Shown here: piece by piece, positions 1 through 54,337 of the stretch
How the letters are laid out: each line of letters opens with the position of its first letter
Position numbering within the stretch: the first letter of the stretch is position 1
Source: Octopus bimaculoides
Taxonomy: Eukaryota
Length of the DNA: 54,337 nt
NCBI RefSeq assembly: GCF_001194135.2
Contig: NC_068984.1
Location: 63,360,559-63,414,895, forward strand
Reading direction: 5' to 3'
Made by a program: the position numbers and the translations under genes
The notes under the pieces: model-generated
What the model saw: the letters and a program-made list of their open reading frames with translations, nothing else
What the model was told of the DNA's origin: nothing
The model's database searches: none

Positions 1-479
1 AGCTGAAGATTGCTCTTCATATTGCATTTAAGGTAATGCTCACATTACTTAAATAAATTGAAGTAGCATGAAACGTGCGTACTGCAATCACTTTTGAAAT
101 CCGTGTTGCTTATTATTTGATTTTAATCACCCATCCTTTTGGGATGTGATATTCGGGTGCCTTCGCATAAGTACCATATATATATATATATATACACTGT
201 GGAATATACGATGTGTTACAATAAGGACTACTAATATATAGTTAGACAAGTTTTTATAACGTGTCTTGAGTCTCGAAGCATTCTTAAGGATCTGAGCATA
301 TGGTTTGTTCCGGCTTGAAAAATCAACACACTAACACATGAGAAAACGCTGGAAAAATTGCGAAAATCGAGAAGGTTTATACAAAAAGTCGAAGGATGAA
401 TAGAAATGGGGAAAAAGAAAAGAAAGTTCGTGTTAAGCCCCTTTGAACGTAGATGTCGTAATTAAACTAGTTGTAGAAT

Positions 480-850
480 ATTTCAACGGAGAGGTGTCCA
501 AAATCTGCGAGACAGCTGTTTAATTCATAGAGGGTGGCAACCTACAGTTCGACAAAAGAAATTTGTCTATATGATTGCATTTCCTGAAAAGTGCGGATGT
601 AGAATTAAGTAGTGTGGTGGAATTCTTGGATCTAAAAAAATGTGCGATCTTTCAGCAACGCGTAAGTTGCATTTCTTAGATCCATTTATATATGACAGAG
701 ATCCCTCTAAGCTTCTCTTCTTGACTCTATGTAGCGTGCAGTTGGTTATGAAACCCCATATGCGGTTAGCCATCTTAGTGGCCTTACATATCTCAATGTG
801 ACGAAAAGAAGACCGGTAGTTTGTATAACATCATTCATGAAGCAGAAGTC
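480..850 (-). mobile_element. Possible decayed CR1/L2-like LINE ORF2 (RT C-terminal region) remnant
   Basis: The minus strand reads ..SFRHIEICKATKMANRIWGFIT.., resembling the post-RT motif LSFxxHIxxIxxKAxxxLGFI of CR1-group LINEs. The rest is broken by stops and frameshifts. Boundaries are approximate. Confidence 0.35.
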
Positions 851-2041
851 TTAGCAACGCTTCAAGACAGCAGCTGTTTTTGAGAAACCGTAAGATACAA
901 GGAACATATACGTACTATCCACAGTAAGGTTCAAGATATTGCAGGAATCAACCCAGCGGTTGCGGACAACGTTATGCATGGAGTGTTACACTTGATTTAT
1001 AGAACAATCGTATTCTGATTCATTTAAAATCATTAGATTTTAATTGTGTGCGTATGCGTTGGGAAGCTTTCATTTTGTCACAGGTTAATATCAGACGTTC
1101 GCTGCTATTTTCTTTCGAGCGGTGGTTAGCTCGAGAGCTTTAATGAAATTTACTATGAATATCTGTATAAAATAATTTTTGCCCAGAGAATAGTAAACCA
1201 ACAAAATATATCTAATATTAACTTTAGTCGCGTATTTTCACACATTTACACAGATGTGTTATGTTATGTCTTTATATTATTGTGGTTGTTGCTAATTTTA
1301 GTCCTGAACACTGTGGAAAGAGTTATAACAATTCTAAATTTTCCATATGGAAGGTTTTAATTAGACAGACTAGTGTGAAGGATGCGCAACTACGTAAAGT
1401 CTTATTTGCCCCGTCATGCCATGTGAATAATTCTCATGCGGTTATTATTATTTCATAGACGAAAGATTGTTGAGATAAAAGTGTGAATCATTTGCTCTTT
1501 TAATGCATTTTAAGTGCTATTCTGAATATTATAGACGTCGAAGACAGTAGTTTTGAAATTATACAAATACTTCCTTTCTTCAAGACAATGTCCAGTTATT
1601 TTACATCCTCTATTCTTATATTTTATGTCAACTCAAAGATGTGTTCCATTCTATGTGGGTAGAAACGTTGGTACACAGTAAACTTAATTGGCAACACTTC
1701 TCTGACATTTCAAGTTTGCACTTAAATGGTGGTGCTAAGAGAGACATAGCACTTTAAGTACCATGAAAAAGGCAATATCATATTTAGCTTACTTAGCTAG
1801 CAACATTAAATAAATATGCATTGTAGTTGTTAGAAACATCGATTGTAATTTCACTTCAGCAATATTTAATTTTAAATAAATAAATGAAACATATAATCTA
1901 GCACTCTTCAAAAACAGCTGTAGTCCATTCTTGGAAGCGTTCAAAGGATTTGAGTTACACTAATCGTCAAGATGGTGTTGAACATACTACAGTTAATAAA
2001 ACGACAAAGATCTTTCAGTTCTATATTTAAGAGATGAGAAA

Positions 2042-2136
2042 TTATGTATATTATTTACATTTGACGGATATTTGTCCTCATCTTTTTTGTTGTTAACACA
2101 ACGTTTCGGCTGATATACATTCCAGCCTTCATCAGG
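2042..2136 (-). mobile_element. Inverted partial copy of the hammerhead-bearing 3' module found at 2464-2556
   Basis: The reverse complement (CCTGATGAAGGCTGGAATGTATATCAGCCGAAACGTTGTGTTAACAACAAAAAAGATGAGGACAAATATCCGTCAAATGTAAATAAT) aligns almost base for base with 2464-2556. Confidence 0.9.
2095..2136 (-). ncRNA. Minimal type-I hammerhead ribozyme motif (core intact, 5' strand of stem I lost)
   Basis: CUGAUGA, extra A, stem II GGCUG/CAGCC with 10-nt loop, GAAAC, GUU cleavage triplet, then GUGUU. The palindrome AACGUU replaces stem III, as in minimal Penelope-associated hammerheads. Confidence 0.75.
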
Positions 2137-2233
2137 ACATATGCCGTAGTGGTTAAGAGAGCGGGCTACAAACTCCAAGGTTCCGAGTTCGATGCCAGGC
2201 AGAGACATACATATTAATAATAATAATAATAAT
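2137..2233 (+). mobile_element. tRNA-derived SINE head (Pol III A and B boxes) followed by (TAA)n
   Basis: ATATGCCGTAGTGGTTAAG (A-box-like) ... GAGTTCGATGCC (B-box-like) at tRNA spacing, then (TAA)n at 2215-2233. There is no complete cloverleaf, so it is not a tRNA gene. Confidence 0.7.
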
Positions 2234-2370
2234 GATTTATTTTAATACATATTTTGCCTATGAATTTGCGTGTGTAAGCTGGGAATGCATACAACGAGTT
2301 TCTCTGCCCTAGGTGTACGGAAAATACTCGGCGAGAAATGGAAGAAAATTTAGAAAGAAGAAAAAAAAAC

Positions 2371-2405
<35 letters not shown>

Positions 2406-2556
2406 TACAACATCGAAAAATACCTTAGGAATGAGAACCCAAGTTCGAAAATTCCCGAAGACACCTGATGAAGGCTGGAGGGTATATCAGCCGAAATGTG
2501 TTAACAACAAACAAGATGAGGACAAATATCTGTTAAGTGTAAATAATGTAAATAAT
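2371..2556 (+). mobile_element. 3' module of the putative ribozyme-SINE: (TAA)n plus hammerhead-bearing Penelope-like tail
   Basis: (TAA)n at 2371-2404, then CATCGAAAAATACCTTAGG...GACAC-CTGATGA-A-GGCTG(10)CAGCC-GAAA-TGTGTT...GTAAATAATGTAAATAAT. Confidence 0.7.
2460..2502 (+). ncRNA. Minimal hammerhead ribozyme motif (3-nt CGT deletion at stem III/cleavage site)
   Basis: Stem I GACAC/GUGUU, CUGAUGA and stem II GGCUG/CAGCC are present. GAAACGUUGUG of the inverted copy is GAAAUGUG here. Confidence 0.7.
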
Positions 2557-3154
2557 GGACAAAGATATTTTTTCTTTTGAGTGTAGCTGATATTAAAAGT
2601 TTAAAGCTGGTACTTGAGGAAGATCGTAGAAACTACATGCATAAACGTTAACAGTTTTATGAAGACATTCGATCGAAGTATATTATTATTTGCATTAAAA
2701 TATATTTTGAATTTAATGAAAGTAGAACATTATATTGCGTGCATTTTGGAGAATATATTAAAACACTTAATTTTCATATATAAAACTTTATTGCACATAA
2801 AAGCCTTAAAGAACATTAACACCAAAGAGATAATGCTATATTGCTTTAACGAAGAAGGAACGGTAAAAATGTACGTAAAACATTGTAATAAATAAATTAA
2901 AAGTACCTCGTAAAATAGTTAACAAAGACATCTTGTATTGGAAGCTCGAATTGTGTACAGAACACGGAATTAATACGTAATCAATTCCACATGTTTATTG
3001 ACAAAATGTTAGAGATCACGAATAAGCTCCTTGAATAATTAAATAAACACATGTTAAATCTTTTAAATGTCTTAGAAATACAGTAATGAATAATTGAAAA
3101 CTCACCAGATGTTATACTTATGCATACATGTGCATATATATGCATTGTATGTAC

Positions 3155-3159
<5 letters not shown>

Positions 3160-3194
<35 letters not shown>

Positions 3195-3660
3195 CTATAT
3201 ATATATATATACATACATATAAATATATATACATACATATATATATGCGTGTGTATTCGGGTGTACACATAAACACATTCAAAACATGCATACATATATG
3301 CGTACGTGTGTGTGTACGTGTGCGTGCGTGTGTGTGTGTGTGTGTGTGTGCATGCATGCGAGAATGTGCGTATACAGACGTGTTTTACTCTTATTGCTTT
3401 TTTACACCTTTTTCTGCATTTTGCCTTCAGCCCTGTATTTTCTTGTGCATGTGCGTATGAACCTTTTTCGCGCGCGTGTAATTGTGTATACGTGTTGTGC
3501 GTGTGTGTGTGTGTGTGCGCGAACGTGTATGCGAGTATGTATATATTTTTTGGCGAATGTGTGGATGAGCATGTGTGTGTTTCAAGTGGGGGTGAATGAG
3601 TACATACATATAGGCGCAAGTACGTGGGTGTGTGGGTGCGCATGTGTATGCATGGACTGG
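3160..3660. repeat. Compound (TA)n/(TG)n low-complexity tract
   Basis: Interleaved TA, TG and CA runs, which account for the spurious His/Thr- and Cys/Val-rich ORFs. Confidence 0.9.
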
Positions 3661-4060
3661 AGCACTTAGACGAATACTATGGACATTTTTACTCCTTTAC
3701 CTTTACTCCATCGCCTCACATAGCAGTCATTCTAATAGCTCTTTTGTTTTAATAACGGTCAATCACACAGTAATTTCCCTTTGCTTAACGGTCATTTTGA
3801 TAGCATTTTTTCGATGGCCAGATAACTAAAGAGATAGCGGCGTGGGTTTCCGCCCAGACAACCGAAACTCGGAGTTTTATCATGGCTATCCAATAATTGT
3901 CACATTATTTACAGATAAATTCCTCTATTTACATAATATTGAGGTCTCTTTCTTTCTTTTGTTGTCTTGCATTTTCTATCAATATATATANNNNNNNNNN
4001 NNNNNNNNNNNNNNNNNNNNNNNNNNNNNNNNNNNNNNNATATATGTATATATATATGTA

Positions 4061-4093
<33 letters not shown>

Positions 4094-4110
4094 ATATGTA
4101 TGTATGTATT

Positions 4111-4303
4111 TGTGAGTCTGTGTTTATCTCCCACCATCGCTTGACAACCGACTTGGTGTGTCTTCGTCCCGTAGCGGTTCGGCAAAAGTGACCTATAGAA
4201 TAAGTACTAAACTTACAGAGAATAATTCCTGGGGTTGATTTGTTCAACTAAAGGCGGTGCTCCAACATGGCCGCAGTCAAATGACTGAAAGAAGTAAAAG
4301 AAT
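4111..4303 (+). mobile_element. SINE family A, 3' half (the head may lie in the N gap)
   Basis: CATCGCTTGACAACCGA...GCGGTTCGGCAAAA...AAAGGCGGTGCTCCAACATGGCCGCAGTCAAATGACTGAAA matches 31497-31680. Confidence 0.9.
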
Positions 4304-4640
4304 TAAATAATATAAGTATGTACTCGATATGAGACACACGTACATATATATGTATATATATGTAATAATAATACACGTATAAATTTCAGCAATACCAAAA
4401 TATTGGAGCAGAGACATTTGTTTTCTTGGTGTAGATCTGAATGCCGTTTACTTGTAATTTTATTAGTTTCTGATTTCCCATCGGCCACGTGTCAATTTTC
4501 TTTTCGTATCTTCGGGTACGAGAAATTAAGATGAGCTAACGAATAATGATGTATTTTACTCAATCGGCCAATGAAGTTTCTCTCAAAGAAGAATGATTTT
4601 ATACTCGGAAAGCCAAGTTAATATCTAAATAGAAAACAAA

Positions 4641-4835
4641 ACGACGAGTGTCAGAATCGTTGGCACGTCGTCTGTGTTTATGTTGTGAGTTCAAATTCTG
4701 CCGTGCCGAGATCGACTTAACCTTTCATCATTTCGGTGTCGATAAATTAAGTATCAGTTGCGTAATGGCGTCGATCTAATCGATTGGCCCCCTCCCCGAA
4801 GATTTCGGGACTTGTGCATAGTGTAGAGAAAAATA
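4641..4835 (+). mobile_element. SINE family B copy 1 of a tandem pair
   Basis: CAGAATCGTT head, GAGTTCAAATTC B-box, GTCGATAAATTAAGTA core and GTCGATCTAATCGA hairpin, homologous to 36519-36730. Confidence 0.85.
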
Positions 4836-4851
4836 GCTAAATAGAAAATAA

Positions 4852-5040
4852 GGCGTCGACGTGTCAGGATCGTTAGTACGTCGTTTGTCTTTATGCTCTG
4901 AGTTCAAATTCCGCCGAGGTCGACTTTGCCTTTTATCATTTTGGGTCGATAAATTAAGTACCAGTTGATGACTGCGGTTGATGTAAACGACCTATCCCCT
5001 TCCCTGAATTTTCTGGACTTGTGCCATAATTTCAATCTAA
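4852..5040 (+). mobile_element. SINE family B copy 2 of a tandem pair
   Basis: GAGTTCAAATTCCGCCGAGGTCGACTTTGCC...GTCGATAAATTAAGTACCAG. It has the same head deletion as copy 1. Confidence 0.85.
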
Positions 5041-5302
5041 TATTTAAATAGAAAAGGAACCTAGTAAAGTATACCTGTAATCTATAGCATTTTAGATTTG
5101 CTCGTCTACTTTTTCTTCTTTACCATCATACAAAAAGGAAAAACATGTAGAATGTGATTGAAAATTCCTCAGCTGTTTCTCTCAGGCCAAGTGAGCAAGC
5201 CTGATTTACTGCTGTGTTAACTAGAATATTTTAATATCGTGGAACGTAGTTTACTTCATACAGGAAAAATCGTCTTTGATTACGATTTGTGGTTTAAGAC
5301 AT

Positions 5303-5629
5303 GTTGTTGGCACTCCGTCGCTTACGACGTCAAGGGTTCCAGTTGATCCAATCAACGGAACAGCCTGCTCGGGAAATTAACGTGCAAGTGGCTGAGCACT
5401 CCACAGACACGTGTACCTTTAACGTAGTTCTCGGGGATATTCAGGGTGACACAGTGTGNNNNNNNNNNGTGGTGAAAGAGTACTGCAGGGTCCCCCCCCC
5501 TGCCGGAGCCTCGTGGAGCTTTAGGTGTTTTCGCTCAATGAACACTCACAACGCCCGGTCTGGGAATCGAAACCGCAATCCTATGACCGCGAGTCCGCTG
5601 CCCTAACCACTGGGCAATTGCGCCTCCAC
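5303..5629 (-). mobile_element. SINE family C (tRNA-derived head), full length, with 12-bp target-site duplication
   Basis: The minus strand starts GTGGAGGCGCAATTGCCCAGTGGTTAGGGCAGCGGACTCGCGG...GGTTTCGATTCCC. GGTTTAAGACAT occurs at 5291-5302 and 5630-5641. Near-identical to 50968-51348. Confidence 0.92.
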
Positions 5630-5807
5630 GGTTTAAGACATAATGGGAGGTTTAAGAAGATTAAATCAATCTAGTTCTTCATAGATAATGAGTTGAAACA
5701 ATCCGCTGTTGCTATTTACTGATGTATTGTTTCGTTCACTAACATTTCCTTAAACCGTTGTTCTTTATTTTTTTTCTCTTTCATGGATTTTTCATTGACA
5801 ACTTATC

Positions 5808-6030
5808 CTTTTATTCTTTTACTTGTTTCATTCATGAGACTGCAGCCATGCTGGGACAACGCCTTGAAGAATTTAAGTCATTTGAATCAACCCCAGTATT
5901 TTTAGTTTTTTAAGCATGGTACTTATTCTATACGTCTTTTATTTTTGCTGACCACTAAGTTACAGAAGCGTAAACAAACGAACACCAGCTGCCAAACCGG
6001 GTGGAGGGAAACAAACGCAATCACACTCAA

Positions 6031-6099
<69 letters not shown>

Positions 6100-6180
6100 C
6101 ATTTATATGTATACGACGGACTTTCAATTTCCGTAATCGGGAAGCAAACTTCTTACCACACAGCTAGCTACTCCTGCGCC
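5808..6180 (-). mobile_element. SINE family A with internal (CA)n and a deletion after the head
   Basis: The head GGCGCAGGAGTAGCTAGCTGTGTGGTAAGAAGTTTGCTTCCC is joined directly to GATTACGGAAATTGAAAG. (CA)n lies at 6032-6091 and the diverged 3' module at 5808-6010. Confidence 0.8.
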
Positions 6181-6764
6181 TATGTTTAATCATCAATAAC
6201 TGAAATTCTAATAATGTGAATAGTTAATACCCTACTGATGTATATCAGCATTCAGTTTCTATCAAACTGGAAAGAAATATCGAAAAATGAAAACAAATAA
6301 ATGAGTGAAAGCTAAAATATCTGACGATGTGACATCTTCCCGGAAATCGTTTTATTAAATATTCCGCCAGTGCTTTCAATTTATAACGTTATTAAGTGAC
6401 GGTCTCATCATCACAGGGTTATTCAGCAGCTGCTATAACAGGATATCAAGTTGCTACATCTGAAACTTGCACTTGCTAAAATAATTTACACTGCTACACG
6501 TAATGCAAGTACAATTGGCTTCAAATGTTTAGACAATCACACCGACCGTAATACATATAAGTTTAGACCTTGAGTTATCGTTATCTATTTATCGAAATGC
6601 TAAGGCGTGTTATATATACAGGCATAAAAATAAAGAGTGCCTAAAATTTCTTGGACATGAATATAATCAAAGTTACACATATACTGGCGTAGACACGCAC
6701 ACACACACATACATACATACATACATACATACATACTACACACACACCCACACATATATATAGT

Positions 6765-6868
6765 TTTTTCAGTTTCCCTCTAATAAATCCACCCATGGCC
6801 CGAGGATATAATAGAAGATACTTGCCTATGCAGTGTGACTGAACCCGGAGCCATGTAGTTGGGAAGTA
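6765..6868 (-). mobile_element. SINE family A, 5' half fragment
   Basis: The reverse complement CTTCCCAACTACATGGCTCCGGGTTCAGTCAC...CCTCGGGCCATGGGTGGATTT matches 31300-31410. Confidence 0.75.
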
Positions 6869-6869
6869 C

Positions 6870-6910
<41 letters not shown>

Positions 6911-7977
6911 ATATATATCGAATATTGATACCAGCATATCATTGTTTTAAATAATGCGCATACAGTAACCATATCTTTACCAGATATCGTCTGCGCACTC
7001 CTGGTGCCACTATAGACATCCTTATTGGAATTCTTCGTGCTATCAGTATACATTAAAATGTCCAGATAAATGACATTTTTTTTGTGTTATCCAGCGACGT
7101 AATTCTTATGTTTTCCCTTTTGATATTTATTTTCAGTTTGTTATTTTAGCCATCACTGTTTACTTCTTTTCTAATTCACATTTGAAAATAGTTTTTGACT
7201 TAACTTTTGATAATTTGGGTACGGGATTACTTCTTTCTTATTTGTCTTCGGTTTACTATCCTGTGAAAGTGTTCTCTCAAAATTATTCTGTACATGTTTT
7301 GAAATTAATTTCATTTCCTTTAATTTAATGCAATTATGCATCATAATTTTCTGTTTATAAATATGGTGGTGTTTACCATAACGAAACAGATGTTGAGTAG
7401 AATAAAAATATGAACTATATGAGAAATTAATATTTTTCTGCTATTATGCTAAGCACAAAACTACGCATGCGCCTACCTATACAATGTACATTTTGTTACA
7501 CTTTTTGTCTTACTATTTCCATATTTTTGACATACAATATATTTTGGCCAAAGGTTTACGTTTTATTTTTCTTTCTGCGTTTTTTTTCTCTATTTATCGC
7601 TGTTATGTATTCACCTGTATTAAAATTCAATTGCAAACGTAATGTAAATTCTGAAAAAAGTGACCCATTACAATTCTTTTTTTCATTACATTTCCATGAA
7701 GTTTATTTCCTTTCAGAAAATCGGACATGTTTTCTGTTATGAAACACGCCATTGTATGCAATATCCATGTTATTGATGAAACTGTATCGCAGGAAGTCAA
7801 TATTCAATTCAGTGTATTTGCTTCGAGGTGGGAAAATCATTGAATACTTTCAACATCTTAATATTGGTGTCACTTCAATTCAATTCAACACACAGACGCC
7901 TTTACGCCTATTTCGTATCCTGAAGACCTGTCACCAGTAAAAGCACACACACACACACATATACACACGCATTCACA

Positions 7978-7979
<2 letters not shown>

Positions 7980-8062
<83 letters not shown>

Positions 8063-8070
8063 GAGAGAAA
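7980..8070. repeat. (GA)n microsatellite, about 90 bp
   Basis: Near-perfect GA run. Confidence 0.95.
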
Positions 8071-8193
8071 TAGACAGAGGGAGTGGAGGTGTATGCGTTA
8101 ATGTCTATGCGCATTAAACTATATGTTGAATAATAGAGAAATCTATTGGTAATTTGATTTCTGGTTATGCAGATGTATCACAATTTAATTATA

Positions 8194-8439
8194 CAGTGAT
8201 CCCTCAATTATCGCGCGTGTTACGTTCCGCAACCTTCCACGGAAATAATTAAAATGTAAAAAAAAACAAAAACAATATAAATGTCTATCGGCTGCAGAAA
8301 CCTGCAAATATACTGAGGAGTCCGCGACAAATTTACATATATTAGCCAGATAAATCCGTGATGTACTGAGCCTGCGATGTGTGAACTTCGATGTACTGAG
8401 TGCACGATAGGTGAATCGCGATATGGCGAGGGATTACTG
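8194..8439. mobile_element. Tigger/pogo-like (Tc1/mariner superfamily) MITE, 246 bp
   Basis: Imperfect TIRs CAGTGATCCCTCAATTATCGCG / CGCGATATGGCGAGGGATTACTG, TA on both flanks (8192-8193, 8440-8441), and a subterminal GATGTACTGAG duplication. Confidence 0.85.
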
Positions 8440-8547
8440 TATTTCAAAAATAGAACTATATACATTGCACGATATATGTTTCATAGGTAGACAATACCTA
8501 CTTTCTGTCTGTCAGTCTGTCTATCTATTTATTTATCTATCAATCAA

Positions 8548-8591
<44 letters not shown>

Positions 8592-8603
8592 CATACATAC
8601 ATA

Positions 8604-9420
8604 CAACAATTCCACCGAAAATGCCTTCATCACATTTTGAAAATTAAATGGAATTCTTTTCCTCCAAACACATATGTCTTTGAACCTGCAGGCATCACCT
8701 CAATTAAAGCTATGATGTTGAGGAACCAACTGAGATGGTGTTACCATATTGTTCGAATGGCAGATGAAGGCATGCCGAAACAGCTATTTTATGGTGAGCT
8801 TGCAGAGGAGAAACGATATCGGCGTAAACCCAAGAAAAAGTTTAAAGACGGCATAAGGACTTCTATAAAGTTACTTCGAATGGTTCCGTAAGATATAGAA
8901 ACCCTTGCTTCGGATCTAGTGGGATGGCGAACAAAGGTGTGGAGTGGAACAAAAGCATTTGAAGAGTCGAGCATAACGCAAGTAAGACTCAAAAGAGATC
9001 TAAGGAAGAATGTAACGATCGAGAAGGTGAATGACAATAACCTTTTTGTGTGCACAGTTTGTGATAGACCATGCCAGTCTTTTTGCTGGGCTGAAATCTC
9101 ATCTGCGAACCCATGGAAAACGAACCTCCACCAACTATTCTGCCTATATGTCTGTGCACACCTTTCAATGCAGTGTACGCGAAAAGGTTTGCAAATCTAA
9201 CGGAAGCCTCGAAAGACATGTTAAGATACATTAAGAGCCGAACTTATCTGCAGGTATTGGTGGTCCAAATCAGAGGTGCAATTTATGTGGATGTCTTTTC
9301 AGAACATTGTCTGGTTTAAAAAAAGCCACATCAGACGCCATGATGGTGCTAAGGTGTAGGTACAGGAGGTGGTCAAACTCTGTATAAGGGGTAGACAACC
9401 ACCATGTATGTATGTATGTA
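8604..9420 (+). mobile_element. 5'-truncated RTE-clade LINE: ORF2 C-terminus, 3' UTR and (TATG)n tail
   Basis: QQFHRKCLHHILKIKW...QLRWCYHIVRMADEGMPKQLFYGEL...RRKPKKKFKD...W is the typical RTE post-RT region. It has in-frame stops at about 8889 and 9232, frameshifts at 9080 and 9318, C2H2 fingers, a stop at 9357-9359 and a short-tandem-repeat tail. Confidence 0.9.
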
Positions 9421-9436
9421 TCTACCTACCTACCTA

Positions 9437-9498
<62 letters not shown>

Positions 9499-9944
9499 NN
9501 NNNNNNNNNNNNNNNNNNNNNNNNNNNNNNNNNNNNNNNNNNNNNNNNNNNNNNNNNNNNNNNNNNNNNNNNNNNNNNNNNNNNNNNNNNNNNNNNNNNN
9601 NNNNNNNNNNNNNNNNNNNNNNNNNNNNNNNNNNNNNNNNNNNNNNNNNNNNNNNNNNNNNNNNNNNNNNNNNNNNNNNNNNNNNNNNNNNNNNNNNNNN
9701 NNNNNNNNNNNNNNNNNNNNNNNNNNNNNNNNNNNNNNNNNNNNNNNNNNNNNNNNNNNNNNNNNNNNNNNNNNNNNNNNNNNNNNNNNNNNNNNNNNNN
9801 NNNNNNNNNNNNNNNNNNNNNNNNNNNNNNNNNNNNNNNNNNNNNNNNNNNNNNNNNNNNNNNNNNNNNNNNNNNNNNNNNNNNNNNNNNNNNNNNNNNN
9901 NNNNNNNNNNNNNNNNNNNNNNNNNNNNNNNNNNNNNNNNNNNN

Positions 9945-10130
9945 ACAACCTGTGTGATCCATAGGGATCTTTGATATTAAAATTGTAACCTTCTCATCAG
10001 GGAAAGCATGGGAATCATCTTAAACGTAAGACATTATGACCGGTCTTACGTTTAAAATGATTCCTATGCTTTCCCTGATGAGAAGGTTACAATTTTAATA
10101 TCAAAGATCCCTATGGATCACACAGGTTGT
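9945..10130. repeat. Near-perfect palindrome: 88-bp arms, 10-nt loop (foldback/MITE-like)
   Basis: 9945-10032 is the reverse complement of 10043-10130 with 2 mismatches. The loop is ATTATGACCG. The left arm begins at the edge of an N gap. Confidence 0.9.
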
Positions 10131-10200
10131 AATCCTTTGAAACATATGTAGGAATAAAGTATGCAATTATAACATGCGTTTTCTCCATTCCTTAAATTCT

Positions 10201-10231
<31 letters not shown>

Positions 10232-10404
10232 TGATCTATTTTTAAAAGTCACAGAGAGACTTAAGCAACAGTGTTACGATAAAGTAGACTTAAGCTTCCT
10301 AGGGCTAAATAGCAGTAGTATGATGCCCCTATTGGGACTGTCACATTAAGCTGACAGTATACAACTACTTTATATATACATATATATATATATATATATT
10401 CATA

Positions 10405-10530
10405 TATACGACAAGCTTTCTCTTTAATAAATCCACTGACAAAGCTTTGGACGTCCCGAGGCTATAGTAGAGAACATCTGCAAAGATGCGACGCAGTGAC
10501 AGTGAACCCGGAGCCATGTGTTTCGAAAGC
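10405..10530 (-). mobile_element. SINE family A, 5' half fragment
   Basis: ATCCACTGACAAAGCTTTGG..CCCGAGGCTATAGTAGA...GAACCCGGAGCCATGTG is the reverse complement of the family A head. Confidence 0.75.
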
Positions 10531-11554
10531 ACAATCTGTTTTACTTTCTTTCTACCTTCCCTTCTCTTTCTCCCTCTGGTTCTCCCATTCTATCTCACGC
10601 TCGACACACACACACATAGGTATGCATGCGTATACCATATATATCTAAAATAATTTAATTTCAGCACAAAACATTCGTTCTTTTTCAGTACATGAGGACA
10701 GGTGAACTAACAAGTTTCTTCTCTGAACTGAGAGACACACTACAGGAGCTTTAGCGAATTTTGTTTGTAGGAAACCAGTTCGTTAATCTGTCAACTGTAA
10801 ATTGATGTCAGCTTGTATGTCTGTGTGAGCGCTCGCGCGTGCGTATCTCGATGCATATATTTACACTTAGGGAACTAACAGCAAATCTATTTATCAAATC
10901 CTTAAACAAGCGATAATATAACATTGCAATTTGTTGCAAAATACCTTAGTTGCCCAGAGCTTTTTATATTCTTCATGTTTTTCCTTATATATATGTTGAC
11001 ATATATGTATATGAGTATATTTGTGAGCATTGTTTTCCTAAACATATTATATATATAACTTGCCATATCAAATTTGCGAGCAGGTGTTTTTTAACAACTT
11101 TCTTCAACTCCTCGTTTGCCAATCGTTTTCAGTGTTTTCTTTCAGAATTCATATGCATAAATATTATATTTCGGTTTAATATTTCTCGCAGTTTGTTATA
11201 TTTACATATCTTCCATCAAATATAGCATTCTCATATTTATCTTTTCCTATTTCAAATTCTCTACTACAGTTTTATTTCAAATTTCTCCATAAATACGAGT
11301 CTTCAGCATCTTAATTGCAAAACTAGCGTTCTTTTTAGCATTTGGTTCCTGCGATATTAGCATATATAAAATATTGGTTCAGGCATTTCAAAAATACGCA
11401 AGATGCAAGTTTTACATTCTACCATAATTGCTTTATTTGCATTGAGTTCTGACAGTTTTACAGTTTCATACTTTGTGAAATATACTGGAAGACATTTCAA
11501 CACATACACATGCTCATATGCACTCGCACATGTATGTATATACAAAAATACTTC

Positions 11555-11587
<33 letters not shown>

Positions 11588-11810
11588 ATGTGTGTATTGA
11601 TACATGAGTATTCTTAATACGACAAGAATTGTGTGAAGAATGCTGGTAGACCAACCATTGAACATTTACAGAATTAGGAACATATACTATTTCCTATTGT
11701 TTTAACAGCGCTTAACTCTTAAAATAAATTGTTCAGCTCTCGATGAGATGTTGATAAGATATTTTGTAGTTCGATATATATACGTATATACATATATTTC
11801 AGTCTCTCTA

Positions 11811-11853
<43 letters not shown>

Positions 11854-13153
11854 ATGNNNNNNNNNNNNNNNNNNNNNNNNNNNNNNNNNNNNNNNNNNNN
11901 NNNNNNNNNNNNNNNNNNNNNNNNNNNNNNNNNNNNNNNNNNNNNNNNNNNNNNNNNNNNNNNNNNNNNNNNATATATACAAGCAGAAGGACACGGTTTT
12001 ACTCGGGTAAATATCTCGTAAAGGACCCGTTCATATCTTGGTGTGAAATTATTGTTTTCGACGAGCGTTTTCGACTGCATTAAACGTATCTGACTTCCAA
12101 ACCCGCCCCAAGCCACTTTTTCCCGTAAAAGAAATGGGGTAGGGGACCTCAGATTTTCCCACCAACAGAGTTTTTTTCGCGGGTTTTTGTTTTTCGTTCA
12201 AGGCTATTTCGCATACTTTCAACGAATGTGACATCGAAATTACGAAAATGAAAGAAGGCTAAAATGGTGGAGAAGAAATCATATTTGCAATTTACAAAAA
12301 TTTTGAAGTGTTTCAGTGTAGGTTATAATAGGGAAAAAAAATATTAAAAAACAGTATTCTGCTTTTGTTTAATGTTATCGCCTTTAGAATGAATGTTGTT
12401 ACTGTTTATATTTTTACTTCCCTTCGTAGAAATAGAGGATCCGGTTCAGTTAGAATTCCGTATCTTTTCAACATCGTTTATGGTACGGCGTCCCTAGCTA
12501 GAAATTGATATTTTGAGTATCGCTGCTGTTGGATGAGTACCCTATTCCTCTTTTTTTATTTTCAAAATCTTTACCTAAAGCCTTAGTAGTGGTATTTTAA
12601 ATGTTTCAATTTAAGGTTAGGTTTTCGTTATTGTACGTATGAATAAGCGCGTTTGCATTTCCCATTGTATTATTGTTATACTCATTGTACATGTTAATTT
12701 TAATGCAAATAGCGGAGTCAGCTTAATTCTGTCAGTTACTTGTTGATAATTATGAGTATTTCGTTGTAAATTTATTAAATAATCTATGGTTTCTTTTGCC
12801 TACATAGATGTTTTTCATTAGCATGTCGATAGAATTTATAGATATGTTAGTTCTTAACATAGCGTATGGAACACAATACTTTGTAACTTCTGTTTTCTAC
12901 TATATTAGCGCGATGTTTATCCATAGATATATTCTGTGGTGTGCTTAGTCTATAAATATACTGCCTAGATTTTTATCTGCTACCGTCAACGCTACTGCCA
13001 CTGGAAGATAGGTCATGAAATATGATCTCATAATGTTATGAAGCTGAAGAGGTAATTATCATAACGTTGTCGGTAAAGATCCTATTCTGTCACTTCAATG
13101 AGGTGATAGATGATAACAAGTTTGCAGCAGTGTTATTAAAAAAAAACATTAAA

Positions 13154-13191
13154 GGCGCAGGAGTGGCTGTGTGGTAAGTGGCTTGCTTACC
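13154..13191 (+). mobile_element. SINE family A head, first 38 nt only
   Basis: GGCGCAGGAGTGGCTGTGTGGTAAGTGGCTTGCTTACC closely matches 31270-31307. Homology stops abruptly before the B-box. Confidence 0.9.
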
Positions 13192-14855
13192 GAGTTTGCG
13201 TTGGCAGTCTACTTCCAGTCACCATTGAAGATAGACGTGTAGCTCACGGCTCCGTCTAAGTAACAGAGGACACCGACAGGGTAAACGTATTTGATTTTTT
13301 GTGAGCTGGGTAGAAATATTGTGTTTTTATTTTTACAGTACATTCTGCCCAGCTCTGGGGCATTTCTCTTGTGCTTGGTGGTGTCGAAAATTTGAATATT
13401 TGAGAATATTTGATTGAATTGTTGCCTGTTCCAGGCATAGTGTATGTGGTTGCCTGCTGGTGGGCGTTTCTATGAAATAACTGAGTTCAGCAAGCAGAAA
13501 CCATTTAAAGATGTTGTTTTCTCACTTCGGTCGCTGGATTACGGACCAAGACTATTGTGTGTTTATTTGACTGCAACGGAGTACCAGTTCAAGCCAGGGC
13601 TGGAGAGCGGTGTAGCTCATTTTGTTCCTGTCGAGGATTCTGTGTTTTTCCTTTTTTAAAAAAAAATCTCTTTGTTTACTTTTTCCTTGTTTTTCTCTTT
13701 CTTTTTTTTTCTGTTTCTGTTTCGTTTATTGATCTATTTCATTTTTTCTGAACTGTCATCATTTTGAGACTTTTCTGCGAACAATTATTTCCTGTTTGAA
13801 TATTTAGTTATGGCAGGAAAAAAGTTAAAAGACTACTGCTATGGATTGGGAGATTGTCCCACCCAAGCAGTGACTTGAAGACCTGGAGAAGAGAACGGTG
13901 GTATTACAGACCTATTCTAGGTCACGTGACCCCCATCGCCCTCTTCGATAGGGATATTGTCGATAAAGAACTGGCAAAATGTTTGCCAGCTAAAAAGTAT
14001 TTTGTGTCCAGGGGTGCCAAATATGCAACGGTGTGGTTGCTTTTTGACACCCCTGACGAAGCTTGCATTGCTGCAAGTCAATCTCTAAAAGGGGAATTAA
14101 TATTGTTCCTTCCCACATATTGTGGGAGGAAGGTGATAAGTGTCTGGGTATGTGGTCTACTGTCGGGCACCGAAGCGGAGTGGATTGGAGATACCATCCG
14201 GCAGGGCCTGGGGATAGCGGACCCAAGCTCTTAAATGTAAAAATGACACCGGCGACCGATTGGCAAGGGTCAAAAGCGATTTTGACCCCGTGGAGCCCAT
14301 TGGCCGCGGCCGAAATAGTCTTTCCAGACTTTTTTAAAATGGCTGGCTGCAGGTATCCGGTGATACTTGACGGACGCCCCCCTCCCCAAAGTGTCACTCT
14401 TGCCTTGTGCCAGGCCATATTAAAAAGAACTGCTCCCAGGACCATGGTAAGGTCCTCGAACAGTCACTGGAAGCCACCTCCACTACCCGGTCAAAGGGAG
14501 AGGTGGATGTGGTTGAGGAGGCTTCAGCATCCTCAACCCAAACAGTATTAAAAAGGAAGAAAGTGGGCAACAATGGTTGCCCGCCGAAGGACCCTAAGAC
14601 TTCGGGAGGTGGGGGAGAGACTCCGGACAAAGTGGAAGAGCTCCACTCTCCCGAAGACAGGAAGAAAACAAAGAAAGAAAGAAGAACGGGTCATTGCAGG
14701 TGGACGATGATGTGCCGTCTGCATGTCCCGATGTTGTGCCACCTCATCCCTGAAGATGAACAATTACTTATCTTTTTCTATAAGGGCGTGGAGGTGGAAA
14801 CATAGTAGAGGAACATAAAGAAACAGTAGATATAGCCTGCACACGGGATCCCGAA
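13192..14855 (+). mobile_element. 5' portion (5' UTR plus ORF1) of a non-LTR retrotransposon, probably L1/Tx1-like; ORF2 absent
   Basis: A GC-richer 1.66-kb segment with a T-rich tract at 13650-13750 before ATG 13810, followed by a frameshifted gag-like ORF1. The clade call is inferred from ORF1 architecture. Confidence 0.6.
13810..14805 (+). pseudogene. Frameshifted LINE ORF1 (gag-like; putative RRM region plus CX2CX4HX4C zinc knuckle)
   Basis: Three frames join into MAGKK/VKRLLLWIG...KELAKCLPAKKYFVSRGAKYATVWLLFDTPDEA.../PDFFKMAGCRYPVILDGRPP/KCHSCLVPGHIKKNC (14392-14433), followed by a low-complexity Lys/Glu/Ser-rich tail. Confidence 0.8.
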
Positions 14856-14960
14856 TAGGCTTACAAAGAATAAGTCCTGGAATCGATTTGCTTGACTAAA
14901 AGGCGGTGCTCCAGCATGGCCGCAGTCAAATGACTGAAACAAGGAAAAGAATAAAAGAAT
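14856..14960 (+). mobile_element. SINE family A, last ~105 nt
   Basis: TAGGCTTACAAAGAATAAGTCCTGG...AAAGGCGGTGCTCCAGCATGGCCGCAGTCAAATGACTGAAACAAG matches 31578-31670. Confidence 0.9.
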
Positions 14961-15301
14961 CTCCGGAATATAATTTTATACTTTTATCACTGAAGAGTAT
15001 TCAATTCGTCATTCCATTTATAGCAGACGTCTGGAATAATGACACATGCTAATTTGGAAACTCTACAACCGATTACAATTATTGATCTATGAAAGGGGAA
15101 TGTTTCTTTTTATTTTTAAAGTTCTACATTATATGTTACGTCAATCATGAAAGAACATAGGCTTTCCAGTTTCAGATTTGAGTAGAATGCAAGCCGACAA
15201 CGGCAAATTTATATATTCACAATATATACAAACTACAACAAACAACAAGCACAATGAAGTATAAAGCATAATGCTACTGGTGAATACGCCATCTAAAGTA
15301 T

Positions 15302-15391
15302 AACATGCACACATGTATTTATAGGTATATGAACATGCAAACATGTATGTATAAGCATATGAACATGCACACATGTATATATAAGCATATG
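15302..15391. repeat. 30-bp minisatellite, 3 copies
   Basis: AACATGCACACATGTATATATAAGCATATG units start at 15302, 15332 and 15362. Confidence 0.9.
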
Positions 15392-15680
15392 GACACAACA
15401 TATTATGGCAGAATGAAAGGAAGTGAAGGCAGGGTATTACTAAGCTTCCAAACGTGTGATGGAGGATTGCAGTTAAAATTATCGATTAATTAATGAAACA
15501 TTGGTTCAAACAGTTGATTACTTACTGAATTAATTAGCTAATTAGTCGCATGATAATGCCACAATCAAATGGCATCTTACAAGTGGGAGGGTCGTATTGG
15601 AAACATGTGTCTCCTAAAGTGAAATTATCGGTTTCTATACGATGTCATGCATAGTAAATTGCAAATCAGACGGATATATA

Positions 15681-15875
15681 TTCTTTTATTTATTTCAGTC
15701 CTTTCACTGCGGTCATGCTGGAACACCACCTTGAAGACTTTTAGCTGAACAAATCGACCCGATGTGTTCTTTATCGAATTCCTTTGCCGAACCGCCAAGT
15801 TACGGGTACGTATACTTACCATCACCAGTTATCAAACGGTAATATGTGGGACAAATACAAACACACAGACACACA
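15681..15875 (-). mobile_element. SINE family A, 3' half, diverged
   Basis: TTTCAGTC..ACTGCGGTCATGCTGGAACACCACC...TTTGCCGAACCGCCAAGTTACGGG is the reverse complement of the family A tail. Confidence 0.8.
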
Positions 15876-18800
15876 AAATTTTTATCTGGAATTTTAGTAA
15901 AACCAGTCAGTTACCTCATATCAACTAGGCCATAGTTTAAGCTTAATGACATTCCTAAGTGTGATGTATGTTCATATCTATGATATGATTATTCATTCTA
16001 CCGAGGTCCTATTTGAAGGGGACAATTAGTTTAATTGTGTGGTTTGTTTAAAGTTAGGTTTATGGTCCTTCAGATTAATTCTAGTGGTTTTAGGCTCGTA
16101 AGGTTCAGTTTTATCCGCTAAATACCTTTAGCTTGCAGGTTAAATTGTGTAAGGTTGTTAGGATTCGTGACATTATAACTTTTGGTTATTTTTTTTTTCA
16201 GTAGTATATAGTATTGGTATTGGGTTCAATGGATTCTTTTTTCTTAAGCTCCTTAGTTAGGGAATGTAGTTTTTCAAGATGTTGATTTTGGCAATATTTG
16301 TTAGGAACTATTTTACAAAGAGGAAACCATTCCTATAATCGATGGTATCCACCTAAATTCTTTGATAAGAAACATGTGATGCTGGTGATCTTTTTCCCTC
16401 ATATAATTTACTCAATTATATTCAATGGAATCCAAGTTACGATCTTCTAGGCACTTTTAGGTCTGAGTTTGGAACATGAAGCAAAATGTTTTCTTTCTTC
16501 ACATATTAATATATCTACAATTTCATGGCAATTTTTCTCTATAGTCAACTGACTGATCGACTGTGTAGAAACCATTTCGTTTGTCGAGAATGCGATCTGA
16601 TAGAAGTGTAAAATATCAATTCATTCCATTCTTTCATAGATGAAATAACCATGGGCCACTTAACTATATAAACTGAAACATTAAAGCAGTGATGTAAATG
16701 AAAATACTATGTATTAACATTTCTTAGCCCTTCACTGAAATTGTTTCAAGGTAGAATTTTTTTCTTTATTGATTGTTGAAACATAATTATCTTGGATCAT
16801 TGAAAATTACTCTTAACTTCGACACGAATTATACTTCTGCTTATAAAAGAAAATATTGATTTAATGCTATATTATGCTGATTAAATTCAGCCAATAAAAT
16901 ATAAAATGTATCTGTGTGATAAACATTTCAGTCTATTAACTAGAAGTGGCCTCTTAGCTTCTTGTGCTGTTGTAAGTAATTTAGCTTCCAAGAATACTTA
17001 AATTATTCCATATTTGTATTTTTGTTTTCACTGGGATAACATCGATAGTACTTGTCTAACAATCCTTTGGTAAGATATTTTCAATTTGAAAATAAATCAG
17101 TGGACCTATATCTTTCGAAAATCAATATGAGGGGGAGGTTAATGTGCAGCAATTCTTAAAGAAAAGTATTCGATATCAGTAGCTAGTATTATCTATATAT
17201 AGAAACATAGATGTTTAAATATGCACATATCTATAGTAGCTTGTAATTGAATAATTTAAAAAAAGGAGGCGAAAATGTAATATTATATCTGCCAAAATTT
17301 AGTTTGAATGCTTATCCGTATTATATCGTTTCAGATAAAATGTATTCGAAATAGGTTCGATAAGGAAATATGATAACAAATTTACTTTCAAAGTGAAAGG
17401 AAGGTTTGGGCACCTTACAGTTACAAACGAACACACACACACACACACACACACACACGTAAATACATACATATACACAAACACAAAACACACACATACG
17501 CACGCGCAAAGAACACACACGCCACACACACACGTAGACACACATACAGAAGCGCAAACACACACCACACACACCACACGCACACACATGCACACGAATA
17601 TATACATGTATCTGTTTGTATATATATGTACATATTTACATACACGTATGCGTGCGCACGTGTGAGTGTATTTCGAAGTGTATATGTATCAATTTATATT
17701 TGTATGTGTTTGTATTGGTGAGAAGTGCGTTTCATGTAAGCCACCTTCGGAGGCCCATTAAAAGGAAATGCCGTAGGGGTACAGCAGTTCCTACTTAACG
17801 ATAAGATGTATTCGCTTCATACTTGCAAGTGTATGTAGATGTCAATATCTATATAAGCAATGTACGTAAGATTATTTTTTTTAAATAAAAGATGGAAAAT
17901 GTATTAAATTTAAGAAGTGTTCTTCTTTTTTACAGAATTTCGAAGCAAATATACTTTTCCTGAATTACTAATCATTCGGATATATAATGTCTACCGTATA
18001 TTCTGTTTACACAAGCACATACACGTTTAAACATATGCGCAAAACACCTGCACAAAACACACACATACATACACATATTCACATATTTGTGTATGTCCTT
18101 ATGGATACATATGTTTATGTTTTACGTGTGTATATACTTGTATATATTTATATATATACATATGTATATGTATATATACATATACATACATATATACATA
18201 TGTACATATATATATATATATATATATATGAATATAAATATATATATAAACATTAGTATCTATATATATATGCATACACACACACATATATATNNNNNNN
18301 NNNNNNNNNNNNNNNNNNNNNNNNNNNNNNNNNNNNNNNNNNNNNNNNNNNNNNNNNNNNNNNNNNNNNNNNNNNNNNNNNNNNNNNNNNNNNNNNNNNN
18401 NNNNNNNNNNNNNNNNNNNNNNNNNNNNNNNNNNNNNNNNNNNNNNNNNNNNNNNNNNNNNNNNNNNNNNNNNNNNNNNNNNNNNNNNNNNNNNNNNNNN
18501 NNNNNNNNNACACACACACATATATATATATATACATATACATATATATAAGTATGTATTTATGTATGCATATTGATATGCTTGTATATATGCATGTGTA
18601 TGTCTGTATGTATATGGTTTGTGAGAAAGAATAAGAGGGAGACAGAGAATTTGTATAATATATTTATACTGCATCAAAGTTTCTGTATGAACACACAAAA
18701 TGTTTTAAAAATGGGGAAATTTCACGAGTTTGAAAGTGACAAGAGCAGCAGCTGTATATATGCAATGGTTAGCGTGTAACAATCAAAGCAGTTATCGGTG

Positions 18801-19342
18801 AAGAGAAATAGGTAGTTGTGAAAAGAATTTATCTCTATATTTCTTGTTTGAATGCTTATTTTAATTTCTATTTTGCAATTGTTACCTAGATGTTCGTTGC
18901 CCATTTGTGTAAGTGTGCATGTGTTTTGAATGAAAAGAAATTTAAATTATTTCATTATTCATATATTGATTATACTTAGATATAATTATCTGACGTTATC
19001 TCAATATTAGTAACTTCATTCTTTTTCTCACATTTTTCAACACCATTTCAAATATAATATTGAGATTATGCAATTATTCAACAGTAAATGTACCTGTCCT
19101 ACTTCTTTATTTTTGTGTTAGAGATTTGTGTTTCTGTAAATTTTTGTTGTTACATGGCTTTTTGAAATAAACTTTATCATTGTCAATCTAATCAGATTCT
19201 GTTTCATTATTGACATAAGATAATTCAGAAAGCATCTTTAACAAATCTTATTGAATCTGGGATATTTTAGTCAGTGAAAATATACGCGTACACACATTGT
19301 GTCAGTCTCTCAAATCAATTTTTAGAACGTCTGTTAATAACC

Positions 19343-19552
19343 GTTTCTAATTTTGACTGAACGCCTAAATTTAGGGAGTAGGAATAAGTCTATGAAATCG
19401 ACCCAGAGCTCAAATGGTGATTCTTTTATCTACTCCAAAATTATGAAATACAATGTCGGCTTCGGTGGAATCTGAACTCACAACGTAAAGACAGACTAAA
19501 TAACGCGAAGCGTTTTGTCCGGAGTGCTAAGTATTCTGCTAGCTTGCAGCCT
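19343..19552 (-). mobile_element. SINE family B, diverged
   Basis: AATCGACCCAG...GGAATCTGAACTCACAACGTAAAGAC...TTCTGCTAGCTTGC aligns to the reverse complement of family B. Confidence 0.7.
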
Positions 19553-19928
19553 TATCTCTGTTAATAATGTTATTGTATTATACCTACTTGCATTTTCATA
19601 TTTGCTCCTCTTTCAGTAAAGAAACAATGGCAATTGTTACTTTGCTCTGATTGCAGTGATAATTCCCCATTATAAAACGTTTTATCTGTCTTGTTTCTTT
19701 GCTTGATTCGTATAGGTTTCGCCCAAGTCGTTCACAATTTATCAATCCTAACAAATTCAGACACGTACATTAGTTATTTTAATTTATACCTTGACTTTAG
19801 CAGTAAATTATATATGCATACAAGAGGAAACCAATCAATTAGACGAAAATTCAAGAGGATATTTACACAGCCACACATTCCTTGTTTCGTGTACGCGTAG
19901 ACACATCATTTTTTTCTTTCTACTATAT

Positions 19929-20127
19929 GTACAAAATCTGAAATTTTGGTGAAGGGAGCTAGTCGATTACATCGACCCCGTACTCAACTGGTACTTATTT
20001 TATCGACTTCGAAAGGAGGAAAAGTAAAGTTGAACTTGGCGGTATTTGGATTCTGAAGGTTAAGCCGGTAGAAATACCGTTAAGCATTTTCTCCGGCGTT
20101 CTAACGATTCTGCTAACTCGCTGCCTT
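19929..20127 (-). mobile_element. SINE family B
   Basis: GTCGATTACATCGACCCC..ACTGGTACTTATTTTATCGAC...CTAACGATTCTGCTAACTCGCTGCC. Confidence 0.8.
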
Positions 20128-20547
20128 ATTGATAATATTAAATGTTGCATAATATATTCTGAACAGAGCATTGTCTTTATATTTTCATTTGCTGCAGTTC
20201 GAGTTAAAAGAGTTAAATATTTCTAAACGATCAGAACTTGTCGCACAGCTGATGTAGTCTGGTTTTTATTTTGTCTTTACGAACGTCACTGAACCCATTT
20301 CCTTTTTTCTCCTTGCATTCTTGCTTCTGACTATCTCCTCTTGCTGGGATATTTCATTTCAATAATTAATAATTGTTTTTGGAATTTAGATTTTCAAAAT
20401 CAAATATAATATCTAGCAATAAGCGCTTCGGTTTATATTTGAAACTGAAACAAAATGACAGGCTACATACATTGTACTTATATTTCGTTCACACATTACA
20501 TTACATTTTCAAGCATTCCTGGTTTGCTACCGCAACAGCTATTGTTT

Positions 20548-20618
20548 CTACTACTACTACTACTACTACTACTACCACTACTGCTGCTACCATCACCACC
20601 ACCAACACCACCACCACC

Positions 20619-20658
<40 letters not shown>

Positions 20659-20691
20659 TTACTGCTGCCACCACCACCAACACCACAACCG

Positions 20692-20735
<44 letters not shown>
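20548..20735. repeat. Compound (CTA)n/(CCA)n trinucleotide microsatellite
   Basis: Source of the poly-Thr, poly-Leu/Pro, poly-Ser/Gly and poly-Val ORFs. Confidence 0.95.
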
Positions 20736-20736
<1 letters not shown>

Positions 20737-20839
20737 TTGAATATACAGCAGCAATAGCGCTTGTAATTTCGGGTCGGTGTTGTTCTTGTCTCCAAGTCCA
20801 ACACTGACTAATGAATCTTATCAACAAAAGTGCTTAGTA

Positions 20840-21130
20840 AACAGTAAATCTGTCATTTGTAAGACAGATCTCGTTCTTGATCCATCAGAAGTTGAAGAAG
20901 CAGAACAACATACAAATTATGAGTTGAAGTATGAAATCATTAGGATATGGAAAATTAAAAAGCAATAAAGAAAATATCATACCAGTAATCTCAAGAGCAT
21001 TACGAATAGTGAAGCACTACATTACAAAATGCAGAGAGGAGATCGAAGTAGATTGTGAGAGAAGCTCTAGGAAAGAGTTTGCTTTCTGGAAACAGCTAAA
21101 CTATTATGAAGAGCCATGTGCTATCGGAGC
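20840..21130 (+). mobile_element. Possible decayed R4/Dong-type LINE C-terminal restriction-like endonuclease remnant
   Basis: Across frames it reads YELKYEIIRIWKIKK / NIIPVISRALRIV / VCFLETAKLL*RAM, echoing the KYxxLxxEIxRxW..VIPVVIGALG..LLGTAKILRRVL end of RLE-clade ORFs. Heavily degraded. Confidence 0.45.
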
Positions 21131-23830
21131 AGAAATGTGACCAGATTATGATGAAGCATCTTTCGGCTTATTTCGACTTTTCAGTAACATCTACATTCAG
21201 GATTTGCGTGTTCTTATGGCTGGCTGTGAGTGCACGTATTTGAAAAGTTCCTAAGAGGCTGAAATCCATCTCATGTTTTAGGTTACCGCTGATGGGATGA
21301 CTTTTCGTCCCCCTCCAATAGTTGCCGCTGATGGGAAGACTTTTCGTCGCCCTCCAACTTTCATAAGAGACAATATCTGAAGGCGAATACTGCAGTAACT
21401 GGCCTGTCGATGGGATATATATATATTAAGTTTAACATATACATGCTTATTTTAACTTAATACTGACTAAATTGCATATTCCGGATTTTAATTAAGACGG
21501 AGCTGCTATCCACAACATCAGTGGGCGTTTTATTCAGTCTCTTATATATGGGAAGTGAAGAGTTCTTACCCAGGCATGTGGCTACTATTTCTAGCAGATC
21601 GAAGAACCTTGCGCCTAAAGTTGTTGCACATGGCTTCCGGCAGATCTAAGCATCCCTAGTTACTTGTTTAATTATGGTTTTTGTAATGTGAGCTACTAAC
21701 AAATATAATTATACATATATTAAGATAATCTTCTGTAGTATGTAATCGACTGAATTGAGAATTTAAGTAGAGACCAAATTTTGGAAGGATTTGCACATCA
21801 TGTATGGTGTGAAAATTTCAAGATAAGCATTTATAAACAAGTTTACTTGAATCTGAATTGCTTCGTGATTAGGTATGGGGATTGGTTTGTATGTGGTTTG
21901 CAGGGATATTCAGAACTATCAGCTATTAGGTCTTACTAACGCGAATCTACTTTCCTACTTAGCATAATCCCATACAGTTGAATTGAATTTACTATAGATA
22001 AAGCTGTAGTATATGAGAGAGATTATATGTGAGGAAATGAGGACTGATAGATCAACATGGGTGTGTATATTTCGGCATTTAAATGTAAATTGATGCTTAT
22101 TTGCATATTGTGTGCGTATATACTTGTCAGTACGAAGTTATAAACGTGGATGTATATCTGTATCGATAAACGTATGTTACATTGGCTATATCGAAATGTC
22201 AATAGAAAGCGAAAACTTCTCAATGCAACACTGTAACAATTATTTATCTGAAAGCAGTAGGAGAAACCGAATGATTACGAGCATCTCACTCATTCATAAT
22301 TTTGATCAGTAGACCTTGACATTCTTTGTAATGAATATCACTTAAGACAGGAAACATTTATACTGCTACATGCTTTAATGGAGGCTCCAACGTATTACAA
22401 ACCATCATTAATATCGAGATGTATCTTATAAGAAATGAATTGCTGATGCTGAAGAATTCATTTCTGTCATCGGTACCGTTACTGAACATGCATTAACGCT
22501 TCATCTATATGTAAGTGTTAAATCACGAAATCGACTATTGTGGTTCCAGTTAGAGATGAAAATATTAACGATATCTTCACTCACGCGGAAACAAGCGCTG
22601 TCCATTTGAATACAGAGCAGATTCGCTAATAGTGAAGCTGAGTACAGCATGAACCTCTTGCATTTAATAACATATGCAGCATATATGTCGTTTCCTTTCA
22701 TAGAAATATTGAAAATTCCGATGTACAGAAAACGTGGAAGGTCCACATTGTGCCTCTGATGCTACATATTTAACAATTATTTGATGTAATATTAAAGGCC
22801 ATATTTTAAAAGAAAGGTTAGGTAATTGTTATGTGATACGTAATGTGGTCCGATATGTGTCATGAACTTAAAATCACTTTACTTTTTGCAATCAACATTA
22901 TCAGTCGTTTGCAAAATTCTTTGAGAAACAGAGATGGTTTAGATAGTGTAAATCAATTCACATATTCGGCTACATCTCACCCACTCATTAGAGGTTACAG
23001 AAGTCTGAAGAATATTGAAAATTTAATGGAAAAATTATTAAAAAATGTGTCTTATTGTATTTCGTCGACTCCGACCGAGAAATTAAAATACAACTGCATA
23101 AATATAGGTTAAATATGAGATTATAGATCAGTAAACAGTCTGCTTCATTACTTTTAAGCAAATGAAAAGCACCTAAGTCGCGACTGATGACAAACAAAGT
23201 TTGCTGTGTATTTACAATTATAAACGGATTTAGATTTATACCTCAGACAGCAATCAGACAGTCACATTTGTCAGATTTATTGCTAAAATGAACATTGTTT
23301 TATTTCAAACAAACGCAAATTATATCGTTGCAAAAAATAAATAAATAAATAAAACAAACTATAGGTAACCAACTACAGATTTTGAAACGCTAGCACAAAC
23401 TTGAGGTAATGTGGATTAGCCCGAGAATTTTATAGTAATTCTTCTGGTGACGTTACTTAGCCCGTCGGCCACGCCCTCATATGAGTAAAGGAAAAGAGAA
23501 AAAAATGAGGGAGAGAGAAAAAGAGGGAAGAAGAAAAACAAGGAGAAAGAAGCGTCCATGATGTGAGATAGAGGGAATGTAATTGTAACGCTTTCATGTG
23601 ATTAGTTGAAGCGAAGGAGAGGAGAAAGTCGAAGGAGAGAGAAAAAAAGGATAAGGCAAAGAATGAGACAGAAAGAGGGAGAAAGAAAAAGGGGAGAGAG
23701 ATGCGTCTATGACGTGAAAGAAAGGGGGAACGTGATATTTATTAGGTGGTTTAAAAAGTCAGTTGAAGGAAAAGGAGAGTTAAAAAAATAATTTCAGCAC
23801 ATGGTTGAATTTCTGATGGTGAGGATAAAG

Positions 23831-23887
<57 letters not shown>

Positions 23888-26800
23888 NNNNNNNNNNNNN
23901 NNNNNNNNNNNNNNNNNNNNNNNNNNNNNNNNNNNNNNNNNNNNNNNNNNNNNNNNNNNNNNNNNNNNNNNNNNNNNNNNNNNNNNNNNNNNNNTAGTGA
24001 AAATTGTATTTTTTTAAAAATTGAACTACGTTTATTATATCACCTATCACTTAACGCATGTGCATAAGTGTAATTCTCTGAAATATTCACGTTTATTTAC
24101 GTGGTCGATATATATACAATTTAACTAAAGGTTGTATCATATGTACGGGATATTTTTTATACTTGTTTATGGGAAAACTGGAAAAATAAGAGTGAATATT
24201 TATCTTATGTGTGTTGTGTATTAAGTCTATAAACCTGTGCATAAAGTATATAAAATGTATATTTAATGTACACTTAGTAATCATCGTATTCCAATTTCTT
24301 TGCTTTTCAATGAATAGCATATGAGCGACTCCCTTTCCATACAGACACAACACAGGCTACGCTTTCAGGTTTTTTGGATAAAATTATATGTAATTACAGT
24401 ATGACTGGTCAGCAAGAAGCAGGTGAGGCTCATAACTTAATAGACAATGTGTTGCAAAATGTTTTCGATTTTGTGTCATAGGAATAATCTCAAACCTGTT
24501 GATTACAAATTTAACTTTAAAGCAAAAATATATTTAGAAATAACAGTGTAACGAAATCTTTTTATCTCTTGTTTTGTCTATGGTCAGTAAATGTTATTTC
24601 CTATTTGTTTCGATCCAGAAATCAAAGGAAATGCCTACTGTTCCCTTCAAACTTTGAGTTTGTGATCTGGTTATCAATGTTTTGAAACCGATATATTTTC
24701 CATTACATTTTAGACATATTCAGTGCTGAGTTGCTAAGACAGAAATATCATTATAGCAAATATTCTAATTAATACCACAGATTTGCTTGATACTTGCTTG
24801 GCAATAAACATATGAATATGTCCCTGACTGGCTGACAATATGTACATCTCTGATCCTGAGCAGGAGTAGTGGAGCAGCATCATAGTCATGTATTGAAAGG
24901 GATTCTTCGGGGCTTGAATAAATGTAACAAAAGCAAAGTTTGAAGGAAATATCACCCATTTTTCGTACTTTCTAAGGGTAAGGAAATAAGAAATAACAGT
25001 GGGTAGCCAAGGTCAAAAATTGGGTTACACTGGGTAATTGGATATAAATGGCAAGAATAGAGAATCTACTTTTATTTATTAATAACCATAATTCAAATAA
25101 ACTGTGTTTAACGATAATGATATAGCAGTTCCTGTTAGTAAAAGCTATGTACATGAGGAGATCTAGAACTTCTGATAAAGAATATTTAAGTGAGGTCAGA
25201 TATCTGCTACTGAATATGAAAACCTATATGCTACATTAGAAGCTTAGTCAACTAGAAAATAATAAATGACGCTCCTATAAATCCTACCCCACTATCTTAC
25301 AGTTTGGAAAAGAAAATAGTGGATACTGTAACCCGAGATACAATGTCAGAATCCAAATTGCTTTGATTCTGTTATATTGTCGCTTTCGAAAGTGAAAATT
25401 ATGCTTAGCGTTGTTTGGTGCGCTAAGACTGCTCAACCGGTAGAAACTCAAGGATGTAAGTCACAATTAATCTACACAGATTTAGTCTGAAATGCACGGA
25501 TTAGAAGAGCAGAAAACCGTGCGAATCTCCCTTTGTTCAACTTTTGTAAGAACAACTAAACTACTTCATCTCTCTGTAGATCAGACACGAGTAAACCTGC
25601 TTCACAATACAAGAAAAAGTCGAGATTGTTCGAGGCATCCCCCAGTTCATTCGCAAAGTGATGGAAAAGGAGAGAGATAAAAATAAAGAGAGGGTGAAAG
25701 AGAATGAGAGGGTAAGAGATAAACAGTGAAAGAGAAAGACTATAAGATATATTTACATCGCAAAGCAGAATATGTGTGCCAAATATGCATATGGGAACTT
25801 ACCTACGTTATAACCACACAAACATTTTCATAATATCTTAGTTATTTTATGGGCAAATATATCATGCAGCGCCAGTCTAACCTTCCATGTAATTTTTTGG
25901 CATAGTTGTAAGATGTTTCCACTCTATGCAAGATATATATAAGTAAACACACATGAAAATGTGTACCATTCCGAAAGTTGCGCATTTATCATTTGGTTTT
26001 GTACAGAATGAGAAAGAAGAAATCAGTTGAGCACTCACTACAGAGAAATAAACAGATGCGGAGAGGGAGAAGAGAGTGAAGAGGAGAAAGAAGGAAAGAG
26101 AAAATTGGAATGGGAAGGAGAGAGCGAGTTCTGCTATATCCCCAGGGACTATTTACTTACTGTTGCCGAATGTATGGTCATAAAAGGTGTGCATGTCAAC
26201 TTACCCACAATTGCTGTATACACAATTATTCAGCACTAAAATTTAATTATTCACGCAGATATGCGAAAGACTGAATGCTCATGGCAGTTTTGTAAATTGC
26301 TATAACCTGCTTCGACTTTCTGTTGAACGAAATCGACTACAAAATGTCAATATGACACTAATAACAAATGGAATTTAAACTAGATTTTCTTTGAGTGAAC
26401 TCTTGTTCGATAATACGTTCTACATAAATGCCATGGCTAAATGCCTGTTTATCACATAATATGAACGTCAAAATACAATTTATTCACACATACGCTGTTT
26501 TAGAACTTAGATATCTGGATCTATACTATCTACAAGCGCATATTTTGGTATGGCTGCGGTTAAAATCACCACCTGGTGCTTATAGTATGATGTGTAAGTG
26601 ATACAACGAGGTTTCTTTGGCTTTAGGATGAGCACGATTAGATATCACCTATAAGACTGCAATAAAAATCCGCAATTAGTCGACCGCCTCACAGGTTTGC
26701 TTTGCCTGGAGAGAAAGCTAAGATCTCTTTATACTGCATGATTGAATATATGTATATTAAGCATACGCATGCGGTCTTATTCACAATATATCAGTATTGA

Positions 26801-27422
26801 TGAATATACGTTTGGCAAGTTATTAAAACCAACGCATACTCGAAGCGTATCTGCAAGTAACCCGAAGATTCTACATAGAGGACGAATACGAGATGATACT
26901 CTTGATGATACACAGAGTATTCTGTAGTATAATCATACGCATACTTTCAAAGTGGGTGGCAGATTATATATATATATGCGTGTGTGTATGCATGCGTGTG
27001 TGGCATGTGTGCGTGTTTGTGGTATATGTGTGTGTGTGCTTCTCTGTGTGTATGCATATATGTATGTATTTATCAAATTACTTGTATAAATCCATTACCA
27101 ATTCCTCCCAAAATGCTATGCTAATATTTAAGACTTGATTTTAAGCCTCTGCAAGTGAATGTACTGATATGCACTTGAGAAAATCATCCCGCAATACACG
27201 TAGCGTCTTGCTTTTTAATTCTTTCATGTAATTCTAAACTACTTGATGTTCTTGATGAGACAGTAATATTTGGTTCCATCTATTTAAGTTGTTTATAGTT
27301 TCTTCCCTACAGAGAAATGCGTGTTGTTTCTCTTTAGAATCCTACACACGGCTCCTACACACAGACGCACACACATACAAACTCACATGAAGAGAGAGAG
27401 AGAGATGGAAAGAGAGAGAGAT

Positions 27423-27454
<32 letters not shown>

Positions 27455-27469
27455 NNNNNNNNNNAGAGA

Positions 27470-27506
<37 letters not shown>

Positions 27507-28449
27507 TGATACAACAATAACAGTTTGGTTGTAAATGGAAATGATACGTTAGGGTAGAGTTTTTAACCGAATTTTAGACAAAATTTAGCGGGTGGCTAAC
27601 ATGCAAGGGGGAAGCAAGAGAATTTCAAAGAAGATTAATAACCTTATGGAAACTACTAACTGTGGCCAATGAAGTATCAATAACTTCATAAATCTCTTTG
27701 TTCATTAATGTTATTTATAACGAGAACACGAAATTAACTGAATTTGACAATGTTGAACTTTAGATGTCGATCTGTAAAAGAGTTGTTTCTTAAACGACTA
27801 GATTGTATTATTGTTTATAACACTTTGGATTATATAATATAATGTTTTAAGACATTCTATGTATTGAGAGGCATCTGCTTCCCGATAAAAAGTCTATTGA
27901 TCATAAAGATCTAATGGGATAAGGCTCGTCACCATACTTTTGTGACTTTAGAATATCCTGGATGGGCACTAATTTGTACTAATTCTAAAGTGGAGTCAGT
28001 AAAGTGGAGAAAATGTGAGGGTGCACCATTGAATAGAGAAGGGACAGTGCCGTCTACTACACCCGCTTAGCGACGGGAATTGATTGGATGCGTGCGGATA
28101 CTCTGATACAGCAAGAGATATAACAAGGGAGCATTTGATAGAGCTAGTATAACTCATTCTTGTAGGATTTTATATCTTGAATAAATTTACTAAAATGTTC
28201 ACCTCAGGAAACTTTTGCCTAATCATATGTATGTAAAGTTTGGCGAACGCTAAAATCAGCCGTGGAAATTGGCTAACAATATTACAAACTGATATTATCT
28301 ATGATCTTAGTTTCAAGCGACAAACATTTTGATTACATAATACAAACACAGCGTGTTCGGTTTAACTTTGATAGTATGCATAAAAGGAAAAGAAAACACA
28401 TTATCCCATCCAAAAATAAAAGTAATAAAAAAAAGTTTTTAAATATCAA

Positions 28450-28840
28450 CGAGATTATGGCTGGGAGAATTCAGTTTCCTCAAAGTAACCGTCCTCATTT
28501 TCCACCATGGCCTTAAGACAGCTCAGCAACCTGGCAAAAGCGTTCTTCAATGTGTCCTGAGGAGATATTCAAACGCTTCCTTGATCTTAGTGAACAGCTT
28601 GGCCTTGATGTTTTTCGTAGAGTGCCCCAATATAGTAATTCTTGGGATTGCAGTCGGAGGAATTAGGGTGCCTGAAATTGGGGCTGGTTAAGTTGTGGAT
28701 ACTCTCTGAAGTTCTTTGTGGCTTTTTCCGAAAGCATGACAAGGAGCCGAATATTGCTACTACGCATATGGCCGTCTAGTATCAACCCTCTCCAACCATG
28801 CTTGGTTCCAGGAGCTTGATGAGAGTCTAAGGCTCTGTTC
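28450..28840 (-). mobile_element. Tc1/mariner-superfamily transposase relic (DD37D/maT-like C-terminal half)
   Basis: The minus strand reads WLERVDTRRPYA**QYSAPCHA (cf. RPYVWQQDSAPCH), TSPNFRHPNSSDCNPKNYY (cf. WPPNSPDCNPxDYY) and NIKAKLFTKIKEAF. Confidence 0.75.
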
Positions 28841-31269
28841 AAAAGTATAGGCTTGATTATCGGTGTGCAAACATAGTCAAAAGACTACTGTATCCTTTGC
28901 TGTTTGGTAAGGCTTCGTAATCTCTTTTGCCGCTGTCCATGTCACGTCTTAGATTTTTTTCAGTTTTCAGAGAGCATAAAACAAGAATTTGATGACAACG
29001 TTTTGATACCCGGTGCGACAAAATCATAATACAGGTAACTATATTTCTCATATACAGATGACTTCCAGTCCTCTTTGTCAGCTCACTTTCTCTGAAAGCT
29101 AGAGATTCAGTCAAACATATCAAAAACGTCCTTGTTTGATCGAAAATACTTTTCTACTAATTATAGGTATATGAATCCTTTCAATAAATGCAACCAGATG
29201 TCAAATGTTTGCTGCAGGGCAGATATGAATGATATGTTATCACATAAAATTAACCCATATACTGAGGGCGGTTACCCATGTAAAAACACACTCGGAATGC
29301 ATGCTGCAATGCACACGTGACCATATACAAGGCAGGGATTGTTTCAATAGATTCAAAAGTCAGCAATTTACAATATGCAATTCAGCTATATTGGAATGGC
29401 AGAGGGCAATTCAACATGATACTTAACATTTTCGCTATTTCGGCAAGGTTGATAAACGAAACTATATGTAAAGGCTCTTTAATCATATATGGTCTTTCAA
29501 AGATAAATTCGAACTATTGGGTCATTGAACAATCAAAAAATTCAGCAATAGTTGTGGTCTGTGCACTGCGGAGAGAAGGCAGTTTTTAAGTAATTTGCAG
29601 CCGAGGATATATATTGATGATTAGTCTGAAGCGTGTTGTCTATCAATATCCACGGATAAATAAATCTGACATATTTGGGTATAGATACCCAGAAATATAT
29701 ATTGTGTTTATGCACGTACAGACTAATGAATGAACCACAGTATAGTTTTTGGATATGTGCGTATCCCTCTTCCGCAAATATTTTTAACATGTTCCAGTTT
29801 ATCATCTTATCAATCTGTAATTAAACACTACTTTCCCTTTTACTTTCCCCCTTCTCTTTAATGTTTATGCAATTATATCGTTTTATTCTTCTTCTTAAGC
29901 TTTTCCCTATGCCTTTAATTACTTATAAGTGGCTAATTTCCATTTCACATTGAAATTAACATCTTACAATAATTTCTCAAATTTTATTCCATAACCGTTC
30001 TAAACTTAACAAACTAAATGTATTTCCCCAGGTTATTATAAATTCTCGAAACGTACATGTAAATTCAGTTATAACCAGTTGTGGTGGATAAGAAATATGT
30101 GAGTTGTGTTATCTGAATAAATGATTATCCCACTCGAATATAACAAACTTTTTATTAAGTTACGTTAAAAAAATTATACCTACGTTTAATTAATCGTTTA
30201 GTGTGGTTATGATTACCTCACACCAAGAGAGAAAGAGACGATTTAAGTGTAGCAGATTATGGGTCTTTTGTGATTATATTCTAATAATTGATTAGGGATC
30301 TTTTGTGACTTTACTCTCATAATTGCATGGTCAGTTGGTTATTCAAAACAAACAGAATAGCAAACCTTATATTCTTTTTCAATTTTGAAAATTTTTTTCA
30401 AAATCTTATGTCAGTTAGTCATTTTCTGATCATCAGAAGAAATTGTATCAATGAGATTGTTTAAGCATTGATTTTTTAATGATAGATAACATAAAAAAAA
30501 TACTTGTCAGGTTTACGTCATTAAGTATAACGAGAAAACTAACGAATATGCTTAGGTAGTGAAATAATAAAGCGAATATATTCTTTGTATTGTATAACGC
30601 CTTAATTGCTCCACATCATGAAACAAATAGCGATGGAATAGACTTTCTTTAATGTAGTATTTGTATCAAATATTCATTAAAGAAAAAAAAACGTTATCAT
30701 AAATCACATTTAAAATGCAGATAAAATAGCATTTGATATATCTACACGAAATTCGTATTCCAGTGATATCATTTGTTTATGCCTATGGCATATATTTGAA
30801 TGCTCACTGAAATCTGAAAGAAATAAAAATTAATCTTTTTCAACGAATGTCAAAAAGAAGTTTTGTTTACCCACATCTATGATTTAAGGCAAGTAATTTC
30901 GAGGAAATGAAGAGCGCGCTTATATGGATATTTACGTACACAAGATATACGTGATATGCATAATGTAAGATGTAACCATATATTTATAAAAGTATACATG
31001 CCTATATATAGATGCCGATATTTTGATTTGCAATCAAATACTAGGTAGTATAAACATGAAGCAGATATGGTACAATCGTAATGAATATGCCAATGAAGAA
31101 TGAAATGGTAAATTTGATACTTTTTGATCAAAATAACTACCTAAGTTCAAGAAGCTTGAATATAAAATAGTAGAATGTAAGGTAAATAAGTGAAGCCAGT
31201 TGCAAAAATGACAGTTGCAAAAATGACTAGATATGATATAGAATAATATGAATAAAATATTGAGATATA

Positions 31270-31680
31270 GGCGCAGGAGTGGCTGTGTGGTACGTAGCTT
31301 GCTTACCAACCACATGGTTCCGGGTTCAGTCCCACTGCGTGGCACCTTGGGCAAGTGTTTTCTACTATAGCCTCGGGCCGACCAAAGCTTTGTGAGTGGA
31401 TTTGGTAGACGAAAATTGAAAGAAGCCCGTCGTATATATGTATATATATATATATGTATGTGTGCATGTGTTGTGTATCTGTGTTTTTCCCCAAAACATC
31501 GCTTGACAACTGATGCTGGTGTGCTTAGGTCCCCGTAACTTAGCGGTTCGGCAAAAAGAGACCGATAGAATAAGTACTAGGCTTACAAAGAATAAGTCCT
31601 GGGGTCGATTTGATTCGACTAAAGGCGGTGCTCCAGCATGACCGCAGTGAAATGACTGAAACAAGTAAAAAGAAAAGAAA
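31270..31680 (+). mobile_element. SINE family A, full length (tRNA-like head, internal (TA)/(TG) microsatellite, 3' module, A-rich tail)
   Basis: A-box-like TGGCTGTGTGG, B-box-like GGTTCAGTCCC, acceptor-like GCGCAG/CTGCGT, microsatellite at 31433-31480 and a GAAAA-rich tail. Used as the in-window reference copy. Confidence 0.93.
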
Positions 31681-32434
31681 ATAATATATAAAAGAACTGG
31701 TAGTTCTACATACGTTAAAGATTGATTTTATTCGGTATATTTTCCATCCTATCCAGAATACATTAAATTTAATATCAAAGTTCACACTGTAAACTGACAA
31801 ACGCATACATTACCTAATATCCAAACAAAGATGAACACAACCCACTCAAAGAATCACAATTGTACAAAATAACAGCATATACAACTCATGTCTACGCAAT
31901 CCATCTCCAATAAAATAATTTATATTATCTTTATTGCATTATTAGGAACTGACACTATAAGAACACAGTACACCTACTACCTAAACCTCACCGTCACCGA
32001 ATAACAACACAACCAACTCTGAATATAGTCTGCGCATTCATCATCCGACGCTACACTGCATAGTTTACGAAGCATGTGAATTACAATCACATCCAACACA
32101 GAACATGACTCACAATTCAAACAGTCACACAGACCGATGAAATACAAGCACCAATGTACTAAAGTTATAATTTAGCAAACAGATCCCATAATGTGTGTCT
32201 TTATATATAATAATAATATAAGGGGTAATAGTAGTAGTAGGAATTGTTATGTTTCATTGGAATTTAGTGATTGCGCCCAGTTCTAAAATATTAGTTTGTA
32301 TAAGCTTACAAATTCTTGAAGCCACCTAAAGTACTTTGAGATTCTACGTGTAAGCTTGCATTTACATTGAGATACAGCGTTGCAAATAAATAATTTGATA
32401 TATTTCTGTACACTTTCTACACTAGTGCCCGGGG

Positions 32435-32477
<43 letters not shown>

Positions 32478-32984
32478 CTCATCATTTTTACAGATGTACG
32501 CCACATTTACACACATGCGCACAAACACACACACATAACTATACTCGCACATATATTACTATGTATAATACATATATTAATCAATAGTACATAAATATGC
32601 TTCTTGGTTTTTCACTTGAAAGGCAGGATGTCAACTTTCGTATATTTCTCCGACTTGGTCATTTCAAATATGTGTATATTTAAATGTCTAAATTCCATAT
32701 TATAAGCTTAAATCTAACTATCACTTATATTAAGTAAATAGCATTATTTCAGTGACAAAACAACTGTTATAATTCATATTGACAGAATGCATCGACATGT
32801 ACTTATGCAAACATTATCATTTTCAGCAAGCTTTCTGGATATACATATAAACTGAAGGATTGTGTGAATTTACTGAAGATCTGAAATGAATTACATTCCA
32901 TCATAATGAATGTAACAGAAATAATACCACTAAAGTTATATCTCGACATGATTTTATTTATTTTCTAACAAAGACAGCGTAATA

Positions 32985-33160
32985 AATTTCGGGAGTAGTT
33001 AGTCGAATTAAATTGGCCCGAAACATGTTTATTTTATCAAACAGAGAATGATGAAAATAAAGTTAATTTCAGTACGATCGGAACTCAGGTCGTCGAGATC
33101 CGGAACAGATATCACAGATCGTTTAGCTCAACGCTCTAGTGATTATTTTAATCCGCCATG
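32985..33160 (-). mobile_element. SINE family B, highly diverged
   Basis: Patchy matches (AAATTTCGGG, TTATTTTATC, GAACTCAG) in the expected order and spacing. Confidence 0.45.
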
Positions 33161-36100
33161 CTAGAAAAACATTTAATAATATAAGCGATAATAGATTTGC
33201 ACAACACCACAATTCTATATGACCTGGGCACACTTGATTCAATCGACGTCAATGATGCGCGTATTTAAAACCAAAACGATATCGTACAGAAGCTAGGCAG
33301 AGAACTGCGGGGAAGGTAACTTAATCTCATTCTGCCATCTAATTGATTCTCTATTCAACGCTTTATCATAGTAAATAATAAACACGTCTTACACGTAATT
33401 TCTTTAAAGAATCGAAGCCTTAGGAATAGATTAGAATCAATGATATTAAATACTCATTGATTTTGCCGAAAGAGAATCAAAGGGAGTGTTTAACAAATAG
33501 GATTCAGAATCGTATCATAGATTACATATTATGTTACATGCAGTTTGCTATTATTCCTGAAAGTGCGTCAGTTCTTTTCATCTTGATTGGATATAATAGA
33601 ATCCAAATGAAATCATTTGCCTCTTCAGGATAAATACAATAAATAAAAAAAGATTTCCAACAAAATTTCTCATGCATAAAGGAAAATTTGACCATTGTTA
33701 ATCATGGTTCCTATGTACTGACCATCATCAGCGCAGCATAATCAACCAGAGTCCACATAGTATGTAGACAGTAGATTGTGAAAAACAATTTTCGATAATA
33801 TTTTGCCTGTAGCTATTTGTATAATATTAAACAAAACTAATCTAATAACTCAGAATTAGTTGGGTATAATTTAGCAAAATGCTTTTGGGAGTTTTATAAG
33901 CACTTTAATAGAAATTCATTAAAAGAAATAGCAAATTCAGAACTAAGCAGTTTTGCATAAACAACAGTCAGTACACCACTAAAAGATATAATCTTTAAGA
34001 ATTACCAGAATGTTTCATTGAACTAACTCCACAGGCATTTCATAGCTATTTCCATGTTTCAAGAACATATGCACCTCACTGATGTCTAGATCCCAGGAAT
34101 TTAATGGTATTCCCATATTTTCATGGTATTCAGAGAATGAGCGCGTGACCTCCGCTAACTACCTTACTACTAATCTTTAATCAGAAATGCGTTTCTCGAT
34201 AGTTACAAAAATAAGTGAAGACTTGCTCGTGGACATCGATCATTGCGTTGTGTATTTAACATGTTTTAATGCCAGGATTATTATTATTAATTTCATAGTT
34301 ATCTACGATGGCACCAACACAAGTTTACTTTTTCAGAATTTGTTATTTTAACGCTCTGAAGCTCTCAGTATTTGTCTGCTTTTAACGCGCTTCTTGCAAA
34401 GCATATCTTGATATTTTTTAAAACTAAATTTCCATTTGTCATGACTGAAAGCTTAAGTTATTCGAATAACTTGTTTATTTTTAATTGCACAATTTGTATT
34501 TGATTTGTGGCTTTTTGCTGTTGTTGTTGGCTTCCATATCATACTGCTGTTATATTCATGAACGGAATAAGTGGACGCCGGGCGCATACTTTCTCCAACA
34601 CTTTTACACAATCTGTGATTGATGTCAACAACACTGGGTAGCGATTTGAATGACGTGCGTAAAAAAATTACCTCAATTGAAATTTTTTCCTTAGCTATAG
34701 AAAATCAAATATCCTTGCAGGAAAGGAAAGGGTGGCGGGGGTTGTATTTTGAGAAATTATAAAAAATTGTTAGAAAGTATGAACATGTAATATTTCTCTT
34801 TTTTCAATACGATTTTCGAGAAGTATGGTCTCAGTAACATCAATATTTTTTTATTTATATTAAACTGTGCCATTATCTTATCTCAATCTCGCTAAATTTT
34901 GCTTAAAAACATGCAAGTTACTCCGGGCTAAAAATGTTAGCCAAATATTTGTTTTTCTGATCAAGCGCAATCGTCTAGCTAGACAAAGGTCACAGATTGG
35001 GTAACGTTTGTAAAAATAATTTTCGGTTTTCTATGATCTTATTCTGTTTTACTGCTAACAATTATTTCTCCATTTTCTTTTGTTTTCCAACTAAAACTTG
35101 AATTCTTTCACGACTGTCATCTAGTTAGCCAACATCTATTGGTTTATTTAAACAATAACAATAAATTATTTGAGTTTTAAAAAATTGCCTTATACAACTT
35201 CATTTCTTAAAATAATCACTTTAAAATATTTGCAAGAATCTTACCTCTTTGTGACGATCAGTTCCATCTTGTCAATTCAGGAGCACAGTATAAATTCTGT
35301 TTATTACATAAACAAATAAAAAAANNNNNNNNNNNNNNNNNNNNNNNNNNNNNNNNNNNNNNNNNNNNNNNNNNNNNNNNNNNNNNNNNNNNNNNNNNNN
35401 NNNNNNNNNNNNNNNNNNNNNNNNNNNNNNNNNNNNNNNNNNNNNNNNNNNNNNNNNNNNNNNNNTACATGTATGTATAAAACAAAACATTTTTCTTCTG
35501 AAAGTTACTATACATATGTAGGATTAGTCTATGCTGAGAGCGTTATTTCACGGATGTTTAAGCTAAAAATCATAGCAAGTTAACGAGGTAGATAACCTTT
35601 TTATAAGAGCTATTTCGATTGGGTGACAATTTCAAAAGAGAATAGCTTTTTTATATAACCTAATAGTCTTTCATATATCATCAGTTCGCATCACAAACAA
35701 AGTGTATACATTGCATCTTAGGCACGTGTGCTTTCCCAAGGATTTTAGTTGAGCCATGTTCATGAAGTGAAAAAGGGTAGACAGAAATTATGTGAAAATC
35801 TTTTGGACAAATTATAAACGTAATTCTAATTTCCAGTATGGTTCGTGTTGATATCATGTTGATATGTCCTGGAAATTAAGGGTGTGCCTAATATTCTGTC
35901 TCTTACACTTTAATTCACGTGCAGATAGTTCAGTTAATCGAACGTCTGAAGTTTCATCATCGAAACAGCAACAAAGAAGTCTCTATTTAATTTTTTACTT
36001 GTTAGAAATAGGCTCCGAATTCCATCAAGGTATGTCACATTAAATAACAAAATGATTTCGCCTGGAATGACATTGATCAATAGTATACTCATTCACGTAG

Positions 36101-36518
36101 CGAAGCAGTAACAATACCAGAGTAACTAAATTTCAGAAAGAATTACATTCCCGAAAATATTGGTATATATGGTTGAGCATCATAATGTTTTACTTCTAAT
36201 AAATACTTCAAAGTAATATCTCAGTAAAATTAGTCAATTTACTGTAAGATTTTATTGATAAAAGGCGTAATGTCCAGCAGAATGTGAAATACCGTAACAT
36301 CATATTCCCAATATACTTTCACAGTCACACGTGAGACCAATATCCGATAATTGAATAAGTTTATTTTCAGTTTAACTCTCAGTTTAACTCTGTGGCGTCA
36401 ATAAATGTTGATGGTTAGTCATAACTCTTACTTCATACAAACACATTATTTATCGAAACATCTTGTTATAAGGATCTCCAATGTATCTGTTTATGCAGCT
36501 GATATTAATAAACTATAA

Positions 36519-36730
36519 GACGGTCAGATGGAAGATTCGTTAGTATGCTGGGCAAAATGCTAAGCGGCATTTGGTGCAGCTTTACGTTCACAGTTCTAAT
36601 TCCACCGAGGTCGACTCTACTTTTCGTCATTTCTGTGTCGATAAAATAAGTTCCAGGTGAGCACTGGGGTCGATGTAATCGACTTACCCCACTCCAAAAT
36701 TTTTCTGGCCTTTTGTCATCATTTTAAACC
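36519..36730 (+). mobile_element. SINE family B, near full length
   Basis: TTCGTTAGTATGCTGGGCAAAATGCTAAGCGGCATTT...CCGAGGTCGACT...GTCGATAAAATAAG...CTGGGGTCGATGTAATCGACTTACCCC. Confidence 0.85.
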
Positions 36731-37204
36731 GACGGGAGCAATTTACTGCAGCATTTAACGGCTCGATATTATAATTTAATTTTAGTTACCTAAATGTAGC
36801 TGAATTTTAGAACGGTCATTCATCTGTTAAGAGAATGGGAATTTTACGTGACTATTACATTAATACACTGACCACTAATTCAATCACTTATTCTTGTGCA
36901 CAAACATTATTATAACACTTATGAATTTTACTATACAACAAAAGGAATAAGATTTTATTGGCCAAAAGATAATCAGGCAAAAGATGTCAATGTATTTTCT
37001 ATACGCTAAATCTAAAAAATATAGTCTTCTTGAATTTTTGGAGTCCTTCAACTATTGCACACGGCTCAAATTACTATTTTAGCTGAGTATGTATCATTAT
37101 GTCTGACATGTGCAATAATTAGTTTGAGCGCTGTAATTTTCACATTGTATTTACTAACTTTAGGTTTTAGCAAAATCATATTATTAATATTGATTTCGAT
37201 ATTC

Positions 37205-37398
37205 GGTACAAGACAATGCGAGTTCGTGGACGGGGCTAAGTCAATTACATGAACTCTAGAGCTTCACTGGTACACATTTTATCGACTCTGAAATGATGAA
37301 AGGCAAAGTCAACCTCAGTGGAATTTGAACTCTGAACGTAAAGCTGCACAGAATGCTGCTAAGCCTTGCGTATTAAGGATTCTGCCAGCTCGCTGCTT
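37205..37398 (-). mobile_element. SINE family B
   Basis: TTTTATCGACTCTGAAATGATGAAAGGCAAAGTCAACCTCAGTGGAATTTGAACTC...GATTCTGCCAGCTCGCTGC. Confidence 0.8.
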
Positions 37399-37431
37399 TC
37401 ATCATATTATTTATATTAGTATCTCTTTTTA

Positions 37432-37598
37432 AGGCGAATGTTTGAGGTGGTACCGCTAACTCGAAGGGCGAAATGGTAAGCAGCATTTCGTCCGTCGTCA
37501 AGTTCTGAGTTCAAATTCCAGCATTGCCGATTTTGCTTTACATCCTTTCGAGGTCAATAAAATAAATACCGGTTGAGCACTGGGGTCGATTTAATCGA
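37432..37598 (+). mobile_element. SINE family B, 3'-truncated just before the LTR
   Basis: GGGCGAAATGGTAAGCAGCATTTCGTCCG...GAGTTCAAATTCC...GAGCACTGGGGTCGATTTAATCGA. Confidence 0.8.
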
Positions 37599-37616
37599 GG
37601 TATTTCATAACACAAC

Positions 37617-38051
37617 TGTTATATATACCGATAAGATAATGAAGAGTGAGAACTTATCCTGTATTTTCCGAAGGTGGGGAGATAAACGTTTGTCAACGAC
37701 CGTTTGGCAGGAGTGAAATAACGTCGGTGTGAATAACCAAATATATATACGGGAAGTTAGCATAGTACGAGACAGGTAACCTTGTTCATTTCCTGTTAAC
37801 GAGCAAGGCAGGTAATCTCGAACTTCCTGTTAAAAAGGGGAGTGGGGAAGACAGCTGGAGCTTGGCGTGAATAGAACCAGAACGAGAGACGGAGCTGCAT
37901 ACTGGTCGGACCGTTCATTACCTACATTGAAACCATTGAGACTGGACATAATCTCCATAAATGAACATTTATTTCCCTGTTTGAACAATTTGTTGTTGCG
38001 ATCAGAAGTTTACCTCTTTTTCTTACATTATTAATTTGTCTGATCGTAATA
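37617..38051 (+). mobile_element. 5' LTR (about 435 bp) of a Gmr1-like Ty3/gypsy retrotransposon
   Basis: Starts TGTTA, ends TAATA (cf. TAACA), and is followed after 3 nt by a tRNA-Pro PBS. Its first 371 bp are repeated inverted at 38671-39041. Confidence 0.85.
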
Positions 38052-38054
38052 AAT

Positions 38055-38078
38055 TGGGGGCTCGCCCGGGATTTGAAC
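38055..38078 (+). promoter_or_regulatory. Primer-binding site complementary to the tRNA-Pro 3' end
   Basis: TGGGGGCTCGCCCGGGATTTGAAC versus the reverse complement of eukaryotic tRNA-Pro, TGGGGGCTCGTCCGGGATTTGAAC (1 mismatch). Confidence 0.9.
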
Positions 38079-38251
38079 TCTCGCACACACATTGTAAAAC
38101 AACTTTACAATTCACCTATGAACTGGTAGATTTTAAGTTTTTTTTTTTTTAAAGGGCTATATACAAAAATTTCTATTGCTAAAATACACATATTACCTGC
38201 ATAATTTTGTATCAACATTCGAAATTCTTCTGGTGAAACCAGTATTTAATC

Positions 38252-38669
38252 ATGGAATTTAAGATTGAAGAATTTATTGAATTTCCCAGTGTGGAGCAAT
38301 TGAGGATTTTTAAAAAAATCAGAATTGTTTTTATTGGCAAGGCATTACGATTTGGTGGAGGCTAAGTCTACCATGAACAAGAAAGAGCTTTTCAAAATGG
38401 TTTTGGAACATTTAGTTGATGAAGAAATTTTCGAAGATTCGGTTTTATCGAACGAAGCAAGTTTGAGTTACGAGGTGGTCAAACTGGCTATTCTAAAAGC
38501 GTATGAACTGGTCCCTGAAGCATATAGACAAAACTTCAGGCAGTCCAAGAAAAGAAGTGAGGATACCTATGTAGAATTTGCTAGAGAGAAGGAAAATTTG
38601 TTTGATAGGTGGTGTGTGTCAAAAGAAGTTGGGGAAGATTTTCACAAACTGAGGCAGCTTATATTATAA
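38252..38669 (+). pseudogene. Internally deleted Gmr1-like Gag with SCAN-related capsid segment
   Basis: MEFKIEEFIEFPSVEQLRIFKK/SELFLLARHY... (frameshift in the A7 run at 38312-38318), then YEVVKLAILKAYELVPEAYRQNFRQ...TYVEFAREKENLFDRWC...LRQLIL, the hallmark of Gmr1-type Gag and SCAN. Confidence 0.85.
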
Positions 38670-38670
38670 G

Positions 38671-39041
38671 TGTTCAAACAGGGAAGTAAATGTTCATTTA
38701 TGGAGATTATGTCTAGTCTCAATGATTTCAAGGTAGGTAGTGAACGGTCCGACCCGTATGCAGCTCCGTCTCTCGTTCTGGTTCTATTCACGCCAAGCCT
38801 CAGCTGTCTTCCCCACTCCCCTTTTTAACAGGAAGTACGAGATTACCTGCCTTGCTCGTTAACAGGAAGTGAACGAGGTTACCTGTCTCGTACCATGCTA
38901 ACTTCCTGTATATATATTTGGTTATTCATGCCGACGTTATTTCACTCCTGCCAAACGGTCGTTGACAAACGTTTATCTCGCCATCTTCGGAAAATATAGG
39001 GTAAGTTCTCACCCTTCATTATCTTATAGGTATACATAACA
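38671..39041 (-). mobile_element. Inverted copy of LTR nt 1-371
   Basis: Reverse complement of 37617-37987 with about 22 substitutions and no indels by manual count (about 94% identity). It ends TAACA, followed by CAAC. Confidence 0.92.
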
Positions 39042-39241
39042 CAACAATGTTAAGTTTTGCCCATTTTTAGAGTAGTCGTTAATAGTTACTTCTGAATCCT
39101 TGTTTCAACAGTCCGATATCGGTTTATCGTGGCAAACAATGCAGATAAAAATAAGATTTGAAATTATTGCATGCAGGATTTAACAGGTCTAGAATAACTC
39201 CGTCATAATCAGCCTATGAACGTCTCAGTCCCGCTTCTTAC

Positions 39242-39481
39242 GTGTATGTGCGTGTGTCTGTATCTATATGTCCAAAATGGCCGACAACGCTCTCTTATCT
39301 CGGTTTGTCAATCCCTATTGATGCACAAAAACCTCCCATGACCAAGGAAGCGGTGACAGAAACGAAAGTGCTGTGATGCACCTGGATATTGCCAAAAGCC
39401 TTTGACGTAGCCTTGTTGGATCTTGGTACCAACACCTTGAGCTGCATCGCTGGGTTAAGTATTCCATGTACTTGAATATGG
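39242..39481 (-). other. Candidate host exon (unassigned)
   Basis: A GC-richer unique block with a minus-strand acceptor TATTTCTTTCAG after a (TG)n tract and a CAC|GTAAGA donor at 39242/39241. Two frames stay open about 55-62 codons, but none spans the block. Confidence 0.3.
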
Positions 39482-41152
39482 CTGAAAGAAATACACACAC
39501 TCACACACACTCACACACACACTCACACACACACACACACACGCACATACATACTTGCATTCATACTAGAGAAGCGTAGTTCGCTATTTGCGTTGATCAT
39601 TTGTATTCTGACTAACCAAAAGTAGATGCTATAATTAGTAATTAACCAATACAGTCGAGATAAAAAAATAAATAATAACAATAGCAATAATAATAATAAT
39701 AACAATAACAACAACGACTACAGCAACAATAATAATGATTGCTGATGTCAAATTTTGACCTAAACGTGTGAGATTGTGAGTTAAGTTTTTCTAAGACTTT
39801 TAAACGCTCTGTTTAGTAGGTATATTCTTTCCTCTTTTTAAAGCAAGATGTCACTGTCCGAAGATAGCTGCAGTCCACAGCTGAAGACAGTAAAAGCATA
39901 AAATAATTCAAATATATCTCGATAGGATTTTTTTAAAAATATCAATCAGGTGAGAAATCGAAAGTTTATTCCTCTGATTTTTTATGTTTTATTATTTTTT
40001 TTTTTTGCATTTCTACATGACGTTCTGATGTACTTTACCACGAAAAGCAAATAGAAAGAAAAACGTCGATATTTAACTTGTATTTGTTTACGTCTATTGC
40101 TATTTACGTATGATTTAACATTTGTTTATCACAGCAGATTCCTATGTTTTCTTCTTTATACAANNNNNNNNNNNNNNNNNNNNNNNNNNNNNNNNNNNNN
40201 NNNNNNNNNNNNNNNNNNNNNNNNNNNNNNNNNNNNNNNNNNNNNNNNNNNNNNNNNNNNNNNNNNNNNNNNNNNNNNNNNNNNNNNNNNNNNNNNNNNN
40301 NNNNNNNNNNNNNNNNNNNNNNNNNNNNNNNNNNNNNNNNNNNNNNNNNNNNNNNNNNNNNNNNNNNNNNNNNNNNNNNNNNNNNNNNNNNNNNNNNNNN
40401 NNNNNNNNNNNNNNNNNNNNNNNNNNNNNNNNNNNNNNNNNNNNNNNNNNNNNNNNNNNNNNNNNNNNNNNNNNNNNNNNNNNNNNNNNNNNNNNNNNNN
40501 NNNNNNNNNNNNNNNNNNNNNNNNNNNNNNNNNNNNNNNNNNNNNNNNNNNNNNNNNNNNNNNNNNNNNNNNNNNNNNNNNNNNNNNNNNNNNNNNNNNN
40601 NNNNNNNNNNNNNNNNNNNNNNNNNNNNNNNNNNNNNNNNNNNNNNNNNNNNNNNNNNNNNNNNNNNNNNNNNNNNNNNNNNNNNNNNNNNNNNNNNNNN
40701 NNNNNNNNNNNNNNNNNNNNNNNNNNNNNNNNNNNNNNNNNNNNNNNATATATATATGTATACATATATATTAATATGCATATATAAGCATACAGGAATA
40801 CACACATGTATATGTTCAAGTGCGTGTGTGTGTACGTATTATATTATGAACGGTTGTTACGTTACTAGGGAACCCAATTCTGTTTTACGAGAGATTTTTC
40901 CGCTCCATCACACTCGGTTATTAAACCTACAGGTTTTCTCAACATTACGGCGCTTGTTTTTATTACTCGCATGTTCTTTATTTCTCTACACTTTCCATTC
41001 TCTCTGAATCTTTGAAGCACATGGGCGCGAAATATCAATCGCTATTATTTTCCTTCCTTTCATCAACGTCAAAAGAATAGTGAGTCTTCATTGAGGTATA
41101 CACACAAATATATACACGTCACCAAGCTACACACACACGCATACACACACTC

Positions 41153-41230
41153 ATACACACCAGCGTGCGCACACACACCAGCGTGCGCACACACACCAGC
41201 GTGTGCACACACACCAGCGTGCGCACACAC
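41153..41230. repeat. 18-bp minisatellite, about 4 copies
   Basis: ACACACACCAGCGTGCGC tandem units. Confidence 0.9.
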
Positions 41231-41275
41231 ATGCACGCACGCATACATATGTATGTACACACCCACATATATATT

Positions 41276-41901
41276 CAAAGTCTGATCAATAAGTATCCGG
41301 ACTGTTGCCATAGTAACAAAGCTAAATGAAACAGTATCGTCGCTTAGCAAATATTGACAATGAACCCTGCAGTGTATCTGCACTAAGTTTTAACTTTCTT
41401 GCTCACTTCCACTGTCTACAACAGTGCTTAGAAGGAGGGTGTGTAGCGAGAGATCGTGATATTGTCCATGACAGGGAAAGTTGTCTTGGCGATTCCTGCT
41501 CAGAGGCCTACGCAAAGTTGCAGAAAGTGTATAGAGAGGAGTGTGTGTGCTGCACACAAGTGTACGAGTGATTCAGACGTTTCCAAGATGACCGAAAAGA
41601 TGTCGATATTGACGAATGTTCTAGGAGACCCGCAACCAGCAGATCTGAGAAAGACATCGCAGATGTGTATGCAGATGTGAGGGGAAATTTTTGAATCACT
41701 TTCCGCGAGTTATCACAAGGCGTGCATATTAGTTACGGTTTAGTTCATTCCTTTATCACTGAAGATTTGGGTAGGAAACGCGTGTCTGTCAAGTTTGCTC
41801 GACAACTACATCCAGCTAACCAAACGGGCACTCAGGGTTTCAGTTGCACAAGTTCCTGACAGTGTTGAGAACGATGAAAACGTTTTGAAAACTTTGCGTA
41901 G
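41276..41901 (+). mobile_element. mariner-type transposon left end and N-terminal transposase relic, running into an N gap
   Basis: TIR-like CAAAGTCTGATCAATAAGTATCCGGACT next to a TA-rich flank. LGDSCSEAYAKLQKVY..TQVYE*FRRFQDDRKDV..RRPATSR..ISYGLVHSFITEDLGRKRVSVKF is a mariner HTH region with stops and frameshifts. Confidence 0.85.
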
Positions 41902-42621
41902 NNNNNNNNNNNNNNNNNNNNNNNNNNNNNNNNNNNNNNNNNNNNNNNNNNNNNNNNNNNNNNNNNNNNNNNNNNNNNNNNNNNNNNNNNNNNNNNNNNN
42001 NNNNNNNNNNNNNNNNNNNNNNNNNNNNNNNNNNNNNNNNNNNNNNNNNNNNNNNNNNNNNNNNNNNNNNNNNNNNNNNNNNNNNNNNNNNNNNNNNNNN
42101 NNNNNNNNNNNNNNNNNNNNNNNNNNNNNNNNNNNNNNNNNNNNNNNNNNNNNNNNNNNNNNNNNNNNNNNNNNNNNNNNNNNNNNNNNNNNNNNNNNNN
42201 NNNNNNNNNNATATATATACCAATCAACGATTATTTTATTGCTCTGCGTTTGAGAACGAAGATATTAACTACTTCCAATGTTATTACATGTAGCTTGACA
42301 ATTGTTTCCAGATCGCATTGTAATATATTAGTAAGCACAAGGATCTAGTTTCGCAAATTATTAAGGGAGAACCAAATTTATTATATGTATTAATGGGCAT
42401 CTCTCCACATCTCCTACTCACCCAAGAAACTTAGTATCAAACTCTTATTAAAAATATGAGTAACTCATGTCAAATGTATTGAGTTCCACTCTCATTCGTT
42501 TGTCCAATTACTCATATGCGTATACTCACCTACATATATACATGTTTACACACACACACAAACACACACACACACAAACAAACACCCCCCCCACACACAC
42601 ACACATACACACACACACACG

Positions 42622-42654
<33 letters not shown>

Positions 42655-42678
42655 TAATGGATAGGAAAGACAGTGTAC

Positions 42679-42774
42679 ATCATTTCGGTTTACATCTGCA
42701 CTTCTTAGTGGGTAGGGAACGGTATAATGGAGTCAAAATGCATCCCACAGTGTAGAAGAAACGACATCGGGTTA
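42679..42774 (-). repeat. Decayed inverted copy of the hammerhead-like module at 42807-42904
   Basis: ATCATTTCGGTTTAC..GCACTTCT..TAGTGGGTAGGGAAC..ATGGAGT..CCACA..CATCGGGTTA aligns to the reverse complement of 42807-42904. The core is mutated to CCGAUGUC and GAAAU. Confidence 0.75.
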
Positions 42775-42801
42775 CATAATACATTATAACACTCTAATGT
42801 A

Positions 42802-42945
42802 CTACATAACCTGATGAGGTTTATTCTGCTATGTGGAGTGCACTGAACTCCATGGTAACATTCCCCACCTACTAGGGAGAAGTACAAAGGTAAGCCGAAA
42901 CGATCGGGCATATTCAAAATATGCCCCGAGAAATTGTTTATGTAG
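42802..42945 (+). ncRNA. Hammerhead-ribozyme-like motif with an expanded stem II (Penelope-like pLTR candidate)
   Basis: CTGATGA at 42811-42817, stem II GGUUUA/UAAGCC around a 67-nt insert, and GAAAC at 42897-42901. Possible stem I CUACAUAAC / GUU(U)AUGUAG. The C15.2 partner is A rather than G. Confidence 0.55.
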
Positions 42946-43928
42946 ATCCAGCACCTATGAGTAGTACTGCAGATATACCTGGTAGTCGTGTGTGGTGAAT
43001 GTGCCCTCAAGGAATATTACTAGGGACATACTCCAAACAAGATTTGAATACTAGATTTTAGACTCTCCCATATAAACTTTAATTTTAAACATAACATTAT
43101 ATGTATATATAATTGTATTCAGTGCAAATGAGGCAATGAACAGTCAACAACGTGCTTGTTGACTTCTCGTTTGTAAAAGATGCATAAAATTAGACTGTTT
43201 CCCGTTCAGTAAAGAAAAGAAGTGAGATTGAGAAATGTAGTAAGAATCGATGTGTAGGATTATTTAATGTCGAGAAATTAGAAGCCGAAATTAATTAAAC
43301 AACTTATTACTATTTATCTAACAGATAAAGAGTGAAAATCAGAAACATAAACATGGTAGAAAACGATGAAATTACTTAGTGCAGATAAGTGATGCAGGAA
43401 AAATTGAAAGTAACAGATCCTTGTAATTCGTGTTTAACAAGGAATTGACAAAGTCAGTAGAGCGTGGAATAAAATACCTCGCAGGATTTGTTCCTTCTCG
43501 AGGTTGTTAGGACAAATCTATAGATTTCCTGCCTTCCTATTCAGAAAACTATAAATGCTATATTCCCATTGCTAGCAGTGATTGACGTTGAACAATCTGC
43601 AGTTAGAAAAGGTATGTACGGCCTCGCAGTGAAACAATAATATACTACAGTAAAGTTTGTAATTTGGCCAGTTGCAATTTGGCAGACGTAGTTTTAGAAA
43701 TAAGAGTTATAGAAGTACAGAGGAGGAGCATTAATAGTTGTAATTGCATAGAACTCAGTCCATGGCAGTGCAGAAACATCGGATTGCATGCCTTGTGGTT
43801 TGTTTTTGGTCTCCTTGTATGCAGATTTCAAATTCCTGCATAGCCTATTTGACAGGGTGACTTAATTGCCATCCCAATGAACAGCATCCCTTGTCACTTT
43901 CTGAATCTTCAGAGCAGTGTTAAAAGCA

Positions 43929-44068
43929 CATAATTATTTTGTGATCTTGAAAGTTCATGACCCATTACATGGACGTTGAGACTAGTGGGAGACGGGGAGA
44001 AAGATACGCTGGACTCCGAGACATAGACATAAGGGGTCATGTGCACTCAAGATCACAAAATAGTGATG
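43929..44068. mobile_element. Small MITE-like inverted-repeat element
   Basis: CATAATTATTTTGTGATCTTGAAAGTTCATGACCC ... GGGTCATGTGCACTCAAGATCACAAAATAGTGATG: about 35-bp imperfect arms around a 70-bp purine-rich core. Confidence 0.6.
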
Positions 44069-44450
44069 TAGCAGTTCAAAATGTATATACCTTTTTACAT
44101 TAGGAGACTATTAGAAATAATTCACAAATTTTGGAATTTTTACTAATTATCTTCATTTCATAAGCGTATAATTAATCATGGGGAAAATTAAATTAGAAAT
44201 ATTGATCTGATAAATAGTTTATGCATTAACAAAGAAGAATAAATAAGTTCACTTTAATACTAACTATTATTATTCGAATGAAAAATTTGGTTCGATAGTG
44301 GGAAAATGTAAGTTGTTTATTGGCTAATTAATTTACTACAATTACTGTTTTACAATAACAATTTCTTTATTTACAATGTCTGTTTACTAGTTATTATTAA
44401 AATTTCAATGTACAAAATGCATTTATATCTCATAATGATAATTCATTCTA

Positions 44451-44651
44451 CTATAGGTACAAGGTCAGTAAGTTTGAGGGAATGGGGCTAGGTGATTACA
44501 TCGTCCCTATTGCCCATGTGGTAGTCTTATAGCTACCCCGAAAGAATAGAAGTCAGCGTTATTAGAATTTAAACTCAGAATGTAAAGGGTCTGACGAATA
44601 GTCACAATGCATTTTGACCGGTGTGCTAACAATTCTTTCAACTCGTCGCCT
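44451..44651 (-). mobile_element. SINE family B, diverged
   Basis: GATTACATCG..CCCCGAAAG..GAATTTAAACTCAGAATGTAAAG..CCGGTGTGCTAACAATTCT..ACTCGTCGCC. Confidence 0.65.
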
Positions 44652-47600
44652 TCATATCTCATACTAAAAATACTAATTCTTGGCTACTTGTCTAGGCTAC
44701 TTTATATCGAAATATTCTCCTCACCTTTTCATTCTCCCTAAGTATTACTCTCATAACAACTCCAATAATGAAATTACAGCTATTAATTCTCCTCCTCTGT
44801 ATTTGTTGCACATTGTTACTAATTCTATAGCTCCTATTTCTAAAAATATGTCTGCCAAATTGTAACTGGGCACATTACAGAATTTACTGTAGTAGATTAG
44901 TTTCACTGAGAGGGCATACATGACTTTTTGGCAGTTAGCTATGGGAATATAGCATTTCTAATATAGGCTGTATCAAGTAATATTACAATATCATCAGGAT
45001 CCTGAAGATTTATTACAATTTATAATGAACCAGTTTCAGCATTATTGAAAACATTCAAAACAAATGCACAAATTAAAAATTTGCTTTATATGATAAAGTG
45101 CTAATATAATAATTTTCCCTCGAAATTATTACTTAATTCAGTGTTTTAATACGCATAATATATATGAGAAATGCATATTAACGATACTAATGGAAGGAAG
45201 TAAGAAAAGTATTCGTAGAGAACAGACCAGACACAATTTCTTTCATCAAAGGGCTAGTTAAAGATTTAAAAGAAAAAAATGACTATTTGTATTAAGACAA
45301 CAAGAAGTTATTTTTTTAAAGAATTCAGCACAATTTCTACGCATTAAGTTTAACTCATGATGATTGCAAAATTCAAGGTTCTGTTCAGTAAGGTAAAATG
45401 TTAAACCACGATAGTACGAAGCCAAATTTTTGATCGCACAGACATGTTTACGTTAAGTAGACGTGAGATATATTTTTTTATCAAATGTGACGGACGAATA
45501 TCGTCTGTAACGTTAGAAACAATTTGTATATTATCAACGTATGTTCATTTATCTCCTTGTATAATAAGCCATGTATCTTTGTATACATATTGATAAGAGA
45601 CTATATTATGCAATGAGAGCATCAAATTTAAATAGACATGTATATATATATATATATATATNNNNNNNNNNCAGGGTATCTAAGAGATACCGCCACGCTG
45701 AAAAATAGCAGTCAAATCTTGATTCTAAACCACAATAAATGTTCATATAGCACAAAAAAAGTGACGACGAAGACAAAATAAACTAGTAAAAATAACTGGA
45801 TAATTCTAGATCCCAGATTTCTGGCTTTGCATAATAAATGCTTTGCCTTCATCGGTGAAATATACTCAAGCACATAAATACAAATATATATATATAAACA
45901 TACAGTATACTTACATATACGAACGTATACATACATATATATGCACGTATGCACACGACTAGCTTAAATTGCCCGCCTAAAACTCCTCGTGCGATATGGA
46001 CAGAATATCAGCGCTGTAAATACACTGACAAAATAAATTTATATAAATAAGGATAAGATCGATATTTAAAACTTACACCTCCCCATGTGTCGTGCAACTT
46101 GAGATCTACAAGCTAAAATTTCTCCTCTAACGCGATTTAAATAAAGAATATTGCGAATCAGATATAACAATAAACCATGAGACTGTGCCTAATTTCCCGA
46201 TCTTATACCGACATATCGATGTATGTATTTTGTCTACTTCTCATTATCAGGTAATATTTTTCGTCATATTCTATCTTTTTATACTAAAATTATGCCTGCA
46301 TATCATATTCTACATTCGAAAACATCACCAATGTCAACAACAGAGATTTTATTTTAATCTTTCTCTCGTATGCTCACTAATGTGCCGCAGTGTCTAATAC
46401 TATGCATTTAAATGTATTGTTCTAATCATAAAATCCGAACCAATTTATTTGTATGCAGTAACCGTTGGAAATGGATAAAAAGGAATGAGGACTAAAGAAG
46501 GCCTTGATAATGTAAATGGCGATTTGATTGTTCTGGTTTGCAGCGATTTAAAATAAGGGCCATTTTACTGTCATTACTTGGTCAATCTTTCTAAATGTTG
46601 AAACATGTAACTACAGCACATTTATATTGGGCATTTAATAGAAACGTAATGTCTGCGTAAATCTTTATTTGGTTATATTAAAAATTCATCTGATTATAGT
46701 TGAAGACGAAATGGGTTAAACGTGTTATCTCTCGCAAATATGATAGAAATTCAAAGCAATCTAATCATAATAATAAGCATGAACTTCATACTAATTATTC
46801 ATGTCCATGCCAAATTCTATTTGTGTTTCACATGTGTTGCGTATTGCTAACTTGGCAACAAGGTTATCCATTCTCCTTTCCTTTACAATACTATTATGGC
46901 ATGTAAAGAATTCGGTATATGTATATCTAAAGACATACCATGACATCGATTTTATTGAATTATAAATGAAATATGAAATATTTACAAGAATTTGTTGTTT
47001 TTATATTTATTCTTCATTTAATAATTTGACGTGCTTTGTTGCCAGAGGCATCGATAACATTTGTAGTAAACGGATGATAGAATCAATTCCTATCACAATT
47101 TAATGTGTATATTATGGAAATACTGAGATATTCCGGTCTTTGTTCTTCTTTCAGATTGATATAACACGGGCTTTGTGGAATTATACAAGCAGAAAAATAA
47201 GGAAATTCCGAAACCCCGATTTCAATGCATATCATTAAGCGAGACATTTATTAAATCTGATAGGATGGAATATTAAGATCAATGGATTCATGACATATAT
47301 GGACTTATGAAAAATAGCTGAACATATCACTGTTGCACAAATTGAAAATATACAAATAAGTGGCTGCGAATAATTGCGCTAGAATGTATTTAATGTAAAT
47401 AACTTTAGAATTTGAATTACAAGCCTCGCTTATAGATTTCTATTCATCTTAAAAAGTAATATCCTACGATTAGAGATATATAATTTTTATTTAAGAAGAA
47501 AAACGACAAAGTATTGTTTACAAATTTGCAATGTGTATATTATAGACAAAACTTACATAACAGGCTAGCAATAACAGAGTGAAATACATTCCCATCTGAC

Positions 47601-47810
47601 AATTCATAGCTAATTAAATTCAAAACTATCCGCAATTAATATTGTTAATGACATATATTATTACTTGTAATTAATATACCTTTTATCTTCTTCATCGTTC
47701 TAATTAATATACTGAAATTAAATTGTCTATATCCATTCTATATAGACACTAATTAAAATACTTATCAGTTACATTGAAACAGCCTGTATGAAAACGTCGA
47801 ATGTATTCTT

Positions 47811-47958
47811 CTGTGGTTGAAGTGTTTGCCTCAAACTTACGAGTTTTCCTGTTCAATCCCTCTGCATAGCACATTGATCATGTTTATTCTGATATAGTTC
47901 TAAATTCAACAAATACAATGTCATTGAAATTGGGACAAAAGCTGTACAGATCGCCGAA
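47811..47958 (+). mobile_element. SINE family A head, highly diverged
   Basis: CTGTGGTTGAAGTGTTTGCC..TGTTCAATCCCTCTGCATAGCAC..GATATAG.. follows the order of the family A head. Confidence 0.4.
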
Positions 47959-50900
47959 GCAGCAATTAGGGGGATGAGGTTGTACATTTAATGTTATCTA
48001 CGTAACATTCCATGAGGTACTTAAGTTGCGCTAACAGTCATTATGGCCAAATCTCCTAGATTATCATAATTTAACTCCTTCTTTTCACCAATTTTGAAAG
48101 GGCCTCAGTAAGAGCGTTAATGCTGTCCTCTTTATCTGCCGAATTCACAGAAATATATAAAAATTCATTACAGACTACCTACAAATTACACTGTGTAACA
48201 CGATTTTTGCTCTTGAATAGCAACTCTTATTTTCTATTTGCTTATCTCTAGAAAGTATGAATAATGTTATTTCCTTCAAATTTTGAATTTGTTGCATTTC
48301 TTGAAACCTCAAGGAATTCCTTTCGGCACATTGCAATGATGTTCTCCCTCTACTCCCATGATCACATAGGCACATATTGTCAGCCAATAAGTGACATGCT
48401 GAAGTGGTTAAGGTCAAGTAACTGACAAGCAAATCTATGGTATTCAGCAGAATATTTGCTATAACGATATTTCTGCTTCAGCAATTCAGTTGTGAATCTA
48501 TCTGAAATATAATAGGAAATAGGTCAGTTTCAAAATATTGATGTCCAGGTCACAAAAGTAAAGTAGTCATTCATCTTGATTTCTTGATAAAAGTAAATAG
48601 GAAATAACACTTACTGAACAAAGGTAACAAAAAAAAAATGTTACTCAATGTTAGAGGACAGAGATAATTACTTTGCATATGTTTGATGCACGTTGCGTGC
48701 CGTAACATTCACGAAAACCAAGGGTGAATGTTAATTTAGAGTGTCGAAGAATGATCAAAAGTATATGACCGCATGTGTTATTTATACTATATCTTTAAGA
48801 TCATTTCAGATTATCGAGGTACACTCCTACATTTGAAGAGAACACGTTTGTTTGATCATTGTTCGACACTAAATTAACATTTACCCTTGTTTCTAGTGAA
48901 TGTTACGGCACGCTACGTGCATCAAACATATGCAAAGTAATTATCTCTTAAAAAGCATTTATTGTTATATATATTTTAATCTTATACTGTGTATAAACCT
49001 TAGATATCTATTTCACATTATGATCAAGGTAAGATATGTGAGGCATTATATATATACTTACACACTCACACGCACAAGCACACACACGCACACAGACGTA
49101 AACACACGTATGTGACAAGGAAGATATTTCACATCTCAGAGACCATTAGTCATGTCAACGATGAAATCTCTGTGTTTTATGTAGAGTTGCTGAATGGTAC
49201 ACAGGAAGGTGCCGCATCACTACAGCGATAATCAAAGTTTCAAAATAAGTGGAAATGAAGTATCATATAATTTCCATTTTATGACAATTTTAGTGCAGGC
49301 AAAACGTTTTCGTCGTAACTTACTGAACAACACAGATATCATTTAGTTTTTTGATGTAAGCATCAAGGATGCACTTCTCACTTCAATAATCAATATATAA
49401 GCAGATTTCTTTTCTTAGTAAATAGAGAAGAACATTTCATGTGAACGCTTTCAGATGCGTAACGATGCGAAAAGTAAAAATGAATCAAATTGCTTAACGG
49501 CTATTGATTCTTTATACAAATATTTATTCCATGGAATTCTTATTGTTGCAGCTGTTCTTTCATCTCAGGTCAATCCCGATAGAGTAAGCTTATACGTGGA
49601 CGGCTTTTCACCTCGAGAAAAGCATGCCGTCCTTAAGATTATCAAGGAATATTTTATCCTAACAGCTTCCCTTATTTTAGAATAAGAAGTCTGATTATGT
49701 GGCGTTTGAGCCAATATTGTTAGAGCGATGACAGGATACAGAATGAAATAGATGACAAAACGTTGTATAGCTTAAAATTTATTTTTACTATTAGTTTTCT
49801 TTAAAAAGAATGCTGAAATGGAAAAATGTATGAGGCTTCATAGAATTTAGTAACGGCGCTTTAAGAACAGAGGTTAAATACTGTCGAGGTTAAACTTCGA
49901 TTTTAGTACTACTAGGTACTAGTCAAAGGCCCGGGGCAATGTAACTAACACTCTCCTTCACGTGTTGCTGTCCTGTTGCATTTTCGTAGACTATTTAGAT
50001 AATTTGTGGGATTTAATTTATTTTAATTCATTATTTAGAATATTAAGAATGCCCGGTATATATATTATTACATGTAATTGACGGTATCTTATAACTAAAC
50101 GGTGTAGAAAGTAGCTACAGCATTCTTGAAGAGGGTTAGATTACTCGCATGTATGCACACATACATACATATCTATATATGAGAGAAATATAGAATATTG
50201 CTATGGTTGGAGTTAGATTTTCCATAGCAACTTATATCTTTTCGAAATGGCCGTAAGACTTTATACATAGACTTTATACATGTTCCAGACTCTTTATGAA
50301 TGATTTTACGTCCACTTTATCATCCTCTTCATTGATTCAAATTCGAACATTCGGACTTCTCAAGTACATTTATGGACTTATATTTTTATATATTTCTATT
50401 TAAGAATTTTTATGTGCTTATAAATTTTCATATGTCTATGAATTTTTATATATTTATACATTTTCGTGTACATATATGTATTTATGAATTCTTAGAATTT
50501 TTTTTATATATCATATAGATGAATGCTTCTAAGTATGTACTTTGTATACCTTGGATAATTTCGTTAATATGGATTGGATGAATATATACATCGAACGTTG
50601 TATTTGTTTTCTCTCCTCCTTAATTATATATATATATATATATATGACCTTATAAATATATATTTTAACTTATAACCCCTATCTAACCTCTCACTCATAC
50701 TCATACTCGAATTTCACAAGCATCGAATTATATTCGCGTATGTATATTTATAAATATACATACAGGTACATATTTAACGACCGTCAGGTATAAAATTATA
50801 TATGTATATGTAGCATTTATAATATATATTACGATATATATCAAATATGTTATAGTATATTATAATACATGCAATATATAATATATATTATACATATGAT

Positions 50901-50967
50901 ATATAATACATATCGACATAACTATAACACACACGCGCGCACACATATGCATGTATTCATATGAGAT

Positions 50968-51348
50968 GTTGGCACTCCGTCGCATACGACGTGGAGGGTT
51001 CCTGTTGATCCGATCAACAGAACAGCCTCCTCGTGAAATTAACGTGCAAGTGACTGAGCACTCCACAGACACGTGTACCCTTAACGTAGTTCGCGGGGAT
51101 ATTCAGCGTGACACAGTGTGACAAGGCTGACCCTTTGAATTATAGGCACAGCAGAAACAGAAAGTAAGAGTGAGAGAAAGTTGTGGTGGAAGAATACAGC
51201 AGGGTTCGCCACCATCCCCTGCCGGAGCCTCGTGGAGCTTTAGGTGTTTTCGCTCAGTAAACACTCACAACGCCCGGTCTGGGAATCGAAGCCGCGATCC
51301 TACGACCGCGAGTTCGCTGCCCTAATCACTGGGCCATTGCGCCTCCAC
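50968..51348 (-). mobile_element. SINE family C, full length (381 bp), with 11-bp target-site duplication
   Basis: Head GTGGAGGCGCAATGGCCCAGTG...GGCTTCGATTCCC. TCATATGAGAT (50957-50967) versus TCATCTGAGAT (51349-51359). 3' stem-loops GTTGATCCGATCAAC and CGTCGCATACGACG. Confidence 0.93.
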
Positions 51349-53424
51349 TCATCTGAGATAATATTGCGCTAATAGGCATGAGTGTTTTCATGCTCTTAAT
51401 TCAAGTGCGGAGATGCAAGTTCAGAATGACTATGATTACTATCCATCATGAGACATCTTCCAACCTGCAGCTGCTGCATTGAATCAGAGTAAATAATTCC
51501 AAAAGACCCATTTGATTTAAGATGTAAGGAAAAATATCCCTGAGCCTTTGTGAAAATATACACACATGATATATACGGAAATCGGTCCAAATAACGCTGC
51601 ACACAATATTCTTCTTCTCGGACAACAATTGAAAGCAAAAATGATTTACCCACTTGTCTGCACTCTCCGAGCACATTTAATCGATAATTTTCACTATTCG
51701 TACAATCATTTCCCAGCAAAAGTTGTTCACATTAACGTTATGCGGAGCATATTTTTATCATATTTTCCATTTTAATATCGTACCGATTGACTTCACATAA
51801 TTTATTTATGAACATGGGAGTGATTTCTTTTTCGATAAAGCGTCAAATTCATGTGATCTCTCAAAAGTTTCTCGGTAACTTACCACGAATTTATGAGTCT
51901 CTTTAATGTCATGGAAAATTCGATTAGAGCAATCCTACCTACATTTTTACTGTTGTTTCACACAATCATCTAAAACAAAAGGGAAAACTTATACATAAGC
52001 GTAACACCAAGGCACAAAATCAAATTTCAATATCTTTTCAAAAACATTTCAATAAAATACTCTCGATTTTCTACTCGCTTTTTTGTAGATATCGTATACT
52101 AATCAAACGAATGCCTTTTCATAGCCTTTCCTGTTACATCGTTAAGTGTTAATATACTGGATACTCCTCTTCCAGCATCTCCCACTGTCCGAGAAGCAGA
52201 GGAGAAAATACGGGAAACTTGGGAAACAAGATCGCAACATGTGCGAGTGTTTTTCTATCTTCTCCACCTNNNNNNNNNNNNNNNNNNNNNNNNNNNNNNN
52301 NNNNNNNNNNNNNNNNNNNNNNNNNNNNNNNNNNNNNNNNNNNNNNNNNNNNNNNNNNNNNNNNNNNNNNNNNNNNNNNNNNNNNNNNNNNNNNNNNNNN
52401 NNNNNNNNNNNNNNNNNNNNNNNNNNNNNNNNNNNNNNNNNNNNNNNNNNNNNNNNNNNNNNNNNNNNNNNNNNNNNNNNNNNNNNNNNNNNNNNNNNNN
52501 NNNNNNNNNNNNNNNNNNNNNNNNNNNNNNNNNNNNNNNNNNNNNNNNNNNNNNNNNNNNNNNNNNNNNNNNNNNNNNNNNNNNNNNNNNNNNNNNNNNN
52601 NNNNNNNNNNNNNNNNNNNNNNNNNNNNNNNNNNNNNNNNNNNNNNNNNNNNNNNNNNNNNNNNNNNNNNNNNNNNNNNNNNNNNNNNNNNNNNNNNNNN
52701 NNNNNNNNNNNNNNNNNNNNNNNNNNNNNNNNNNNNNNNNNNNNNNNNNNNNNNNNNNNNNNNNNNNNNNNNNNNNNNNNNNNNNNNNNNNNNNNNNNNN
52801 NNNNNNNNNNNNNNNNNNNNNNNNNNNNNNNNNNNNNNNNNNNNNNNNNNNNNNNNNNNNNNNNNNNNNNNNNNNNNNNNNNNNNNNNNNNNNNNNNNNN
52901 NNNNNNNNNNNNNNNNNNNNNNNNNNNNNNNNNNNNNNNNNNNNNNNNNNNNNNNNNNNNNNNNNNNNNNNNNNNNNNNNNNNNNNNNNNNNNNNNNNNN
53001 NNNNNNNNNNNNNNNNNNNNNNNNNNNNNNNNNNNNNNNNNNNNNNNNNNNNNNNNNNNNNNNNNNNNNNNNNNNNNNNNNNNNNNNNNNNNNNNNNNNN
53101 NNNNNNNNNNNNNNNNNNNNNNNNNNNNNNNNNNNNNNNNNNNNNNNNNNNNNNNNNNNNNNNNNNNNNNNNNNNNNNNNNNNNNNNNNNNNNNNNTGTG
53201 AGTGTGTGTGTGTATATACATATATATATATATATATATATGTTTGTGTGTACGTACGTATATGTATGTATATAGATCTGTATGTTGTACGTTACTCTGC
53301 TGTGTAGGACAGAGCCGCAAACCAATATAAACACACATGGTTACAAAATCCTGCTTACATATATTATATCCGTAGACACTTGTGAGTTCACGAAATGCAT
53401 GTGCTGGTATTTNNNNNNNNNNTT

Positions 53425-53496
<72 letters not shown>

Positions 53497-54080
53497 CATT
53501 GTAAGGAGAGATTAACTCACATCATGAATATTATTGGTTTTCATACATTTCTTAATTATCACAGTATTATGTAATAGAAATATTTTCATAAACGAGTATA
53601 CATGGATTCATATTAATCCTCGTTCTCACCACAACATTACAGACCGTAGAATTCTTCTCAACTTTCGCTTTTAGAAACTCATATTTATTTTATTTTTTAA
53701 ATTATATATAATCATATAATTTATACGGTAGATTTTCAACCAATATTTTTCTCTTTCAAAAGGATATACATGCATACATACATGAATAAATTAATACATA
53801 AATACACATATACATACTACACATGCTCATACATGCATCCATGCATACATACATGCATGCATACATACATGCATACATACATACATGTAAGTAGGTAGGT
53901 GTTTGCTCAGCAGGTCGTGTACTTGTTTGTGCATGTATCTTGTCATGGCTGTATACAAATACTTCTTATTTCATTTAATGTTTTCCACACTTCTCTTAGG
54001 TCAATATACGTCCTACAGACACACATATATACACACACACAGACACACATAGACACACACACACCCATACACACACATAC

Positions 54081-54240
54081 ATACGACGGGCGTCTTTCAG
54101 TATTTATCTACTAAATCCACTCACAAGGCCTTGGTCGACTTGTGGCTGTAGTAGAAAACACCCAAGGTGCCAAAAAGAAGGACTGATTCCGGAACCACGT
54201 GGCTGGGCAGCAAGCTTCTCACCACATAACCACGCCTGCG

Positions 54241-54242
<2 letters not shown>
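54081..54242 (-). mobile_element. SINE family A, 5' half
   Basis: The reverse complement GGCGCAGGCGTGGTTATGTGGTGAGAAGCTTGC...GTGAGTGGATTTAGTAGAT..CTGAAAGACGCCCGTCGTAT is followed by a microsatellite, with no 3' module. Confidence 0.85.
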
Positions 54243-54287
<45 letters not shown>

Positions 54288-54337
54288 GGTGGACCGAGGG
54301 TTATTTTTTTGGTGTGAATCAAAATGTGCTGGTAGTG

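Follow-up and report, generated by a model that had tools for sequence, protein, structure and literature searches.

The window analysed here, a stretch of 54 337 nt of Octopus bimaculoides DNA (contig NC_068984.1), contains a unit of about 1.43 kb, both outer ends of which are U3 termini. It consists of a 5′ LTR, a tRNA-Pro primer-binding site (PBS), a leader and a deleted gag, followed by an inverted copy of LTR sequence, a layout that had been described in an initial annotation of the same DNA and that was recovered here. We tentatively favour, at somewhat less than even probability, an origin in a single accident of reverse transcription, which would have yielded a dead snap-back cDNA that was then inserted whole. 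The evidence comes from the two arms and their outer ends, from a 9-nt microhomology where gag meets the inverted LTR and from the flanks, in which an additional fragment of the LTR end adjoins a truncated SINE.

Inverted repeat and outer ends

A 374-nt inverted repeat was defined by repeat finding and direct comparison of the arms. The left arm (37617–37990, plus strand) starts with TGTTAT and comprises LTR nt 1–371 plus 3 nt, and the right arm (38668–39041, minus strand) runs from the corresponding 3 nt and inverted LTR nt 371 to nt 1, ending in ATAACA. The outer termini, TGTTAT... at 37617 and ...ATAACA at 39041, are TG...CA ends of the kind that LTRs carry, and the repeat breaks off sharply at each of them in direct comparison. 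A TATA-like sequence, ATATATATAC, is located at LTR nt 125–134 of the left arm (plus strand). The arms differ from each other at 23 positions, 22 of which lie in the first 371 nt, with no indels (17 transitions and 6 transversions; K2P distance 0.065), and the earlier count of about 22 differing sites in 371 without indels was thereby reproduced. We propose that this divergence of about 6.5% accrued since the unit entered the chromosome. These two arms are the only copies of the LTR in the window, and they are inverted, not direct repeats as in elements of the Ty3/gypsy type. Both LTRs point inward. If the unit is transcribed, folding predicts a hairpin with a stem of about 370 bp (MFE −815 kcal/mol).

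The right arm extends exactly to U3 nt 1, where CAAC takes over. If a chromosomal fold-back or inverted duplication had read through the start of the LTR, GTTG and then the left flank in reverse complement would stand there instead; they do not, and this origin was excluded. The simplest source of an exact stop at LTR nt 1 is the end of a free linear cDNA; run-off synthesis on unattached plus-strand DNA would leave such a stop at its 5′ end.

Primer-binding site, probable U5 spacer and leader

The PBS, TGGGGGCTCGCCCGGGATTTGAACTC, occupies 38055–38080 on the plus strand and is a 26-nt complement of the 3′ end of tRNA-Pro, covering the T-arm, the acceptor strand, the discriminator base and CCA. 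It matches the human tRNA-Pro reverse primer printed in PMC10899773 at 13 of 14 nt. ARAGORN and Rfam detected no tRNA gene or RNA family at the locus, as is expected for a PBS rather than a tRNA gene, and because CCA is not encoded in tRNA genes, 38055–38080 was assigned as a PBS and not as a fragment of such a gene.

The PBS had been placed directly against the arm, but it begins 67 nt past 37987, after a spacer (37988–38054, plus strand) that separates the arm end from the PBS, is missing from the inverted arm and probably represents the rest of U5. The spacer holds an 8-bp stem (CGATCAGA / TCTGATCG) and AATAAA. In the scheme of LTR reverse transcription, all sequence between R and the PBS is U5 and part of the LTR. 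Because U5 extends up to the PBS, the natural LTR most likely ends near 38054; the inverted arm would then be truncated in U5, probably by the last approximately 66 nt of the LTR. The form TGTT...AACA resembles a proper LTR end, a counter-argument to the longer LTR that the strong tRNA-Pro PBS, 67 nt from the arm end, would imply.

A leader with a T13 run follows at 38081–38251 (plus strand). No polypurine tract (PPT) was found beside either U3 end, the sole purine run of at least 12 nt being located within gag, and R in sense orientation is absent from the 3′ side of the unit.

The gag remnant

The gag remnant is SCAN-like and extends from an ATG at 38252 to a stop at 38667–38669 (38252–38669, plus strand). 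It opens with MEFKIEEFIEFPSVEQLR..., giving the N-terminus MEFKIEEF..., and after a single frameshift near 38320 it continues in the frame of 38325–38669 to ...KLRQLIL-stop. The remnant retains only the first half of the SCAN-like capsid domain, profile positions 1–37, and this truncation keeps the Pfam SCAN match (E = 8e-5, 22.8 bits) under the curated cut-off of 27 bits. In protein searches, identity to homologues was at most 71%, except for one O. vulgaris protein with 79% identity at the N-terminus; most of the best homologues carry PF02023, and EEFK is conserved in every homologue read. In gypsy elements of the Gmr1-like group, the C-terminal part of the capsid is a homologue of SCAN (PMC4592553). 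The putative Gmr1-like assignment of the unit is made solely from its SCAN-type gag, the unit carrying no pol, in which this clade has integrase upstream of reverse transcriptase.

The only close relative reached was the Octopus vulgaris protein P0059, at locus L001 on OX597815.1, the gag DNA of which is 85–86% identical to window positions 38252–38449 and 38444–38680. Relative to L001, about 328 bp are missing from the interior of the window gag at 38444–38449, and in the alignment the edges of this deletion overlap by 6 nt, on the short repeat TTT(A/G)TC. At L001 itself, no LTR or leader homologous to those of the window and no pol were found, and a LINE follows the CCHC knuckle. A second locus, L002, was discarded as a relative, its SCAN gene context being unrelated.

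Joint between gag and inverted LTR

The gag alignment to L001 continues through the supposed LTR boundary. The joint, GTTCAAACA (38672–38680, plus strand), can be read in two ways, as gag, where the O. vulgaris relative has its EFKQ codons, and as LTR nt 362–370 in reverse complement, and this 9-mer was recognized as common to gag and to the reverse complement of the LTR because the gag of L001 reads through the joint. Its partner on the U5 side is TGTTTGAAC at 37978–37986 (plus strand). At the joint, L001 has ...CTTATATTATTAGAGGAGTTCAAACAATG where the window has ...CTTATATTATAAGTGTTCAAACAGGG; in the longer view, ...CAGCTTATATTATTAGAGGAGTTCAAACAATG (LILLEEFKQ) in L001 stands against ...CAGCTTATATTATAAGTGTTCAAACAGGG in the window. 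The gag of the O. vulgaris relative is used in this comparison in place of that of the window's own family, and the register at the joint is imperfect, with TAAGT in the window versus TTAGAGGA in the relative, the latter being 3 nt longer and a partial match. We estimate that chance alone would place a given 9-mer within about 20 nt of a breakpoint about 8e-5 times.

The alignment with the relative shows that the inverted arm has a microhomology joint at its inner end. This end is therefore no evidence for a natural LTR terminus and looks like a product of strand switching or end-joining. The reading of 'LTR nt 371–1' as a whole LTR was accordingly not supported, the inner end coinciding with the gag microhomology and the PBS lying 67 nt further in; the template switch proposed with it gained support, as a 9-nt microhomology at the gag/inverted-LTR joint is what such a switch would leave. 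Together with the gag deletion, this makes two microhomology joints in one unit. Joining of the U5 end into gag by integrase, through nested insertion or autointegration, was considered and rejected, as the 9-nt match would then be a coincidence of about 1e-5.

The joint also bears on whether the unit could be an assembly artefact, that is, a chimeric contig in which paralogous LTR copies were joined in a gapped short-read draft. There are 13 N-gaps in the window, the nearest at 35325–35465 and 40164–40747, and the two arms are identical over stretches as long as 49 nt, both of which would suit a misassembly; however, 35466–40163 is free of Ns, the 23 differing sites between the arms imply separate paths, and the flanks are coherent on both sides. 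Moreover, a misjoin at a shared k-mer keeps orientation and would not easily make a gag-to-inverted-LTR joint with an overlap of only 9 nt. An artefact is, in our judgement, quite improbable.

Flanking sequences

CAAC is present on each side of the element as previously described, at 37613–37616 on the left and at 39042–39045 on the right, where it is followed by non-repetitive flank. The chance of a 4-bp identity at the local base composition is about 0.006. The claim of a clean 4-bp target-site duplication (TSD) was not supported, since the flanking direct repeat is about 18 nt long: 37597–37616, AGGTATTTCATAACACAAC, repeats 39027–39045, AGGTATACATAACACAAC. This repeat consists of the last 14 nt of the inverted LTR and CAAC, with TT for A, and adjoins a truncated SINE. 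Because it contains element sequence, it is not the product of a single concerted integration, and an extra event is needed.

The additional LTR fragment, termed X1, is a 14–15-nt copy of the U3 terminus lying outside the element (37598–37612, minus strand; GGTATTTCATAACA). It matches the right-arm end at 39028–39041, GGTATACATAACA, with TT replacing A, and shares the base of the right arm at LTR nt 7. Within the window, CATAACACAAC occurs twice, in X1 and at the right-arm end only; in the 54 kb, CATAACA has five plus-strand occurrences, and its reverse complement has six. X1 as a chance match was rejected, the anchored 7-mer plus 6-mer being too rare. TA repeats abound in the window, and for this reason an unanchored local-alignment test of X1 was weak, at about 1% of random 25-mers.

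To the left of X1 lies a tRNA-derived SINE copy of the octopus type (37466–37597, plus strand), 3′-truncated exactly at the start of X1, with a 1-nt overlap (A) at the SINE/X1 joint. It is 70–76% identical to six other copies in the window, which run on ...AATCGAC-TTA(C/G)CCCC..., whereas this copy breaks after AATCGA. As all six continue otherwise, X1 was rejected as the SINE's own tail. The left junction of the unit therefore either stands beside the stump of another copy or was made by end-joining. No retroelement domains were found in the right flank, and on this ground a nest inside another copy was rejected.

Origin of the unit

In the origin that we favour, synthesis of a plus-sense DNA strand would have started at U3 nt 1 and proceeded across U5, the tRNA-Pro PBS and the leader into a gag that was already shortened. 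Its 3′ end (...GTTCAAACA) would then have paired with the complementary TGTTTGAAC in the U5 of a plus-sense strand, which may have been its own 5′ part (a snap-back) or a second plus strand, and extension back to the physical 5′ end of that strand, U3 nt 1, would have produced the unit of about 1.43 kb, with a U3 terminus pointing outward at either end (TGTTA...TAACA). The unit would have entered the chromosome beside CAAC, probably via integrase acting on the two U3 ends. X1 could be the remnant of a neighbouring minus-oriented or tandem copy that shared the CAAC and was later deleted together with the SINE tail; alternatively, it could be templated filler from end-joining of the left end, in which case the left CAAC would be no integrase footprint. 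The strands that switched, the involvement of integrase, the order of events and the identity of the arms at birth are what we infer in this account. A precedent exists in complex LTR elements that arose by template switching and were integrated with TSDs (PMC1950507). Of the interpretation given in the initial annotation, the layout, the exact stop at U3 and, through the microhomology at the joint, the template switch are supported, and the whole LTR, the clean TSD and the repeated class are not.

An alternative history would leave an identical sequence: two ordinary copies of the family inserted in opposite orientation, tail-to-tail at one target, as A(+), CAAC, B(−), CAAC, and a microhomology deletion then brought them together. 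In that deletion, about 10 kb would have been lost between the direct 9-nt repeats GTTCAAACA, one in the gag of A and one in the reverse-complemented U5 of the 5′ LTR of B; the arms would be the 5′ LTRs of A and B, and X1 would be what remains of another copy at this hot site. LTR elements usually decay through microhomology deletions. Such a history accounts for the identical outer CAACs, the right arm cut in U5, the exact stops at U3 and the microhomology of 9 nt, and an arm divergence of 6.5% is ordinary for two members of a family. X1 adds that at least one more LTR end once stood against a CAAC here, and in Drosophila, LTR elements arranged head-to-head or tail-to-tail as inverted tandems, whose junction holds the target site, have been ascribed to double insertion (PMC5932611). 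On the other hand, two hits on the same 4 bp are required, or three with X1, as well as two deletions; no pol, PPT or other LTR parts are left in the window, and there is no independent sign of a strong target preference in the family of the element. We regard double insertion as a possible but less probable history than the snap-back cDNA.

A further possibility concerns only the way in which a snap-back cDNA would have entered. Instead of concerted integration, the left end may have been end-joined to a break within the SINE with an 18-nt filler copied from the newly formed right junction, integrase having joined one end or neither, so that the left CAAC would be filler and not a TSD. The attraction of this variant is that a single event would explain the truncated SINE, the 1-nt overlap and the presence of both LTR end and flank in the repeat, and X1 has the state of the right arm at LTR nt 7. 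Both termini are complete to the last base, however, which is unusual for capture by end-joining, and the filler differs from its supposed template in having TT for A. Entry by end-joining is considered rather unlikely.

Copy number and mobility

No second copy of the unit was found in the 54-kb window. The gag ORF that ends in the junction had no exact counterpart on record in public assemblies, and translated open stretches of the LTR and leader, concatenated and searched in order to reach other LTR copies that had been mistaken for genes, had no match among 5.8 billion proteins. Exact scans of metagenome contigs with an LTR 25-mer and a gag 31-mer were empty, as were exact-pattern scans of viral contigs. 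The collections searched exclude the source genome, and the absence of further copies from them is weak evidence; the unit is apparently single-copy.

The canonical LTR cycle has no means of copying the unit again. RNA started in the left LTR could undergo neither first-strand transfer, there being no sense 3′ R, nor plus-strand priming, there being no PPT. As a retrotransposon, the unit is dead on arrival. The suggestion that it belongs to a repeated non-autonomous class found no support, the same two absences weighing more against it than the lack of a second copy in the searches above. Its only plausible activity would be as a possible source of a hairpin or of convergent transcripts, and, as both LTRs point inward, it may be a source of small RNAs. 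Inverted duplications of transposon ends can act as hairpin-RNA silencers, for example Mu killer in maize, and the octopus unit resembles them in that its partial inverted copy would fold to a long hairpin if transcribed.

Comparison with known elements

TRIM and LARD elements, like the octopus unit, are short, without pol and derived from LTR elements. They have direct LTRs, keep the PBS and PPT and are multi-copy, whereas the octopus unit has no PPT, no sense 3′ R and no known second copy. In shape, with long terminal inverted repeats, a short body and a short flanking repeat, the unit resembles MITEs and Foldback elements; these, however, are repeated families moved by a transposase, whereas the 'TIRs' of the octopus unit are LTRs with a promoter-like TATA, its body is PBS and gag, and it has no route for recopying.

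Terminal repeats in inverted orientation are shared with DIRS elements. DIRS elements have a tyrosine recombinase, an internal complementary region and no TSD. None of these features applies to the octopus unit, the body of which consists of PBS, leader and gag only and which has a flanking repeat; it further differs in its tRNA PBS, SCAN-type gag and TG..CA ends, and in that its inverted arm starts from a microhomology joint in gag.

Complex LTR insertions (Sabot & Schulman 2007, PMC1950507; rice survey, bioRxiv 10.1101/452573), which with the inverted tandems described below come nearest to the octopus unit, are likewise rearranged cDNAs from one round of reverse transcription, in which templates were switched aberrantly within the particle, and have in common with the octopus unit intact outer termini, short flanking repeats and an inferred single integration. 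Their structure is LTR-internal-LTR-internal-LTR with all LTRs direct, and the word 'inverted' appears in neither text; in the octopus unit, by contrast, the second LTR is inverted, both outer ends are U3 and the length is only 1.4 kb. In the inverted LTR tandems that result from double insertion (McGurk & Barbash 2018, PMC5932611), opposite LTR ends flank a copy of the target site, and X1-CAAC-LTR(+) is exactly this arrangement; if the unit arose by double insertion, its arms too would originate in this way. Those tandems comprise two full elements, whereas the octopus locus comprises a 14-nt stump and a 1.4-kb unit, and its CAAC is non-palindromic.

Significance

As it stands, the locus is known from a draft assembly, where it is a single decayed copy whose left junction is untidy. 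It is a curiosity, an aberrant product of reverse transcription or rearrangement, with no evidence for a new class of mobile element, and its value is that of a worked example, with junction sequences that can serve as a search seed. That integrase of the Ty3/gypsy type can insert two-U3 snap-back cDNAs, and that LTR fold-back units recur in cephalopods and, by means of convergent LTR promoters and a hairpin of about 370 bp, serve as small-RNA sources against their own family, is a far-reaching proposition to which we give very little credence. If the snap-back origin is true, the locus would be a natural record of a rare error of reverse transcription, an inverted strand switch at a 9-nt microhomology. 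A two-U3 unit could then enter a chromosome, which would bear on how strictly integrase needs a U3/U5 pair, and the octopus genome would carry in this unit a ready-made hairpin locus against the unit's own family.

Assembly and other features of the window

The window is a scaffolded, many-gapped draft and structural claims on it are contingent on read support. It was found to contain 13 N-runs (e.g. 9499-9944, 40164-40747 and 52270-53196), and these gaps often adjoin microsatellites. One tRNA-derived SINE family was represented by seven copies (70-76% identity), comprising a tandem pair at 4619-5055 and copies at 19383-19501, 19963-20089, 36550-36700, 37241-37360 and 37466-37597, as is consistent with octopus DNA. 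Open reading frames of 112-162 aa were located at 8553-8891 and 13854-14805, and no Pfam matches were obtained for them. By eye, the 8553-8891 frame looks like the C-terminal tail of LINE ORF2, and the frame at 14407-14805 is basic and serine-rich.

Octopus vulgaris locus

At the O. vulgaris locus carrying a gag relative of the rearranged LTR unit (L001, OX597815.1), a LINE reverse-transcriptase ORF (14227-15378) lies downstream of the gag relative, and its start is overlapped by a 340-bp tandem duplication (13765-14439). The 372 nt at 16275-16646 of the same locus are 90% self-complementary and form a palindrome without a spacer.

LTR arms, leader and flanks

Both LTR arms of the unit contain the purine-rich stretch AAAAAGGGGAGTGGGGAAGA (37833-37852 and 38806-38825, LTR nt 216-235), which looks like a PPT, but its position is wrong for one. 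Arm positions 112-113 read TG in the left arm (37728-37729) versus CA in the right arm (38929-38930), as if one ancestral CpG had decayed separately on each strand; several further arm-to-arm differences, nt 135 and 167 among them, are CpG transitions. The 67-nt stretch directly 5' of the PBS contains AATAAA at 38048 and an 8-bp inverted repeat, CGATCAGA / TCTGATCG (37999-38006 / 38039-38046), possibly a stem in U5 or the leader of the kind that other retroelements have.

In the right flank, CAAC-AA-TGTTAAG, the first five bases of the LTR (TGTTA) occur again 2 nt past the right CAAC (39046-39052). If the flanks were joined, including the short copy of the minus-oriented U3 terminus left of the unit (37598-37612), the short palindrome TAACA-CAACAA-TGTTA would result, which may be due to chance or may hint at a target preference.
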